Positions 1 through 64,000 of a DNA stretch of 64,000 nucleotides are shown one piece after another. How positions within the stretch are numbered: position 1 is the first letter of the stretch; every line of letters starts with the position of its first letter. The notes below the pieces were generated by a model. That model saw only the letters and a list, made by a program, of their open reading frames with translations. It was not told where the DNA came from and did no database searches. The position numbers were made by a program, and so were the translations under genes. The stretch is from Promethearchaeota archaeon Loki_b31 (lineage in GTDB: Archaea; Asgardarchaeota; Lokiarchaeia; Sigyniarchaeales; SOKP01). The DNA is taken from positions 1-64,000 of the forward strand of contig NJBI01000010.1 of assembly GCA_005222975.1 (NCBI GenBank), read 5' to 3'.

Positions 1-1404
1 AAAGAAAGAAAGAAACACAAATTCTTTCTCTCCCTTAAAGATCTTGAAAGACATATGTTCGTATGTGGTACTACGGGCTCTGGGAAGAGTAATTTCTTAC
101 AATATCTCTTAACCAACTTTAAAAAACACTATGATATTCCTTTCTTACTTGTAGAATTTAAGGGGGAATACACGTTTTTACAAGATATAATTGAAGATAT
201 GGTAATAATTAGACCTGGAGAAAATTTTTCCATAAATATATTTAATCCAGAGGGGGCTAATCCAGAAATTCATGCTGAAAGAATTTTTAATATTCTAAAA
301 AGTGGACAATTTTTAGATGAGCAATCGGAATTCTCCCCTCAAATGGAAAAAGTCTTGGTAGATATTTTAACAATAGTATATAGTAATCCACAATATCAGA
401 GCTGGAAAGGTTTTTTTAATCAATGTGATCAGTATCTAGAAAATGAGAAAAGAAATATCCCTATGCTACATCAGAGTCTTGTTAGTATTCAAAATAGAAT
501 TAGAAGATTTTCATTGGGACCATTAAAAGCTATTTTTTCTACAAGGTATAAACTGAGCGTAAAAGAACTATTTGACAAGAATATTCTAATCGATCTAAGC
601 TCTATTATACGATTAGGTGGAGAAAAAGAAGATGCTCTATTTTTTCTAAATATGGTTTTAAAATATTTATGGGATAAAAATATAACACAAGGAGCGTATC
701 AATTCAAAGGCATAAAGCATCTGACAATTATCGAAGATGTACAATATTTTGCACCAAAAGATTCATCATCCCAATCCAAATTAACAACTTACTTAGAAGA
801 TATCGCACTTTTACAACGAGGTACTGGCGAATGTTTGATTTCAATTGCCACACGCCCTCAAATAAGTGGAGAAATTTTAGCAAATTGTGGCGTTTTGATT
901 GTATTTAAAAGTTATATGCAGAGGAGTCTCCTCCGTGAAATACTGAATCTTGAAGAAGAAAATGAAGATTATGTGTCAATTCTAGAAGAAGGACAATGTA
1001 TTGCCCGTGTAAACTCTGTAAAGAGACCATTTCTACTTTGGGTTCCGTATTTCAAAAGACATTGGCTAAAACGAGGGGATGTAAATAGAAAAAATAAAGA
1101 AATTCTAAAGAGATTAAAGGATAAAGATAAACCAGATATTAAACTAAATAAAGAAGAACTAAAGCAAAATACTAAAAAAGAAATAAAAAACAAAAAAAAA
1201 GGTTCAAAACCTCGTAAAAAGAAAATTTCACTAGAGAGTAAAGAATTAGAGCATAAAGTTTATTGCAAATTTTGCGGAAAAGAAGTAGAGCAAAACGTGG
1301 AAAAATGTGAGGAGTGTTCGACCAAATTAGAAAAGGAAGATAAAGAACATATGGAATTAGAAAAATTCATAGATACATTGTTGGACAAACAAACAAAGAG
1401 TTAA
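1..1404 (+). CDS. HerA/VirB4-like (DUF87) P-loop ATPase with C-terminal zinc ribbon; 5'-truncated by window
   Basis: Frame open from base 1 (KERKKHKFFLSLKDLERHMFVCGTTGSGKS); Walker A GTTGSGKS, EFKGEY, Walker B IIEDVQ, ATRP; C-terminal CKFC..CEEC. Confidence 0.8.
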   Translation, partial: KERKKHKFFLSLKDLERHMFVCGTTGSGKSNFLQYLLTNFKKHYDIPFLLVEFKGEYTFLQDIIEDMVIIRPGENFSINIFNPEGANPEIHAERIFNILKSGQFLDEQSEFSPQMEKVLVDILTIVYSNPQYQSWKGFFNQCDQYLENEKRNIPMLHQSLVSIQNRIRRFSLGPLKAIFSTRYKLSVKELFDKNILIDLSSIIRLGGEKEDALFFLNMVLKYLWDKNITQGAYQFKGIKHLTIIEDVQYFAPKDSSSQSKLTTYLEDIALLQRGTGECLISIATRPQISGEILANCGVLIVFKSYMQRSLLREILNLEEENEDYVSILEEGQCIARVNSVKRPFLLWVPYFKRHWLKRGDVNRKNKEILKRLKDKDKPDIKLNKEELKQNTKKEIKNKKKGSKPRKKKISLESKELEHKVYCKFCGKEVEQNVEKCEECSTKLEKEDKEHMELEKFIDTLLDKQTKS

Positions 1405-1426
1405 AAAGGTTTGATGAAATGCACAT

Positions 1427-1507
1427 CAATCTCATGCGGATAAATCCGGTTTACATCAAGGATTTAAAGCACGAGCTCAAAGTGCTGCTGCTAAGAATAA
1501 AAAATAA
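1427..1507 (+). pseudogene. Remnant of small SMP (seed-maturation-protein)-like peptide gene
   Basis: Manual translation QSHADKSGLHQGFKARAQSAAAKNKK* resembles the 'RIQSHAD..FKARAQSAAAKN' small-protein family; in-frame TGA just upstream and no start codon. Confidence 0.5.
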
Positions 1508-1603
1508 ATTCAAATAAATAAAATTTAAGTTTTAAGTTAATTGTTATAAAACTCGTATTAGAACTTTTTAAAGATCATAAATCACTGGCAATGAAAATTC
1601 CTC

Positions 1604-2323
1604 ATGAAAAGACATATCCAAGTCTCTTTAGTAATTCCGACATATAATCGATTAATGAAGCTATTTAGGCTTTTAAAAAGCTTAAATCGATTAACTCCAT
1701 TACCAGATGAGGTTATTATAATAGACGATCATTCTACGGACCAAACGCCAGAATTACTCAAGCGATGGAAAGATTTAGGCAATGGGATTTGCAAGAAAAT
1801 TGTGTTAAAGGACCAAAATAAGGGACCAGCACATTCCCGAAATATAGGAATTGAGTTAGCGTCAAACAAATTAGTGGCATTTATTGACGATGATGTTGTA
1901 ATTAAAAGCGACTGGGTTGAAAAAATAACAGCACCCTTATCTAATGCCCATAAAAGTCTTGTTGGTGTCGGTGGAGTCGTTAACGCGTTTAAAAAACATA
2001 TTATTAGTCAATATTATGTAATCCATAATATTCTGGAAGCACCAATACAACTGAATTATCTACCAACAGTAAATTGTTTTTTTAAGAAAGAACATCTTAT
2101 GGAAGTTGGGGGATTCGATGATAATTTTTTATTTGCGGGAGGCGAGGATACTGATCTCTGCCTTCGATTAAAAAAAAGGGGTTTTTTCTTCGATAAAGTT
2201 CAAGACGCTATAGTGTATCATGATTTCTCACCGAATTTTATTGATTTTTGTCATACATGGTTAAGATATGGAAAAGGAACACATTTAGCAATTCATAATC
2301 TAAGGAGGGATTCACTTGACTAA
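1604..2323 (+). CDS. Glycosyltransferase family 2
   Basis: SLVIPTYNR, IIIDDHSTD, NKGPAHSRN, FIDDD (DxD), GGFD..GEDTDL. Confidence 0.9.
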   Translation: MKRHIQVSLVIPTYNRLMKLFRLLKSLNRLTPLPDEVIIIDDHSTDQTPELLKRWKDLGNGICKKIVLKDQNKGPAHSRNIGIELASNKLVAFIDDDVVIKSDWVEKITAPLSNAHKSLVGVGGVVNAFKKHIISQYYVIHNILEAPIQLNYLPTVNCFFKKEHLMEVGGFDDNFLFAGGEDTDLCLRLKKRGFFFDKVQDAIVYHDFSPNFIDFCHTWLRYGKGTHLAIHNLRRDSLD

Positions 2324-2561
2324 GTCATATTTAGTCAATGAAATTCAACAGTACGAGCTCTCTGAATTATGGGAGCAAAATATCATTGCCCGAAAATTCT
2401 CCATAAGGAATATTACTAAACAAATGACCTATAATCTGCGTATGTATTTGCGGGAAAAAGAATCCTTAACGCATATAATAATTTTTTCATTTCTAGGTAT
2501 CATTCAACTGTTTTTTTACACATTAGGGGCGTTCATAGCAAGATTACGTCTTAGACGCTAA
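2316..2561 (+). CDS. Small membrane-associated hypothetical protein, possibly a separated GT2 C-terminal tail
   Basis: TTG start with AGGAGG upstream, overlaps GT2 stop; hydrophobic C-terminal segment. Confidence 0.5.
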   Translation: MTKSYLVNEIQQYELSELWEQNIIARKFSIRNITKQMTYNLRMYLREKESLTHIIIFSFLGIIQLFFYTLGAFIARLRLRR

Positions 2562-2810
2562 GATCAATAAAAGAGCATAACTATTTATAATAAAAAAAAA
2601 ATATAATTCTCTTAGAGACTTTTAAAAAATACATTTAAAATTACTTGATAATAATTTGGATTTTAAAAGTCCAAAATTTTTTCATAATATTTTCAAAATA
2701 AAGAAATCCAATAAATTAAATATTTATAAAATATAAAATGTATAAGAAAATCTGTATATGTCTTTCTTTTTATCTTTATAGAGTATTTAAGTATATCTAA
2801 AGTGAAATGA

Positions 2811-4724
2811 ATGGAATTAGCAAACTTTTTAGAAATATTAAATAAATTATGGGATTTTGCAAATAATTACACTTCTTATTTTAATAATCCAGCACTATTT
2901 CTTGAGACAATAAAAAGCATGGATAAGTCTTTCCTATTTGAACAACAAGATAATTACAAGTTATATAGTTTATATGATAAAGATAATATGCTTGCTCCTG
3001 TAAATTTTGTCAGGTATATAATATTAAATAAAATTTTGAGTGATAAGGAAATTACAATTGAGATGATTGAAGAATTAAAGGAAAACATTTTACAAAAGAA
3101 TAAAGGCTTTTTTAAAGAATACCCAAATCATCTCCTTGCTTTGGAAAACCTAGTTGTTGAAAAAATCGAAGCGGGAAGAAATAAGAAAGTGAAAGTATTC
3201 CGATCTTATAAAAATAATTTTAGGATTTTATACCAAATCCATTATAACAAATATAAAGAAAAATTCATTTCAGATCTCGAATCTATTGCTACTTTTTTAA
3301 GAAATGATGTATTAAATCTAAAAGAACGTTTAAAGTTTAAAATTGTGTCATTTAGTGGGAGTTCTTATTTAGGACTGCATTATTGTTGGATAGTTCTGTT
3401 TCCAAGTAATATTAGTTCTCATATGAACTCATATCAAATGTTTTTCAGAATAAAACCAGGAGAGAAAGGATTCCCCCCAAAATCAATTCATTATGGTTTA
3501 AGAAAAGGTTCAAATGTTATTGATGAAGAAAATTTTGGGAAATTGCAATTTCAGGAAATTGATAATTTTAATTATGATAATTTCAAGCAAGATTTACAAA
3601 ATATATCAACAAAACTATGGGAAAAGAACCAGAAAGTCAAACTTAAGAAGAGAATGATAGGAACACCCAATAAAGTATCCGATCTAGTAGAGGAAGACGA
3701 GGACATAGAGATTAAGGTCGAAGAAACCGAAGATATTGTGCCGTTAAATCAGATTCTTTATGGACCTCCCGGAACGGGAAAAACTTATAACAGTATTAAT
3801 TTAGCCGTTAAAATTGTTGATCCTGATTTCTTAGGAGAATCAAGAGAAGATCTCCTTAGAAGGTATGGAGAATTAACTGATATCAATCAAATTGGATTTA
3901 TTACCTTTCATCAATCTTATTCATATGAAGATTTTATAGAGGGTTTACGCTACGATGAGGAGAAAGGAATTCCAATCCCCACTGCAGGGGTTTTTCTACT
4001 ATTTATACAGAATGCCAAAAAAAATCCCGAAAAAAAATATGTACTAATTATTGACGAAATAAATAGAGGCAAAATGTCAAAGATTTTTGGAGAATTGATA
4101 ACCTGTATTGAAGAGGATAAAAGATTAGGTGGTGAAAATCAAGTACCTATAACATTACCTTATTCTAAAGAAAAAATTTCAGTTCCCAACAATGTATATA
4201 TCATCGGTACAATGAATTCCACAGATCGGAGTATTGCTTTATTAGATATCGCCCTTAGAAGGAGATTTCAATTTGTCAAACTATATCCCGATCATGAATT
4301 ATTAAAGAAAGAGTTAATTAATAAAGAGTTAGATTCTGGATTTGTAAACAATTTTATTTTTATTTTTAAGATATTAAATGAAAGAATTGAGGTATTACTT
4401 GATAAAGATCATACTATTGGTCATTCTTTCTTCTTAAAAATGAAAAATCCTCGAGATCTTTATAAAATATGGTATAACCAGATAATACCATTATTAGAAG
4501 AATATTTTTATAACGATTGGGAGAAATTACAGCTTTTACTTGGAAAATATAAGAAAGAAGAACAAAAGTTGGGGAAGGGATTTATAAAAACAAAGGACAT
4601 TGACAAAAAATCTCTTTTTGAGGAATTTTTTGAAGATTTTGACCTTTATGAAGTTGAAGATTATGAAGGAATGGAAGATGATTTTATAGAGATATTAGAA
4701 AATACTTTTATCAAAAAAAAATAA
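2811..4724 (+). CDS. mcrB: McrB-family AAA+ GTPase (type IV restriction)
   Basis: GPPGTGKT, TFHQSYSYEDFIEG, IIDEINRG, GTMNSTDRS, ALRRRF, IGHSFF. Confidence 0.92.
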   Translation: MELANFLEILNKLWDFANNYTSYFNNPALFLETIKSMDKSFLFEQQDNYKLYSLYDKDNMLAPVNFVRYIILNKILSDKEITIEMIEELKENILQKNKGFFKEYPNHLLALENLVVEKIEAGRNKKVKVFRSYKNNFRILYQIHYNKYKEKFISDLESIATFLRNDVLNLKERLKFKIVSFSGSSYLGLHYCWIVLFPSNISSHMNSYQMFFRIKPGEKGFPPKSIHYGLRKGSNVIDEENFGKLQFQEIDNFNYDNFKQDLQNISTKLWEKNQKVKLKKRMIGTPNKVSDLVEEDEDIEIKVEETEDIVPLNQILYGPPGTGKTYNSINLAVKIVDPDFLGESREDLLRRYGELTDINQIGFITFHQSYSYEDFIEGLRYDEEKGIPIPTAGVFLLFIQNAKKNPEKKYVLIIDEINRGKMSKIFGELITCIEEDKRLGGENQVPITLPYSKEKISVPNNVYIIGTMNSTDRSIALLDIALRRRFQFVKLYPDHELLKKELINKELDSGFVNNFIFIFKILNERIEVLLDKDHTIGHSFFLKMKNPRDLYKIWYNQIIPLLEEYFYNDWEKLQLLLGKYKKEEQKLGKGFIKTKDIDKKSLFEEFFEDFDLYEVEDYEGMEDDFIEILENTFIKKK

Positions 4725-4788
4725 AATCTGTTTTATTTCTAAATCATTTAAAAATATAAGAAATTATTTAGAATATTAGAAAATTGAA

Positions 4789-6156
4789 ATGTATGTAAAG
4801 GATAAACTAATAACAGTTTTTGAATATGAGAAAGTCCCCTATGATGATCTTGAAGATAAATTAATAGATGTAGATCTTAATAGAATTAAAAATCAGATTG
4901 AGAAGATCAATGTTAGTCTAAAAACCGAAGTTATTACCTTGCGGTGGAATTATTTACAAGCTAAAAATTATGTAGGATTTATAAAACTTAAGAAGTATTC
5001 AATCCAAATAATCCCAAAAATATATCGCATAGATGGGGATTTGGAATTAGAGATTCCTAGAAATGTTAATTTTTTACTTTTCTTATTTCAGTACCTCAAG
5101 AAATCTCTATGGAAAATTAAACAGCATGATTTAGGTACCTTAAGCAGGATGAAGGGAGATATCTTTGAATTTTTTATTTATTTCTTTGCAAACAATCTTA
5201 AGATACTTATTAACCAAGGAATCTATAAGTCTTATATGAAAATAAATGAAAATAATTGCTTTTTAAAAGGTAAATTTCTAATTGATAAACAAATAAAATA
5301 TAATTCCACGAAAAAATGGAAATTTTGTTATGAATATGAAGAGTTTACAGAAGATAATATTTTAAATCAAACATTAAAATATGTTTGCTTTTTACTAAAA
5401 AAACATTCAACAAATTCAAGGTCAGAAAGACTACTCACCGATGTTTTAGCTTTATTAAATGATGTAAAATTAAGGCAAATTCGACCCGCTGATTTTAAAT
5501 TTCTGCACTTTGATAGAATAAATTCGGCGTATAAACCATTTATAGATTTCTGTAAGATATTTATAGAACAATCTAATATTGGATTTAATTATGAGGATTT
5601 TAAAAGTTTTTATTTTTTATTTGATATGAATAAATTATTTGAGGGATTTCTATCAGAATTTATAAATCGCAATAAAGATAAGATTTTTGTTAACAAAATA
5701 CATGATTTAATTGAAATTAGAGGACAGTTAGATTATTATTCAATTGGTAAACTATTTGATAAATTTAAGCTGTATCCTGATTTACATTTGAGATATAATG
5801 AAAAAAATAAAGAGAAATATATTCTCCTCGATTTTAAATATAAAATTTTAGATCCATCTAAGAGAAATTTAAGTTTATCACGTAGTGATTTATTTCAGAT
5901 GTTCACTTATTCGCAATCCCAGGATGAAAAGTATAATAACATTATTCTATTATTTCCTGAAGCAGAATTTATGAAATCTAATATTGATAATTTTTATAGA
6001 CATTCAAAAATTAGTTGTGAAGTAAATCTATTTGTTAAGACTATTAACTTACAGAAGATCTTCTTTTTTGATGAAGCTAAAAATGTAAAATACAATATTA
6101 TCGAATGGCAGAAAAAATTAATTAGTCAACTAAACAAGATTTTAGTTTTAAATTGA
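4789..6156 (+). CDS. mcrC: McrC-family restriction nuclease subunit
   Basis: Follows mcrB; NYVG..IQIIPKI, DNILNQ, FDMNKLFE, YPDL..LLDFKYK..DLFQMFTY. Confidence 0.9.
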   Translation: MYVKDKLITVFEYEKVPYDDLEDKLIDVDLNRIKNQIEKINVSLKTEVITLRWNYLQAKNYVGFIKLKKYSIQIIPKIYRIDGDLELEIPRNVNFLLFLFQYLKKSLWKIKQHDLGTLSRMKGDIFEFFIYFFANNLKILINQGIYKSYMKINENNCFLKGKFLIDKQIKYNSTKKWKFCYEYEEFTEDNILNQTLKYVCFLLKKHSTNSRSERLLTDVLALLNDVKLRQIRPADFKFLHFDRINSAYKPFIDFCKIFIEQSNIGFNYEDFKSFYFLFDMNKLFEGFLSEFINRNKDKIFVNKIHDLIEIRGQLDYYSIGKLFDKFKLYPDLHLRYNEKNKEKYILLDFKYKILDPSKRNLSLSRSDLFQMFTYSQSQDEKYNNIILLFPEAEFMKSNIDNFYRHSKISCEVNLFVKTINLQKIFFFDEAKNVKYNIIEWQKKLISQLNKILVLN

Positions 6157-6167
6157 GCTCATATTGT

Positions 6168-6344
6168 TTAGAGAAATCTTATAATAATTTGATTAAATAA
6201 CCTACGCATAATACTTCTAATTTCGGTGAAAGAGTCATATTTCTTCCCTGTAACCTCGTCCATATAGAGTTCACGATTTATCTCAATCATTATAGATTTT
6301 ACGTGTTTTTCTCGGTGAAGGAATTTTTATGGCACATAACAACC
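6168..6344 (-). pseudogene. C-terminal remnant of N-formylglutamate amidohydrolase-like gene
   Basis: Manual translation GCYVP*KFLHREKHVKSIMIEINRELYMDEVTGKKYDSF with internal TAA; SIMIEINRxLYMDE is typical of this family. Confidence 0.55.
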
Positions 6345-6523
6345 CTTAATGTTTAAATGTTTATCTCGTTATGACTATGTATTGCTACTTAATATGCTAA
6401 TTTTAAATCTTTCTAATTTTTGCTTTTCAGCTCATTATTGTCCTAGATTTAAAATGACTTTCCAATCCAATAAACCGCTATTATTAAGAAAAAAATAGGC
6501 TCGTAATTTTATTGATATTTAAT

Positions 6524-7762
6524 TTATATTAGACTTTTAACTATTGTTTTGATTTTTTTTTTCGATTCTGAATTTTTTAATTGATCCAAAAACAATCTTA
6601 TAAAATTATCTGGAGATTCTTCTTTAAGCGTATATAATTTTCTTAATAAAGCAATATGTTGATAAAGATTATGAAAGAAAACCCTGATTCTCATTTCTCT
6701 AAAATCTGTGCCATGTTGATTTTGGTTAGTTAATTTCTTATCTGCTTCCATACATCTACTTCTTACTTCTGCTATTGAAATATCGTTACAAAAAGGACAA
6801 TTACAAGTAAAATCTTTAAATCTGTCATTATATAATCCTTCATATTTGAACGGATCAGAATAATTGGTAATATTAAGTTCATTATCAAGTAGAGGTATGT
6901 AAACTTGAGATATCCTATCCGTACAAGCTCTTCTCCACGGGGTTGCGACATCACAACTTTCAATTCCATAAAACACCAAGAAGAAAATTTTTTTCCACCC
7001 TCCCAATCCTAAACCGTGACCACGGACTTCCCAATTATGTTTTTCTTTGAAATTAGAAAAAAGTCTTAATATTTCTTTTAATTTTAATACTCCTTGATTA
7101 GCAATACCGGCTATTCCTATATAATCTATTTTATTCGAGTGATTATTATATAATTCTTGTAATTTGGATTTGAAATCGGCAGGATTAATAGCATTTATAG
7201 GAACCATTAATTCGCAATTTTCATGTTTATTTTGAATTGAAATGTCTAATAATTCATTATTCAAATTTTCTTTTGTTTCTAATGATAACTTATTCCACTC
7301 TTCCCTTCCTTTAATCGAAATTTCGTTTCTAGATGAATAACTTGGACCAATATCAAAATTAACATAAATATCTGGTCTCCCATTTTTTATAAATTCAAAA
7401 TATGCTTCAAAATAACATCTATAACTGTTAATCTCATTTACAGGAAGATTATCATTTATAATTTTATTAAAGATTCGATTACCGCCAACATCTAATAGAA
7501 TTTTTAAATTTTGAGCTAGTTTTATGTCAACTGGCGTATATTCGGCAAGGATATCTCTAAGATTTTTTCCTTTATATTTTATTTTATAATTATTAAAGTA
7601 GGGTTTGCTTTTTGGTATAGTAAAACCGAATATAAATGAAGAGAAATTAAATAAAAAGGTATAATGATTTATTTTATTACAAAAATATGATAAATTATTA
7701 AATAGATTGTCATATTCTCCACGACCTGCTGGCCAACCAATTATTGGATAAAAATTAGTCAT
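6524..7762 (-). CDS. TGT/DpdA-like guanine transglycosylase, paralog A
   Basis: TGT-barrel motifs in order: LLDVGG, NFD, GIAG, HGLGLG, ESCDVATPWRRA, Zn site CNCPFC...FFHN. Confidence 0.8.
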   Translation of the reverse strand: MTNFYPIIGWPAGRGEYDNLFNNLSYFCNKINHYTFLFNFSSFIFGFTIPKSKPYFNNYKIKYKGKNLRDILAEYTPVDIKLAQNLKILLDVGGNRIFNKIINDNLPVNEINSYRCYFEAYFEFIKNGRPDIYVNFDIGPSYSSRNEISIKGREEWNKLSLETKENLNNELLDISIQNKHENCELMVPINAINPADFKSKLQELYNNHSNKIDYIGIAGIANQGVLKLKEILRLFSNFKEKHNWEVRGHGLGLGGWKKIFFLVFYGIESCDVATPWRRACTDRISQVYIPLLDNELNITNYSDPFKYEGLYNDRFKDFTCNCPFCNDISIAEVRSRCMEADKKLTNQNQHGTDFREMRIRVFFHNLYQHIALLRKLYTLKEESPDNFIRLFLDQLKNSESKKKIKTIVKSLI

Positions 7763-7879
7763 ATTAAAATCTCTAAGTTTTATCTTAATATAATCTTAAT
7801 ATGATTTACTATTTAAAATTGTTATTAAAAGTAAGCCAAACACGCGAATATAAATAAAAGATATTTTATTGAAATAATT

Positions 7880-8758
7880 ATGGAAGAAAGCATTCATCTA
7901 TATAAAGAACTTTTAGAATTTTGTCGCCCTAGAATTTTAGAATTTTTTAAAAATGTTAATTTGCAAGAAAGACAATTCATAATTGATCGAACTAGTGAAT
8001 TATGTTATGAACACCTATATTTTAAGAATTATAATATTCAAGAAAGACAACAATTCTTTGGTCTTATTCCACATCTTAAAAAAGTATGTAGTGGTTGTTA
8101 TAAATATTATATGAATCCTAGAAATAAATCAAACAAAAAAATGGATGTGATTTTAGGTCAGCAATTTGAATATCTCTTAATTGATTTTTTTAAAGATAAA
8201 AAAGGAATTATTTCTGAAAAAGCAGATAAATCGTATAAAAATTATCCTGATAATCTTGTAAGAGATAGTAGTAATCAAATAGTATGTTATTATGAAGTAA
8301 AATTTTTAACAGCTCCATTTCTTTTAACTTATAAGGTAAGACCCGGGAGAGAATGTTACGAAGGTTCGACAACATTAGATATTGCTAAAAAAATAAAAGC
8401 GCAACGGGAAATCGTTGAGATGTTAGATGAACCAACTTATTATGTATATTGGTTAGATTACCCCTGCCTGAAAGGAATCTTTTATTGGGAAGCAACAAAA
8501 GTCTATCAATATATTGATAAGGTAAAGATTGAATGGGATAGAAAAGAAAGAACTGGAGATTTCAAAAATAATAAAAAGATTTCTGTAACCAAAAAAGTCT
8601 ATTTGCCGTTGCTCGAAATGCATCCTTTTTCATCATTGGTTTGGATCTTTAAAAATCAGGAAATTAGAGCCTCTGAAATAATAGATAAAAGGAAAAAAAC
8701 CCGTTTACAACACAAACAAAAGAAATCAGTTCAAAAGGGATTAAATAGATTTTTCTAA
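7880..8758 (+). CDS. PD-(D/E)xK nuclease, putative restriction endonuclease
   Basis: GQQFE..YPD..YYEVK catalytic pattern; lies among methyltransferases; C-terminal QKGLNRFF. Confidence 0.7.
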   Translation: MEESIHLYKELLEFCRPRILEFFKNVNLQERQFIIDRTSELCYEHLYFKNYNIQERQQFFGLIPHLKKVCSGCYKYYMNPRNKSNKKMDVILGQQFEYLLIDFFKDKKGIISEKADKSYKNYPDNLVRDSSNQIVCYYEVKFLTAPFLLTYKVRPGRECYEGSTTLDIAKKIKAQREIVEMLDEPTYYVYWLDYPCLKGIFYWEATKVYQYIDKVKIEWDRKERTGDFKNNKKISVTKKVYLPLLEMHPFSSLVWIFKNQEIRASEIIDKRKKTRLQHKQKKSVQKGLNRFF

Positions 8759-8885
8759 TTTTAGTTTTTATCTTTTTAGAAATTTTAAAGAGATTCTTGA
8801 TATCTAAATTACATCTTATTTTCAATAATTGGTTGAATAACCAAAATGTTTATTTGAAATCGCTTGAAATAAAATATTGGAAAGC

Positions 8886-9629
8886 TTATTTTAATAATGG
8901 ATAAGAATACCAAAAAATAAATCCTAATTCCATCATATCCATATTTAATGCATTACTCGTTAATTTAAAAAGCTGGATAATTTCATATTCGTTTTTTAAA
9001 TTTACTTCTAAGTCTTTTAATATTTTTTTTATTCTAAATTCAGGTTTAATTGTATTTACTCCTAATTGCATTCGTAAATATTGTATTCCAGCTATTCCAA
9101 ACCCTCTAAAATTGTACTTATTTGGGTTACTTTTAAGAAATTCTTTAATATCAAGATTAACCGCCCAATTATGAATTTCATGAATACTTTCGTCTTCTTC
9201 TAAAAAGAATTTTACAAACTCTTTAAATAATTTCCATCTATTAATATAGGAGAAAGGATGATCTGATTCTAAATATTCTCGTTTTGAGGTTGATCTCAAC
9301 AATTTATAATTATTTAGCTGCGAGAATTCATATAAACTTAATTTTGAAAACTTTTGATAGAATGGAATTAATATGTTTTTTAACATATTTTCATAATTAG
9401 CTCTTAAACTAAATATTGTGTCTACTAATATTAACGCTAAATTACCATTAAATCTTTTTAATGAAAGCCATTTGTTAGTCTCTGTTCTCGCTACTTCTTC
9501 GACTTTCTTCTTTTTACCTGTCCATTCATTGTTAAAGACAATTATATCGTATTCATAAAAGACGATTTTTTCTTCTTTTATATCCTCAACATAGTTGATA
9601 AGTTTTTTTACATCATCCAAGTTTTCCAT
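8886..9629 (-). CDS. Helix-hairpin-helix DNA glycosylase-like protein
   Basis: LVDTIFSLRANY and FRGFGIAGIQYLRMQLGVNTIKPE resemble the HhH-GPD-like 'GIG...YLRM..G...KPD' family. Confidence 0.55.
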   Translation of the reverse strand: MENLDDVKKLINYVEDIKEEKIVFYEYDIIVFNNEWTGKKKKVEEVARTETNKWLSLKRFNGNLALILVDTIFSLRANYENMLKNILIPFYQKFSKLSLYEFSQLNNYKLLRSTSKREYLESDHPFSYINRWKLFKEFVKFFLEEDESIHEIHNWAVNLDIKEFLKSNPNKYNFRGFGIAGIQYLRMQLGVNTIKPEFRIKKILKDLEVNLKNEYEIIQLFKLTSNALNMDMMELGFIFWYSYPLLK

Positions 9630-9641
9630 ACCTTTTTGATA

Positions 9642-11159
9642 TTAAAGAAATTCGTCTAATTTCATTACTTTTTTCCCTTCAGCTTTTAGTCTGTATTTCA
9701 TGATTTCAACATAATTTGGGTTTATTTCATAACCTATCCAATTTCTAAATAATTTATTCGCAACGACTAATGTAGTTCCAGATCCTGCAAATGGATCAAG
9801 AATATAATCACCCTTATTTGTAGACAATAAAATTATCCTTCTTACAAGCTCTTTAGGATAAATTGCGGTATGTCGTATTTTCTTATTTTTAATCATAAGG
9901 GAAACTTCTCTTCCAATATTACCGATTTTACGAAACATTCGCCATATATTAGGTAAATCTTCATTATTTAAATGAATGTAATCAGGAGTATGTAATAACT
10001 TAATCTCTTTATTAAATTTATAATCTGAAGTTTTGGAAAATAACAATATGAATTCATATCGGTCTCCAAGATTTTTTTCGCCATAAGCAGATACTGCTAT
10101 TGGTTTATGCCAAATAATAATATCAAGTAAACTAAAACCAATTTTTTCAATGGTAGTATAGAAATTATAGGGGAATAAAATCATATTTCCTTCTTTCACT
10201 CTTTTGTTAATATTAATCCAAAGTGTACCATTATTTTTTAAAACTCTATAACATTCTTTCCAGACTTTATTTAGCCTATTTAAATACTCAATATAAGGGC
10301 TATTATATCCTATTTGATTAGAATGATCGTAATCTCGCAATCCCCAATAAGGAGGGCTTGTAATGACAGATTGAATAGTATTATCAGGGAGATCGTTCAT
10401 GTTTTCACTAGATTTTATGAAAATATTTGATTTTAAATGATTTTTAATTAATAATGCATGATTTTTGTAATCTATTGATTTTACCAAATTTAATTCGTCT
10501 TTTTGTTCGAGAAAATTGAACTTTAGTTCTACACTAAGAAAATTTTCATTGAAATTATTAATTTTATTAAATTTATCGTGTAAAAACAATATTTTATCGT
10601 CTTTACTTGTAGTAGCTTTAATTATTCGGTCTATTGCTTCAGATTTTTTAAGGATTAAATATTCAATTATTTTTCCTTTACCGTTATCTTTAGTTTTAAG
10701 CCAAAAATTACTAGGATCTTTCCCCTTCTCGTTATATCTGCTTTTTCTTCCTCCTGACCACTCTACATTTTTCCATATATGTTTTTCTCTTATCGGATCT
10801 TTGTTGAATTTATAATTATCTTTTTGTTTTGTTAAAAATATTATATGAGAATATCTGTTTTCAAAATTTACTGAATTATTTTTATAATTAAGATTGTAAT
10901 AAACGATTAGATTTTTTAACACATACCCTAATTCTTTTAAGTTATTGCACAGAATAAAGGGAATAGGTATAAGTTTACTGTTATTAATAATATTGTTTGT
11001 AAAAATCCATAGTGTTCCTTGTTCTTTTAATAAATCTTTACACTTACTATAAATTTTTAAAAGAGGAGGTAAGCTTTTATAACTATTTTCTATTTGAGTA
11101 ATAATTGTTTGAATAGAATTTTGTTCTATTTCACCTAAAATTGAAAGATTATCATTCAT
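9642..11159 (-). CDS. N4-C/N6-A DNA methyltransferase (beta order) with degenerate duplicated N-terminal MTase domain
   Basis: C-half TSPPYW...HTAIYPKEL...DPFAGSGTT; N-half has MTase scaffold (LKEQGTLW, KNLIVY, GKDPSNFW) without SPPY or FxGxG. Confidence 0.9.
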   Translation of the reverse strand: MNDNLSILGEIEQNSIQTIITQIENSYKSLPPLLKIYSKCKDLLKEQGTLWIFTNNIINNSKLIPIPFILCNNLKELGYVLKNLIVYYNLNYKNNSVNFENRYSHIIFLTKQKDNYKFNKDPIREKHIWKNVEWSGGRKSRYNEKGKDPSNFWLKTKDNGKGKIIEYLILKKSEAIDRIIKATTSKDDKILFLHDKFNKINNFNENFLSVELKFNFLEQKDELNLVKSIDYKNHALLIKNHLKSNIFIKSSENMNDLPDNTIQSVITSPPYWGLRDYDHSNQIGYNSPYIEYLNRLNKVWKECYRVLKNNGTLWININKRVKEGNMILFPYNFYTTIEKIGFSLLDIIIWHKPIAVSAYGEKNLGDRYEFILLFSKTSDYKFNKEIKLLHTPDYIHLNNEDLPNIWRMFRKIGNIGREVSLMIKNKKIRHTAIYPKELVRRIILLSTNKGDYILDPFAGSGTTLVVANKLFRNWIGYEINPNYVEIMKYRLKAEGKKVMKLDEFL

Positions 11160-11189
11160 TTTTTACTTAAGTTTATAGATTTTTTTTAT

Positions 11190-12065
11190 TTAAATATCAT
11201 TAAAATTAATTAGTTCAAAGTTAGACGCATTGTATTGTAAGTTATCTAATTCTAGTCTTCTTTTAATCAAATCACGATAATTTGGATTTAACTCTATTCC
11301 AATTGAATGCCTTTTTAAAATTCTGCTTACTCTCATAGTTGTCCCTGAACCAACAAAAGGATCTAGCACGATATCATATTCATTTGTAGTCATCTTTATT
11401 AATCTCTCTATCATTGGATCTGGATATACACAAGGATGATTTATATTGTTTTTTTTTTTTGTCATATTATTAACTCTGTTAAAAAACCAGTGATCCGTAG
11501 GGTTTCTTCCTTCTTTTCCAATTAATCTTTTATCTTTCTTAGTTATAAATGGTATCCTTATATCATCCAAATTGAATATATAATTATTTATATCTTTAAC
11601 AAACCATAAAATGGCTTCCCAGCGACCACTCAATCGTTTTACGCAATTTTGCATGTTATTAAAATGCCATATAATCTTATTTCTTAAAAAATATCCATTT
11701 TCTTTAAAAATAAAATATACAATAGAATCTAATGGTATAATTTCTTTTGTTTTATTGTTTTTTGGGATGGGTGATATATTTATTAAAAAACTTCCATTAT
11801 CTTTTAAAATCCGCTTACTATATTTAGCTGTTTTATTAATAAATTCTTGCCATTTATCTAGATCTAATTTATCTTCATAATATCCGCCATAATCTTTATA
11901 TAATCCATAGGGTGGACTAGTGATAATCGTTTGGATGCTTTTTGATTTAATCAAATTCTGATCTTTTAATGCTTCTATTGCATCCCCAATTATTAATTTA
12001 TGATGAGTCTTTTTTTCGTCGGACACTTTTATTATACTTGTTTGTTTCAATAATTTATCTGTCAT
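11190..12065 (-). CDS. N4-C/N6-A DNA methyltransferase (beta order)
   Basis: TSPPY, RNKIIW, GRNPTDHW, HPCVYP, DPFVGSGTT, GIELN. Confidence 0.93.
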   Translation of the reverse strand: MTDKLLKQTSIIKVSDEKKTHHKLIIGDAIEALKDQNLIKSKSIQTIITSPPYGLYKDYGGYYEDKLDLDKWQEFINKTAKYSKRILKDNGSFLINISPIPKNNKTKEIIPLDSIVYFIFKENGYFLRNKIIWHFNNMQNCVKRLSGRWEAILWFVKDINNYIFNLDDIRIPFITKKDKRLIGKEGRNPTDHWFFNRVNNMTKKKNNINHPCVYPDPMIERLIKMTTNEYDIVLDPFVGSGTTMRVSRILKRHSIGIELNPNYRDLIKRRLELDNLQYNASNFELINFNDI

Positions 12066-12257
12066 TAGTTATTACCATTAATTATTTAATCATTTTATGT
12101 TTTTAATTTTATTATTAACCCTATATAATCACATTTATTTTATTTAAACGAAAAAATTATAGGTATTATGATATATATATCAAAGGATATATTTAAATAT
12201 AACTAGTAGTTACCCGAAAATATATATAATAATTGTAATTGTAATTATATGATCGAG

Positions 12258-12410
12258 ATGGGAAATAAAAAAATTATCAAGCTTCCAGAAGAATTAACAG
12301 ATAGAATAGATAAATTTATTAATCAAAAAGGAAGATCAATAGGGTTAGAAAATAGAACTGAATTAACAAAAAGAGCAATTGATGATTTTTTATCAAAATA
12401 TGAAAATTGA
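12258..12410 (+). CDS. Ribbon-helix-helix (CopG-like) regulator, 50 aa, not in ORF track
   Basis: MGNKKIIKLPEELTDRIDKFINQKGRSIGLENRTELTKRAIDDFLSKYEN* fits the RHH pattern; alternative ATG at 12249. Confidence 0.75.
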   Translation: MGNKKIIKLPEELTDRIDKFINQKGRSIGLENRTELTKRAIDDFLSKYEN

Positions 12411-12593
12411 AGATTTTTTAATTAGACCTACCTAATTCTCTCATCAATTCAAGATTTTGCATTTTTTCGACTTTTTTAAATAATATTTTTATTATTTTTT
12501 CTAAAAAGGAATTATTTTTTCATTAGATGATGAAGATTTTTAAGTATATATTCACTTATAAAATAAATTTATAAATCCATACGGCTAAATAAC

Positions 12594-13988
12594 TTGAGAT
12601 TTAAAACAATAGATAACCAAGAAAAAATTCTTAAAACTCCTTCTTTCTTTATAACTAATAATTTTGGCGGTGGCGGAACAAATGTTTCAAGATTATTCTC
12701 TTATTTAGGGGAATTAAATATAAGAAAAATTAATCTTCTTTTAAATTATTATTATTTAAACACCAATTTAGGCAATAAAATGGTTTTTGATAGAGTTCTA
12801 ATCGATAAATCATTTGAATTTGAGAATATTGAAAATTGGGTGGAATATGTAAGAGGAGTGTATATTGAAACTGAAAAAAAAACCACAAGTAAGATTTCTT
12901 TAAAAAAATTAGAGAATTTGAATTTCTTTTTACTTGATTCAGGTTCGGGTAACATTTTCAGGAATATAATTGAGGATACATCTGATAATATTTTAGATGA
13001 ATATACTAAGATTATTAAAGATTATCATAATTATGCCCATAATTTAAAATTAAATATAATAATTGCGATGGATTTTGCTAAAAAGTACACATATAAGGCA
13101 GGTGAGAAAGGAGATGAGAAGTATGTAAGAATCTCCGATGAATTTGGAGAAGATCTAAATAAAAATCGTCGATTAATAAAATTAACAATAGAAGATCTTC
13201 AGAAGAGAGACTTTTTCACTCCATTAGTCTTTGCTCCGATACATGGAAATTCTCCTAACAATTATTTAAGTTATTTAAAATCTATTATAGAATTTGAAAA
13301 AAAATATGATTTTAAATTTGATGGATTTGCTATAGGTGGAGGTATTGCTAATTCTAAAGGAAAAGACGAGGATATATGGCAATTCCCTAAAAAACTTAAT
13401 AGATTTACTAAAAGTGCATATATTTGTTCGATAGTTACTAAAATGATTTCAGATTTTTTAAAAAACATAAATGATGACCGAACTATACACATTCTTGGTG
13501 CTGGTAATCATTTTAATATATTGCCATTATGGATTTGTGGAGCTGATTCTTATGATTGTCATTCTTCTTGGAGAAGAGCTACAGAAAACAAGATTTTAAT
13601 ACCTCTATTAAATTCCAATGGAAACTATGTTAAAAATAAGAACATATTTCATTTTAAAAAGTTAAGTGAATTAAATGGTTCAGATTTTAACTGTGAGTGT
13701 GAAGTATGTCAAAATTATAATTTAAATAATTTAAAAGAGTTAACAATAAAAAATAAAAGAGAAACACACATTGATAAAGAAAAATATTACTATGGAGAAA
13801 TTCTTGTATTTTTTCATGCAATATATCAATATGAATATTTACTCAATAAATTTAAAGAATTTAAAGATATTGAAACTATACAAAAATTCATTTTGAAAAT
13901 TCCAGATAAAAATTTGCAGAAAAATTATATTGATCTTTTAAAGCATTTGAAAATTACAGAGGGAATAACAAAATTCTTTGGAGCTTAA
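12594..13988 (+). CDS. TGT/DpdA-like guanine transglycosylase, paralog B
   Basis: N-terminal KTP.F, LLDSGSG, AMD, PIHG, GFAIGG, HILGAG, DSYDCHSSWRRA, CECEVC...FFH. Confidence 0.85.
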   Translation: MRFKTIDNQEKILKTPSFFITNNFGGGGTNVSRLFSYLGELNIRKINLLLNYYYLNTNLGNKMVFDRVLIDKSFEFENIENWVEYVRGVYIETEKKTTSKISLKKLENLNFFLLDSGSGNIFRNIIEDTSDNILDEYTKIIKDYHNYAHNLKLNIIIAMDFAKKYTYKAGEKGDEKYVRISDEFGEDLNKNRRLIKLTIEDLQKRDFFTPLVFAPIHGNSPNNYLSYLKSIIEFEKKYDFKFDGFAIGGGIANSKGKDEDIWQFPKKLNRFTKSAYICSIVTKMISDFLKNINDDRTIHILGAGNHFNILPLWICGADSYDCHSSWRRATENKILIPLLNSNGNYVKNKNIFHFKKLSELNGSDFNCECEVCQNYNLNNLKELTIKNKRETHIDKEKYYYGEILVFFHAIYQYEYLLNKFKEFKDIETIQKFILKIPDKNLQKNYIDLLKHLKITEGITKFFGA

Positions 13989-14239
13989 TATATTTTAAAT
14001 ATTATTGCTTTCTTTCATAATTTAACTCTGATGATATTTGCGACTTTTTTGATCATATCTTAGAAGTAGTTTTCACTAAGAAATTAAAAATTATTTCTCA
14101 ATAATTATTGAACCAATTAAGTTTACTTACATCTATAATTTGCCGATTAAATAGATTTAAGAAAGATTTTAGTTTAGTTTTTAAAAAAGAAGTGTAAATT
14201 TTTATAAATGTTAATCAAATTTAATCATTCAATAATTCT

Positions 14240-15397
14240 ATGAATATAAATCACTATTATAAATATGATTTTGAACCAATTTCAAAAAATTTAAGCTCTT
14301 CAGAAATTAAATTATCAGAATTAGAAAACATCCGATATATTGAAAATCCAAAATATTTTCATAAAGAGACAGCATATAAAAAAAAAATAGATGGGAAAAT
14401 TAGTTATTATTATTATTTTTCTAAAATAAAATCAGTAAAAGCTAGCCTTGGAACAAGATATTTAACTCATGGATTAGATTTATATAAGGGGAATTTTCAT
14501 GCACAAATGATTCGGAGTTTGATTAATTATTGTAATCTCCCTCCGAAATCTATTATCCTTGATCCTTTTTGTGGCAGTGGCACTACTTTAATTGAAGCAA
14601 ATCTTCTTGAATTTAATGCAATTGGTATAGATATCAACCCAATCGCATGTTTTAATTCTCATATTAAGACAAAATTACTAGATGTACCATTAGATTTTTT
14701 GATTTCACATAATAAAAAATATTTTGATATAAACTATTATAATAAAAAGAACTTTACGAAATTTAATTTTAATGAAATTTTAAAAATAAATATCAGAGAA
14801 CTTTTTTATTTATTTATATATACACGTGCTATTTCAGATGAGACTTATATTTTAAAAAATAGATTTGAATCCTTTAAAGATAATTATGAAATTATAATTG
14901 ATATTCTTAGAAATTATCAGATATTAAAAAAGCAGTTAAGATTAAGTATAGGAAAGACTAAAATAATGCATGGAGATAATCTTTTTCATTTAAAATTGAT
15001 AAAGAAAAATATTATTGATTGTATTATTACTTCACCTCCTTATTTAGATGTTATAGATTATATATCAAATGATAGAAATCAGATTAAATATTTTATAAAT
15101 GAAAGCGAAATTAACCAATTAAGAAATAAATCATACGAACAAAAATACGAGAGCTATAGGATTACAGAAAAAAAATTTTGGCTAAAGATTGAGAAATTTT
15201 TACAAGAAGCTTTTCGAATTCTAAAATCCAATTCACATTTGATAATAGTTGTAGGTTTTTATAGGAAAATGCATGAAAACTTATCAAGATTAGCAAAAGA
15301 CATAGGTTTTATTATGGAGATGATAATAAAAAGAGAATTTTTCAATTTTAAAGGTAAGAAAAATCATGATTTCATTTTATTTTTTAAAAAAATATGA
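14240..15397 (+). CDS. DNA methyltransferase (alpha order, probably N4-cytosine)
   Basis: THGLDLYKGNFHAQM, DPFCGSGTT, GIDINP precede IITSPPY. Confidence 0.88.
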   Translation: MNINHYYKYDFEPISKNLSSSEIKLSELENIRYIENPKYFHKETAYKKKIDGKISYYYYFSKIKSVKASLGTRYLTHGLDLYKGNFHAQMIRSLINYCNLPPKSIILDPFCGSGTTLIEANLLEFNAIGIDINPIACFNSHIKTKLLDVPLDFLISHNKKYFDINYYNKKNFTKFNFNEILKINIRELFYLFIYTRAISDETYILKNRFESFKDNYEIIIDILRNYQILKKQLRLSIGKTKIMHGDNLFHLKLIKKNIIDCIITSPPYLDVIDYISNDRNQIKYFINESEINQLRNKSYEQKYESYRITEKKFWLKIEKFLQEAFRILKSNSHLIIVVGFYRKMHENLSRLAKDIGFIMEMIIKREFFNFKGKKNHDFILFFKKI

Positions 15398-15852
15398 TAT
15401 ATTTTTTTTATATATTTTAAATACATTTTATATGTTTCAAGAAGAGATGATCGCGAAATAACCGTTATTCTAAGTGTTCCTAGAAACAGGAAATTAAAGC
15501 CAAAACAATCCGAGTGCACTTTCTTTAGCGGGCTATCAAATTGAAAAAATAGGAGTGCAAATGAGAGAGGGTATAGCGGACATGAACACTTTTATTTATT
15601 CAAATAACCATCGAGGTAATTAAATATACCATCTTTAATCCTTAGAAAAGACTGATCGTATACTTTTACTTTTTCAGTTATTTTTAATAAATTCTCTTTT
15701 GAATTAATTTGTTTAATATTGAAGAAATTATGTTTGTAATCGAAAATGATACTCAGGCATTATTCGAAAAACTCAATCAATTAGGTATTAAGGATTATGT
15801 TGATATTAATCGACCAAATGCATGCAAAAAATAACATATCTAAATTTTTAAA

Positions 15853-16203
15853 TTAGAATTTCAATCGCCTTTTTTTCTTAATCGAAACTTCAATCGCTTT
15901 TATCTCTAAAGGATTTAACCCCTCCAAAAGAATGGCTTCAGCAACCTTTAAACCACTCTCATTAAGAAGAATCTTATGCCGTGAACCGTGATTTTTAAGA
16001 TTATCTACATATACTCTATCAATATATCGCTTTTTTGTTAAGAAAGAAAGCACTTGAGAAATTTCGCTCTTGGATTTATTAAACTTCTTAATGATGTCCT
16101 CTGTTAGTATCTCTACCTTACGATAACGCCGTTGCCTAAGAAATAACAAGATCCTTGAACTGAGTTGGGGGTAGAACTTCTTCATCTCCTCGTTTGTTAG
16201 CAC
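15853..16203 (-). CDS. Winged-helix transcription regulator
   Basis: SKSEISQVLSFLTKKRYI...LLNESG wHTH pattern. Confidence 0.65.
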   Translation of the reverse strand: MLTNEEMKKFYPQLSSRILLFLRQRRYRKVEILTEDIIKKFNKSKSEISQVLSFLTKKRYIDRVYVDNLKNHGSRHKILLNESGLKVAEAILLEGLNPLEIKAIEVSIKKKRRLKF

Positions 16204-16593
16204 ATTATTTATCGGTTTAAAAGTTTTTAAACTCCATTTTTTTTCAATGAATAGTTAAACAGAAAAGATATATAATAGATTTAATAAATTAGGTTAATTT
16301 TAAAATATTTTATCATAAAAAGAAAGCTATATCTGGTCCGTATGGATACTTTTTTTGCCTTTCACATTCTACTAAATACATAAATTTCGTACAGTCTAAA
16401 ATTGCTTCTTCTATGTCTTCAATAGAAAACTGAAAATTGATGGTAAAGATTTACAGAAATTTAATGATTTCATTAATAACCTCTGGAAAGAGCAAAATGA
16501 TAAATTATAAACCATCTGAAAGAATTAAATTCCTTTTTCTGTTTTATGGGCTCTTTAAATTGATGAAGTTAAACCAAGTAATGTATTTCTATC

Positions 16594-16794
16594 TTGGTGA
16601 AAAAAATGAAGAGTGGTTTTTACTATGTCCTGTGCGATAGGTGCTATAAGATTCAAAGTTTTGAAAAGCTTAAGGAAGATGACCCATTCTGGAACGATCA
16701 TGATAATGATGGAATAAAGGCTTTTTCTTGCTCTTGTGGTAATATCGACATAATGATTGTTGTCTGTAAAGAAGCCCTTTGGGACTTTCCCTAA
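16594..16794 (+). CDS. Small Cys-rich (Zn-binding) hypothetical protein
   Basis: CDRC and CSC pairs; T-tract after stop. Confidence 0.45.
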   Translation: MVKKMKSGFYYVLCDRCYKIQSFEKLKEDDPFWNDHDNDGIKAFSCSCGNIDIMIVVCKEALWDFP

Positions 16795-16902
16795 ATTTCT
16801 TTTTTTTTTAATTCAAGATAGATTTACTCTTCTAAAAAAAAAATCAAATAGAAATACAAATAGCCATTTTTTATTTAAATATAACAATATAATATCATTA
16901 AT

Positions 16903-16965
16903 AGATTCCTACCAGAAAAAGGTCATCACATAGCCTCCAAGATAGATATACACTGGTAGGAATCT
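16903..16965 (+). repeat. 13-bp perfect inverted repeat; candidate small RNA hairpin
   Basis: AGATTCCTACCAG (16903-16915) / CTGGTAGGAATCT (16953-16965), followed by a T7 tract. Confidence 0.8.
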
Positions 16966-17198
16966 CCCTATTTTTTTAGTTTAGATTTTATTAAACTACC
17001 TATTCTCCGCTTACAATGACAAAGTTTAATAAAGATTAAACCAGTTTACTGAGCATTAAACTTCAGATTTCCTCTAGTTCCAAGAATACAATTATATATT
17101 ATGATTTGCTATCTGTTGCATAAGACTGCGCGAATTGCAATCTTAAAAATCAGTATGCGCGATAATGCTGCTGATAAAAACCAAAAGGTTGGAAAAAA

Positions 17199-18845
17199 AT
17201 GAATAATTTAGATAATGACAAAAAAAAAGTGGAACAACTCACAAAAATTAGACACGCATATACAAACCTTGTAGATTATTTAAAAGAACTTTTATTTAAA
17301 GAACGCATCCTAGATTCTCCCTCGTACGCAGAACTCTCAAGAAAACTTGGTTTTAAATACAATTGGATCAAGGAAAAAAAGTATTCAATGAATCAAGGAC
17401 ATTTCCCTAAAAAAGAAACTTTTGACGATCTCTATAACCGACTAGCAAACAAGTATATGAGTAAACTTAGTAAATCCTACGAAGCGATCCAGAATAAATT
17501 TAACACTCTCTATACTTTTAGCTTCTCTACGGATAAACAATCGCTTTCAATTTCATCTTCTCAACAAAAGTCTATCAAAAGGGGATTCTTTAATAACATA
17601 AAAGGAATTATAAAGAACCATTTTCCTAACGCTAGAGTTTTTGACACAGACATTTCAAGACTATTCTTTGAGAGAGCAAGAGCATTGAAGGATTCTCATC
17701 TTAAGGGTAATTATAAATATAGAAAACTTGAATTATCAACTCTCTTTAATTTCATATACAAAATAAGAACTGTAACTACTGAAGAATTTGCTAATTTTTT
17801 TACAGATATAATTACTGTAGATGTGGATAATTTACAGATAATTAGATTTGAGGTAGAAAATTTCATTGAAGAATTCATTTTTGCAAATCCGTTTGATGTT
17901 AAATATATTGGCGATTCACATAACAAAGGAACAAGATATTTTAAACCCGAATATGAATTAACATTATCTATTTGGTTTGAAATGTCTAAAGCAAAGAAAA
18001 AGCCAATTCTCCTAAAGAATGCACGAAAACTATTGAAATATCAGACTTTTGGAAGGATTAATAGATTTGGACAACCTGATAGAGGTAAAGTCTATTCTTG
18101 GATAGGTCTTATGAACATGCTTAAAGAATTAGTTAAATTAGTACCTTACAGCTCATATTCTAAAATTTTCAAAGAAGTTTGGGACTATATAAATATACGA
18201 AATCTGTATCTTATTCTACCTAGAGTTTATCATCCAAGTTGGTACACCATCAGCACTATAAAATTTCATATAATTACACTAATAATTCGGGATCTTGGTC
18301 TTGATATTTTAACCTTAGAACCGATCAAATCTGAATCTTTTAAAAAAACTCATAGAATGGATTCATTTACTTACGAAAGACATCATATATTTGTAAACGA
18401 TAAGATGTCCATCGATGTCAACAGATTAGCTCTTGTTATGCATACGAATCATTATAATCTTGAAGGAAAATCAAACTTAGTTCTTGATTTAATTCGAAGA
18501 AGAATCAACTTAACTTTTGATTGCCCTCAATATTACAAGAAAAACATTATTGACTGGAGAGATAAATGGCAACATTATCTACAGAGACGAACTTTCTTAA
18601 TTCAGAATGGAATCGTGAACTTTATCAACGAATATTTCACTGACGATAACGGAAATAACTATATCTTTGAAAAGTTCTTCAGTAACATTCCCAAAGACAA
18701 CATTGAACAAGATATCAAAAATCTCATGCTCGAATGGATCAACAAACACCGACCAGCACCCATCCTAAACTCTCACATCATAACAAAACTCTTCTGCGGT
18801 ACTCCAAATTTAGTTACATCTGGATTTATTCAATATAAATCCTAA
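17199..18845 (+). CDS. Hypothetical protein with N-terminal HTH-like segment and possible HNH-like motif
   Basis: 548-aa ORF; SYAELSRKLG; YERHHI-x8-VNRLALV-x4-H. Confidence 0.5.
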   Translation: MNNLDNDKKKVEQLTKIRHAYTNLVDYLKELLFKERILDSPSYAELSRKLGFKYNWIKEKKYSMNQGHFPKKETFDDLYNRLANKYMSKLSKSYEAIQNKFNTLYTFSFSTDKQSLSISSSQQKSIKRGFFNNIKGIIKNHFPNARVFDTDISRLFFERARALKDSHLKGNYKYRKLELSTLFNFIYKIRTVTTEEFANFFTDIITVDVDNLQIIRFEVENFIEEFIFANPFDVKYIGDSHNKGTRYFKPEYELTLSIWFEMSKAKKKPILLKNARKLLKYQTFGRINRFGQPDRGKVYSWIGLMNMLKELVKLVPYSSYSKIFKEVWDYINIRNLYLILPRVYHPSWYTISTIKFHIITLIIRDLGLDILTLEPIKSESFKKTHRMDSFTYERHHIFVNDKMSIDVNRLALVMHTNHYNLEGKSNLVLDLIRRRINLTFDCPQYYKKNIIDWRDKWQHYLQRRTFLIQNGIVNFINEYFTDDNGNNYIFEKFFSNIPKDNIEQDIKNLMLEWINKHRPAPILNSHIITKLFCGTPNLVTSGFIQYKS

Positions 18846-18900
18846 TTTTTTTTTTTCATCATTATTTAAATATTCTTTTTTCCATACCTTTACCATAACA

Positions 18901-19350
18901 ATGAAAGACGAACGAAAAATCGTCATCCGAAATGAACGGCTCCGAAAAATTAGAAACAACTTAAGACAAATCTTAATTCGAGCTGTATGGGATGAATTCT
19001 GGATTTTAGGGCACTATGCTAGTTTATATCCGCCACCCCTTGACCTCCCACCCGAAGAACTAGCAGAATTATACTACTTAGAAGGAACGAGACATAAACT
19101 CTCTAGTCTGAAAAGAAGATCTTTTTGTGAGTGTGCTAGATGCTCTAGCCAAGATAAAGATATGATATATATTGGATTTCACGACGAATGGTATTGTGTT
19201 GAATGTCATGATAACGATCTTATCTGGTATCCCTCACATGGTAGTGCTGAAAGTAGATGGCAAAACGATTACATCAATATGTACTATGAAATGAAAGAAA
19301 AATTTGAAAAGAAATATCTAAGCAGAAAGAAAGGGATTTTCGATAAATAG
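18901..19350 (+). CDS. Zinc-finger hypothetical protein
   Basis: CECARC...WYCVEC. Confidence 0.65.
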   Translation: MKDERKIVIRNERLRKIRNNLRQILIRAVWDEFWILGHYASLYPPPLDLPPEELAELYYLEGTRHKLSSLKRRSFCECARCSSQDKDMIYIGFHDEWYCVECHDNDLIWYPSHGSAESRWQNDYINMYYEMKEKFEKKYLSRKKGIFDK

Positions 19351-19381
19351 CTCTGCCAGATCGCCTAATAAAGGCTTTAAA

Positions 19382-19811
19382 TCAGACTCTGCGCCCCCTG
19401 TGACCGCCTGAGCCGTTTTTAGAGGGAAATCTCTAAAAATTTACGACGGCAGTGATCATGAGACTTTGGGGTGACTTCTTCAATCCTTCCAACTCTTAAT
19501 CCGGAACGTGCCAGTGCACGGATACACGCTTGGGCACCAGGTCCGGGAGTTTGGCTTTTGTTCCCGCCGGGCGCTCTTACTTTGATGTGAACGCCCAAAA
19601 CGCCTTTATCTCTAAGATCGTTAGCCACACGGAAGCCGCACTGCATGGCCGCGTATGGATTCGATTCGTCTCGGTCGGCTTTAACCACCATACCGCCGCT
19701 ACATTTTGCGAACGTTTCACCGCCGCTAAGGTCGGTAGCTGTTACTATCGTGTTGTTATAGCTACTAAAGATGTGAACAATTGCCCACTTAACTTCTTCG
19801 CGTTTACTAAT
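19382..19811 (-). CDS. rps11: 30S ribosomal protein uS11, interrupted by a 31-nt insertion; join(19441..19811,19382..19409)
   Basis: [56 protein letters not shown]|GGHRGRRV*; probable ATT start after GGTGG. Confidence 0.95.
19410..19440 (-). other. Putative BHB-type mRNA intron in rps11
   Basis: Removing 31 nt restores the conserved C-terminus; folds into exon-exon helix, two 3-nt bulges, exon-intron helix and internal hairpin. Confidence 0.65.
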
Positions 19812-20000
19812 TTTAAAACCACCATTTTAATATTTTATTTTATTATAAAGGACTAATTATTTCTAAAATTTGAAGTTTATTATAATTTTAACTAGTTATC
19901 CTAATATCTTCAGCGAATTATGATAGATAAAATGAGGAAATTTGATAGGATAATTAAAAAATTTTTTATTAGATTAAATATCTAATATTCCTTAGAATTA

Positions 20001-20504
20001 CTAACTCTTTTCTTTAACTGTTGTTAGAGGGCTACTGGGAGCGTACCCAATGAAATCTTCTTCTTCTCTTTTTACTATGTAAGAAGGGGCGTCAATTTTC
20101 TTGCCTAGTACTTGAATGTGGCCGTGAACAATAAATTGTCTCGCTTGATAGATAGTTTTCGCGAACCCTTTCTCAAAGACCATAGTTTGTAGTCGTCTTT
20201 TTAATAAGGCCTCTACAGTAAGCGATAACACATCTTCGAATCTTGCTTCTGGACCTACTACGCCGAGCCTGATTAACTTCTTACTTAGCGTATCTTGAAC
20301 CTCTGCTGCTCTTTCTTTTGATAATGTTCTAGATTGTCGTGCTATACTTCTCCAATTACCCAGCATGGTACGCATTTTCCAGAACTCTCGTTTATTTCTA
20401 AGGCCGTATTTTCCTAGAAATTCAAGTTCTTCAGCCAACCTTTCTTTTTGAAAGGGATGTTTTGGTTTTTTAAATTTTTTCTTTAAACGTCGTGGATCTC
20501 CGAT
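20001..20504 (-). CDS. rps4: 30S ribosomal protein uS4
   Basis: (ATC)[40 protein letters not shown]; extends 5' of ORF-track start. Confidence 0.95.
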
Positions 20505-20517
20505 TTTTTGTCACCTT

Positions 20518-21006
20518 TTAATCCCTTTTAATACCTTTTAATCTTCTTCTCAATACGCCGACTACTAGTCCGTGTCGTCCCGTGCTTTTAGTTTTTTGAC
20601 CTCTTACTTTTAGTCCTTGGTGGTGTCGTACTCCTTTGTAGCTTTTAATCCGCTTCATTCTATCTATATCGCGTCTTACTGACAATTCTAGTCTATTTCC
20701 AAAGATGTGTAAATTTTCTCCGGTAACTAAGTCTTTTTTACGATTAACCATCCACGCGGGAATACCATTTGCAATCGGATCTATAATTATTTCTTCAATT
20801 CTGTTTAAATCCTTTTCAGGGAGGGCGCCAATTCTTAAGGCAGGGTTTATACTTGCAACCACAATTATTGCTTGAGCGAATCGTCTTCCAATTCCCATTA
20901 TTTGAGTTAATCCTTGTTCTACTTTCGCGTTTCCATCGACTTGACTCCGAAGTTTGCGAAAGAATAATTTTTCCCGAAAGTTGGCAGGTCTTGTAGTTAA
21001 GCTCAT
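20518..21006 (-). CDS. rps13: 30S ribosomal protein uS13
   Basis: LTQIMGIGRR, IPAWMVNRKKD, SYKGVRH..GLKVRGQKTKSTGR. Confidence 0.97.
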   Translation of the reverse strand: MSLTTRPANFREKLFFRKLRSQVDGNAKVEQGLTQIMGIGRRFAQAIIVVASINPALRIGALPEKDLNRIEEIIIDPIANGIPAWMVNRKKDLVTGENLHIFGNRLELSVRRDIDRMKRIKSYKGVRHHQGLKVRGQKTKSTGRHGLVVGVLRRRLKGIKRD

Positions 21007-21141
21007 TTTTACTCTAAATTATTACTTAATTACTTAATGTAATAATTAACGTTATAATTCTTAATATGAAATTTAATATTAATTTTATGGTTTATAAAGG
21101 AAGTAGGAATATTTGGGAAAAATTTTGAGAAAATCTAATAT

Positions 21142-22635
21142 CTAATATTGGGGGTATCTTATTTTCTCATTTTTCTTTTTATCGATATGTTTAGTACATT
21201 TGTTTCTTTTGGATTTGGCAGTCTTTTCGAGAAGAGGTAATCCAGGTTTAGCATCTTTAATCTTCTTTGACTCGATTAAATCGTTTTCGATTAGCCCGCT
21301 ATATAAATCTTTTCCTATTTGGGTTCTTATAATAACCGTATTCCAACCTGAGGGAGAACCAATAGAACCAATAGAAATATCCGCTGCTTCTGATGTCAGA
21401 TCAAAGCAGATATCACAATCTTCTCTTGCTAAGTGTGTAATCTCTTTAATAGGGACCGTTAATTCATCCCCAGAATTAGTATAAATAAAAAATTTCCCCT
21501 TATTTATGTCGGTTTTTCTTACGTCCTTTACGTTAACTTTCAAAACCTCGCAGATTTTTAAAAAGGATTCGTACGAGAAGGACTCCATACAGAAGATGCC
21601 AATACGAAATTTGATTTGGTTTAACGCGGGTATATCGATATTATAAATTTTAGATTTTAATAGCCCTTGCATCATGCAAGGAACTCCAACAACTGCTAAT
21701 TTGGTTGGATTTTTGTTTAAATCATTTAACACACTTAAGGTTGGGTTATTTACGTATTTTGTACCGGTAGTTAAAAGAATATCGTCTTTATTTTGAATTA
21801 CTATCGGTTCAGGCCTCCACGGAGTTCCGCTCATTTTTGCGCCTAGTGCTAGATCGATTTGGTTTGTGTCAAAAAGGTAATGTAAGCAAGTACTGGTAAT
21901 TCCACCATCCTGACATACTTTAGCAATACTTTCAATTTTAGTTCTTGCGGAATAAACTTCTATGTAATGTCCAATTGTAGAAACGCTTTTAATTTCTGAA
22001 GAGTTTTCTTGAGTCATGTTCAAGATATCTATGGGTAAATACGTACGAGGGCATACAAAATAGCACATTCCACATTTGATACACACATCTTCATCTAATT
22101 TACCAAAACCATTATAAATATTTAAACAATTTACAGGACAAACGCCGGCGCATAAACCGCACCCAGAGCAGATATTTGATTCAAACACTGCCTTAACTGG
22201 TTCGTAAATAGATTTTACTTCGGAGGGTTTAACAAAACGGCTTTGAATATCGAAATCCTTAAAAACTGTAGCTTTAATTGCGTCATTATTCCCTTCTATC
22301 GTATCGTTGATTTTATTGACTATTATAAGGTTTTCATTCTTCAATAATTCTAATAAACTAAGAGTTTTTCTGATATCTATGGAGTTTTTTTTGGAAAATT
22401 GTTTTATAGAATCAAAATTATTGGAATTATGTTGATTTAAATAGTTAAAAAGTCTATATTTCAAATGCTCTTCATCGAACATTTTGAACAACAGTTTATA
22501 GTATTGTTTTTCGCTATAGATGCCCGCATCTAAGATTTCCTGCTTAGCGTCAATTAACGCGCGGATCCTATATGAGTCTAAAGTAACAGCTACATCTTTT
22601 AAGGTTTCCCATGAAATGTTAGACTCAGAGCTCAT
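21142..22635 (-). CDS. Coenzyme F420 hydrogenase/dehydrogenase beta-subunit (FrhB/FdhB) family protein with N-terminal extension
   Basis: Two 4Fe-4S motifs, QDGG, GTKY, VGVPC, GIFCMESF, CDICFD, ADISIGSIGSPSGW. Confidence 0.9.
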   Translation of the reverse strand: MSSESNISWETLKDVAVTLDSYRIRALIDAKQEILDAGIYSEKQYYKLLFKMFDEEHLKYRLFNYLNQHNSNNFDSIKQFSKKNSIDIRKTLSLLELLKNENLIIVNKINDTIEGNNDAIKATVFKDFDIQSRFVKPSEVKSIYEPVKAVFESNICSGCGLCAGVCPVNCLNIYNGFGKLDEDVCIKCGMCYFVCPRTYLPIDILNMTQENSSEIKSVSTIGHYIEVYSARTKIESIAKVCQDGGITSTCLHYLFDTNQIDLALGAKMSGTPWRPEPIVIQNKDDILLTTGTKYVNNPTLSVLNDLNKNPTKLAVVGVPCMMQGLLKSKIYNIDIPALNQIKFRIGIFCMESFSYESFLKICEVLKVNVKDVRKTDINKGKFFIYTNSGDELTVPIKEITHLAREDCDICFDLTSEAADISIGSIGSPSGWNTVIIRTQIGKDLYSGLIENDLIESKKIKDAKPGLPLLEKTAKSKRNKCTKHIDKKKNEKIRYPQY

Positions 22636-22722
22636 TTTTTTTTTACTAATTTATTCTTTACAATTTATGTTTTTTATTATATGTTTTATATATCATAATT
22701 CCGAAAACTCATGCTGTGAGTT

Positions 22723-22760
22723 AGTTACCTTCTAACTCCTTTTTTTTTAGAAGGGTCATT
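22723..22760 (-). promoter_or_regulatory. Candidate eukaryote-like SECIS stem-loop just 3' of mvhD
   Basis: AAUGAC-CCUUCUAA-AAAAAAAGGAG-UUAGAAGG-UAAC: AUGA, 8-bp stem, A-rich loop; 3' side reads AA rather than canonical GA. Confidence 0.45.
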
Positions 22761-23189
22761 CTATTTCGGGTTAATTTTTAGTTTTGGTAGATGAGGAAGA
22801 GCTTCGATTTTGTTGGTGATGTCTTCTACTGAGTTAAGGAAATTTTCAACTTCGGCTGCAGAGCAGAAATATTGTTGAATCCTATCTTCAGAAAGGCCTA
22901 TGTGTTTAAACAACCTCTTTAAAAATTTGACATGTTCGTATGTATTCAAGTTTCCTTTTCCAAACTCACATTCGCCTTCTTTTCAGGAAATAATAGCTAC
23001 TCCATCGGCTCCGTTCAAAAAGCATTCCATTATTAAATGAATTCCAATTCTACCAGTACATCTAACTCTTATTAAATGGAAAGTGCTAGAATACGATTTT
23101 CTCATAGTACCTGTTAAATCTGCTACGGAATACCCTCACTTTTCACATCCAAAAGCAATAATATTTCTTTCTTTTACGCTATTTGACAT
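22761..23189 (-). CDS. mvhD: Hydrogenase iron-sulfur delta subunit MvhD/VhuD, selenoprotein (U18, U69)
   Basis: MSNSVKERNIIAFGCEK[TGA]GYSVADLTG..IRVRCTGRI..GADGVAIIS[TGA]KEGEC..GN; TGA at 23136-23138 and 22983-22985 occupy conserved Cys/Sec sites. Confidence 0.92.
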
Positions 23190-23210
23190 TTATTCTCGCC
23201 TATAATCTCT

Positions 23211-25211
23211 TTAATTTTCAATTTTGGTTGATATTTTCTTCATAACTTCGATTTCACTGCCCGCGATTCCTTTAATTTCTACCTCAAATTGCTTATTTCT
23301 GTAATACTTTAAATCGATAGCTCTTGCTGGACACGAAGAAACGCACACTCCGCAACCTTTACATTTTAACTCGTCAACAACGGCAATGCCATCTTCAGCT
23401 ACGATTATTGCTTGATATTCGCATAATTTTTCGCATCTATGGCATCCCACGCAGAGGAGTTCGTCAACTTCAGCTATAATTAACTCTTGAACGATAGTAT
23501 CGTAAGAAAGCAATGTAGCAGCTTTACTTGCAGCGGCTAATGCTGTAGAAACGGAATATGGGATGTTTTTTGGTCCCGCAGCACATCCACATATGTAAAT
23601 CCCTAATCCCTTAGTTTCTTGAGGTTTTAAACACCCGTGAATTTCTGAAAGGAATCCATTGGGACCTTTACTAAGCCCCATTACATCAATTATTTTATCT
23701 GTACCTTTTGAAGGTATCATCCCTGTTGAACACACTACTAAATCAAAATCCAAGTAAGAAACGTCTCCCTCTAAAGAATTGTCGTAAAAGAGTTTCATAG
23801 TTCCATCCTCGTTCAGCTTTATATCGCCCGGTTTTCCCCTTATGAACATTACGTTCTGTTCTCTTATATTTCTATAATATTGTTCGTTTCCTTTATCTGT
23901 GGTTCTAATATCTATATAGAATATCGTTATTTCCATATCGGGGTATTCTTGCTTTAACAATTGAGCGTTCTTCAAAGAAACGCTACAACAGACAGCAGAA
24001 CAATAATTATTTCCTCTTAACGTTCGGGACCCAACACATTGGATCATAGCTACTTTTTTAGGCGATTTTCCATCGGATATTCTATATACATGCCCCTCGG
24101 TTGGGCCAATTGGACTTAACAGCCTTTCTAATTCGATTTGTGTAATGACATCAGGATAAATTCCATACATATACTCTTTACTTTTTAAAATGTTGTATTC
24201 GTCCCATCCAGTTGCGACAATAACAGCGCCTACCGTAATATCGAGAATTTCAGGTTCTTGATCAAAATCAACCGCTTCACTAGGGCAAGTTCTTTCACAA
24301 TTTTTACAGTCTATACACACATCCATATCGATTACGGCATACTTTGGCACTGCTTGCGGAAAAGGAATATAAACTGCTCTTCTTTCTCCAAATCCTCGAT
24401 CAAACTCATTAGGGATCGTAATTGGACATTCTATTGTGCATAAACCGCATCCTGTACACTTTTTTTCGTCAACATATCGAGGATTTTTTCTGATTTTTAT
24501 CTTGAAATTTCCAGTTATGCCACTAAACTCTATAACATCGCTATAGGTCAGTAAAGTTATATTGGGATGTTTCGAAGCATTTACCATTATTGGGGCCAAA
24601 ACTCATATTCCACAATCGTCAGTAGGGAAAATCCTATCGAGCTGTGCCATTTTTCCGCCTATGGTTGGCTCTTTTTCAACCAAATAAACAGATATTCCTT
24701 GACTGGCTAAATCTAATGCAGCATTCATCCCCGCAATTCCAGCACCAATTACTAAAGCTGCTTTAGTTACAGGTATTTCTTTTCGTGGAACAGCTTCTAA
24801 TTCTCGAGCCCGATTTATTCCTGCTAATATTAACCTTTTTGCTTTTTTTGTCGCTTTTTCTTTATCGTCTTGATGAACAAAGGAGCAGTGTTCTCTGATA
24901 TTTACCATTTCAAAATAGTAGGGACTTAACCCTGCTTCCTGTAATACAGTTCGGTATGTGGGTTCGTGAATCTTAGGAGTGCATGCTGCGACCACTACTC
25001 TATTTAAATCTAATTCTAATATATCGCTTTTAATAATTTGTTGCCCCGGATCGCTACAAGTGAAATTATTAACTCTTGCTATGACTACGTTAGGTAAAGG
25101 CTCAACAAAGTCTCTTAAAGCATCGCAATCAACGTGAGCTCCTATATTAACGCCTCATCTACAAATGTAAACTCCTATTCTTAGTTTATCGATGGTCTGT
25201 TTATCAGACAT
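23211..25211 (-). CDS. hdrA: Heterodisulfide reductase subunit A, selenoprotein (U19, U203)
   Basis: RIGVYICR[TGA]GVNIG..VAACTPKIHE..NIREHCSFVH..GAGIAG..FPTDDCGI[TGA]VLAP..IQCVGSR..YCSAVCC; TGA at 25155-25157 and 24603-24605 join the ORF fragments in frame. Confidence 0.94.
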
Positions 25212-25402
25212 TTAATTCACCTTTAGTTGAAACATCACCGAAAATAGTTATTGTTTATACTTACTTCTTAAAATTTTAATAGAAGTCCCTTTGGTTTAGG
25301 AATTTTTGAATTAATATATTTTTAAGCATTTTTTTAAGCAACCTATAATTCCATTTAGATCTGTAAATTTGCATTCAAAATGCAAATCTCATTAACTTTT
25401 TT

Positions 25403-25612
25403 ATGATAAATTCATTATTTTCTAATATGGTGGAGCAAGAGGAAGGGAAAAAAGAAGATTTTGCTAAGCAATTTATGGCAGAAGAAGGCTTAAAAGGTAA
25501 AGCTAAGAGAATAAAAATCATGAACATTATAGATAAAGTTGGATACGACAATAGAAAAATAAGAGTTGCCTTTCTACGCTCAACAATAACTGAAAGAGTT
25601 CAGCATGAATGA
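25403..25612 (+). CDS. Small hypothetical protein (start may be 25427)
   Basis: Coding-like ORF upstream of serS. Confidence 0.55.
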   Translation: MINSLFSNMVEQEEGKKEDFAKQFMAEEGLKGKAKRIKIMNIIDKVGYDNRKIRVAFLRSTITERVQHE

Positions 25613-25721
25613 GATTTTTGATTATTCTTACAAATATTTATAATTTTCATAAATTAATTTAATGATTATTTATAGAAATTTAATAGAAATTAGAAATTTT
25701 AAATTTTAATGGGATTAAAAC

Positions 25722-27005
25722 TTGCGAGATATTGAAGATTTTAGAAGAAATTTTAAAAAAATCGTTGAATCAGAGAAGAAGAGATTTAACAATCCTGTTA
25801 AAGCAGAAAGAGTATTTGAATACGATCAAAAGTGGAAAAGCGTCCTACAAGAAATTCAAGACTTAAGAAAACAAATAAACGAACTTACTAGTAAGATTAG
25901 CACTTACAAGAAATCGGGCGATAACATAAAAGCCGAGAAAGCGATAAAGGAATCAAAGCAAATTAAGGAAAAAATTGACGAGTTGGAAAAGAAGAGAATC
26001 GAATTTATCAATAAAAGAGAAAAATATCGATATTATGTGGGAAACGAACTACACGAATCGGTTCCTATTGGTGAAACGGAAGAGAGCAACGAAATAGTAA
26101 GAACCATTGGAGATTTGCCTAAATTTGATTTTAAACCTTTATCACATGTAGATCTAATTGATGAAATTAATGGAGCAGATACAAAGAAGGCATCTGAAGT
26201 GGTGGGGTCAAGGTTTTATTACTTAAAAGGGGATATGGTGCTACTTAATTTAGCTCTCATTAGATTTGCTTTAGATAAGTTGATTAGCAAAGGTTATACT
26301 CCTTTATGGACCCCCTTCTTTATAAAGCATGAAGTTATGAAAGCAGCCGCAGAATTGGCAGATTTTGAGGAACAATTATATAAAATACAAGACGAAGATC
26401 TCTTTATGATTGCCACATCAGAACAGACTTTAGCTGCTTATCATTACAATGAGATCATTGATCCTAATTTGTTTCCACTAAAATATGCGGGAGTATCGTC
26501 TTGTTTTAGGAGAGAGGCAGGTTCACATGGAAAAGACACTCTGGGAATATTTCGAGTACATCAATTTGAAAAGGTGGAACAATACGTTTTTTGTAAACCT
26601 GATAATTCGTGGAATATCTTTGAAGAATTAATAACAAACGCAGAAGAGATTTATAAAGAATTAAATATCCCTTATCGAATTGTTAATATCGCCTCTGGCG
26701 AATTAAACGATAATGCCGCTAAAAAGTACGATCTTGAAGCTTGGTTTCCTGCTTCGGAAAAATATCGAGAATTAGTCTCGTGCAGTAATTGTTTAGATTA
26801 TCAAGCAAGAAAATTAAAAATAAGAGTCGGAAAAGTAGGTTCTACTCAAAAGAAAGAAATCGCACACACCCTAAATTCCACTGCGGTCGCTACTGAACGT
26901 ACAATTTGTTGTATTTTAGAGAATTATCAAAACAAGGATCGTTCAGTTTCGATCCCGAAAGTTCTTCAAAAATATATGAATGGTAAAAAATTATTAAACT
27001 CATAA
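25722..27005 (+). CDS. serS: Seryl-tRNA synthetase
   Basis: N-terminal coiled coil, ATSEQ, FRREAGSHGKD..FRVHQFEKVE, ELVSCSNC, HTLNST..TER. Confidence 0.97.
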   Translation: MRDIEDFRRNFKKIVESEKKRFNNPVKAERVFEYDQKWKSVLQEIQDLRKQINELTSKISTYKKSGDNIKAEKAIKESKQIKEKIDELEKKRIEFINKREKYRYYVGNELHESVPIGETEESNEIVRTIGDLPKFDFKPLSHVDLIDEINGADTKKASEVVGSRFYYLKGDMVLLNLALIRFALDKLISKGYTPLWTPFFIKHEVMKAAAELADFEEQLYKIQDEDLFMIATSEQTLAAYHYNEIIDPNLFPLKYAGVSSCFRREAGSHGKDTLGIFRVHQFEKVEQYVFCKPDNSWNIFEELITNAEEIYKELNIPYRIVNIASGELNDNAAKKYDLEAWFPASEKYRELVSCSNCLDYQARKLKIRVGKVGSTQKKEIAHTLNSTAVATERTICCILENYQNKDRSVSIPKVLQKYMNGKKLLNS

Positions 27006-27030
27006 AATAAAATTTGTCTAAAAATTAATA

Positions 27031-28263
27031 ATGATTGAAATTTCATTAGAAGAATTCGAAGTTTTTTATAAGGAAAAGCTTGATTCTCAATTTTATAAAG
27101 TTAAAAAAGCTGTTAAAAAGCAAATTTCTGACGTTCGAGATAACCTAATTGAAATAAAGGTTTGTACAGATCATTTTATTGATGCTGGAAAAGGAAATAT
27201 AGATGAGAAAGCGGTTAAATCGTTACATTTCTTTTCTGACAGAATTAAAAAAGAAATTGATGAAGTTGAAATACCTGAAGAAGATATTACTTACGACAAC
27301 ATGCATAGTTTATTAAACTCAATCAAGAAACTCTTTACAAGCATCAATGATATAGCAAAAAAATCTTTACCAAGATTCCAGAAACAAGTACAACCAGAAA
27401 TAAAAGAATTAAGTTATATTACGCGGAAATTAGGCACTAAACAAAAAGGTTTGGATGAGTTTCTAAGGAAAAAATACACTGATCTAAAGGAGGCAGAATA
27501 TTTACTTAAAAAGCTGCCAAAGTTATTTTCTTTAAGAGATAACATCGAACATGCCAAGTCTGATTTAGATGTGTTTGAAAGGGATTTAGAAGAGAGACAG
27601 AAAGAACAAGAAGATTTAATCCAAAAGCTATCAATTGTAGAAAAAAACGAACTGTTTGGAGAACAAGAAAAACAAGAAGATAACTTAGCCAAGTTGAGGA
27701 TGAAAATAAACAACAAATTTGGTTTTAAAAAAGCTTTAAAAAAGTTAAAATTTGAATTAGAAAAAGAAACTATTCATATTCCTAACATTAACACTTTTTT
27801 TCTAAGAGATTTTTTAAAAAACCCAATAAATACGTTAGTTAAGGAAAGCAGGGACCTACCAAAATTTTCAAGTTTGCTTATCCAATTACGTCATATTTTA
27901 GAGGAAAATAAGCTAAATCTTAAATCTGAAGTAAAAGATAAAACAATTCACCAAATTAATGCAATCTTTGACGAAAAAACAATTCAAAGCGATATCGATA
28001 AAATCAAAGAGACGACTAACAAAATTAATGAATTAAAGAAACATATTGACCAAGCAGGTTTAGCGATTAATCGAGAAGATATCAAGAATAAAATTGCTAC
28101 AAATACAATAAAAATAGAACATTTGGAAAACGATCTCGATAGAAAAAACAAAGATTACCTAAGATATTTATCTTCCTTAAAGAACGAAAGAGAAGAATTT
28201 CAAAAATCAGTTAAAAAGATTTTAAACGAAGAAGTTAAATTAAATATTACCTTCTCATTTTAA
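27031..28263 (+). CDS. Coiled-coil hypothetical protein
   Basis: 410-aa K/E/L-rich helical ORF cotranscribed with serS. Confidence 0.75.
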   Translation: MIEISLEEFEVFYKEKLDSQFYKVKKAVKKQISDVRDNLIEIKVCTDHFIDAGKGNIDEKAVKSLHFFSDRIKKEIDEVEIPEEDITYDNMHSLLNSIKKLFTSINDIAKKSLPRFQKQVQPEIKELSYITRKLGTKQKGLDEFLRKKYTDLKEAEYLLKKLPKLFSLRDNIEHAKSDLDVFERDLEERQKEQEDLIQKLSIVEKNELFGEQEKQEDNLAKLRMKINNKFGFKKALKKLKFELEKETIHIPNINTFFLRDFLKNPINTLVKESRDLPKFSSLLIQLRHILEENKLNLKSEVKDKTIHQINAIFDEKTIQSDIDKIKETTNKINELKKHIDQAGLAINREDIKNKIATNTIKIEHLENDLDRKNKDYLRYLSSLKNEREEFQKSVKKILNEEVKLNITFSF

Positions 28264-28298
28264 TTTTTTAGATATTTCATAAGTTAATAAAAGCTTTG

Positions 28299-29030
28299 CT
28301 AATTGGTTTTAACAATTTTAAAATCTCGATTATTTCTTTTATTTCTTTTTTGCAAAGTTAATTTTAAATTATTTTTTAGAAACTTATACGTCTCCGTTTC
28401 AATTAAATTAAAGATTTTAAAGTATTCGTGCGCTAATACTAAGTCTTGTTTAATATCGATATCAAAACCCGCCTGAAAAGAATCGTAAATCGCAAATTTC
28501 AAGTTTCTTTCTTGAGCGTCTTTTAGTAACGCGACAAAAGAAGGAACATTCGGATCTGAAAAATGCGTAGGCAAAATATCGGGAGGTTTTCTTCCAAAAA
28601 TAGAAATACCGGCCGAATGAATAGCAGGACATACGACCAGTTGGTTTTTTTTCATTAAATTACTTACTTCAATAAAATTTCTTTCTGATATTAAAATAAC
28701 ATCTAAAAACGTAAAAATCGTTTCTTTAGCGTTAAATTCTTCAATGGCTACATTATTTAAATCTCTAATAACTTCGTCAAACGATTTTTTTGGTACTGTG
28801 AGGTGCTCCTTTATCCCAACTAATCCATATTCTTCTGCTAAGTCTAATATTTCACCGCTATTACAATAAACTACTTTTTGGTCAAAGCAATCAACATTAA
28901 CTACTTTATTTGCTAAGTCTTTAAACATAGCAATAGTCAATTCTTTGAGTAATTCTTTTGGAAAACAATCTCTAAGACGAGATTTAGTTCTTGACAAAGG
29001 GGCGATAGGGATTAAAAGAATACTCCTCAT
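28299..29030 (-). CDS. cofC: CofC-like guanylyltransferase (F420 biosynthesis)
   Basis: ILLIPIAPLSRTKSRL..AMFKD..FDIDIKQDL. Confidence 0.75.
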   Translation of the reverse strand: MRSILLIPIAPLSRTKSRLRDCFPKELLKELTIAMFKDLANKVVNVDCFDQKVVYCNSGEILDLAEEYGLVGIKEHLTVPKKSFDEVIRDLNNVAIEEFNAKETIFTFLDVILISERNFIEVSNLMKKNQLVVCPAIHSAGISIFGRKPPDILPTHFSDPNVPSFVALLKDAQERNLKFAIYDSFQAGFDIDIKQDLVLAHEYFKIFNLIETETYKFLKNNLKLTLQKRNKRNNRDFKIVKTN

Positions 29031-29088
29031 TATGAAATTTAGGTATAGTTAAAATTTAAAATATATTAAAATTAAGATTTTTAAGTTA

Positions 29089-29646
29089 CTATTTAAAATT
29101 ATTTAATATTTGAATGGATAAACTTTCAAATGCCACATCCACATTTTCATTAAGTTTAGCGGAAGTCTCAAAATATTCTACTCCAAGCTTATTTACCCTT
29201 TCATCGATAAGAGACTGGTCAATTTTCCTTTCAAGGTCTAATTTGTTTCCAACTATTATGTATGGGACATCACCGCTTAATTCCTTCAATTTAGAGAGCC
29301 AGAAGTTTATACCCTTGAATGATGATAATTCATTTAAATTGAAAACAATCATAGCCCCGACCGCTTGAACAAAATAGTATTCGTTGCTAAAAAGTTTATC
29401 TTGTTGACCTCCTATATCCCAAAAATATAGTTTGAAGCCCTTTTCTTTAATATCCTTCTTCAATTCAGGGTTTTCTAATTTTAATTTATCAATGACTTTG
29501 CTCAAATCAATCTCTTTAATTAAAAAATTTGCACCAAGAGTTGGAACTGATTCTTCGCTAAATTTGCCATCTACATATCGAGATAGTAGGCTCGATTTCC
29601 CCACAGAAGGGTCTCCACACAAAATCACTTTACCACGATATGACAT
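29089..29646 (-). CDS. Rab-like small GTPase
   Basis: GDPSVGKSS, PTLGANF, WDIGGQ, GNKLD, ETSAK. Confidence 0.95.
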   Translation of the reverse strand: MSYRGKVILCGDPSVGKSSLLSRYVDGKFSEESVPTLGANFLIKEIDLSKVIDKLKLENPELKKDIKEKGFKLYFWDIGGQQDKLFSNEYYFVQAVGAMIVFNLNELSSFKGINFWLSKLKELSGDVPYIIVGNKLDLERKIDQSLIDERVNKLGVEYFETSAKLNENVDVAFESLSIQILNNFK

Positions 29647-29783
29647 GCTTTTTTACCCCTATGATTTTCAATCGTATTTGATTAACATTCGTGTTAAAAT
29701 TTAAACTTATTTTTATTTCAGTTTGTCCTTTTTATTCGTAATTTTAAACTTCTATTTTTATTGATAAATTTGATTAAATTTAT

Positions 29784-30638
29784 TTACGTTTGGTATGGAG
29801 CTTTTGCGGGAGTTAGCTTAATTTCTTTCGTTTCGGAACTAATAAAATGTTTGAATAAGTGTTCATAACCAATAATTTGGCTTATTTTACCGTTTTCTAA
29901 CCATATTCCAGATGTATATTCCGGAGCTTCTTTAACTTGATCAAGTGTAGTTATTAGAAAACCATAATCCGCAATCAATAAACCGAAAGGGATTACATTA
30001 TCGCCTTCAATTGAATGTATTTTAACAGAAATTTTTAATAATTTCTTAATTTCTTCTTTTAAATCCTCAAAATACTTCAAGGCAATTACAATTTCCATAT
30101 CGGATGAAAATTTTTTGTTCCATAATTCCTTTAAAATCCATTCATATCCTCCTAATTCTCCCATCAGTAAATCAGGCGTTATAATAAAATAAATCCGGTT
30201 TTCTGACGAGCTAATTAAATCCTTAATTTTTGCTCTAATTTTTTCTCGAGAATTTATTGCCCATACTCTGGGTTCTGATTCTTCTGTGTCGATTTCCAAT
30301 TCAGTTATGGCTTTTTCTAGGATTAATGTATCTTCGATTTTCTTTTTGTATCCTTCTCTAATAGTTTTAAATATTTTTTCAATAGGAATAACTTGGTAAT
30401 TTGCGCCCCTCTTTACCGGTTCTTTTTGGATAAAACCTTTTTCAATTAACCGGTTAAGACTATCGTATACTCTAGCACGATCGACTCCAGAAAATTTTGC
30501 TATATCTGCGGGACTTAAAATTTTATATTTGGCAAGAGTTAGTAAAACTTTGGAATCGTTTTTAGTAAATCCTAACGATTGTAGAGAGAGTTCGATTTCA
30601 TATTCTTCAAGCTTTATAATATCACGACTAAACGGCAA
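29784..30638 (-). CDS. TrmB-family transcription regulator
   Basis: LGFTKND..SGVDRARVYDSLNRLIEKGFI. Confidence 0.88.
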   Translation of the reverse strand: MPFSRDIIKLEEYEIELSLQSLGFTKNDSKVLLTLAKYKILSPADIAKFSGVDRARVYDSLNRLIEKGFIQKEPVKRGANYQVIPIEKIFKTIREGYKKKIEDTLILEKAITELEIDTEESEPRVWAINSREKIRAKIKDLISSSENRIYFIITPDLLMGELGGYEWILKELWNKKFSSDMEIVIALKYFEDLKEEIKKLLKISVKIHSIEGDNVIPFGLLIADYGFLITTLDQVKEAPEYTSGIWLENGKISQIIGYEHLFKHFISSETKEIKLTPAKAPYQT

Positions 30639-30824
30639 GATTGGAATCTAATTCTTTTTTTATTTCGTATTAAATATCTAATTTTGGAACTATTATTTAA
30701 TTTTTATTTTTTCAAAAAAAAGTTGACACTTTTATTAAAACATCTAATTATGCTAAATATTTGATGACATGCATAAAAAGGTACTTTAAGCTAAAAATCC
30801 TATTGTTTAAAACATAAATGTTAA

Positions 30825-30905
30825 TTTAATAAAAAATGAAGATTTCGAATATTTACATGATATTAAATCTTTAATAAAAAAAGAAGATTTCGAACTTTTG
30901 CATGA
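30825..30905. repeat. Imperfect 36-bp direct repeat (period 45) between divergent trmB-like and histone genes
   Basis: TTTAATAAAAAATGAAGATTTCGAATATTTACATGA (30825-30860) vs TTTAATAAAAAAAGAAGATTTCGAACTTTTGCATGA (30870-30905). Confidence 0.8.
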
Positions 30906-31177
30906 AATCCTTTTTAAAATCACATTCCAGTGAAATTAAACAATCAAAAAAAATTTATTCCCAATTTAATAAATTTTAAAAATTTATTTTAATAATGGTA
31001 TTTTGTCGGACAAATAATCTTTAGTAAATTTTAGATACATAATAAATAATTAACAAAATTTCCATAAAGTAATATTCCGAACCATAATATTTATATAATA
31101 GAAAATCGTAGTTATTATTAATTATAAATTTAATTTAAAACAGTTCAATTCAAAAAAAATTAGTGGAGGAATAAATC

Positions 31178-31408
31178 ATGGCAAAAAAAGCCCCAGCAAA
31201 AAAAAGCGATAGTTATATTGCAAAAGCTCCAATTCGGCGATTAATGAAAAAAGAAGGCGCTGATTTAGTTGCTGCCGATGCTCTAGATAAACTTATCGGT
31301 TTTCTCGAAAAAACAGCCGCAGACGCAACTAAAGAAGCTATTAAGATTACGAAAGCTGATAAACGAAAGAGAGTTACTGCTGCTGATATTCGAAAAGCTA
31401 CAAGATAA
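31178..31408 (+). CDS. Archaeal histone with short Lys-rich N-terminal extension
   Basis: KAPIRRLMKKEGA..VA..A..A..AIKI..ADKRKRVTAADI histone fold; GGAGG upstream. Confidence 0.93.
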   Translation: MAKKAPAKKSDSYIAKAPIRRLMKKEGADLVAADALDKLIGFLEKTAADATKEAIKITKADKRKRVTAADIRKATR

Positions 31409-31467
31409 GTGATTCAGTTTTTAATAATTTAGTTTTTATCTTTTTTTTACTTTTTTTCTTATTATAA

Positions 31468-32403
31468 TTAAAACGAGTTGGTTATCAATAATTCCTTTAT
31501 TTCTCCTCTTTTACTTCCATCACTATTTATAGCTCTTTTAGCGTAAAGGATGTTTATTTGATATTCTTTATATAAATCTAAAATAAAATCAGAATAAGAA
31601 TTACTCAACATTACCTTACAACCCCGTTCATCTAAATTTTTATATACATTGAAAAGCCTGATTTGGTCTTCTTTGCCAAAATTACTCTTAGTATAACTGG
31701 TAAAATTAGCAGAACGCGATATTGGAACATAAGGTGGATCAAAATAAATGAAATCATCTTTCTCCGCAAAATCTAAACATTTTTCAAATGAGTCATTTAT
31801 TAATAAAACATTTTTTAGAGCTTTGTGAATAGCAACTAAATTTTCTTCATCGCAGAATTTAGGGTTCCTATACTTTCCAAAAGGCACGTTAAACTGTCCT
31901 TTGCTATTTACTCTATATAATCCATTAAAGCAACAGCGATTCAAATATATAGTTCTTGAAGCCTTGTTAACATCTGACAATTTATTATATTCTTCGGGAT
32001 TTCTATCCTTACTCCGTACTTCGTAATAATAATCTTTTTCATTTTTGTGGTTTTTAAGGGATTTTATGAGTTCAGAAACATTATTTTTTATTAATTTATA
32101 GGTATTAATTAATTCTTTATTTACATCAATTAATATAGCCGTTTCGGGTAATAAATAAAAAAAGATAGCTCCGCCGCCCACAAAAGGTTCAATATATTTA
32201 TTGAATTCTTTAGGAAAATAATCGTTCATTTGTAGAATTAATTGTCTTTTACCGCCTACCCATTTTATAAAAGGTTTAGGTACATCTACGATAGATTTCT
32301 TCCTTCTATTTTGCTCTTTTTTAATATCAAGATATTGAATTTTTTCATCATTTTTTCGTAAAAAATTTTGCAATGATTTTTGGGTCAAGCTTTTTTCATT
32401 CAA
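31468..32403 (-). CDS. dam: Dam-like (D12 class) N6-adenine DNA methyltransferase
   Basis: KWVGGKRQL, EPFVGGG, YLNRCCFNGLYRVN..GQFNVPFG, DPPY. Confidence 0.92.
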   Translation of the reverse strand: MNEKSLTQKSLQNFLRKNDEKIQYLDIKKEQNRRKKSIVDVPKPFIKWVGGKRQLILQMNDYFPKEFNKYIEPFVGGGAIFFYLLPETAILIDVNKELINTYKLIKNNVSELIKSLKNHKNEKDYYYEVRSKDRNPEEYNKLSDVNKASRTIYLNRCCFNGLYRVNSKGQFNVPFGKYRNPKFCDEENLVAIHKALKNVLLINDSFEKCLDFAEKDDFIYFDPPYVPISRSANFTSYTKSNFGKEDQIRLFNVYKNLDERGCKVMLSNSYSDFILDLYKEYQINILYAKRAINSDGSKRGEIKELLITNSF

Positions 32404-32546
32404 CGTTAAAATTTCATTTTTTCTAATATTGTTAAATCAATTAAATCTAATATTTCTATTGATATCAACTATTTAATTAATTTTATTACGACATAAATAT
32501 CTTAAAATCAAGGATATAAAAGGAAGAAACCTTTTGGTTTTTGAAA

Positions 32547-33068
32547 TTATTCAAACTTCTCAAAAAATTCCTTATTAAGAAATTTATCAATATTATCCTT
32601 TAATTTTTTCCTGACGGAATCCAATCCTTCAGGAACAATTCGAGTTTTGCTAACAATATCAATGTATCCTAATTCTGAGCCATATCTTGGAACTAAATGG
32701 AAATGGAAATGTTCTATGCTTGCTCCAGCGTCTTTTCCTTGATTAATTCCAATATTATACCCCATTGGATTGTATAATTCATCAAGTAATAATTGTAAGC
32801 CTTGAATCGTTCTTGATATATGGACGATTTCTTCTTTCTTTAAATCGGTAAATTTTGTGATATGACGATTTGGAACGCACATGAGATGTCCGGGATTGAA
32901 GGGGTATAAGTTTAAAATAACAAAGCAGATTTCATCTTCGAAAATTTTTAATGAAACTACTCTTTCGTCATTCATTCTGATAGAGCATAAAATACAATCA
33001 ACATCAGGTTTTGCTTTTCCTTGAACATAATCTAATTTTCCTAATGCTTGTAACCATTTCTCGAAAAT
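32547..33068 (-). CDS. HIT-family hydrolase
   Basis: NLYPFNPGH, HFHFHLVPR; frame continues upstream through DCILC to an ATT codon after AGGTGA. Confidence 0.9.
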   Translation of the reverse strand: MFEKWLQALGKLDYVQGKAKPDVDCILCSIRMNDERVVSLKIFEDEICFVILNLYPFNPGHLMCVPNRHITKFTDLKKEEIVHISRTIQGLQLLLDELYNPMGYNIGINQGKDAGASIEHFHFHLVPRYGSELGYIDIVSKTRIVPEGLDSVRKKLKDNIDKFLNKEFFEKFE

Positions 33069-33097
33069 TACATTTCACCTACTCATCAATTTAATTG

Positions 33098-33628
33098 TTA
33101 TGAATATAAAGAGAAATCTGAAGTAAAATCTTTAGATTTAGAATAATCTCCGGGTTTGATTTTACCCATACAATATTCATTTAAAATCATGTTTGAATAA
33201 GCTGCACATGTAAATACCTTACGTATGCTTTTAAAAAAAGAATTTTTTGAAATAGTACCATCTTTTTTAAGGAAGATTTGATCGCTTACTTCGTATCGAA
33301 ATTTCTGAGTATCGATTCTAAAAAAAACATCACGAATTAGAAAAAATTTCCTCAAATCCATAAAAAATTGTAATTTTCTGTTATCTTCTAGAGCGTTTAA
33401 GGCATCCACTTGTTGAGGGGCTATTTGAATTGGGTTAGAAATTATAATTAAATCTTTATTTTTAGGTTTTAAAGCAACCATTTTTTGTGCTATAGGGCTA
33501 GGCGGGAATATAAATTGAAAGCCAAATTCAAGTTTTTTATCATCAATTGGAATTTTTTTTCTTAAAAGACCTTCATCTAATAGATATTCTTGGATTAGAT
33601 GTTTTATATTGCTCTCGGTATCAGTCAT
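33098..33628 (-). CDS. Conserved archaeal hypothetical protein (DUF2299-like)
   Basis: IQEYLLDEGL..FGFQFIFPP..IFLKKDGTISKNSFF pattern. Confidence 0.6.
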   Translation of the reverse strand: MTDTESNIKHLIQEYLLDEGLLRKKIPIDDKKLEFGFQFIFPPSPIAQKMVALKPKNKDLIIISNPIQIAPQQVDALNALEDNRKLQFFMDLRKFFLIRDVFFRIDTQKFRYEVSDQIFLKKDGTISKNSFFKSIRKVFTCAAYSNMILNEYCMGKIKPGDYSKSKDFTSDFSLYS

Positions 33629-33776
33629 TATTATTCGTAATCTTTGATTCGATATAAAACGTACAATTTTTAAGGGATGGATTAATTTCCTAATAATTAC
33701 TTAAATCTTGAAATTATTAATAGTAAGTATAAATATATCGTCTAACAATCAGGATTTAGACAATAATTTAATGGCT

Positions 33777-34268
33777 CTAATCCCAAAGTAATTTAGATCC
33801 GCATTTAGGACAAGGATTTGAATTAACGGGTATTAATTGATGGCAAATAGGACAATTCTCTGCAAGTTTAGGTTGCTTTGAGGCGCTTTGCGAAGCAATA
33901 GGTCTTGAATTATGATTGGGTGTGATTGAAATGGGAATATTCGGAGTAGTAGAACCGTATTTGGTTTTAAGATATTCGATGAACTCCTGCTCTGATTGAT
34001 TCATTTTCTTAGTTAAAGAGTTCCCACTCGTTATTATCATACACGCAACTACGCCTAATGGGAGGAATGTCATTTCATTAAAGGGTAATTCATTTAATAA
34101 TATCCCAACTACAATAAATAATAATATGGCAACACCAATTAACACGCCAATGAGGCTTGAACGGATCGATTTATTTGCCTTTTTTTTATATTCGGTGTAA
34201 TCATCATCCGTTAAAGTAATTCCATGTTCATTTTTTATCTTTGATACAAAGAGAGTCTTTTGTTTCAT
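33777..34268 (-). CDS. Membrane protein with C-terminal zinc ribbon
   Basis: Two hydrophobic segments; CPIC..CPKCG. Confidence 0.7.
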   Translation of the reverse strand: MKQKTLFVSKIKNEHGITLTDDDYTEYKKKANKSIRSSLIGVLIGVAILLFIVVGILLNELPFNEMTFLPLGVVACMIITSGNSLTKKMNQSEQEFIEYLKTKYGSTTPNIPISITPNHNSRPIASQSASKQPKLAENCPICHQLIPVNSNPCPKCGSKLLWD

Positions 34269-34495
34269 AATTTAGTAGTAAAATTGCAGTAATTTAAACT
34301 TATGTTTATAGAAAAGGGCATAAGAATATCATAAAATGGAGAAGAATTATTGGTGTGGTTGTGATTTAGAAAATGTGTTTAATAAATTATTTATCCCGTC
34401 ACTTAAAGAAATGTTGAGTGTGGATATAAGCGTTGGAAGGCAAGTAAAATATTGATCATAATAAAATAGTAGGAGAAAAATTAACCTAAATTAGG

Positions 34496-34858
34496 TTAAT
34501 ATTTACCTTTTGGTCTAGTTTGAGGTTGAACTCCTGCGTTCTTTAATTTTTCAATATTTTTTACTAAATCTTCTGAAGAAGTGCTGTAAATAACTTGTAG
34601 AGTGTCTAAATCTATATATAAGGAGCCAACAATCCCCAATCCCATCAATTGATTATCTTTATCTATAAAAGTATTATCAAGATTCATTTTAATCGCTTTT
34701 TTATTGCCCTCAAGCTCAACAAGTTGCGGTTGACACGCAGTGTACCCCGCTCCTCTATTTTTAATCACATAACTCATTATTGCGTAGTCTAATTCGTCGT
34801 TGATCTCTCCTTGCTCTTGGAGAATTTTTACCACATTTGGAGGGTTTTGCGATGACAT
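34496..34858 (-). CDS. Hypothetical protein
   Basis: 120-aa ORF with coding-like composition. Confidence 0.7.
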   Translation of the reverse strand: MSSQNPPNVVKILQEQGEINDELDYAIMSYVIKNRGAGYTACQPQLVELEGNKKAIKMNLDNTFIDKDNQLMGLGIVGSLYIDLDTLQVIYSTSSEDLVKNIEKLKNAGVQPQTRPKGKY

Positions 34859-34935
34859 ATTTATATAACTATATCATTTAAATAGAACTTTAAAGGGACA
34901 GAATTCACATTATGGATTTTGTTATAATAAAATTT

Positions 34936-35187
34936 TTATTTTTCAATAATAACTTCATCAACCGAGTGCAGGGCACAGTTCATGCTTTCTAAAATATCCT
35001 TTATTGAATCCAATGTAAGGGCTTCAGTACCTTTAATGGTTAAAAAAATTGAGGTTGTTTTTTGGTCTATCTCGTCTGTCTTAATCTGCACGTATGTAAC
35101 ACCCTCAGTTTCTATTAAGGTACGGCCGATCAGTTCGTTATCAGGAGTGTGTGGTTTCAAAACATCTAATTTGAAAGTAATATTCAT
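34936..35187 (-). CDS. DUF211-family protein
   Basis: LDVLKPHTP..EID..GT..LHSVDEV signature. Confidence 0.8.
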   Translation of the reverse strand: MNITFKLDVLKPHTPDNELIGRTLIETEGVTYVQIKTDEIDQKTTSIFLTIKGTEALTLDSIKDILESMNCALHSVDEVIIEK

Positions 35188-35264
35188 AATTTAATAAATT
35201 AAATATTTAATTAAAATTATTTCAATAATTGATTAAATTGTATTTATAATTTATTTTTATTAGT

Positions 35265-35960
35265 TCATAAAAATTTTTCAAGTGTTTCAATTAATTTAGA
35301 TGGAATTTCTTCTGGTTCGATAATTTTATTAGCTTTCTTGAAAAATTCTCTTTTCAAGTAATTTGGAATTTTAGTGTTTAAAGCGATAGAACGCGATCCT
35401 ATGTTAATCGCTGCTTCAATATCTCGCCCGGTATCCCCTATAACAACAATTTGATCAGATTTTACATCTATTTTCTCACATATGTGTTTTAAATGATCTG
35501 GGTGCGGTTTAAGATTTTTAGTATTGTCACGACCTACTATGACTTCAAAGTAGTGAAAGATACCTGCTGTTTCTAGTGAAATTCTTGCGTTGTTATGGGT
35601 ATTATACGTAAAAACAGCTTGTTTAAGTCTTTTCTTTTTTGCAAACTCTAAAACCTGGTCTATACCCTGAGTTAAAGTCGCTTTAATGGCAGCTTCGTGT
35701 TCGACTTGAATTACGGCGTTATTCACTTCGTTAATAATTTCTTTAATTTTTTCGGAAGAAAACCCTAATTCATTAAATATTACTCTGGAGATTTTAACAT
35801 TTTCTAAAATAGGCATTTCAATTGAAATGTTTTCCTTTGGTATCCCATAATCTCTTAATACTTTAATAGCCTTCCTTCGAGCTTTAACCGAGTTAATTTT
35901 AAAATGTATTAAGGTACCGTCCAAATCCCATATAATTGCTTTAATAGGTTTTTCGTTCAT
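35265..35960 (-). CDS. HAD-family hydrolase
   Basis: WDLDGTL, TYN, KPHP, IGDTGRD. Confidence 0.92.
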   Translation of the reverse strand: MNEKPIKAIIWDLDGTLIHFKINSVKARRKAIKVLRDYGIPKENISIEMPILENVKISRVIFNELGFSSEKIKEIINEVNNAVIQVEHEAAIKATLTQGIDQVLEFAKKKRLKQAVFTYNTHNNARISLETAGIFHYFEVIVGRDNTKNLKPHPDHLKHICEKIDVKSDQIVVIGDTGRDIEAAINIGSRSIALNTKIPNYLKREFFKKANKIIEPEEIPSKLIETLEKFL

Positions 35961-36545
35961 TTAAAATACCAAATCGGAATATACCGGCCCTGTAGGCGTT
36001 AAAACAGACTTCTTTAGTTTTACCTGGCTTACATTAAAAGGTCCAAATTCGAAATTTTTATTCTCGTTAATTAGTTTTTTTAGCACATCAAAAGTTTTAT
36101 AATTTACTTTATCCCTTCTCAATCTTCCTATCGTAAGATGCGGTTTAAATTCAGTTCTTTTATCTTTTTGAATTTTCAATCGCTCAGATAAGAGTTGTTC
36201 TATTGTATTTTTAATTTGCTGTAAAAATTGAACATCTCCAATAAGTTTTACCCATAAAACAGAGAATTTGTTAAATTGACCTACCCCTCTAAGACTATAT
36301 TCAATGGTTTTTCCTTGAAACATGCTTTTGTTTACATCTTCTTTCAAAATTTCATAAATTTTTGATGCCATGGATTCAGAAATGTTTCCCAAAAATTTTA
36401 CAGTCATATGAAGGTTTTCTGGTTCTACTACTTTAAGTTTAGGCTGATTTTGTTTTAATCGAGATGAGAAAGCCTGAATTTTCTCTATCGTGTTTTTATC
36501 TTTTAATTCGATCGCTATAAATGCTCTAATCATGATTACATCCAA
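35961..36545 (-). CDS. thpR: RNA 2',3'-cyclic phosphodiesterase (2H family)
   Basis: RAFIAI, NLHMTVKFLG, FKPHLTIGR, SVLTPTGPVY. Confidence 0.9.
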   Translation of the reverse strand: MDVIMIRAFIAIELKDKNTIEKIQAFSSRLKQNQPKLKVVEPENLHMTVKFLGNISESMASKIYEILKEDVNKSMFQGKTIEYSLRGVGQFNKFSVLWVKLIGDVQFLQQIKNTIEQLLSERLKIQKDKRTEFKPHLTIGRLRRDKVNYKTFDVLKKLINENKNFEFGPFNVSQVKLKKSVLTPTGPVYSDLVF

Positions 36546-36577
36546 ATTAATGTTAATATTACAAGTTTTTTGACGAT

Positions 36578-37540
36578 CTACCTTTCAATTTTGCCAGGAA
36601 GATAGAAATCATACTTTTTCTTAAAGACTTTAGTTTTAAGAAATCTATCAAAGCGTCTCACACTTTGAAAAATAACCCACATACTACTGTCACTTTTGTA
36701 ATATTTTTTAACTTCTTCTAATGTTAACGGTTCAATATCGAAATCAATTGCTTCTTCTTCGAAGAATTTATTGACAAGGTTAATCAATTCAGGGATAAGT
36801 TCGGGTTTTTGTTCCTTAAAGAAATTTGCGACTAAATCAATTGTAACCTTCCTCCAGTCGTAATATCTTCCTACAGTTTCTTCAAGAAATAAAGCTTTTA
36901 ATAACCACCTTAGAAATGAAGGGGCACTTTTCAAAAATAGGACTGCCTCCATCGCTTCGTTACCATTAACCCTAAACATTGGTGTACTCGTATCGAAATA
37001 CATTAGTTTTGTATCAAGATCAACTTTGGGATTGTTAGGATCGAAACCAATAATGGCAAAGTTAGATATTTGACCATCTAACCCTAAATCTATATTATTA
37101 TGGTTTTTACTATAATCCCACACTTTCTTCATTTCTCTCATTACAAGTAGAATTAAAGATTTAATGTCTTGATCGCTCAATTGATGAATTACCTTATGCC
37201 CTACTGATTCTGAGGGGAGTTTTTCTTGAACACAATAAAATTGAATTTTTCCCTCTTCGTCTTTAAACCATGCTACATCGTACTCAGGTAGATTTAGCCC
37301 CACATCTTCTTTTAAAAGTCTATTGTATTCGTTATATGCCCAAATATGTCTTTCGACTTGCGTTTCATTATCAAAAATTGGAATCCTTTTATAGGCTATT
37401 TGCTCTGGGTTATTCAAAAGCTCAAAAACGAGGCTTATTTCACCGTAACCTAAAATTTTTATTGGTACTTCTCCTTTTTCAGGATCAGAAGTATCAATTG
37501 ACTTTTCTAACTTTTTTAAAACTTCTATATCAATTTTCAT
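36578..37540 (-). CDS. Kinase-like conserved hypothetical protein (DUF6206-like)
   Basis: LGYGEIS, AYKR, GLDGQISN, YFDTSTP. Confidence 0.65.
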   Translation of the reverse strand: MKIDIEVLKKLEKSIDTSDPEKGEVPIKILGYGEISLVFELLNNPEQIAYKRIPIFDNETQVERHIWAYNEYNRLLKEDVGLNLPEYDVAWFKDEEGKIQFYCVQEKLPSESVGHKVIHQLSDQDIKSLILLVMREMKKVWDYSKNHNNIDLGLDGQISNFAIIGFDPNNPKVDLDTKLMYFDTSTPMFRVNGNEAMEAVLFLKSAPSFLRWLLKALFLEETVGRYYDWRKVTIDLVANFFKEQKPELIPELINLVNKFFEEEAIDFDIEPLTLEEVKKYYKSDSSMWVIFQSVRRFDRFLKTKVFKKKYDFYLPGKIER

Positions 37541-37714
37541 ATCTAATCAATTCACTTCTTTAATATTTAAAAAAATTAACTTAAATCTTTATAAAATTAA
37601 CTCAAAAGTTCAATATTAATATTTTTTAAAAAGAATTGATTCTAAAAAAATAATTACCTTTTTTTTAAATAAATAGATCGAATCTATTGTTAGTTTTGTT
37701 TATTTGAATGAATG

Positions 37715-37972
37715 CTAATCTTGTTTTGAATCATCCTTTAAAATAAAAATAAGACTCAATAATAAGATAAGTGCCACAAAACAAAAAAAAACAATTAGGC
37801 TCGCAATAATAAGAGATATCATTAATGGATTTGACATATTTATTATCCATGATATTGCTACTAAAAGCCAAAAACTCAATCCAAAAAGTATGAAAAAAAT
37901 AGTAAAGACATAAACAGAATGATATCGTTCTAATTTCTTTTCTAAATCATTAATTTTTTTTTCTAATTCCAA
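37715..37972 (-). CDS. Small two-helix membrane protein
   Basis: Two hydrophobic stretches; purine-rich SD-like sequence before TTG. Confidence 0.55.
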   Translation of the reverse strand: MELEKKINDLEKKLERYHSVYVFTIFFILFGLSFWLLVAISWIINMSNPLMISLIIASLIVFFCFVALILLLSLIFILKDDSKQD

Positions 37973-38080
37973 ATCTTAGAGCCCCCTTTAGTGTTTAGTT
38001 ATGTTAAAATAAGTTGAGTTTAAATAAAAGTTTTTCCAAAAAAATCTTGGTCAAGATAAAGAGAAATATCTCAGAATCAA

Positions 38081-39124
38081 TTAATATTTTCCAAATTTCT
38101 CTACTAAGGTTTTTGCAATTCCTAAATTTCTGCTTGCCATAGTTAATGGTTCCCAGGGCCACTCGCATCCTGCGGCATACATAAACATCCCACCTGGTTT
38201 TCCTAATTCGATTGTTTTTTCCACTTCGCTAATAACATCGCTAATTGAATAAGTTGTGCTTCCCAATATCTGTGTATTAGTATTTCCTCTAATACAATTA
38301 TTTGTCCCGATCTTCTCTTTAGCTAATTTTAAGTCTACTTGATAATCTAAATCTAAAATTGCCGCGTTTGTATTTGATATTAACTTAAGCATGTCTCTCC
38401 CTTCCTTATCTATCACCGAATTATCGCCACAAACATGATACAACACCGGAACATTACTCTGAATATTATCGAATAGTTCTTTTGTTGCCTTTAAACAGCA
38501 TTTTTCATACCGCATTGGACCAATTTGAGATATCGCGGAATCACCAGCGCCAATAATATTCGCTCCAACTTCGATCTGCATTTTAGCAAACTCTTTTTGT
38601 ATTGGTAGTATTCGATTTATGAGATCTCTTATTTTTTTTTCCCAATCTTGATGCTTACATAACATCAGAACATTTACCAAATCAAATAGGCAGCAAATTT
38701 CGGCAAAGGGAGCCTCTATCCATCCGATAATGCATTGTTCACCTCCAACTTTTTCGCTCAATAGTTTGACAGCGTTAACCCTATTTATTATTCTCTTATT
38801 TGAATTTAAATCAGGTATTTCGAGTGAGTCAAATTCATCAATTTTTAAGTAAGTTTTTGCTACAGGAGTATGACTCTTCCAATTTATTTCCACGCCCCAC
38901 GCGTTAGCTTCGCGATATGCGTCTGTAGATACATTCACATGATCAATTCCAAAAAAATCAGAGCATTTTGTTTGAGCTTTAGCCAAAATTTCGGGGTTTT
39001 GGCAGTATTCGCGATTATAATCGACATTGTTCAAGCTGGCTGCAAGGTGCATAATAAATGGGTTAAAGGGTATCTTCTCGGGCGTTCCATTAATCGCAGA
39101 GAGGGTTAATTCCAATCGGTTCAT
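38081..39124 (-). CDS. UroD/MtaA-family (methylcobamide:CoM methyltransferase-like) protein
   Basis: EANAWG, GWIEAPF, GDS, LYHVCG, GN, AGCE. Confidence 0.85.
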   Translation of the reverse strand: MNRLELTLSAINGTPEKIPFNPFIMHLAASLNNVDYNREYCQNPEILAKAQTKCSDFFGIDHVNVSTDAYREANAWGVEINWKSHTPVAKTYLKIDEFDSLEIPDLNSNKRIINRVNAVKLLSEKVGGEQCIIGWIEAPFAEICCLFDLVNVLMLCKHQDWEKKIRDLINRILPIQKEFAKMQIEVGANIIGAGDSAISQIGPMRYEKCCLKATKELFDNIQSNVPVLYHVCGDNSVIDKEGRDMLKLISNTNAAILDLDYQVDLKLAKEKIGTNNCIRGNTNTQILGSTTYSISDVISEVEKTIELGKPGGMFMYAAGCEWPWEPLTMASRNLGIAKTLVEKFGKY

Positions 39125-39234
39125 TTTCTATAGAAGTTCTATAAAACTTTGAAAAATTATTTATTTTCTTTCCAGAATTTTTTATTAATATTAAATTTGG
39201 TTAAGTTTTTATTTATAATAATTCTTTTTTTCTC

Positions 39235-41145
39235 ATGGAAAAATTAGGCGAAGAAAATATACCTAGACCGGAATACCCAAGACCCCAATTTGTAAGAGCA
39301 GATAATTGGATAAATCTTAATGGAGAATGGGATTTTCAATTTGATGATTTTAATATAGGTTTAAGAGAGCGGTGGTACAAAAAACAAGCATCAAAAAAAT
39401 TTGATCAAAAGATTATGGTGCCATTTTGTTTTCAAAGTGAATTGAGTAGAGTTAATGATCAAGAGTTTCATGATATTGTTTGGTATAAAAAAGTAATTAA
39501 CTTACCAGAAAATTTTAAAAAAAAGCGAATCTTGTTACATTTCGGGGCAGTAGATTATCTTTGTAGAGTTTATCTAAATGGAGAGTATATAGGGAGTCAT
39601 GAAGGAGGATATATTGGATTTTCGCTTGATATTACAGATTTTGTTGAGAAAGAAAATTATTTAGTTATTCGTGTAGAAGATCCAAGCACAGATAATGAGA
39701 TCCCTCGAGGAAAACAGTATTGGAGAAAACAAAATGCGGGTATTTTCTATTCTAGAGTTACAGGTATTTGGCAAACTGTGTGGATCGATTGTGTTGACTT
39801 AAATTTCTATTTAAGAAAAGTAAAAATTACGCCTGATATTGATAATTCACTAATAAATCTTGGATGCGATATTTATGGGATTGGATTTGATGATCTTTAT
39901 ATTCAAGTCTCGATTTTGTTTGAGAACGATTTAATAACTGAATTTGAAACGAAATTAAATTTCTTAGGTAGTATTAGTAAAAAGAAAAGAGGTAAAAATA
40001 TTGTTAAAGAGGAAGTTGGATTCTACGAAAAAATATTTCGTTTTATTAAAAACCCAAATCAATTTCAACTTAAAATAAGAATTCAGAAAGAAAAATTAGA
40101 AATGTGGGATGTTAACACCCCTAATTTGTATGATCTTCATATTTCAATTTATAACAAGAAAACGGGGGAAATCTATGATAAGGTTAAATCATATTTTGGG
40201 ATGAGGAAAATTTCTATATCTAAAGGTATTGAAAGTATTAATGGTTTTAAAACTGCTAATAAGGTAATTCTATTGAATAATAAACCCATATATCAAAAAT
40301 TATTCTTAGTTCAGGGTTATTGGCCAGAAAGTTTATATACTGCCCCTTCTGATGACGCAATAAAACGAGATGTTCAGATTATTAAGGATTTCGGATTCAA
40401 TGGAATAAGAACACACCAAAAAGCATTCGATCCGAGATTTCTCTATTGGTGCGATAAGATGGGAGTTTTGGTATGGAGCGAGATCGGAAATGCCTTTGTT
40501 TTTTCTAAAGATTCCCAACTCAGATTAATGAACCAATATATAGAAATGATAGAAAGAGATTATAATCATCCTTCAATAATCACTTGGGTTATTTTAAACG
40601 AAGGTTGGGGTGTAGGTAATGCTGATAAAGACAAAAGAATGGTTGACTATATCGCTTCTATGTGCTTCTTAATAAAATCAATTGATCCAACAAGAATAAT
40701 TATAGATAATGCCGGATGGTGGCATACTATTTCTGATGTTTGTACGAAACATTTCTATTTAGATACAAAATTATTACCAAAAAATTTCGATGAGGAGAAA
40801 AGTATAAAATCACCTGATCCGATAGTTCCAGATTGTTATCTTGAACCTTATCATTATAATGATGAACCAATTGTATATAGTGAAATCGGAGGTTATGGTC
40901 TTGACTATTACGAGAAAGGAACAAAGGATTTTTTTTATCCGGTATTTAGTTCCCCTGAAGAACTTTTAACCAAGATTACAAACCTTTTAAAGGAATTTGA
41001 TAGAAGAAAAGAATGGATTCATGGATTTTGTTATACTGAGCTTTACGATCAGTTCCAGGAAATAAATGGTTTATTAACTTTCGATAGAGAACCTAAATTT
41101 CCACCGCATAAATTGAAAGAAAAACTAGATACAATGTTTTATTAA
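39235..41145 (+). CDS. Glycoside hydrolase family 2
   Basis: PRPEYPRPQF, LHFGAVDY, GFNGIRTHQK, NHPSIITWVILNEGWG, SEIGG. Confidence 0.93.
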   Translation: MEKLGEENIPRPEYPRPQFVRADNWINLNGEWDFQFDDFNIGLRERWYKKQASKKFDQKIMVPFCFQSELSRVNDQEFHDIVWYKKVINLPENFKKKRILLHFGAVDYLCRVYLNGEYIGSHEGGYIGFSLDITDFVEKENYLVIRVEDPSTDNEIPRGKQYWRKQNAGIFYSRVTGIWQTVWIDCVDLNFYLRKVKITPDIDNSLINLGCDIYGIGFDDLYIQVSILFENDLITEFETKLNFLGSISKKKRGKNIVKEEVGFYEKIFRFIKNPNQFQLKIRIQKEKLEMWDVNTPNLYDLHISIYNKKTGEIYDKVKSYFGMRKISISKGIESINGFKTANKVILLNNKPIYQKLFLVQGYWPESLYTAPSDDAIKRDVQIIKDFGFNGIRTHQKAFDPRFLYWCDKMGVLVWSEIGNAFVFSKDSQLRLMNQYIEMIERDYNHPSIITWVILNEGWGVGNADKDKRMVDYIASMCFLIKSIDPTRIIIDNAGWWHTISDVCTKHFYLDTKLLPKNFDEEKSIKSPDPIVPDCYLEPYHYNDEPIVYSEIGGYGLDYYEKGTKDFFYPVFSSPEELLTKITNLLKEFDRRKEWIHGFCYTELYDQFQEINGLLTFDREPKFPPHKLKEKLDTMFY

Positions 41146-41220
41146 ATTAGGTTAATTTTTCTTACAGAATATTAGAAATTAAAATTAAAATACTTTAGAA
41201 TTAGTAGGTTTGAAGTTAAA

Positions 41221-42036
41221 ATGGGAAGACCGTTATGGTTCGTAAATTTGCTGAAAAAAACTTTTCCTAATATTAAATTGATAGCTAAATTAACGAGGTT
41301 TCCTGTTGTTGGTAAAATCTTTGACTTCCTGTTATTTGAAGGAGACGAAATTATATACTTGACGCAAGATAAGGTAATTTCTATTAATAAAGAAGTCAAA
41401 AAACAAGCGGAAATGGTGTTACCCTCAAAAGTTTTGGAACACTTTATAGAAAAAGCTAACTACCATTGGGTAATGAATTTCTGTATATGTCGAGATTCAA
41501 TGCAGTGCAACGACTATCCAATTGATTTAGGATGCTTATTTCTGGGAGAAGCTGTTTTAGGAATTAATCCTCAATTAGGACGACTTGTGTCAAAAGAAGA
41601 AGCCCTTGATCATATAAAAAAATGTAAAGAAGCTGGTTTAGTTCACATGATTGGAAGAAATCGATTGGATAAGCAATGGCTTGGCGTAAATCCAGGGTAT
41701 AAACTTCTAAGTATATGTAATTGCGATCCTTGCTGCTGCTTATGGCGTATATCTCCCGTTTTAGCTTCTAAAATTGGTTCTAAAGTGCAAAAAATGCCAG
41801 GAGTCACCCTAGAAGTATCAGAAAGATGTGTGGGGTGCGGAACATGCATGCAAGGAATATGCTTTGTCGACGCGATACATATGGTTGACAACCGTGCCAA
41901 AATTACTGAGGAGTGTAGGGGGTGTGGTAGGTGCGTTGAAATTTGCCCCCAAAACGCTATCGAACTCACGATAAATGATAAAGAATATGTAGAGAAATCA
42001 ATTAAACAAATTGAAAAAATTATCGATGTTACCTAG
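41221..42036 (+). CDS. 4Fe-4S ferredoxin-domain protein
   Basis: CICR, CLFLG, ICNCDPCCC, two CxxCxxCxxxC motifs. Confidence 0.88.
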   Translation: MGRPLWFVNLLKKTFPNIKLIAKLTRFPVVGKIFDFLLFEGDEIIYLTQDKVISINKEVKKQAEMVLPSKVLEHFIEKANYHWVMNFCICRDSMQCNDYPIDLGCLFLGEAVLGINPQLGRLVSKEEALDHIKKCKEAGLVHMIGRNRLDKQWLGVNPGYKLLSICNCDPCCCLWRISPVLASKIGSKVQKMPGVTLEVSERCVGCGTCMQGICFVDAIHMVDNRAKITEECRGCGRCVEICPQNAIELTINDKEYVEKSIKQIEKIIDVT

Positions 42037-42070
42037 TTTTAAATCTTACCAATCTTAATTCTTTAATGAA

Positions 42071-43186
42071 ATGAGAATTAAGGACTTTAAATTAGAAGAA
42101 TATTTCGCAAAGTATGAGTTTAATGTTAAATACTCTTTGTGTTCCTCAGATTGCGAATCATTTAGCGTAGATGAATTGCTAACTTTAGAAAAGGATTCCT
42201 TAAAAGATCTTAAAGAAGTTTGGCTAGGTTATACTGAATCTCTTGGCAATCCTTTGTTAAGAGAAGAAATCTCTAAATTGTATAGCGATATCAAGCCAGA
42301 AGAGATAATTGTTTTTTCTGGAGCCCAAGAAGGAATTTTTGTTTTTATGAATGTTTTATTAAAGAAAGGAGATCATGTGATCGTTCAATATCCTGCTTAT
42401 CAATCGCTATACGAAATCGCTAACGCTATAGGATGTAAAGTTACTAAGTGGATAATGAGTGATGAGAACAATTGGGAACTTGATTTGAAATTCTTAGAAT
42501 CAAACATAGAGAAATCTACTAAATGTATTGTTGTAAATTTTCCACATAATCCAACTGGGCACCTCATCTCAAAAGAAAATTACGAAAAAATTATTAAGAT
42601 AGCTAAAGAAAACGATATTTACCTTCTTTCTGACGAGGTTTATAAATTTTTGGAGTATAACAAAGCCGACAGATTACCATCTGCTTGCGATCTTTACGAA
42701 AAAGGAATATCAATAGGCGTGATGTCAAAAGCATTTGGCCTTGCTGGGTTAAGAATTGGATGGATTGCAACAAAAAATAAAGCACTTTTCAAAAAAATCG
42801 CTTCTTTCAAGAATTATACTACTATTTGCAATAGTGCCTTAAGCGAATTTTTTTCAATTTTGGCTTTACGTAATAGGGACAATATTATTAACAGGAATTT
42901 GGACATAATTAATAAAAATTTGAACCTACTGGATAACTTTTTCAATAAATATAAAAATATATTCTATTGGGTTAAACCAATAGCCAGCTCAATAGCTTTT
43001 CCTAGATTAATAATAGATACTAATGTGGAAGCTTTCTGTTTTGACTTAATAAAAGAGAAAGGAGTATTATTGATGCCTGGCACCAAATACGATTATGGCG
43101 ATCACCACTTTAGAATTGGATTTGGTAGAAAAAACATGCCTAAAGCATTAAAAAAATTAGAAGAATACTTAGAAGAAAAATATTAA
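42071..43186 (+). CDS. PLP-dependent aminotransferase class I/II
   Basis: NFPHNPTG, SDEVY, SKAFGLAGLRIGW. Confidence 0.93.
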   Translation: MRIKDFKLEEYFAKYEFNVKYSLCSSDCESFSVDELLTLEKDSLKDLKEVWLGYTESLGNPLLREEISKLYSDIKPEEIIVFSGAQEGIFVFMNVLLKKGDHVIVQYPAYQSLYEIANAIGCKVTKWIMSDENNWELDLKFLESNIEKSTKCIVVNFPHNPTGHLISKENYEKIIKIAKENDIYLLSDEVYKFLEYNKADRLPSACDLYEKGISIGVMSKAFGLAGLRIGWIATKNKALFKKIASFKNYTTICNSALSEFFSILALRNRDNIINRNLDIINKNLNLLDNFFNKYKNIFYWVKPIASSIAFPRLIIDTNVEAFCFDLIKEKGVLLMPGTKYDYGDHHFRIGFGRKNMPKALKKLEEYLEEKY

Positions 43187-43208
43187 AATTTAAAATTTTA
43201 AGGTATTA

Positions 43209-44093
43209 TTATACATCAATTCCATTCATTTTTGCTAAAACTCTGTATAATCCTTGAGTTCCAAGGTTCTCTAAACCTAATGCCGTTGCAGATATGTAAA
43301 ACTGATAAGCGAGGGCAAGCCCGGGTAACGATAAATTCAATTGTTTCGCTTCTTTTAACGCAATGCCCATGTCCTTTATGAAATGTTTAATAAAAAAGCC
43401 CGGATCGAAATTACCTTTTACAATTCGGGGACCAAGATTGTTTATCGACCAACAGCCCGCAGCACCCTTCCCAATAACATTTATTACTTCCCCTAAATCA
43501 TTTCCTGCTTTATAAGCGTACAATAAGGACTCTACAACCCCTATCATAGTAGAGGCAATGAGAATTTGATTACTCATTTTAGTATGTTGCCCAGCTCCTG
43601 CTTTACCCATATATGCGATATTTTTACCCATTAACTCGAAAAAAGGGAACACTTTTTCGTACGTCTCTTTATCGCCACCAGCCATTATTGCTAGCATTCC
43701 ATTTTTAGCGCCAACATCTCCTCCAGATACAGGTGCATCGATAGATAATACGCCTATCTTTTTTGCCTCTTTATATACTCTTTGAGCAAGAGAAGGTTCG
43801 GATGTTGTCATATCAACGATAATTGACCCTTTTTTTATCGCTTTTAGAACTCCATTTTCTCCTAGATAAACATCTTCGACATCGTGAGGGAAGCCAACGA
43901 TGGTAAAAACGATATCACTCTTTTCAGCAACTTCTTTAGGGTTTGAACACCAAACAGCGCCCATATCAATCAATTCTTTAGCTTTTTCTTTTGTTCGATT
44001 ATAAACTGAAACATTATATCCAGCTTTTAAAATATGGGCACACATAGACTTACCCATAACTCCTGTTCCTATCCATCCAACACGGTTATCCAT
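43209..44093 (-). CDS. 3-hydroxyisobutyrate dehydrogenase-family NAD(P) oxidoreductase
   Basis: GWIGTGVMG, DAPVSGGDVGA, GAGQHTKMSNQ, KDMGIAL. Confidence 0.93.
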   Translation of the reverse strand: MDNRVGWIGTGVMGKSMCAHILKAGYNVSVYNRTKEKAKELIDMGAVWCSNPKEVAEKSDIVFTIVGFPHDVEDVYLGENGVLKAIKKGSIIVDMTTSEPSLAQRVYKEAKKIGVLSIDAPVSGGDVGAKNGMLAIMAGGDKETYEKVFPFFELMGKNIAYMGKAGAGQHTKMSNQILIASTMIGVVESLLYAYKAGNDLGEVINVIGKGAAGCWSINNLGPRIVKGNFDPGFFIKHFIKDMGIALKEAKQLNLSLPGLALAYQFYISATALGLENLGTQGLYRVLAKMNGIDV

Positions 44094-44199
44094 ATTTTTA
44101 TCAACTTTTTAAGCGAAATTCTTTAATTACTATATTCAGATTAATTTAAGAAAATTTGTAATCTTTTTTCCTATAAATTTTTAAAAAAGAAATTAAGAG

Positions 44200-45651
44200 T
44201 TATTTGTGTTTTTGCTCCCAAAATAGATTTCCTTTCTTAACATTATCAATTCGTGTTCTATGTTTAAGCGCAGAAACCGCTTGAACTGCTTCTTTAATGG
44301 AATGAAAAGTGGATATGTACGCGAGTTCAAGGGATTCGATTATTAAAGTGTATTTTGGAACGTACGGAATAAAACATACTACGGGCTTATTTTTTGTAGA
44401 AACAATATTAGCTATCCTTCGACCTATTTGAAACGAGATGTTAGGAGGATAAGGAAGCAGTAGTAATATTATACACTCAATACGCTCAACATCCGATAAA
44501 TATCTTACTATATCTTCAATATCGGTATCGATCACAGAACCCGTTAAATCTATTGGATTATTAAAAGATGCAATTTCTTGGGTAGCGGGATTCATAAGCT
44601 TTCTTAAGTCTTTTTTCTCTTGCCTTTCAAGTCGTACTGCATTCAAACCATAATTTTTCAACATATCGGACGCAATTACTCCGTGGCCTCCAGAAACTGA
44701 CACAATCACGACATCTCCATAGGTAATAACATTTTGCCCAAATGGGTTTTTTCTATGCGATAATACATCATAGACTTTTAAGCTCGATAATAGCTCTCTT
44801 TCAGAATTAGCTTGTATAATTTGATATTGCCTCAATGCTGCTGATAGTATTTTATAATTTCCTGCTAAACTAGCTGTATGCGACTGTGTAGCTACTTTTC
44901 CTTCCCTAGTTTTTCCTCCAAAGAAAGTTACAACAGTATCCTCTGATTCTTTTGCTAATTGCAAAAATCTTCTTGCTCTCCCTTCCTTAAATCCCTCTAA
45001 ATAGAACGCAATGTTAGTTGTTTCCTTGTCGACCTTGCTAAAATATTCTAATAGCATTGTTTCGTCAACAACCGCTCGATTTCCTATGGAAACTGCGGTA
45101 GATACGCCTATATTTCTCTCCTTGAATTTATTGAAAAACTGGTCTACCAATACTCCTCCACTTTGACTTATTAATGCCACAGAACCTTTCGGTGGTCTTG
45201 TAATACGCTCCGTAGGTAAAAAGATTGTGTCTACAAGTGGACTTGCGTAAACACCAAGACAATTCGGACCGAGAACTGCAATATCGTTTTCAAAAGCTAT
45301 TTTCTCCAATATTTGTTGTCTTTTCTTACCTTTTCCCCCGATTTCAGCAAAACCGCCACTAATTATCACGCTTGAAGGAATTCCTAGATCTGCGCAGTCT
45401 TGGATATATCCTAAGGTGTCGTCCGGTCCAACTGCAATAACGAGGAGATCTGGAATCTTAGGTAATTTATCTAACCTTTCGTACAATTGAATGCCTTCAA
45501 TATCCCCTCCCGTTGGATAAATTCCAAAAACCTCGACATTCATTTCAAACTCATTTTTTAATAAAACAATTCTTCCCGGGCTAAGGGGATTTCTTTTTGA
45601 AATACCCACTACTGCCATTGATTTTGGTTTGAATAACTTTTCTAAATCCAT
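44200..45651 (-). CDS. Acyl-CoA synthetase (NDP-forming) alpha-like subunit
   Basis: LFKPKSMAVVG, GGFAE, GPNCLG, SQSGG, SHTASLAG, NPIDLTG. Confidence 0.9.
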   Translation of the reverse strand: MDLEKLFKPKSMAVVGISKRNPLSPGRIVLLKNEFEMNVEVFGIYPTGGDIEGIQLYERLDKLPKIPDLLVIAVGPDDTLGYIQDCADLGIPSSVIISGGFAEIGGKGKKRQQILEKIAFENDIAVLGPNCLGVYASPLVDTIFLPTERITRPPKGSVALISQSGGVLVDQFFNKFKERNIGVSTAVSIGNRAVVDETMLLEYFSKVDKETTNIAFYLEGFKEGRARRFLQLAKESEDTVVTFFGGKTREGKVATQSHTASLAGNYKILSAALRQYQIIQANSERELLSSLKVYDVLSHRKNPFGQNVITYGDVVIVSVSGGHGVIASDMLKNYGLNAVRLERQEKKDLRKLMNPATQEIASFNNPIDLTGSVIDTDIEDIVRYLSDVERIECIILLLLPYPPNISFQIGRRIANIVSTKNKPVVCFIPYVPKYTLIIESLELAYISTFHSIKEAVQAVSALKHRTRIDNVKKGNLFWEQKHK

Positions 45652-45888
45652 TTTAGACAGAACTCTTCAATGTTCTTTATAGTGATATATTTGTTAAAGA
45701 TTAAAATCATATCTATTTTTATCTTATGTTTATTTTTGATAATAATTCAATAGAATAAAGATTAAAGGATTAAGGTTTTGACTCTATTAAATTTCAAAAT
45801 AAGTATCAAACTTCCAATCATGAACAAATATTTATTTAAGATAAAAAAGAAATAAGATCAATTTAATTAAAAATTTTACTGGTAATTT

Positions 45889-47289
45889 ATGAGCGAAACT
45901 GAAAATAGAATTGAAAAAACAAAATTTTCATATAAACGCGCTGTTTCCTACAGCATTGGTCAAATCGCGGATATAGCCTCTTACCAAGCGTTCACATTTT
46001 TGACTTTTACATTTTACTTCGCAGTCGTAGGAATCGACATAGGGTTAATTATGATAGGATTTATTATATGGTCAATATGGAATAGTTTCAACGATACATT
46101 TATCGGTTATTTATCGGATAAAACACATACTAGATGGGGGCGTAGATTCCCTTGGATCATGGCTTCTTTAATTCCAATAGCCGTGATTATGGTTCTATTG
46201 TTTACACCACTATCTTCAATAGGTATTACCGATCCTACTCTAAACTTCGTATATTTTATGATTATAATCATTGTATTTGAATTATTTTTTACAATGTATG
46301 ATATAAATTATACTTCTTTGTACCCAGAAATTTTTATAACTGAGGAAGAACGGGCGAAAGGTAATAATGTAAGGCAACTTTTTGCTATAGTTGGATTGCT
46401 TGCAGCCTTCCTTTTGCCTGGCATGTTTATTTCTAGCTATACAAGCCCATTACCTGGAGAATATCCTACTTATGGAATAGTTGTTGCCATAATTGTCGTT
46501 ATTGCTGGTTTACTTTTCTTAAAATTCTCACCAAAAGGAAGAACTGAATTTCGGAAGGATTATAAAGACGCTCCTAATTTTTTCAACACTTTAAAATATA
46601 GTTTTAAAAATAAGAGCTTCATGCGTTACATTCCCGCAGAAATTGCTAATTGGTTTGTTTATGGGATGATTCCTGTGATGGTTCCCCTTTATGGTGAATT
46701 TATTTTAGATGTTGAACCTTTTACTATATCGCTTTTGTTAGGTGTTAGTTTTTTATCTGCTGGACTTTTTATGACAGTACTTTGGAAACCAGTGGTTCAA
46801 AAATTAGGCCCGAGAAAATCGTGGCTAATATCAATGACAATTTGGATCATAACTCTAATTCCGCTATTTTTTCTAGGGCCAGGGATGGAAGTAGTAGCAT
46901 TTATAGTATTCTTCTTAATTGGAATAGGTTTAGCTGGCTCTTTATACATAATTGATATAATTATTGCAGACATTGTAGACGAAGACGAAGTGAAAACAGG
47001 AATACGCCGTGAGGGGGGATATTACGGAATCAACATCTTCTTTCAGCGATTTGCAACTGTATTTGTTTTTCTAATTATAGGACCTGTGTTTCTTATTGCT
47101 GATTGGGGTACATTCACTCCTATTGACATCCCAGAATTTGAAATAAGGAGTTTGTTGGTAATCTTTCCCGTAATAGCTCTGGTAATCGCTATTATTGCAA
47201 TATATTTTTACCCTTTAGATGGCAAATATTTAAAGCAAATCAAAGAACAACGCGATGAAATTCATCAAGACAAAAAATCAAAAATTTAA
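45889..47289 (+). CDS. MFS transporter, GPH/MelB family
   Basis: NDTFIGYLSDKTHTRWGRRFPW; ADIVDEDE..RREG; many TM segments. Confidence 0.93.
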   Translation: MSETENRIEKTKFSYKRAVSYSIGQIADIASYQAFTFLTFTFYFAVVGIDIGLIMIGFIIWSIWNSFNDTFIGYLSDKTHTRWGRRFPWIMASLIPIAVIMVLLFTPLSSIGITDPTLNFVYFMIIIIVFELFFTMYDINYTSLYPEIFITEEERAKGNNVRQLFAIVGLLAAFLLPGMFISSYTSPLPGEYPTYGIVVAIIVVIAGLLFLKFSPKGRTEFRKDYKDAPNFFNTLKYSFKNKSFMRYIPAEIANWFVYGMIPVMVPLYGEFILDVEPFTISLLLGVSFLSAGLFMTVLWKPVVQKLGPRKSWLISMTIWIITLIPLFFLGPGMEVVAFIVFFLIGIGLAGSLYIIDIIIADIVDEDEVKTGIRREGGYYGINIFFQRFATVFVFLIIGPVFLIADWGTFTPIDIPEFEIRSLLVIFPVIALVIAIIAIYFYPLDGKYLKQIKEQRDEIHQDKKSKI

Positions 47290-47360
47290 CTTTTTTTTAT
47301 TTTATTAAGTATCTATAAAGTAATATATTGTTAAAATTCATTATTGAAATTGAAAATTCT

Positions 47361-48881
47361 ATGAAAGTATGTATAATTGGATCTGGTATTGCAGGATTAA
47401 CCTCTGCGGCATATTTAGTAAAGAATGGGCATAAAGTCACAATTTTTGAACAATTTAATCAAATTGGAGGTGTTACTGCTTCATTCGAAAAGGACGGATA
47501 TAAATGGGATTTAGGACAACTTCTACTCGAGGGGATAGGGGCAGGAGAACCAGTTGGTGATGTACTTAAAGAATTGGGAGTGTTGGATCAAATTGAAGTG
47601 ATAAAGGACGATCGAACATATATTTTCCCCGATTTTGAAATAAAAAAACCTGAGAAGTATGAAGGTCTTAAATGGAGGATGGATAAGTTAAGGGAACTTT
47701 TTCCAGAGGACGCTAAAGGATTGTCTAAATACTGGAAATATTATCTGCGCTTTATGAAACTAATGACAATCGCGCGTAAAATGGAAAAAACAAAAGGAAT
47801 AAGAAAATTTGGTTATAAAATTTCTCTATTATTAACATTATTCCCTTTAATTACGAAAAAAAATTGGAGCGCTCAAAAATTAATGGATCATCTCTTTAAA
47901 TCTAAAAGGCTTCAAAGCATATTTATCTCTATATTGGCAGATTTTTTCGTAAAACCAACTCAGTTTATTGGACTCGGGGTTTTCGCTTTGAATCCAGAAC
48001 CTTTTTACGATAAACGAATGCCAAAAAAATTAACAAAAAAATCTGAACATTTACATCTTTTTAATGTTTTAGGAGGAATTGGTTCTTTAATAGATGCATT
48101 AAGCAATAGAATTCAACAAAAAGGAGGAAAAATCTTAACAAATAGTTTGGTTTCAATAATACTCGTTGAAAACAATAAGGTTACAGGTTTACAAACTGAC
48201 AACGGTCAAACACACCCTGCTGACTTAATAATTGCAAGTGGAGGGGCGAAAGAAACATTTTTGAAGTTAATTGGAAAAAAAGATTTACCTATAGAATTTT
48301 TAGAGGAAGTCGAAAATATTTCATTAATGGATTCTGTATGTATGGTTCATCTAGGTGTAGATTATAACCCGTCTCCCTACTTATCAGAAGTGTGTACTTA
48401 TTATTATGGTACATACGATATTGAAGGAGGGGTAGAACATTGTCTAAAAGGTCTTTACCACGAAGGGGCAGATGGTTTTGTAGTACATGTCCCTTCATTT
48501 CATTCTCCATCGATGGCTCCTCCAGATCATAATGCGATAACAATTTATACAATTTGTCCAGATTCATTAAAAGAAGGAAATTGGGAGGAAAAAAAAGAAG
48601 GGTACTCCGAAAAGTTAATAGAATATGCCGAGAAAAGGATTCCTAACCTTCGAGACCACATCAAAACTAAAATAATTATGACTCCAGAAGATTTTCGGAA
48701 AAGAACTAATTTAAATCATCACGCTTTTGGTGGAATAGCACCAATCATGGGCAAACAAGGTATTCCTCATAAAACCCCAATTGAGAATTTATGGTTTGTG
48801 GGTGCACAAAGCGAAAGTGGGGGCGGTGTTAGCACGATTATACTAAGTATATATAGGATGATAAAAAGATTTAAAATTTAA
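47361..48881 (+). CDS. Phytoene desaturase-like FAD-dependent oxidoreductase
   Basis: MKVCIIGSGIAGL, EQ..QIGG, GYKWDLG, TPIENLWFVG. Confidence 0.85.
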   Translation: MKVCIIGSGIAGLTSAAYLVKNGHKVTIFEQFNQIGGVTASFEKDGYKWDLGQLLLEGIGAGEPVGDVLKELGVLDQIEVIKDDRTYIFPDFEIKKPEKYEGLKWRMDKLRELFPEDAKGLSKYWKYYLRFMKLMTIARKMEKTKGIRKFGYKISLLLTLFPLITKKNWSAQKLMDHLFKSKRLQSIFISILADFFVKPTQFIGLGVFALNPEPFYDKRMPKKLTKKSEHLHLFNVLGGIGSLIDALSNRIQQKGGKILTNSLVSIILVENNKVTGLQTDNGQTHPADLIIASGGAKETFLKLIGKKDLPIEFLEEVENISLMDSVCMVHLGVDYNPSPYLSEVCTYYYGTYDIEGGVEHCLKGLYHEGADGFVVHVPSFHSPSMAPPDHNAITIYTICPDSLKEGNWEEKKEGYSEKLIEYAEKRIPNLRDHIKTKIIMTPEDFRKRTNLNHHAFGGIAPIMGKQGIPHKTPIENLWFVGAQSESGGGVSTIILSIYRMIKRFKI

Positions 48882-49004
48882 TTGATTAAATCTCTTAAAT
48901 TTTAATATAATTAATGAAAAATGTCTTACCTAAACATTTATTAAAGAAAAAATTGATTAAGATTAACTACAAATTTATTAAAATTGATTAATTGGTGATG
49001 ATTT

Positions 49005-50396
49005 TTGAGTAAAAAAGAATCTGGAACTCTTAAAAAAGCGTTTTTCTATAGTTTTGGTCAAATAAGTGATGTAACAGCCTACCAAGCATTTATTCTTTTA
49101 ATTTTTACATTTTATTTTACTGTAGTTCAAATAAATATATGGTTAATCACTCTAGGATATTTTATATGGACGGTTTGGAACATGTTTAACGACCCTTTAA
49201 TAGGATATTTATCAGATAGAACTCACACAAAATGGGGTCGCCGTATGCCTTATATTGTTGTATTTTTCGCACCTTTAGCTGTAGTAATGTATTTCCTGTT
49301 CACACCTCCGTTGCCTGTTGGTACAATAAATGAAGTTGGTAATTTCTACTATTTTTAAATGATTATTCTCGTCTTTGAACTATTTTACACTGCTTTCAGT
49401 TTAAATCTGACGTCACTTTTTCCAGAAGTTTTCATGACCGAGCAAGAACGAACGAAAGCAAATAATGTTCGTCAAATTTTCTCAATTATAGGCTTAATTT
49501 TTGCGTTTATATTGCCTGGACTAATAATATCAGATTTTTCTGATCCCGGTGCTTTACCTGAATATCAATTGTTCGGAATTATAGCCGGAATAATTGTAAT
49601 CGTGGGGGTATTAATTTTTCTGCTATTTGGTCCAAAAGAAAAACAAGAATTTCGAGAAGATTATAAGAATGCATTTGGATTCTTTAAAACTATAAAATTT
49701 TGCTTTAAGAGTAAGTCTTTTAGATGGTATATCGTTTCGGAAACATCAAATTGGTTTGTATTTGGTATGCTTCCTACTCTCGTTCCACTCTATGCAAAAT
49801 TCGTTTTAAATGAATCAGTCGCATTCATGGCTTCACTGCTTTTAGGCTTAACATTTATTTCAGCTACGCTTTTTATTACATTCTTGTGGAGACCAGTTGT
49901 TCGTAAATTCGGTAATAGAAAAGCGTGGATGATCTCAATGACCATCTGGATATTATCACTGTTTCCTTTAATGTTTATAGGAGATCTTATATCAGGGATG
50001 ATTATTTTCTTCTTAATAGGGATGGGTTTATCTGGTTCATTGTATATTATTGACCTAGTTGTCGCGGATATCGTAGACGAAGACGAAATTACTACAGGAA
50101 TGCGTAGAGAAGCGGGATTTTATGGCGTAAATGCTTTCGTCCTTAGGTTTTCTAATATTTTAGTAATTTTAGCCATAAGCACAGTTTTTAGTACTGTTGG
50201 TTGGGCAACCTTTGATCCATCAGTTGATCCATCGCAAGTTGCTTTCGGGTTAAGAGCTTTAATCTTTATATTTCCAGCAATAGCCCTATTAATTGCCATA
50301 TTGGCAATATACAAATACCCCTTACACGGTGAAAAACTTAAGGAAGTCAAAGAAAAACTCGAGGAAATTCACGAACAAAAGAAAGCAAGAGTGTAA
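49005..50396 (+). pseudogene. GPH-family MFS transporter with an in-frame TAA at 49356-49358
   Basis: NFYYF*MIILVFELF aligns with NFVYFMIIIIVFELF of the paralog at 45889; both halves are in the same frame. Confidence 0.75.
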
Positions 50397-50556
50397 AATT
50401 AAAAAATTTTTCTTTTTTTTCTTATTCTTATTTCTATTTAATTGTTTATTATCAATAAAAAAAAATATTATTTCCTCCAACTATTAAATTAGCTCTTAAT
50501 AATCAATAAATATTAAAAATTAGATAAGGAAAATAAAAGAAATAATAATTCAGAAT

Positions 50557-51438
50557 TCAGAATTCGTAGCCACACTTCTTACATACATTCTTTTTAGCAT
50601 ACATGGGTATATGGCCAACATATGACAAGACTTTTGTTTTATCCTCAATTTGCTTGATTTCTCGTCCTACTGATCCGCACATGGGACAAGTTATCCTTTC
50701 ATCGTTAGCAAAACCACCCGTGCCCATTTCTGGAGGCTTTAACTCGCCTAATTCGGTTTCAACATCATCTAGATGTGCAGTTTGAGCTTCAATTAGTTTT
50801 TCTTTAGCACTTAAATTATTACTTAACTCTTGAATACTGGTGTCTTTTTGCAGCAACGTATTGTTTAATTCCATTAATTGTTCGTTTAATTTCGTGTTTT
50901 CTTCTTGGGTACTCGTAAGTTTGCTATTCAATTCTTGAACTTCAGAAGTTAGATTATCAATTTTTTCTTGGCTTTCTGAAGTTGAGCTTTGCAACCCATT
51001 TATTTGAGCTTTAGATGCGTCTAACTCTGAAGATAAACTCGAGATCGTTGCTTCAAATTCTTGCTCTTTACTTTCTAATTTCTCTTCAAGTTCGCTTGCT
51101 TTACTATTTATGTTTTCAAGATTAGAATTCAAATTATTTACAGTTTGTATTTTATCTTCGAGATTGCTGTTAACTTGTTCTAATATCGATTTAGTTTCAT
51201 TTAACTCAGTTTTGGTGCTATCATGCGTAGATTTAGTACTATTAAGATCAGTTGTAGTAGCCTCGAGTTTTCCCTCAGTAGCTTTAAGGTTACTCTGCGT
51301 TCCAGTCAAATCAATTTTAGTTTCGCTAAGTTGTTTTTCTAAATCGTTAACTTTCGCTCTTAAGTCTAATAAGAACCTTCCTTCTACGGCTTGCTTCTTA
51401 TCAGGCTTTTCTTCTGCTTTGGCCCAGTCTATCGACAT
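50557..51438 (-). CDS. Long coiled-coil protein with C-terminal zinc ribbon
   Basis: Heptad repeats; CPMC..CKKCGYEF. Confidence 0.8.
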   Translation of the reverse strand: MSIDWAKAEEKPDKKQAVEGRFLLDLRAKVNDLEKQLSETKIDLTGTQSNLKATEGKLEATTTDLNSTKSTHDSTKTELNETKSILEQVNSNLEDKIQTVNNLNSNLENINSKASELEEKLESKEQEFEATISSLSSELDASKAQINGLQSSTSESQEKIDNLTSEVQELNSKLTSTQEENTKLNEQLMELNNTLLQKDTSIQELSNNLSAKEKLIEAQTAHLDDVETELGELKPPEMGTGGFANDERITCPMCGSVGREIKQIEDKTKVLSYVGHIPMYAKKNVCKKCGYEF

Positions 51439-51625
51439 TATTTTTCACTTTATGTGTGAATTTTGATTTTTTTGGTTATTAATTTTTTATATTTATAATT
51501 ACTATAATAGGTTTGTTTTAAAAATCTATTTTTATAAAAAAACAATATTTTAAAGTAAAAATTGTGTAAAATTTATTTATTTTACGGTTGTTATATTATA
51601 ATAATAATAACTTTTCAGATTAGAA

Positions 51626-52504
51626 TTGAGCAAAATGGAGAGAGATAATAATTCCAAATTTGAAATGGATTATATATCTACATCTGGAGTTTACAAAACC
51701 CCTTTTTCTTTGATTATAATAGTACAATTGTTTATAGGGGGTATAGTTTTATTTCTTGTGAACTTATGGTTTATTAATAGTTTACATTATCTTTTAACTG
51801 GAAGCGAATTTTATTCTTTTGGGTTAAAGGCTGAGTGGTATTATTGGTTATTGCTTCCTCTAAATATATATGGAAATATTTTACTATTCACATTTACAAT
51901 CATATTATTTTCTGCCGGAATTTTTAAGCTACTGAACAAACTCTCTCCACCCCGAGAGGGAATTTTTGAGAGAGGAAGTAAGGACTGGAAGTACATGCAT
52001 AGAAGGTTCTGGGTGGCATATTTCCCGATTTGGTTGGCAAGAGCTTTACCATTGCCTTGGGTTGATATTGTTGTTTATCGATTTTTCGGTACTCGGGTTG
52101 GAAAAAGCGTAGTTTTATATGAAGGGTATGTAGATCCTTTATTTATAGAGATTGGTGATTTTACGATGACTTCATTAAACATTTGTATTTTTTCACATTT
52201 AATTTATCAAGATAAAATCTTAATTAAAAAAGTAAAAATTGGAAAGGCATGCGTTGTAGGACCTCACACAATAGTTTCGCCAGGTACAATCATGCAAGAT
52301 TTCGCCATATTGGGCGTAAATAGTTATACATCGATTGAACAGGAATTAGAAGGTAATTTAATTCACATAGGTACTCCAGTGAGTTTAACATTGCCTATTC
52401 AATCAGTCGAAGATTCTCAAAAAAAAGCGAAAAAAGTTAAACTAGGGTCTTCAAATGCCGAAGTGAATCAAAATGAAAACGATCTAAATTTAAAAGAGGA
52501 GTGA
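51626..52504 (+). CDS. Membrane protein with left-handed beta-helix (acyltransferase-like) domain
   Basis: TM helices, then FFGTRVGKSV, IEIGD, VKIGKACVVG hexapeptide repeats. Confidence 0.75.
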   Translation: MSKMERDNNSKFEMDYISTSGVYKTPFSLIIIVQLFIGGIVLFLVNLWFINSLHYLLTGSEFYSFGLKAEWYYWLLLPLNIYGNILLFTFTIILFSAGIFKLLNKLSPPREGIFERGSKDWKYMHRRFWVAYFPIWLARALPLPWVDIVVYRFFGTRVGKSVVLYEGYVDPLFIEIGDFTMTSLNICIFSHLIYQDKILIKKVKIGKACVVGPHTIVSPGTIMQDFAILGVNSYTSIEQELEGNLIHIGTPVSLTLPIQSVEDSQKKAKKVKLGSSNAEVNQNENDLNLKEE

Positions 52505-52507
52505 AAA

Positions 52508-53245
52508 TTGTTTCAACCTGTTAGCTTAAAGGGAGATTCACCATCACCTATAGACGAGAGAATTAGAAGTAAATACCTAATTTTATATATTGGAATAATT
52601 ATTCTTAGCCTTGTTCCCTTCTCTATTTTTGAATATTCGTATGTTATTTATTTTTGGAACAAGATGGGTTATTGGTTATTCTTTATATTATTGCCGCTTA
52701 ATGTTTTAGCCGCGATCTACATAATTCAATTTAGTGCGACTTTAATATCAGTTTTAATTTTGAAAATAGTTAACCTCCTACATGTTCCAAAAGAAGGTAA
52801 CTTCAAACGATCTTTAGAAGATCGGGATTATCTCTTTTGGAATATACGAAATTTTGTTAAAAAATGTCCGTTATATGTTGCAGCTTCAAATCCGTTTCCA
52901 TGGTTTAAAAATCGGTTCACTTTAAGGTTTTTTGGTGTAAAAATCGGGAAAAAAACAATTTGTGATAATAGTTGGATTTCTTCGGAATTCGTATCAATTG
53001 GAGCGAATGTTATAATAGGAATGAATTCTACGATCTTGAGTTTTGGTATTGAACAAGATAATTTCATTTTAAGAAAAATAAGAGTGGAAAGCGATGCTCT
53101 TATCGGAGCCAAATGCGTTCTTCTGCCTGGTACGGTTATGGAACAAAACTCGAAACTTTCAGCTCATTCGTATACAAGTTACGACCAGATTCTAAAAGAT
53201 AATTCAATTTATTTAGGTCATCCAGCAAAATTAAAAACTACTTAA
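52508..53245 (+). CDS. Membrane protein with left-handed beta-helix domain, paralog of upstream gene
   Basis: FFGVKIGKK, VSIGANVIIG, ALIGAKCVLLPG, YLGHPAK. Confidence 0.75.
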   Translation: MFQPVSLKGDSPSPIDERIRSKYLILYIGIIILSLVPFSIFEYSYVIYFWNKMGYWLFFILLPLNVLAAIYIIQFSATLISVLILKIVNLLHVPKEGNFKRSLEDRDYLFWNIRNFVKKCPLYVAASNPFPWFKNRFTLRFFGVKIGKKTICDNSWISSEFVSIGANVIIGMNSTILSFGIEQDNFILRKIRVESDALIGAKCVLLPGTVMEQNSKLSAHSYTSYDQILKDNSIYLGHPAKLKTT

Positions 53246-53249
53246 AAAT

Positions 53250-54848
53250 ATGATCTCCGAAAAAAGCTTTAGAATTAATCCAAAGGAGAAGTTAGAGTCG
53301 AAAAAAAGACTTGTGATCATATCTGATACTCATATTACTCGATCGGGTGGCGCATTTAACCTTCACGCCTTTAATGTTGGAATGGAAAAAATAAATAAAA
53401 TTAAAGACGCGTCTATTTACTTGCATTTAGGAGATATTACTCACATGGGAACATTATTGGAATACGAGTATGCGTTAGAGCAATTTGAAAAGTTCCAACC
53501 TTTATCCAAAAGTCCAAAAATGATATTTTTAATAGGAAACCACGACGCAATGAATGTAGGGTATTTGTTATTTGAAGAACTGGTCGGAACCAGACATTAT
53601 ACCTATGAAGATGACGATCTTTATATATATGGGATAGATAGTACAAAACCCGATTTACCTGGTGGAATAATTCATCATAGTATAATCGAATCAGTTAGAA
53701 AAAAGTTAGAAAAACCTGAAAGAGAAAATAAATTTAAGGTTGTATGTTTTCATCATCAATTAATACCGATTCCTAACACAGGAAAAGAACGATCAGCGAT
53801 AGATGATTCAGGAGATATGCTTAAGATGCTTTTAGAGGCAAAAGCAGATTTAGTTTTAAATGGGCATCGACATTTTTCTAATTTATATACTGTGAGTAGC
53901 AGTGAGAAAGATTTATTTGTTTTTAATGCAGGAACTTTTTGCTGTAACAAAACGAGGTATCGTGAATTATTTACTTATTCAATCATAGATATTGATGGCA
54001 ACAATCTTAATTTTAAAGTGATTCCCGTATTAGATTCAAATTCTCAACGAGAAATTCTACGCGAAGTTAACTATTATATTCCATTACAGATAGATAAAAA
54101 ACAAAAACCTATTGCTAGATTTATTCAAATATCAAATTCGTTAGTTTCAGAACGATTTGAGAGTAATTTCAATAATTTTGATAAAGCAATTGAAAAAATT
54201 AATAAAATTGGCGAAGTTGATTTAGTTGTTCATGCGGGTAATCTTACTAAGAATAGCTTTAAAGAAGAGTTTCAAATAGCTAAGGATAAACTAAATCAAT
54301 TAAAGCATCCTTATTTGGCCGTTCCGGGATATACTGATTCAAAACCTCTTGCTTGGGAATACTGGAAACATTACTTTGGAGAATTTGATCCGCTGTATGA
54401 AAATGACAATATATATTTTCAGGGTATGAACTCTACGACTTTAGATTCGAAAGAAGGATTTATTGGTCGAAAAAAATTGAATAAGTTCATCGAAAAAGTG
54501 TTGTCGCTTAGTCATCAGAAAATTTTTGGAGTTTGTTGTTTTCACAACTTAATACCTACTCCTTTAAGCGTGTGGAGGACGGAATTAATTGATTCTGGAG
54601 ATGTTCTTTCTCAATTTGCCAGATCACAAATTGATTTGGTTTTAAATTCTTCGCCGAGCATTTCATTTAACATTAAAATTGAGAATACAGTCTTTTCAAA
54701 TGGTGGAAACCTTGAAGGTAAATATTTTGAGGAAGTTTTTATTGAAATTGAAATTTATAAGAAAGGACTAGTTGTATTGAAAGAACATAACTTACAAACG
54801 GGAGAGATAAAGGTTATTGGAAACTATTACCTATCTATTTTAATTTAA
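53250..54848 (+). CDS. Metallophosphoesterase with two domains, second degenerate
   Basis: SDTH, GDIT, GNHD, HH, GHRH in N-domain; SNSL, GNLT, GYTD in C-domain. Confidence 0.88.
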   Translation: MISEKSFRINPKEKLESKKRLVIISDTHITRSGGAFNLHAFNVGMEKINKIKDASIYLHLGDITHMGTLLEYEYALEQFEKFQPLSKSPKMIFLIGNHDAMNVGYLLFEELVGTRHYTYEDDDLYIYGIDSTKPDLPGGIIHHSIIESVRKKLEKPERENKFKVVCFHHQLIPIPNTGKERSAIDDSGDMLKMLLEAKADLVLNGHRHFSNLYTVSSSEKDLFVFNAGTFCCNKTRYRELFTYSIIDIDGNNLNFKVIPVLDSNSQREILREVNYYIPLQIDKKQKPIARFIQISNSLVSERFESNFNNFDKAIEKINKIGEVDLVVHAGNLTKNSFKEEFQIAKDKLNQLKHPYLAVPGYTDSKPLAWEYWKHYFGEFDPLYENDNIYFQGMNSTTLDSKEGFIGRKKLNKFIEKVLSLSHQKIFGVCCFHNLIPTPLSVWRTELIDSGDVLSQFARSQIDLVLNSSPSISFNIKIENTVFSNGGNLEGKYFEEVFIEIEIYKKGLVVLKEHNLQTGEIKVIGNYYLSILI

Positions 54849-54866
54849 AAGAGAATTAGGAATATC

Positions 54867-56087
54867 ATGGAAAAAAACCTTATTCTAGAGCAGTACAACT
54901 TAATACTAATAAGATACGCTGAGGTTTGGCTGAAATCGCAAAAAGTAAAAATCCGTATGCTCAAATTCTTAATGAATAATATAAAAAATATGCTCAAGAG
55001 AAAAGGAATTCACTTTAATAAGTATCAATTAAGCAAGGATTCCTCCAGAGTATTATTCTTTTTTAACAATAAAGATATTCCTAATGCTATCGAGGTATTA
55101 AAAAACGCTTTTGGAGTGCATTCACTCAGTCCGGCAATTAGAACTTCGAATAGTCTTAAAAACATTACTGAAAGAACGATAGAATTAGCTAAAGAAATTT
55201 TGGAAAAGGGCGATTCTTTTGCGCTCAGAGTTAGAAGATCTGGAAAACATGACTATACCTCAATGGAAGTGGCTAAAATCGTGGGTAAAGCCGTCATTGA
55301 CAATCTCTCGAATCATAACTTAAAAGTAAATCTAACTCACCCAAAGAAACAAATTTTTGTTGAAATAAGGCAAGACTTTTCATACATATTTTCTCAAGTA
55401 ATTAAGAGCAAATGGGGGGGCTTGCCAATTGAACCTGTAAAAAAGATATTAGTAATGGATGTCGGCAGGTTAAACGATTTAATAGCTGGTTTTTTATTAA
55501 TGAGAAGAGGCTCTGAAATTTATCCTGTATTGTTTGATATTACAGAAGATAAAGCACTGAACGATATCTGGATATCGAATTGGAAAGAAGTAACGGATTA
55601 CATACCTTTTAACCAGTTCAGATTAATAAAAGTTAATTTATATAACATTTTAAAAAAACTCAGCTCAGAATTAAGCGATATTCAGTACTTTTGCGGTATA
55701 TGTAGATTAATTAGATTTGATTTATTATCAAGAATTCTTACGGTTTCCAATTTTTCTTTTTACGAAAAAATTAGGGCAATAACAGACGGAACTAGTTTGA
55801 GCTGCTCGAGCATTTGTTCAGATTCAGTAGATTTAGATTCCATAGTACTTAATCACCTTATTTCTAAATTTCCTATTTTTACGCCGTTAATAGGTTTTGG
55901 AAAAGATAGTATTCAAAATCTAGCTTTTAAAATATCAAAAAAGTTTAAACCTATTGAGTATTGCCCATATAAACCAAAAGATCAAGAATTTGACGCTGAG
56001 AAATTAAAGAAAATATACGGTAATTTAAATCTTGATAAAATTCTTGAAGAAAGCGTTGAAAAAATTGTAGAAATAAAAATTTTTTAA
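54867..56087 (+). CDS. ThiI-like THUMP-domain tRNA sulfurtransferase with degenerate PP-loop
   Basis: IRYAEVWLKS, FGVHS, SFALRVRR, VNLTHP, GGLP, RRG, CGIC, PLIG; SGGxDS replaced by DVGRLND. Confidence 0.8.
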   Translation: MEKNLILEQYNLILIRYAEVWLKSQKVKIRMLKFLMNNIKNMLKRKGIHFNKYQLSKDSSRVLFFFNNKDIPNAIEVLKNAFGVHSLSPAIRTSNSLKNITERTIELAKEILEKGDSFALRVRRSGKHDYTSMEVAKIVGKAVIDNLSNHNLKVNLTHPKKQIFVEIRQDFSYIFSQVIKSKWGGLPIEPVKKILVMDVGRLNDLIAGFLLMRRGSEIYPVLFDITEDKALNDIWISNWKEVTDYIPFNQFRLIKVNLYNILKKLSSELSDIQYFCGICRLIRFDLLSRILTVSNFSFYEKIRAITDGTSLSCSSICSDSVDLDSIVLNHLISKFPIFTPLIGFGKDSIQNLAFKISKKFKPIEYCPYKPKDQEFDAEKLKKIYGNLNLDKILEESVEKIVEIKIF

Positions 56088-56240
56088 ATTACAAAAAACA
56101 AAAGCTCTTGAATTTTTGAACCTATTATTTTTCATTATGATTAAGCTTAAAAATAAATTAAATTTATTAAAATTGAATCAAATTTAGGATTGGATTTTAT
56201 CTAATCTTTTAACTTTTCAATTATATGGGGTCAAAATATT

Positions 56241-56522
56241 ATGGTTAAAGTTGATCTAAATTTATTGAACATATTTGTATTGAAGGTTAAAAAAAATACT
56301 ATTCAATACGAAGGAAACACCGTCGGTGATATTATAACTCAATTTCTTAAAGAGCATAAAAACCTATTAGATGATAGCATCCTATCCAAAAATAAGAAGA
56401 AATTAAATCCACTAATGATCATTTTACTCAACGGCAGAAACATCACTTACATGAAAAATTATAAAACGAAACTAAAAGAAGGAGACCAACTTTACATATC
56501 GTTCCCAATTTCGGGAGGGTAA
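56241..56522 (+). CDS. MoaD/ThiS/SAMP ubiquitin-like protein
   Basis: ILLNGRNI..TKLKEGD..PISGG C-terminal di-glycine. Confidence 0.9.
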   Translation: MVKVDLNLLNIFVLKVKKNTIQYEGNTVGDIITQFLKEHKNLLDDSILSKNKKKLNPLMIILLNGRNITYMKNYKTKLKEGDQLYISFPISGG

Positions 56523-56645
56523 TTCTTTTTTTTTTTAATCAAAATTTTTACAATAAAAAGTAAGTATTTATTAGTTTCTTCTGCTATAAATATTTTGTAG
56601 AGTTACTTCCGTAATTTTCAATAAAATGCCCAATGAACGATTATT

Positions 56646-57578
56646 ATGAAAAAAATTAGTTTTATAGGACTTGATAATGCAGGTAAGACTAGTATTATCA
56701 CTGTAATTACTAAAAGATTCGGTTTCGAAGAAGAGATTTCGAAATTGATGCCTACAAGAAAAATCGCACGTGATGCTTTCAAATTTTTAGGTGTTGAATT
56801 CATAAGAATGGATTTTGGGGGGCAATTACAATACAGAGAAGAATATTTGAAGAACCCAACTAAATACATTAGCGGAACCGACTTAATATTTTATGTCATA
56901 GATGCGCAAGATTACGACCGTTATGTTGAGACAATAGATTACCTTGACAAAGTTTTACTCTTCCTAAAAGAAGAACAAGACTACCCTCCAATGTGTATTC
57001 TTTTTCATAAATTCGATCCGCAACTTACTAAAGAAAAGGTAATAAACCAGAGAATTTTAACTATTAAACAAGCATTAACCCGATATTCAAATGATTTTGA
57101 TATCTTTTTCTTTGAGACTTCAATATACGATATTAAATCAATAATGGATGCTTTTTCAAGCGGGTTATCGTTATTATTTGAAAAAATGGAAATGGTATCT
57201 CAATTATTTGCTGAGATGAGTAAAAATTACAATTCGATTATGATCGCATTATTTGACCCTAAAGGAATAACAATTGGGGAGTATTATCGGCCGCATTTAC
57301 ATTTATTGGAAAAAATGCGGATTTACAATAAATATATAGATGCTCAAAAAAAAATAATAGCAGAAAACCGGACGCTATTAGAATTCTCAGACAAGTTTGA
57401 AAATGGCGATAGATATTCTGGATTGGTAGAAGTATTAAAGTTTGGGAACTTGGACTTCTATTTACTATTCATTATTGAAGAGGACGAACAGAATTTAGGA
57501 AATACTGTAGAAATGTTAAATAAAATAGAATCCGCGAAACCACAAATGGAAAATATAATTCTCCAATTAATACAGTAA
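56646..57578 (+). CDS. Arf/Rag-like small GTPase with C-terminal roadblock/longin-like domain
   Basis: GLDNAGKTS, PT, DFGGQ, HKFD, ETSI plus ~130-aa C-terminal extension. Confidence 0.85.
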   Translation: MKKISFIGLDNAGKTSIITVITKRFGFEEEISKLMPTRKIARDAFKFLGVEFIRMDFGGQLQYREEYLKNPTKYISGTDLIFYVIDAQDYDRYVETIDYLDKVLLFLKEEQDYPPMCILFHKFDPQLTKEKVINQRILTIKQALTRYSNDFDIFFFETSIYDIKSIMDAFSSGLSLLFEKMEMVSQLFAEMSKNYNSIMIALFDPKGITIGEYYRPHLHLLEKMRIYNKYIDAQKKIIAENRTLLEFSDKFENGDRYSGLVEVLKFGNLDFYLLFIIEEDEQNLGNTVEMLNKIESAKPQMENIILQLIQ

Positions 57579-57589
57579 AAGAGAAAGGT

Positions 57590-58666
57590 CTATTTAATTT
57601 TAAAAGTTTTAATAAAATCTTCCATTTCTTTCTTAGTTGGAATTAACTGATTAGTAATTTTATAAATCGCCGTATAAGTTGCAAATTCTATGCATTTGCT
57701 TAGAATATCTCTTAATTTTTCGAGATTCTCATCTTTATTTAATTGATCGAGCATTTCTTTATCTTTAACTAATTCAAATAATTTCGTCAAAAACCCCGCT
57801 GCAAAACAATCTCCTGCCCCCGTTCGATCGACAACTTCTTCAACTTCTATTCCGGGAAAAAAGATTTCAAAATTATCAGTTCTTGTAAAAGAACCTCCTT
57901 TTCCAGCCGTGTAAATTCGAATTTTTGCGTATTTTTTAAATTTTTCATCGACCTGATCGATTGAAAAAGTCCCATTTAATATAGAGTAAGCATCCTTTAA
58001 GTTTAAAAAAAATAAATCAAACTTTTGCTTGATTAATCCATCAAGTTGTTCGATTGATTGAACTTTTTGAGTCTCTATATTAAAAGCGGTTATCAAGCCC
58101 AATTTAGAACCATTTTCAAACAATTTAATAAACTTTTTCGCAATAGGTGTTGAATATAATATTTTTGCATTCAAAAAAGCATCATCTTCTATTTCTATTC
58201 CTTCGAAGTTCATTCTGTTTTTTAAATTAGGAGCTAAATGGATTTTTGTTGTAAAGTCTGATTTTATAATAGTACTAACTGGTGTAATCTCATCTATTTG
58301 AAAAATATCATCGGTGTTTATGCTTAGTTCATTTAGTTCTGTAATCATCCATTCACTTCCTCTTCCAATTACACTAATTAATTTAGTGAAAACTCCAAGT
58401 TTTGCGATAAATTCAGCTGAATTGTTACCATTCCCCCCTCTCTTAAAGTAACAATGCCCCACTATTTTTTTGGGTGTTTCTGAGAACCCTTTTTTAACTA
58501 TTTTTTCAAATAATTTTCTATTAAGATCATCTGGGTTGAATTTGATAAAATCAATTATATTCGTTACTATTTTTTGAACTAATTGCCAATAGAAATCGCT
58601 TTCATAGTATAAATCTTGATGTAATTCTCCTACAACAACAATATTCTTATTCAATTTGTTTTTCAC
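57590..58666 (-). CDS. PfkB-family carbohydrate kinase
   Basis: GGNGNN, TAGKGG, VDRTGAGDCFAAGF. Confidence 0.92.
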   Translation of the reverse strand: MKNKLNKNIVVVGELHQDLYYESDFYWQLVQKIVTNIIDFIKFNPDDLNRKLFEKIVKKGFSETPKKIVGHCYFKRGGNGNNSAEFIAKLGVFTKLISVIGRGSEWMITELNELSINTDDIFQIDEITPVSTIIKSDFTTKIHLAPNLKNRMNFEGIEIEDDAFLNAKILYSTPIAKKFIKLFENGSKLGLITAFNIETQKVQSIEQLDGLIKQKFDLFFLNLKDAYSILNGTFSIDQVDEKFKKYAKIRIYTAGKGGSFTRTDNFEIFFPGIEVEEVVDRTGAGDCFAAGFLTKLFELVKDKEMLDQLNKDENLEKLRDILSKCIEFATYTAIYKITNQLIPTKKEMEDFIKTFKIK

Positions 58667-58683
58667 CCTAAAAAAATAATAAA

Positions 58684-58787
58684 CGCAGATGGAGGGACTC
58701 GAACCCCCGAACGCTTACGCGCACCGGCTTTTATGGTAATAGTGCATTACTCTCGAAGCCGGCGTCTTACCACTGGACCACATCTGC
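58684..58787 (-). tRNA. tRNA-Ser(CGA) with 22-nt intron at 37/38 (58730-58751)
   Basis: Acceptor GCAGATG/CATCTGC, discriminator G, anticodon stem CCGGC/GCCGG, loop TT-CGA-G|A, long variable arm, GTTCGAGTC T-loop. Confidence 0.92.
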
Positions 58788-58920
58788 TTTAAATTATATG
58801 CTTTATTAGGATTAGTCGTAAAAAATATAAATTATTTTCTAATAACATTTTGTTTGGATTGAATAAAAGTAAGTAAAGTAAATTAAAAAAATTAGTAGCT
58901 GAAATAATATAAATCAGAGA

Positions 58921-59220
58921 TTAAGATTTAGGAACATAAATCTTTAATTTTAATGAAGGATCTAATAATTTTATTAAGCCTTCTTCTTCGTATTGCTTTA
59001 ATAGCAGATTTACAGTTGATATTCTTAAATCATACTTTAGAGCTAAATCAGACGCTAAAATTGATTTCCGTTTCGAAAGTGATTCTCTAATTTCCTTTTC
59101 TATTGAATTAGGTATAAAAGCATCTCTTTCTACAATAGTGATTTGTTTTGATCTTCCGTATTTTCTACGCAAATTTAAAGTTGCTTTTCTGACCACTAAC
59201 TTTTCTTCCTTTTCAGACAA
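58921..59220 (-). CDS. rps25e: Ribosomal protein eS25-like
   Basis: ILASDLALKYDLRISTVNLLLKQYEEEGLIKL..IYVP winged helix; probable TTG start at 59220. Confidence 0.75.
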   Translation of the reverse strand: MSEKEEKLVVRKATLNLRRKYGRSKQITIVERDAFIPNSIEKEIRESLSKRKSILASDLALKYDLRISTVNLLLKQYEEEGLIKLLDPSLKLKIYVPKS

Positions 59221-59371
59221 TAGTATCACATTAAAAAATTGAAATGTCAAAAATTAAAGATAATTAAAATATTAAATATTTAAATTCTAATAAAATTTTT
59301 GATTTATAAACTGATTTAAGAAAGCTTTTTCCGTATCAAATAGCGAAGCAAATTAGATAGGCATACTCAAT

Positions 59372-60004
59372 TTGAGCGATGATTATTTTTTTAATATCAA
59401 ACGTAAAAGACCAGAGGAATTATATAAGAGCGCATTAGAATATTTTAAGAAGGATACTCTTTCTAGTTATGCCAAGTCTAAATCCATAATGCGTACACAA
59501 AGAAAAATTACATTGAGAGCATTAGAAATAATGGAACTTAAAGAGAACCATTGTTTAATACTTGATGCTGGTTGTGGTCCTGGATTTGTGGCGATTTACC
59601 TGAATGAATTAGGACACACGACAATAGCACTTGACATCATTTCAGATTTTCTCAATTTTTACGATATTAAAGATTTAAATCCCATTCTTGCTGATATGTG
59701 TTATCCTCCATTTCAACCAAGCATTTTCGACGCAATTATTTCCATTTCTGCTTTGCAATGGATCTACAAAGATTCAAATTTAGAAAAAAAGCGTTTAGAT
59801 TTAATTGGTCTTTTTAAATCGTTTTATAGCATTCTGAAGCCTAACGGGAAAGCAGTTTTTCAATTTTATCCAAAAAATAAAATAATATTGGATGACATTG
59901 GAGATATTATTGCTGAGAATACAAAATTTAAGGGAAATTTCATTATTGATAACCCAAATAATCCAAAAAAAAGAAAAATCTTCTTAATCCTAAAAAAGGA
60001 GTAG
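59372..60004 (+). CDS. Bud23/WBSCR22-like SAM-dependent rRNA methyltransferase
   Basis: RPEE, Q.KITLRALE, LDAGCG, FDAIISISALQW, QFYPKN, IIDNP..KKRKIFLIL match Bud23 motifs as recalled. Confidence 0.8.
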   Translation: MSDDYFFNIKRKRPEELYKSALEYFKKDTLSSYAKSKSIMRTQRKITLRALEIMELKENHCLILDAGCGPGFVAIYLNELGHTTIALDIISDFLNFYDIKDLNPILADMCYPPFQPSIFDAIISISALQWIYKDSNLEKKRLDLIGLFKSFYSILKPNGKAVFQFYPKNKIILDDIGDIIAENTKFKGNFIIDNPNNPKKRKIFLILKKE

Positions 60005-60057
60005 CCATAAAATATAGTTAAAATTCTTTTGAATTTTTGATTTTCTTCCTTTTTCTA

Positions 60058-60104
60058 AACATAAGATTATAAGAACATAAGATTATAAGAACATAATATT
60101 ATAA
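60058..60104. repeat. Tandem 16-bp repeat, about 3 copies
   Basis: AACATAAGATTATAAG x2 + AACATAATATTATAA. Confidence 0.85.
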
Positions 60105-60181
60105 TTTTATAAATTTGTTAAAAAAAAAGATGAAAAAGCATCATTGGAAAAAAGGAAAAATGAAGAAGGTGTAATTTAGAA

Positions 60182-61285
60182 ATGCCTGTCGGATTAGTTG
60201 TAATGAAATGGGATGAACGAGTCGGTACTGAAATCCTAGCGAAGTATCCCGAAGAAATCGTAATCACAGATAAAACTCTTATGCAGGTGTACAGCACGCA
60301 CGAGTACAGTGGGGAATCGGGGATGATTAGTTTAATGGTTGGTTCATTAAACATTGCTTCATATTACACGGGACCAGAAAAAGGGTATTATATACTCTTA
60401 CTTTTAAACCTGGACGATGATCCTGATGCGTACGAAGGAGGCTTAATCGATACATCAAAAATCATTTTACAAAATCTTGAGGACGGTGCTTTTATACAAT
60501 TAGTTCCTTCATTATTTAGGAGGGTATCTATGTATCCAACCTTAAACGAAGAGCAGCGATTAGCAATTACGTATCAAGACGACATAAAACGAATGATTAT
60601 CAACCGTTTAAGGGAAGAAGGCGTAGTTTCAAAATCAGAGTTAATGATTTGGCTAAAAGATAGATATAAACAAGATTTTGTTGATTTAGAAGGAGTTGTC
60701 ATAGAACTCATTAAAAGAGACATCATAAAAGAAACATCAGTGAAGGGGATGCCTTCAGAATTAATCTTTCTAACAAACGATTTAATAATGATGCGCGTTC
60801 CAGCAATCCAACTTTTCAAGGATCCAAGCGATAGGGGCTTACCTTCCCAACTTAGCGATGATTACACAACAGAATCCAAGAAATTTTTTCAAAACTATCG
60901 TCCTTCAGAACAAGACAACCTAAAAGTTATAGAAATTCTCGTAAACCCTCAAGCCTACGAAGTATTGAGATTACTGAGGACCGCTATTGTTACTAAAAAC
61001 GATCTTGAAAAACTGAAAAAGAAAGGAGTCGAAGACATAGATGATGTTTTGAAATCTCTATGGGAAAATCAGATGATTCAGGTTTTCCGAGACGATAGGA
61101 ACAACGAATACTACGCTCTTATTTCTGACTTTCACATAGCTTTAATATTTCCAAAATATTTATTGAATGTTATTAAAGCGGAATACGATAAAAAATCCAA
61201 AGCCGATCAAGTGCTAATAGAATATCTAAATGTTCTTGAAAATACGTTTTTAAATTTAAAATCAGCCACAAAATCAAAAGAATAA
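60182..61285 (+). CDS. Asgard-type hypothetical protein with longin/uDENN-like N-terminus
   Basis: GLVVMKWDERVGTEILAKYP N-terminal pattern; YYILLLL..DDDP; helical C-terminus. Confidence 0.55.
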   Translation: MPVGLVVMKWDERVGTEILAKYPEEIVITDKTLMQVYSTHEYSGESGMISLMVGSLNIASYYTGPEKGYYILLLLNLDDDPDAYEGGLIDTSKIILQNLEDGAFIQLVPSLFRRVSMYPTLNEEQRLAITYQDDIKRMIINRLREEGVVSKSELMIWLKDRYKQDFVDLEGVVIELIKRDIIKETSVKGMPSELIFLTNDLIMMRVPAIQLFKDPSDRGLPSQLSDDYTTESKKFFQNYRPSEQDNLKVIEILVNPQAYEVLRLLRTAIVTKNDLEKLKKKGVEDIDDVLKSLWENQMIQVFRDDRNNEYYALISDFHIALIFPKYLLNVIKAEYDKKSKADQVLIEYLNVLENTFLNLKSATKSKE

Positions 61286-61667
61286 TTTTCGTAAATTTTT
61301 TTTTTTTTTTAATCTATTTAGTTTTAATGGGCAAAATTTTACTTACTAGAAGGATGTACTCACACCAGTTTCAATAGCACAGTCTGAAAATTTTAAGGTA
61401 AACAAATCTGCTCTTGGTTGTTCAGATAAATATATAATTAAAAAAAACTATATTAGATTATTTTACTAAAGATGGGAGAGTTTAAGTAATGAAATGAATT
61501 TATAAGGCATTAATTTTCTATTACAATTATTATGTCAGAGTAATATTTAGAATTGTTTTATATTAGGGAAAAATTAAATATGAGATACTTGATCATTATT
61601 TTAATAATAAAAATTCTCGAAGAATTTTTAATACTTTATAACAAAAAGCATAAAATAGGTAATCTTA

Positions 61668-64000
61668 ATGAATAGAATTAAAAGCAAAAAGACTCAATTA
61701 AAGACATTATTAATGTTATTGATTTTGGGATTTACAACTATTTATATTAATTATGCTATGTTTACCATGACTAATTCAGATGTTTCTAATGAACCCGATA
61801 ATGACATAAACATGCCAAAAACAAATGAAGTTAGCCTTTCTGATTGGTGGAATGCATCATTCTTTTACAGAAAGCTTATTAATATTACGAATCCTAATGC
61901 TGTAGATTTAACTGATTTTACCACCTATATTACTTTCAATTATACCGATTTAGTTTCTCAAGGGCATATGAATTCAAGTTTGTATGACATAAGAATAGTG
62001 GAAAATGGTATTTTGAGAAATTATTATTACAGAATTGATTATCCTAATACTGATTACGCTACAGTATGGTTCAAGACAAACTGTTCTTCAAGTGCTACTG
62101 AATATGATACCTTCCTATATTATGGAAACAATTCAGTTGGATGTGCTGAAAGTTATTATATGTCACAGGATCCTGAAGGGCTAATTTGGTATTCTTTTGA
62201 AAATGATAATACTGGAGTTATTGTTGATAAATTAGCAAATTATAATGCTACAACATATAATAATCCGGGTCATACTGATGGAAAGGTGGGAGATTATTCA
62301 CTCAGTTTTAACGGGAATACTCAGTATTTGGGAATACAAGGAAAAAATTATAATACTGTTGGTGCTCTTGGTGAATTAACTATAGGTTTATGGTTTCAAA
62401 CTTCATACAACGTAGGATCTTGGACTAATAATTGGGCATTCTTTGATTACGATCGTTCAGAATATTTTAATTTTTTTATACGACCAGATACAGGACAACT
62501 AGGATTCTCCACCTCTAGAAGTGGTATTGACGATTTTTATAGTGCTACTGGCGGATTTAATGATGGAGAATGGCATTATGCTGTAGCAGTGTATGATGGT
62601 ACAAATAAATATATTTATATTGATCCATCCACAGGCCAACCAGATAACACAGATTTGGATTCTCACTCTGGATTAGCAATTGGGACAGGGACATCCCGAT
62701 ACGGAATAATTGGAGACGGTTCTGAAGCAACTAGTGTGGGTACTCCCAGAAATAACATTTATTATCAAGGATTAATGGATGAGATTAGATATTATGAGCG
62801 TGCTTTAGCTGGCCAAGAAATAGAATGGCTATTTAAGGATTATAAGTTATCAGCTTCCTTAAATGAAGAACAGCAACAATTAGCTCAAGTGATTTTCACT
62901 TGTTATGATGTTGATGGCAGGATTGTCCCTAATGCAGAAATCTCTTTAATTAACGGTACCGATGGATCAATGGTGGCAATTCAAAACACATCTTCAGACG
63001 GATCAGCAAGATTCAATCAGCTAAATTATGGTTCTTATAACATTACAATAAATTATACATTAAATTCTGGAATAGAGGGTGTTGTTTATGACAGTACTCA
63101 AAGCAAATATGGTGGTCCTACTCAATATTTATTGACAGGGCTTTACCATACTTTTGATATTAATGTAGATATTTGGACCATAGATTTCGAAATTGTTGAT
63201 TGGGATAATAATCCATTAAACCACGGATATATAGAGATTAGTAATGATTCAAGTAGTCCTGTATTTGAGACATTACAACTCGATAGCGAAGGAAAAATGG
63301 TATTCCGATGGCATAATAGAGCCTCATATTATTATAAAGTCTATTATCAAAATGCAGATTATAACCCAGCTATTACACCATTAAATGCAAGTGATATTTA
63401 TAGAAATACTTACATCTCAAATCAAAAATATTATAGCCAAAGTATTAAAGTAAATGAGACAAATATCGCATCAGCTGGCTTCTTCTCTATAAAGGAAAGC
63501 ATATTTTCGGGGGGTTCTTCGACCGAGCTAAGCTATAAAAAGATTTTGAAGGCTAATATTATGTTATTAAATATGATTGACCATTTGGATTCAGTGAAGA
63601 TTTACTATATTAATAAGGAGAATAAAACTTTTACATCAATTCCAGGGGATCATCTAATTTTTCAAAATACATCATATGGAATAAGTGATACAACTGATTT
63701 CATTCAAATTGATATGAGAAATCCAACAGAATCTAGTACCCCTCTAATTAATGATAATTATGAAGTTTTTGGACTGTATTTGGAAGTGGATGGAACAAAT
63801 GCTACTCAGTGTAATGGAATAATTCAAATAGATACTCTCGAAACTCTTAATGTTTATAATAAAACAGCTCTAGCTAAAATAAATATTAGAGTAGTAGATG
63901 AACCTCCAAATAGAGTCCCCGTTCCTAGTGTAATTGTTCATGTTTTCAATGGATCGATTTCAGACTCGAATTCAGTTGTTAACTTGACTACTGATCAAGA
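61668..64000 (+). CDS. Large secreted/surface protein (DUF2341 + LamG-like + Ig-like); 3'-truncated by window, not in ORF track
   Basis: Signal-like hydrophobic N-terminus; WWNASFFYRKLINI..DIRIVE..VWF..LYYGN; DGEWHYAVAVYDG..G.MDEIRYY; many N-x-S/T sequons. Confidence 0.85.
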   Translation, partial: MNRIKSKKTQLKTLLMLLILGFTTIYINYAMFTMTNSDVSNEPDNDINMPKTNEVSLSDWWNASFFYRKLINITNPNAVDLTDFTTYITFNYTDLVSQGHMNSSLYDIRIVENGILRNYYYRIDYPNTDYATVWFKTNCSSSATEYDTFLYYGNNSVGCAESYYMSQDPEGLIWYSFENDNTGVIVDKLANYNATTYNNPGHTDGKVGDYSLSFNGNTQYLGIQGKNYNTVGALGELTIGLWFQTSYNVGSWTNNWAFFDYDRSEYFNFFIRPDTGQLGFSTSRSGIDDFYSATGGFNDGEWHYAVAVYDGTNKYIYIDPSTGQPDNTDLDSHSGLAIGTGTSRYGIIGDGSEATSVGTPRNNIYYQGLMDEIRYYERALAGQEIEWLFKDYKLSASLNEEQQQLAQVIFTCYDVDGRIVPNAEISLINGTDGSMVAIQNTSSDGSARFNQLNYGSYNITINYTLNSGIEGVVYDSTQSKYGGPTQYLLTGLYHTFDINVDIWTIDFEIVDWDNNPLNHGYIEISNDSSSPVFETLQLDSEGKMVFRWHNRASYYYKVYYQNADYNPAITPLNASDIYRNTYISNQKYYSQSIKVNETNIASAGFFSIKESIFSGGSSTELSYKKILKANIMLLNMIDHLDSVKIYYINKENKTFTSIPGDHLIFQNTSYGISDTTDFIQIDMRNPTESSTPLINDNYEVFGLYLEVDGTNATQCNGIIQIDTLETLNVYNKTALAKINIRVVDEPPNRVPVPSVIVHVFNGSISDSNSVVNLTTDQ

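Follow-up and report, generated by a model that had tools for sequence, protein, structure and literature searches.

A TGT-fold enzyme as a probable fourth core gene of a mobile type II-like restriction-modification cassette

Why does a restriction-modification cluster of a Lokiarchaeon carry two transglycosylases of the TGT fold, and on which DNA, if any, would they act? The question arises from a stretch of 64,000 nucleotides (hereafter the window) at the start of contig NJBI01000010.1 of Promethearchaeota archaeon Loki_b31 (assembly GCA_005222975.1). The original prediction, made from this sequence, proposed a twin-enzyme system that exchanges guanine in DNA, perhaps with preQ0 taken from the host, next to methylation and cleavage of DNA lacking the mark. 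All the open reading frames on which it was built were found where it had placed them.

The first TGT-fold gene, tgtA (6524..7762, minus strand, 412 aa, subfamily A), lies head-to-head with a nuclease gene (7880..8758, plus strand), across a gap of 117 bp. The assignment of this nuclease to the PD-(D/E)xK fold (P123-D124...E139-x-K141) was upheld, since the PD...EVK motif is invariant throughout its unnamed family. Its C-terminus carries a PIP-box-like motif (QKGLNRFF), and no PDB, Pfam or PADLOC match was found for it; single-protein sequence searches of the PDB returned no matches. Three genes follow on the minus strand. The first (8886..9629) encodes a 247-aa HhH-GPD-fold glycosylase/AP-lyase-like protein (TM about 0.7), an accessory present only in Lokiarchaeal-type versions of the locus; a 240-aa gene beside a Bathyarchaeia cassette was considered as a homologue and ruled out by BLAST. 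The other two encode amino-methyltransferases with a TSPPY motif, MT1 (9642..11159), which has an additional degenerate methyltransferase-like domain at its N-terminus, and MT2 (11190..12065), whose identity is 50% or higher in all the cassettes. Divergent from this methyltransferase operon is a small gene for an RHH-like regulator (12249..12410, plus strand), which is conserved in relatives and whose profile call is weak (E 0.033). Next come tgtB (12594..13988, plus strand, 464 aa, subfamily B) and a third amino-methyltransferase gene with a TSPPY motif, MT3 (14240..15397, plus strand), whose family comprises 67 close homologues, part of them labelled Lokiarchaeota. By motif order, as described in PMC2890505, the two inner methyltransferases are beta-class, as had been proposed, and MT3 is alpha-order. 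The predicted McrB and McrC genes (2811..6156, plus strand) are present upstream; they form a separate defence system adjoining the cassette, and this neighbourhood is not conserved. Promoter and repeat scans of the locus gave results at chance level.

Analysis of gene neighbourhoods showed that the predicted association of a TGT-fold gene with methyltransferases and a nuclease recurs widely. The recurring unit has four genes, two of them for beta-class SPPY methyltransferases, one for the PD-(D/E)xK nuclease and a single one for a TGT-fold protein, and is complete in 18 other distinct loci, archaeal and Bacteroidota. Bacteroides cellulosilyticus DSM 14838 and Methanolobus psychrotolerans, both in culture, carry copies. 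The nuclease and TGT genes are co-directional and overlapping or abutting (gap -26 to +4 bp) in 16/16 non-Lokiarchaeal loci, in many of which the methyltransferase genes are transcribed convergently or apart. In the Lokiarchaeal versions nuclease and TGT genes are divergent and not co-transcribed. Genome searches anchored on the nuclease yielded loci in 2 of 151 relatives, 2 of 251 Aenigmarchaeota and 1 of 401 Bacteroidales, all of them already known and with a TGT; because so few were recovered, this unbiased test of whether the nuclease always occurs with a TGT is a small one. Distant nuclease relatives (30-34% identity) lie beside type III restriction-modification genes, without a TGT. Viral contigs and plasmids yielded no relatives, and a phage collection gave two weak, unannotated matches only. 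A nuclease homologue of about 40% identity was also seen alone on a 7-kb contig. A search of 19 cassettes for k-mer depletion at a target site detected only a mild general avoidance of palindromes.

The same survey bears on the twin state. None of the 18 other complete loci (0/18) holds two TGTs, and a profile search found one copy per genome in 8 other genomes with a match. Moreover, A and B replace one another in the same slot, with at least three changes on the nuclease tree; in loci L066 and L067 a TgtB-type gene occupies the slot where TgtA resides in the window. Homology of the window to its A-type relatives stops at the RHH gene, and the added block that follows (12515..15391, plus strand, 2.9 kb, TgtB and MT3) is 92.3% identical in nucleotide sequence to L066, although the core genes of L066 are only 73-76% identical to those of the window. 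MT3 accompanies TgtB in L066 and is not a core gene. An A-type cassette gained a TgtB-methyltransferase block akin to a relative's B-type cassette; this addition is recent and separate in origin. Because the contigs of four runs leave the RHH-TgtB junction unspanned, this junction may formally be an assembly chimera; one contig matches the window up to 12416 and diverges beyond, and the gene order RHH then TGT was also found in L009. The original prediction had suggested that A and B might form a heterodimer or serve one strand each. Two intact TGT genes within one locus and the precedent of QTRT1/QTRT2 (PMC8136771) speak for it, but the single-TGT loci, the exchange of A and B in one slot and the separate arrival of the block speak against it. 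TgtA and TgtB are not sisters in the tree, and the catalytic Asp is present in each of them, whereas in a catalytic/accessory pair such as QTRT1/QTRT2 one member is non-catalytic. An obligate partnership as the defining feature is therefore very improbable; the second allele would be redundant, or a variant captured in mid-replacement. The subfamilies are separated by a deep split (about 20% identity), yet the nucleases paired with them are 70% identical, so that a shared sequence specificity is an assumption here.

The linked methyltransferases, with intact motifs IV and I, and the PD-(D/E)xK nuclease are what is expected of a type II system. Systems with paired beta-class methyltransferases (MboII/DpnII-like) likewise combine a PD-(D/E)xK nuclease with two methyltransferases, and in many cases with a small regulator as well; the location in a low-GC mobile island and the structural relatives M.RsrI, M.MboIIA and M.PvuII add to the likeness. 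The cassette differs from them in its obligate fourth gene with a TGT fold and in its unnamed nuclease family. No PADLOC system matched it and no published description was found in the literature, in agreement with its proposed novelty. Very likely, then, the cassette is a mobile type II-like restriction-modification system with a TGT-fold enzyme as its fourth core gene, and the copy in the window is a mosaic that has both known alleles of this gene.

What kind of TGT is this enzyme? TgtA and TgtB both score above the Pfam TGT cut-off (PF01702; E 2.8e-6 and 1.5e-11), and they are related to each other (26% identity, E 3e-19; profile-profile probability 99.95). Their AlphaFold models (pLDDT about 91.5) matched only TGT-superfamily chains at the top of structural searches, with Z scores of 17.7-28.6 to all five representatives of the superfamily and at most 14.5 to unrelated barrels. 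The TgtB model scored 28.6 against arcTGT, 24.4 against bacterial TGT, 21.0 against Cap10 and 20.4 against DpdA; the values for TgtA were 22.6 for bacterial TGT, 22.2 for arcTGT and 19.2 for DpdA. The motifs that had been read from the sequence are all in place: the DSGG-type Asp (D91 in DVGG of TgtA, D115 in DSGSG of TgtB), the nucleophile Asp followed by WRRA (D271 and D321) and the CxCxxC..H zinc site (C320/322/325 with H364, and C367/369/372 with H408), which is missing from about one third of B-family members. The PUA tail is indeed absent, the proteins being 412 and 464 aa long against 577 for arcTGT, with no PUA hit; both models finish in helices beyond the zinc site. The C-terminus of TgtB carries a PIP-like motif that is absent from a 90%-identical relative (P0032).

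In line with the prediction, the two proteins are not housekeeping tRNA TGTs. In the tree, which is without phage DpdA1-4 and Cap10, A and B form a clade of their own (support 99/97), apart from tRNA TGTs and from a DpdA set of 9 bacterial-type and Lokiarchaeal sequences, and the arcTGT of the host lies on another contig. TgtB reaches 30 bits against a cut-off of 306.75 for the Tgt model and 25 against 350 for the TgtA model of housekeeping enzymes, while with the DpdA model TgtA obtains 20.1 against a 200-bit cut-off and TgtB has no match. Bacterial TGT, arcTGT and QTRT1/2 (PDB 3UNT, 1IQ8, 6FV5) share the fold (Z 21-29) and the catalytic Asp; the cassette enzymes are 13-19% identical to them, patchy and mobile in distribution, and show a unique WRR motif after the nucleophile. 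The catalytic and base-binding Asp trio (D91/D137/D271 in TgtA, D115/D160/D321 in TgtB) is kept: the acid/base and nucleophile residues are invariant in 27/27 A and 94/94 B sequences, and the Watson-Crick position is Asp in 94/94 B and Asp or Glu in every A. DpdA requires the same Asp residues to displace guanine through a covalent intermediate (PMC10164549). The aromatic residue that stacks on the base in TGT and DpdA (Tyr106/Phe99; PMC3660597, PMC10164549) is, in the sequence alignment, replaced clade-wide by Asn or Gly (N95 in A, G119 in B), so that the base pocket is unlike that of all characterised inserters. Two further pocket positions differ between A and B (V92/N190 versus S116/H217). 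His217 of TgtB had been considered as a DpdA signature and was dropped, as Lokiarchaeal arcTGTs share His there.

Could the enzyme nevertheless act on tRNA, or serve as a sensor or effector that does not touch DNA, in abortive infection or as a guard of the restriction-modification system? Its structural scores to tRNA TGTs equal or exceed those to DpdA, and by analogy Cap10 of type IV CBASS illustrates a TGT fold repurposed in defence (10.1101/2025.04.06.647259). Recruitment of TGT-fold or deazaguanine genes into defence is also common to Cap10 (PDB 9NTN), BRC (PMC12839542) and BRIGADE (PMC12458937); the cassette differs from these in having no Cap9/CD-NTase, no PglZ/BrxC/HerA, and no YprA helicases with a deazaguanine synthesis cluster, respectively. 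A QueC-like partner and a CD-NTase are absent from every locus, there is no PUA domain, and the links with DNA methyltransferases and with a DNA nuclease fold are invariant, which makes such a role quite unlikely.

A DpdA-like role would call for a supply of preQ0. The prediction had noted that queCDE are not in the window; for queC and queD this absence holds genome-wide. Both genes have been cleanly deleted in the host at the syntenic site, the flanking genes standing about 70 bp apart on another contig (C77), and in the other Lokiarchaeal host queD is frameshifted and queC reduced to a remnant of 75 aa. Three DPANN hosts are without QueC, QueD and any housekeeping TGT, and among 151 genomes of Aenigmarchaeota a housekeeping TGT occurs in 26 and QueC in only 7. 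QueC and QueD are both present in two Bacteroidota hosts. The salvage transporter YhhQ was not found in the 5 hosts searched, and hosts with an arcTGT but without QueC/QueD may salvage preQ0 by some other route. The predicted use of host preQ0 is thus weakened.

A single enzyme might still mark the host, placing made or salvaged preQ0 into its DNA as a second protective mark alongside methylation, with the nuclease cutting unmarked DNA. The DNA-acting enzymes of the TGT fold that have been characterised all insert 7-deazaguanines (PMC10164549; 10.1101/2023.04.13.536721), the PADLOC DpdA model gives weak matches for 36/94 B-family members (best E 3.5e-10), and a DpdC-like DUF6884/YaaA gene is a neighbour of the cassette at two other loci only (L006 and L016). 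The QueC and QueD of some hosts and the PIP-like end of TgtB fit as well, and DpdA (PDB 7UI4; NF041059; PMC10164549) has the same barrel, zinc subdomain and three Asp, no PUA, Leu at the Leu236 position and a place in a mobile DNA-defence cluster. Against this, queC and queD are lost in both Lokiarchaeal hosts, the DPANN hosts are also without a tRNA TGT, and the PIP-like tail is not shared by P0032. The two intact methyltransferases are never replaced by the TGT, whose gene is coupled to the nuclease and not to them. The clade stands apart from DpdA at about 20 versus 200 bits and has no Phe99 equivalent. As predicted, other dpd genes are unrecognisable, the cassette genes giving no Dpd match besides the weak one to DpdA; instead of dpdB, dpdC, the restriction genes dpdD-K or Dpd helicases there are always two methyltransferases and one small nuclease, and many hosts are unable to make preQ0. 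Since queC and queD are deleted here and absent in several other hosts, we regard self-marking as unlikely. With the usual base no longer made in this host, the enzyme is more likely to be directed at foreign DNA than to mark that of the host.

The form of attack that we favour, tentatively and at slightly less than even chance, is that the TGT enzyme excises guanine at unmethylated sites and so helps the nuclease to break foreign DNA. In this scheme, MT1 and MT2 would share a target site in host DNA and methylate its two strands, the product presumably being N4-methylcytosine, judging from the SPPY motif. At an unmethylated site of incoming DNA the TGT-fold enzyme would flip a guanine and carry out the initial half-reaction of a TGT, in which the nucleophile Asp displaces the base; a covalent adduct would remain, or an abasic site once the adduct is hydrolysed. 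The coupled nuclease would cut at or opposite the lesion, the HhH-GPD protein acting as an optional AP-lyase, with a double-strand break as the outcome and no need for a 7-deazaguanine supply. The scheme is favoured by the constant set of one TGT, one nuclease and two methyltransferases in all 18 other complete loci, with the TGT coupled to the nuclease, and by invariant Asp residues in a pocket unlike those of inserters, in hosts without preQ0 synthesis. We know of no TGT-family enzyme that hydrolyses its intermediate as its normal reaction. The divergent nuclease and TGT genes of the Lokiarchaeal versions, the possible salvage of preQ0, QueC and QueD in two Bacteroidota hosts, DUF6884 near two loci and the distant nuclease relatives without TGT all count against excision. 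PabI-type enzymes excise adenine. Base excision blocked by methylation is a known restriction strategy of the R.PabI family (PMC7806768), and the proposed sequence of excision and cleavage at an abasic site would be analogous to R.PabI/HALFPIPE, whose fold is unrelated to TGT and which needs no dedicated PD-(D/E)xK partner.

The attack could instead be directed at viral base modification. Here an ordinary restriction-modification system would be joined by a TGT that runs base exchange in reverse, replacing viral 7-deazaguanine (preQ0) in the target site with the abundant guanine of the host, or that binds the modified base; either would open the site to the nuclease. A and B may cover different modified bases, and carrying both alleles would be useful for that reason. 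Host preQ0 is not required, human TGT can replace preQ0 in tRNA by guanine (PMC8136771), and restriction enzymes are blocked by phage 7-deazaguanines (10.1101/2023.04.13.536721; PMC5567051). The pocket differences and interchangeability of A and B and the tight coupling to the nuclease also agree with it. However, preQ1, queuine and other 7-substituted bases resist displacement (PMC8136771), the twin state was seen once, and a general de-modifier would be expected with many restriction-modification families, whereas this one is with the same nuclease and methyltransferase pair in every locus that has gene context. We consider removal of viral bases unlikely.

In our view the TGT fold, elsewhere a modifier that inserts bases, probably works here on the side of restriction and needs no supply of 7-deazaguanine, either as a guanine DNA glycosylase that methylation blocks and that acts with the nuclease, or as an eraser that returns viral preQ0 to guanine and so lets restriction proceed, with two interchangeable alleles of different base preference. 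To this the window contributes an allele swap in nature, from which A and B are seen to have the same role, a genome in which both alleles are available for side-by-side assay, and a host with a clean deletion of queC and queD. The cultured carriers B. cellulosilyticus DSM 14838 and M. psychrotolerans make the question directly testable. The obligate membership of the clade in restriction-modification cassettes, its kept catalytic residues and its preQ0-less hosts point to a new restriction chemistry. If this is true, the enzyme could possibly become a sequence-specific tool for base editing or mapping, and guanine excision, or removal of protective viral bases, would add a new branch to the arms race over hypermodified phage DNA.

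Every named ORF was found in the window, which is contig C17 of an archaeal host genome of 3.5 Mb that is 92% complete; its genes and the names given to homologues suggest Lokiarchaeia. The region is richer in AT (GC 0.23-0.26 vs 0.315 genome-wide). TgtA (6524-7762, minus strand) and TgtB (12594-13988, plus strand) were both placed in the TGT superfamily by Pfam, and their confident structure models match arcTGT, bacterial TGT, QTRT2, Cap10 and DpdA with Z scores of 17.7-28.6, well over other barrels. Three aspartates, the same as those used by DpdA (PMC10164549), are conserved across 27 A-type and 94 B-type sequences. Fold match, Pfam and alignments thus confirm the original prediction that both large genes are TGT-superfamily members with intact aspartates. 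In the sequence alignment, the pocket of the A/B clade keeps the guanine-edge Asp and lacks the stacking aromatic of TGT and DpdA; subfamily A is also altered at the Ser and Gln/His positions. The housekeeping arcTGT of the host sits on contig C75. Many B-type members in Bacteroidota have lost the zinc site, and at the first Asp their DS has changed to DN. PIP-box-like C-termini were seen in the window at 8732-8758, 9642-9670 and 13960-13988; the nuclease motif is kept in the Lokiarchaeal-type homologues L004, L056 and L066, and the TgtB tail is missing in a 90%-identical relative (P0032).

Homologues of TgtA (about 30, 44-70% identity) and TgtB (about 108, 27-90% identity) are almost all unnamed. 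We retrieved their surroundings and clustered the ORFs to define conserved genes. Every locus with enough DNA contains a nuclease (7880-8758 in the window), one TGT-fold gene and two beta-class MTases, all carrying TSPPY; neither MTase is lost or replaced in any cassette. The HhH-GPD-like gene (8886-9629), the RHH gene (12249-12410) and MT3 (14240-15397) are accessories. As predicted, the association of TGT, MTase and nuclease genes recurs: the gene-neighbourhood survey found 18 distinct complete loci beyond the window, and cassette hosts comprise Methanolobus, Micrarchaeia, Aenigmarchaeota, Woesearchaeota, Iainarchaeota, Bathyarchaeia, Lokiarchaeia-like contigs and Bacteroidota. Few genomes carry the cassette (2 of 151 relatives, 2 of 251 Aenigmarchaeota, 1 of 401 Bacteroidales). 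Upstream of Bacteroidota cassettes (L024-L028) lie a gene resembling HTH controllers and a conserved gene of 133-142 aa from a family without assignment. An EVE-domain gene (L018:11390-11818) and a GIY-YIG-like gene (L008:13011-13445) directly adjoin individual cassettes. One Lokiarchaeal-type cassette (L056:22-1889) has two tandem nuclease paralogs, the second altered at several conserved basic motifs; L068, a separate contig from the same sample, opens with a TgtB-type gene and is possibly the adjoining piece.

In the nuclease, PD...ExK is invariant and several basic motifs are conserved. It matched no named family, and its own family counts about 43 cluster representatives (E below 1e-30). 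Distant homologues without TGT (30-34% identity) in Vibrio, the Bacillus cereus group and Thiomicrorhabdus (L059:8001-8825, L061:8001-8861, L063:8001-8855, L064:6948-7757) lie directly after type III Mod/Res or Mod/SNF2 helicase genes and represent an accessory nuclease of type III R-M loci that lacks annotation. Because these members adjoin type III genes without a TGT, the wider family is R-M-associated and can act with other partners.

The twin TGT genes had been proposed as the core of the system, and this did not hold: none of the 18 other complete loci has two. In profile searches of whole genomes, eight other hosts had a single copy each and the window's host had two; a cross-family profile found none in a ninth. 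In a phylogeny that includes bacterial TGT, arcTGT and DpdA, A and B form one clade of two subfamilies (support 99/97), and window TgtA and TgtB are not sisters; they also lack the features tested for a QTRT1/2-like pair. The A/B label switches at least three times on the nuclease tree, and a constraint uniting A-type loci was rejected (AU p 3e-7; 3e-9 for MT2). Between the A-type core of the window and the B-type locus L066, protein identity is 70% for the nuclease, 82% for MT2 and 22% for the TGT. L066 and L067 share the gene order of the window core, with TgtB in the TgtA slot followed by MT3, and L004 is the core with TgtA only. Window 12515-15391 (TgtB and MT3) shows 92.3% DNA identity to L066, and the core only 73-76% to L066, L004 and L056; a related strain's contig tracks the window up to the RHH stop and diverges beyond. 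Gene order, these contrasting identities and the divergence at the RHH stop indicate a mosaic of an A-type cassette and a recently shared B-type block. The RHH-TgtB junction is spanned by no contig, which leaves a residual chance that an assembly chimera created the twin state. At 15503, abundant contigs of all four runs start to match exactly with other sequence to the left, likely the right edge of a variable island. The rps11 protein usually ends in a basic RR-GGRRGRR-type tail; the tail of the genome's sole copy (19419-19832, minus strand) differs, right where the low-GC region starts, and integration into the rps11 3' end or an assembly join is possible. A HerA-like ATPase gene (1-1424) has a second copy on contig C10 (91.5% nucleotide identity), and a 548-aa ORF (17199-18845, plus strand), whose C-terminal half contains His-rich motifs, had no match in Pfam, NCBIfam or PADLOC.

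The system had also been assumed to draw on host preQ0. QueC and QueD were not found in the host genome; within its genus an identical set of 24 out of 41 genomes has both genes, and QueC there is a fusion of roughly 520 aa beside queD (L082:1975-4128, G024). Using a relative's cluster as query, we found the genes that flank queC/queD there to be adjacent, about 70 bp apart, on host contig C77 (G000:C77:38628-38699), which is a true deletion and weakens the assumption. The host nevertheless keeps arcTGT, and since many archaea do so without QueC, preQ0 salvage may exist. In the other Lokiarchaeal host (99% complete), queC is reduced to a 75-aa remnant and queD is frameshifted. In the incomplete host genomes searched, three DPANN hosts had no QueC, QueD or housekeeping TGT, a lack that for two of them matches the baseline of their phylum (QueC in 7 of 151 genomes); the YhhQ transporter was not found in five hosts, and two Bacteroidota hosts have both QueC and QueD. 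A separate DpdA-like family occurs in six genomes of the host's family (L046-L051; G013, G018, G028, G035, G047, G569), in which the residue after the nucleophile Asp is N, not S/T; two of these hosts are without QueC/QueD matches.

In all 16 non-Lokiarchaeal loci the TGT and nuclease genes run in the same direction and overlap or abut (gap -26 to +4 bp), even with their order flipped, often with the MTases convergent to them; in Lokiarchaeia they are head-to-head. This coupling, MTases that are never lost and the altered pocket favour an attack role that needs no special base. We tentatively propose, inferring each mechanistic step, that at unmethylated sites the TGT-fold enzyme would carry out the opening half of the TGT reaction, excising guanine, after which the nuclease would complete the break. 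Restriction glycosylases, of another fold, likewise excise a base before a break follows (PMC7806768). A less likely version that also fits is exchange of viral preQ0 back to guanine. Human TGT performs such an exchange on tRNA, though it does not displace preQ1 or queuine (PMC8136771). Guanine excision ranks above it because the TGT gene occurs with one nuclease/MTase family only, as it should if it shares their target site. DpdA-like insertion of preQ0 into host DNA as a self-mark is an alternative of nearly the same probability as that exchange, being the only chemistry demonstrated for DNA-acting TGT-fold members; a DpdC-like DUF6884 gene lies near two loci.

In its workings the cassette most resembles a type II R-M system to which a base-flipping enzyme has been added. 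tRNA TGTs and DpdA/Dpd share the superfamily, but TgtA and TgtB lack the features tested for either, and Cap10, BRC and BRIGADE systems have other partner genes. The literature searched, with incomplete coverage and including a 2025 review of restriction-modification, held no description of the four-gene cassette. The locus represents a real and undescribed R-M variant whose TGT-fold enzyme is apparently active, and the window copy is unusually informative, as it holds both alleles in one host without preQ0 synthesis.

Follow-up and report, generated by a model that had tools for sequence, protein, structure and literature searches.

The gene for ribosomal protein uS11 (rps11) of Promethearchaeota archaeon Loki_b31 contains, nine codons ahead of its end, a 31-nt insert (19440..19410, minus strand) that is very probably a tRNA-type bulge-helix-bulge (BHB) mini-intron of the uS11 pre-mRNA, removed by the splicing endonuclease EndA and the ligase RtcB. 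Excision of this insert is supported by same-site inserts of two lengths in related organisms, by selection on the mini-exon that follows it, by covariation, by the presence of a single uS11 copy, and by genes for EndA and RtcB in the same genome. An endonuclease-spliced mRNA intron in an essential gene had been proposed in the initial annotation of this DNA, and the same-site alleles, selection, covariation, and the EndA and RtcB genes all argue for it. Read at the level of sequence, the comparative evidence appears unusually clean: two structural types at one site, exon–intron covariation, and a strictly selected 27-nt mini-exon.

The uS11 Gene and Its Insert

The window, by which we mean the whole stretch of 64,000 nt that was analyzed, covers positions 1–64,000 of the forward strand of contig NJBI01000010.1 (assembly GCA_005222975.1). 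The genome with the Loki_b31 allele, named G000 hereafter, is a metagenome-assembled draft of 3.5 Mb in 99 contigs, 92% complete and with 6% contamination. The window carries a minus-strand row of genes identified by Pfam as uS13-uS4-uS11. The unspliced uS11 ORF matches Pfam Ribosomal_S11 (E = 9.6e-38) over profile positions 2–106 of 110. Read straight through, it ends in RRKFLEISL*, and GGHRGRRV* is found in another frame, nine codons' worth of sequence past this end. Cutting out the 31 nt from 19440 to 19410 fuses AA and A into a Lys codon, and uS11 then ends in GGHRGRRV*, the same C-terminus as in every same-genus relative examined. The predicted exon junction after splicing joins exon 1 (...CGUCGUAAA) to exon 2 (GGCGGUCAC...). 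The coordinates of the insert, 19410–19440, had been given in the initial annotation and are exact apart from a 1-nt ambiguity due to a repeated A. Both ends that it had ascribed to uS11, RRKFLEISL* without splicing and the conserved C-terminus upon removal, are confirmed by translation and by the intronless relatives. An intact second rps11 copy would have indicated an integration scar; within the bounds that metagenome-assembled genome (MAG) completeness sets on copy counts and on statements of absence, we found a single Ribosomal_S11 match in G000 (92% complete) and a single one in G152 (100% complete), the genome of a second species of the same genus. The features of the gene and of the predicted intron are collected in table 1.

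Table 1. Features of the Loki_b31 uS11 gene and of its predicted mini-intron, in window coordinates
Feature	Position	Strand	Remarks
uS11 gene	19811..19382	minus	Pfam Ribosomal_S11
uS11 exon 1	19441..19811	minus	123 codons + first 2 nt of Lys codon
uS11 exon 2	19382..19409	minus	last nt of Lys codon + GGHRGRRV + stop TGA (19384-19382)
Predicted type A mini-intron, 31 nt	19410..19440	minus	missing in 28 relatives; excision restores conserved C-terminus
Outer helix, 5' strand ACUGCC	19448..19453	minus	exon 1; pairs with 19408-19403 in the minimum free energy fold
Outer helix, 3' strand GGCGGU	19403..19408	minus	exon 2, codons Gly-Gly
Central helix, 5' strand GUCGU	19443..19447	minus	exon 1, codons Arg-Arg; pairs with intron ACGGC
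Central helix, 3' strand ACGGC	19412..19416	minus	intron
5' bulge AAA	19440..19442	minus	predicted cut between 19441 and 19440; AAA invariant in 10/10 alleles
3' bulge UCA	19409..19411	minus	predicted cut between 19410 and 19409; AGA in type B
Inner hairpin (h')	19417..19438	minus	8-bp stem UUUUAGAG/CUCUAAAA, 6-nt loop AUUUCC (19430-19425)

The uS11 gene probably starts at an ATT codon (19811–19809), located 7 nt after a GGTGG sequence (19823–19819). There is no in-frame ATG, GTG, or TTG upstream. This ATT aligns with the Met of relatives (MSK...) and is also found in G152 and in L042, L022, and L023 (L numbers designate sequences of relatives, L041–L048 being metagenome contigs). Three other relatives harbor a Leu codon (LSK) at the same position, possibly a TTG start, and an out-of-frame ATG near the uS11 start (19825) is not conserved. 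The uS4 gene starts at 20502–20504 (minus strand) with ATC-GGA-GAT (I-GDPRR), 6–7 nt after AAGGTGA; its start codon is ATC in 10, ATA in three, and ATG in three of 16 genus relatives. As its ORF looked short, a hidden N-terminal intron was considered for uS4 and rejected in favor of this non-AUG start. Non-AUG (AUH) starts seem common on the ribosomal-protein genes of this genus.

On the plus strand and convergent with uS11, two ORFs of 548 aa (17199–18845) and 149 aa (18901–19350) are conserved neighbors across the genus. Neither of them has a match in Pfam. Several Cys pairs occur in the 149-aa protein, and three distant paralogues of it are encoded elsewhere in G000, on contigs C87, C42, and C63. 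Both ORFs are equally conserved beside intronless and intron-bearing uS11 genes, and we rejected them as an associated nuclease or homing gene. The insert was likewise rejected as a terminator for the convergent gene, the hairpins of the second structural type described below having no T-run.

Geometry of the Predicted Motif

We call the 31-nt insert of Loki_b31 type A, as distinct from a 29-nt type B found in relatives. It runs from the third nucleotide of the 5' bulge through the inner hairpin and the 3' strand of the central helix to the second nucleotide of the 3' bulge. The minimum free energy (MFE) fold of 19382–19470 has an energy of −26.6 kcal/mol (z = −2.0) and 5 of 200 shuffled sequences fold as well, so that the predicted energy is modest as evidence against chance. 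The initial annotation had claimed the helices ACUGCC/GGCGGU and GUCGU/ACGGC, the bulges AAA and UCA, and an inner hairpin; these are the same as in the MFE fold, where U19439, next to the 5' bulge, is also unpaired. It had moreover cautioned that the central helix has 5 rather than 4 bp, which holds. A spacing of 4 bp is the classical ruler of the splicing endonuclease, and type A departs from the canonical BHB by one base, whether described as a 5-bp central helix or as 4 bp with a 4-nt 5' bulge (UAAA). Cleavage of this plus-one geometry by the endonuclease is assumed here. We rejected the canonical 4-bp register for type A, as every alternative register leads to an out-of-frame or nonconserved product. 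The outer helix of 6 bp and the inner hairpin of 8 bp compare with the minimum of 2 bp set for at least one flanking helix of a BHB. On either strand of the central helix, the bulge follows on the 3' side, which is the canonical polarity under the motif definition used for this comparison (bioRxiv 10.64898/2026.10.13.758758).

The cut after the second nucleotide of each bulge, proposed at the outset for type A (AA↓A and UC↓A, the arrow marking the cut), is predicted from the sequence to yield the in-frame conserved C-terminus, and the same rule holds for type B (AA↓A and AG↓A). The exon strands of the motif are made of codons. In the nearest intronless relatives, these codons read CGG CGC ... 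GGG GGC and are unable to pair, whereas the synonymous codons of G000, CGU CGU ... GGC GGU, pair. The exon strands of the predicted motif would satisfy both the protein and the fold through synonymous codon choices.

Same-Site Inserts of Two Structural Types

The 161 genomes of the class and metagenome contigs were searched with a degenerate pattern of the flanking codons allowing a gap of 15–45 nt. The matches, which give a lower bound on the distribution of the insert as the pattern needed exact flanking codons, are G152, among the 161 class genomes, and eight metagenome contigs. Counting G000, inserts at this exact site are present in ten contigs; all of them fall between Lys and GGH and interrupt the same phosphodiester bonds relative to the codons. 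They come from independent assemblies of several projects (JGI, NCBI WGS, and TPA MAG). An alignment of rps11 for same-site inserts with covarying stems had been suggested as a check, and it reveals them in these ten alleles, in two structural types.

Type A is present in G000, G152, L041, L042, L043, and L045, with zero to three differences among them; the alleles of L043 and L045 are near-identical to that of G000. Type B is present in L044, L046, L047, and L048, and its hairpin sequence is unrelated to that of type A. Its geometry is canonical, with a 4-bp central helix (CCGG/CCGG or CCGU/ACGG) and the bulges AAA and AGA. Type B has an inner hairpin of 9 bp and an irregular outer region. 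The insert is missing in 28 relatives from the genus and order, whose C-terminus is identical to the spliced prediction. The lengths of 29 and 31 nt shift the frame differently, and exact removal restores GGHRGRRV* in all ten alleles. Type A includes an in-frame stop; type B has none, and read-through would produce a long out-of-frame tail.

Additional inserts were observed at other positions of uS11. L044 and L048 have a further 30-nt mini-intron after V-H-I, with a canonical GUAC/GUAC helix. The four type B contigs share a further 29- to 30-nt intron inside the Met codon of PYAA-M-QCGF. Among these contigs, a single 132-codon uS11 gene harbors up to three mini-introns. According to our reading of the sequences, the second uS11 intron of L046–L048 would have the same plus-one geometry as type A, the L044 counterpart being canonical. 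From this recurrence, we infer that these organisms seem to tolerate the extra base. In P0028, a Logan assembly, the uS11 product follows the family sequence as far as EVTPK and is then read in a shifted frame, a pattern suggestive of an insert at a further position of this allele.

Selection on the Mini-Exon and Covariation of the Helices

The 27-nt mini-exon downstream of the insert differs among eight distinct intron-bearing alleles by at least 22 minimal nucleotide changes, every one of them synonymous, with no displacement of the stop. Under neutrality, the expectation for such a pattern is roughly 1e-12. The pattern also holds within the pairs L046/L047 and L038/L042, which share the intron by descent. 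This indicates that a sequence translated only after exact excision stayed under purifying selection. Where a lineage acquired the intron by lateral transfer, some of the synonymous differences in its mini-exon may be older than this acquisition.

Among the type B alleles, pairing is seen in 98% of cells, and both sides have changed in 7 of 13 pairs. The covariation score is 0.83, versus 0.40 for shuffles (0 of 500 reach 0.83) and at most 0.28 for slid partners. Changes on both sides affect six of the nine pairs of the inner stems, which are unrelated to type A. The innermost pair of the central helix associates the third base of an exon 1 codon (CGU or CGG) with an intron base that is A or C, except in one allele that has G; this exon–intron pair reads U-A, G-C, or U-G across alleles. 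The three type A substitutions in paired positions, one from U-G to C-G and two from G-C to G-U, all keep the pairing. In G152-type alleles, C19412 is replaced by U (G-C to G-U) and an exon U by C (U-G to C-G), and five of the six pairs of the outer helix are kept, via G-C to G-U changes. Hairpin loops are freely variable across alleles. The strong evidence comes not from the fold energy but from the comparison of alleles, with ten same-site inserts and 28 relatives that have none.

Predicted Splicing Machinery and Other Inserts in the Genome

Two tRNA_int_endo proteins of roughly 200 aa each are encoded in G000. The alpha protein (200 aa, on contig C13) keeps the catalytic His and has as its best PDB match the catalytic subunit of A. 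pernix (3p1z_B); the beta protein (201 aa, on C79) has a Ser in place of the His. An RtcB ligase was also identified on C84 (562 bits). In Asgard archaea, (alpha-beta)2 EndA with an L1 loop linked to the cleavage of relaxed motifs has been reported (PMC5829648). Judging from its sequence, the EndA pair of G000 fits this broad-specificity type. ARAGORN detected only 14 tRNA genes in G000, six of them with called introns. This fits the observation that Asgard tRNA genes are heavily interrupted by introns (PMC11291895; bioRxiv 10.64898/2026.10.13.758758), and most tRNA genes of G000 are probably too interrupted for recognition.

Inserts of similar size were found in other G000 genes, where they interrupt conserved motifs. 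The aIF2-gamma gene has a 29-nt split between GHVDHG and KT (C32, about 7216–7260, minus strand), and two histone-fold genes contain 30-nt stop-containing inserts (C83, about 34330, and C25, about 1660, both on the minus strand). For at least one of these two histone inserts, that on C25, the helix has the canonical 4 bp and the bulges are AA↓N and AU↓A. A generic BHB scan of G000 (5+4+5 bp, G-U allowed) gave 794 canonical and 807 mirror-polarity matches; it was too permissive and uninformative. Its ORF-restoration filter needs 40 codons on each side and is blind to the uS11 intron. At the uS11 locus, Rfam gave no significant match; a sub-threshold C/D-box past the stop scored 20 bits, compared with a gathering score of 75.

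A protein identical to the spliced product of the Loki_b31 allele was not found in the protein database. The closest proteins there are S11 of intronless relatives (92–94% identity), together with one unspliced read-through product ending in FLEISF. The nearest entries are named as S11 of Promethearchaeota or Lokiarchaeota, in confirmation of the Asgard affiliation.

Taken together, these data lead us to infer removal of the insert at the RNA level, EndA and RtcB as the agents, and the exact cut sites. According to this model, folding of the transcript would pair the final codons of exon 1 with the opening codons of exon 2 in the outer helix. The last exon 1 codons would also pair with the 3' part of the intron in the central helix, the remaining intron forming a hairpin. 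The (alpha-beta)2 endonuclease would then cut after the second nucleotide of each bulge, and RtcB would ligate the exons and probably circularize the intron. Translation of the spliced mRNA would give a full-length uS11 with the conserved basic tail GGHRGRRV. The intron is located close to the 3' end of the coding region, and translation could compete with the folding of the motif.

Alternative Explanations

The insert could be removed from the RNA by an activity other than EndA and RtcB, either a different nuclease–ligase pair or an event directed by a guide RNA. That type A is one base off the 4-bp ruler and that the outer helix of type B is irregular speak for such an activity. We know of no alternative pathway that precisely excises roughly 30-nt inserts in archaea. 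Type B moreover is canonical in its 4-bp helix, its 3-nt bulges, and its predicted cut positions, the locus has no significant Rfam match, and G000 possesses the broad-specificity type of EndA (PMC5829648). We consider another activity improbable.

It is very unlikely that the insert is tolerated and never removed. The last eight residues of uS11 would then be replaced by FLEISL and the GGHRGRRV codons would be an untranslated relic. The ORF is indeed intact up to the insert, and this part covers Pfam positions 2–106 of 110. However, such a relic would have had to remain coding in eight distinct alleles and retain its stop while accumulating at least 22 changes, none of them nonsynonymous, and type B, which has no in-frame stop, would impose a long out-of-frame extension on the protein. 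The helices of the insert also covary, which a passive insert does not account for. The C-terminal extension of the eukaryotic uS11 orthologue, yeast Rps14, is needed for 40S maturation, and this need counts further against an unremoved insert.

Less likely still is that the ribosome skips the insert while the RNA stays uncut, through programmed frameshifting or through the kind of bypassing known from phage T4 gene 60. As in gene 60, a stable hairpin follows right after the last exon 1 codon, and a short hairpin-bearing noncoding gap interrupts an ORF, where exact omission of the gap would give the functional protein. Unlike gene 60, uS11 has no matched take-off and landing pair, the Lys AAA at take-off facing UCA or AGA before GGC, and no stop directly after the take-off codon, the next codon being UUU. 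The inserts of 29 and 31 nt would also need different shifts. The covarying exon–intron central helix has no role in bypassing; with its two 3-nt bulges, it suits an endonuclease and not a hopping ribosome.

It is scarcely credible that the insert arose from faulty assembly or binning, or that it is a defective variant rare in the population: G000 is a metagenome-assembled draft in 99 contigs with 6% contamination, but the same insert is found in the genome of a second species and in eight contigs from several independent projects, and two of these, L043 and L045, are near-identical to the G000 allele. A group I or group II self-splicing intron was rejected, the insert having 31 nt versus the hundreds of nucleotides of a ribozyme core and no significant Rfam match.

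Probable Origin and Spread of the Mini-Introns

A tree of uS11 nucleotides 1–280 places the alleles with the intron in four distinct clades, interspersed with intronless alleles. Type B introns and the genes that host them have diverged at similar rates, in agreement with vertical inheritance. A different picture emerges for type A. G000 and G152 share 79% identity over nucleotides 1–280 versus 96% (67/70) in the 70 nt upstream of the intron, and their introns are identical at 29 of 31 positions. In the same 70-nt tract, each of the two shares 73–79% identity with its nearest intronless kin. Between the mini-exons of G000 and G152, identity is as low as 64% (Fisher p = 6e-4). That two diverged gene backbones share type A together with 70 nt of near-identical upstream exon points to lateral spread, and type A was probably moved between species by recombination, as a block made of the intron and the upstream exon.

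We rejected a MITE-like repeat, no other copy of the hairpin being present in G000 within five mismatches. Among representative genomes of about 185,000 species, the hairpin was found only in G152 and as one chance match in a cyanobacterium.

More tentatively, this Asgard genus may host a population of mobile mini-introns that invade essential mRNAs, spread as an intron with its upstream exon, and are tolerated owing to a relaxed endonuclease ruler that accepts 5-bp central helices. We regard this scenario as quite possible rather than probable.

Relation to Known Introns and Significance

The closest parallel is the cbf5 pre-mRNA intron of Desulfurococcales and Sulfolobales, which is 16–44 bp long and has a history of gain and loss (Yokobori 2009, PMC2738675). 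The uS11 insert similarly is very short, lies within an archaeal housekeeping coding sequence, has no ORF of its own, adopts a BHB-like fold, and is patchily present among relatives; both are attributed to a hetero-tetrameric splicing endonuclease. It differs from the cbf5 intron by its host, a ribosomal protein gene of the Asgard (Promethearchaeota) phylum, by the two structural types at one site, and by the presence of up to three introns per gene in relatives. The type A motif is also one base longer and shows signs of transfer with a 70-nt exon tract. Splicing of cbf5 was shown experimentally, whereas that of uS11 is deduced from sequence. Work on the cbf5 intron is reportedly also due to Watanabe in 2002 and Yoshinari in 2006.

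Archaeal tRNA introns at noncanonical positions with relaxed BHB motifs are said to have been described by Marck and Grosjean in 2003. The uS11 insert resembles archaeal tRNA introns in size, motif polarity, bulge size, cut position, and predicted enzymes. Unlike them, it resides in an mRNA and its exon strands are codons, and splicing must be reconciled with translation. In the searchable literature, cbf5 of Crenarchaeota is essentially the one gene for which the tRNA endonuclease is documented to splice an archaeal mRNA. Only tRNA introns are described there for Asgard archaea, and we found no paper on such introns in Asgard protein-coding genes.

A Loki-type Asgard archaeon appears to need splicing for the conserved C-terminus of uS11, a ribosomal protein that is essential and encoded by a single-copy gene. 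Gene callers truncate or mis-annotate such genes, as illustrated by the database entry ending in FLEISF. Types A and B constitute a natural pair of substrates, with a 5-bp and a canonical 4-bp central helix, for studying the endonuclease ruler, and the mosaic alleles illustrate the movement of a very small intron that has no homing enzyme. These introns raise the question of how an mRNA is spliced in time in an archaeon with coupled transcription and translation, which bears on the origin of eukaryotic gene expression. If mini-introns are indeed mobile in this genus, the cell would have to splice many mRNAs before translation, and the separation of mRNA maturation from translation would then have a precedent among prokaryotes, in the closest relatives of eukaryotes.
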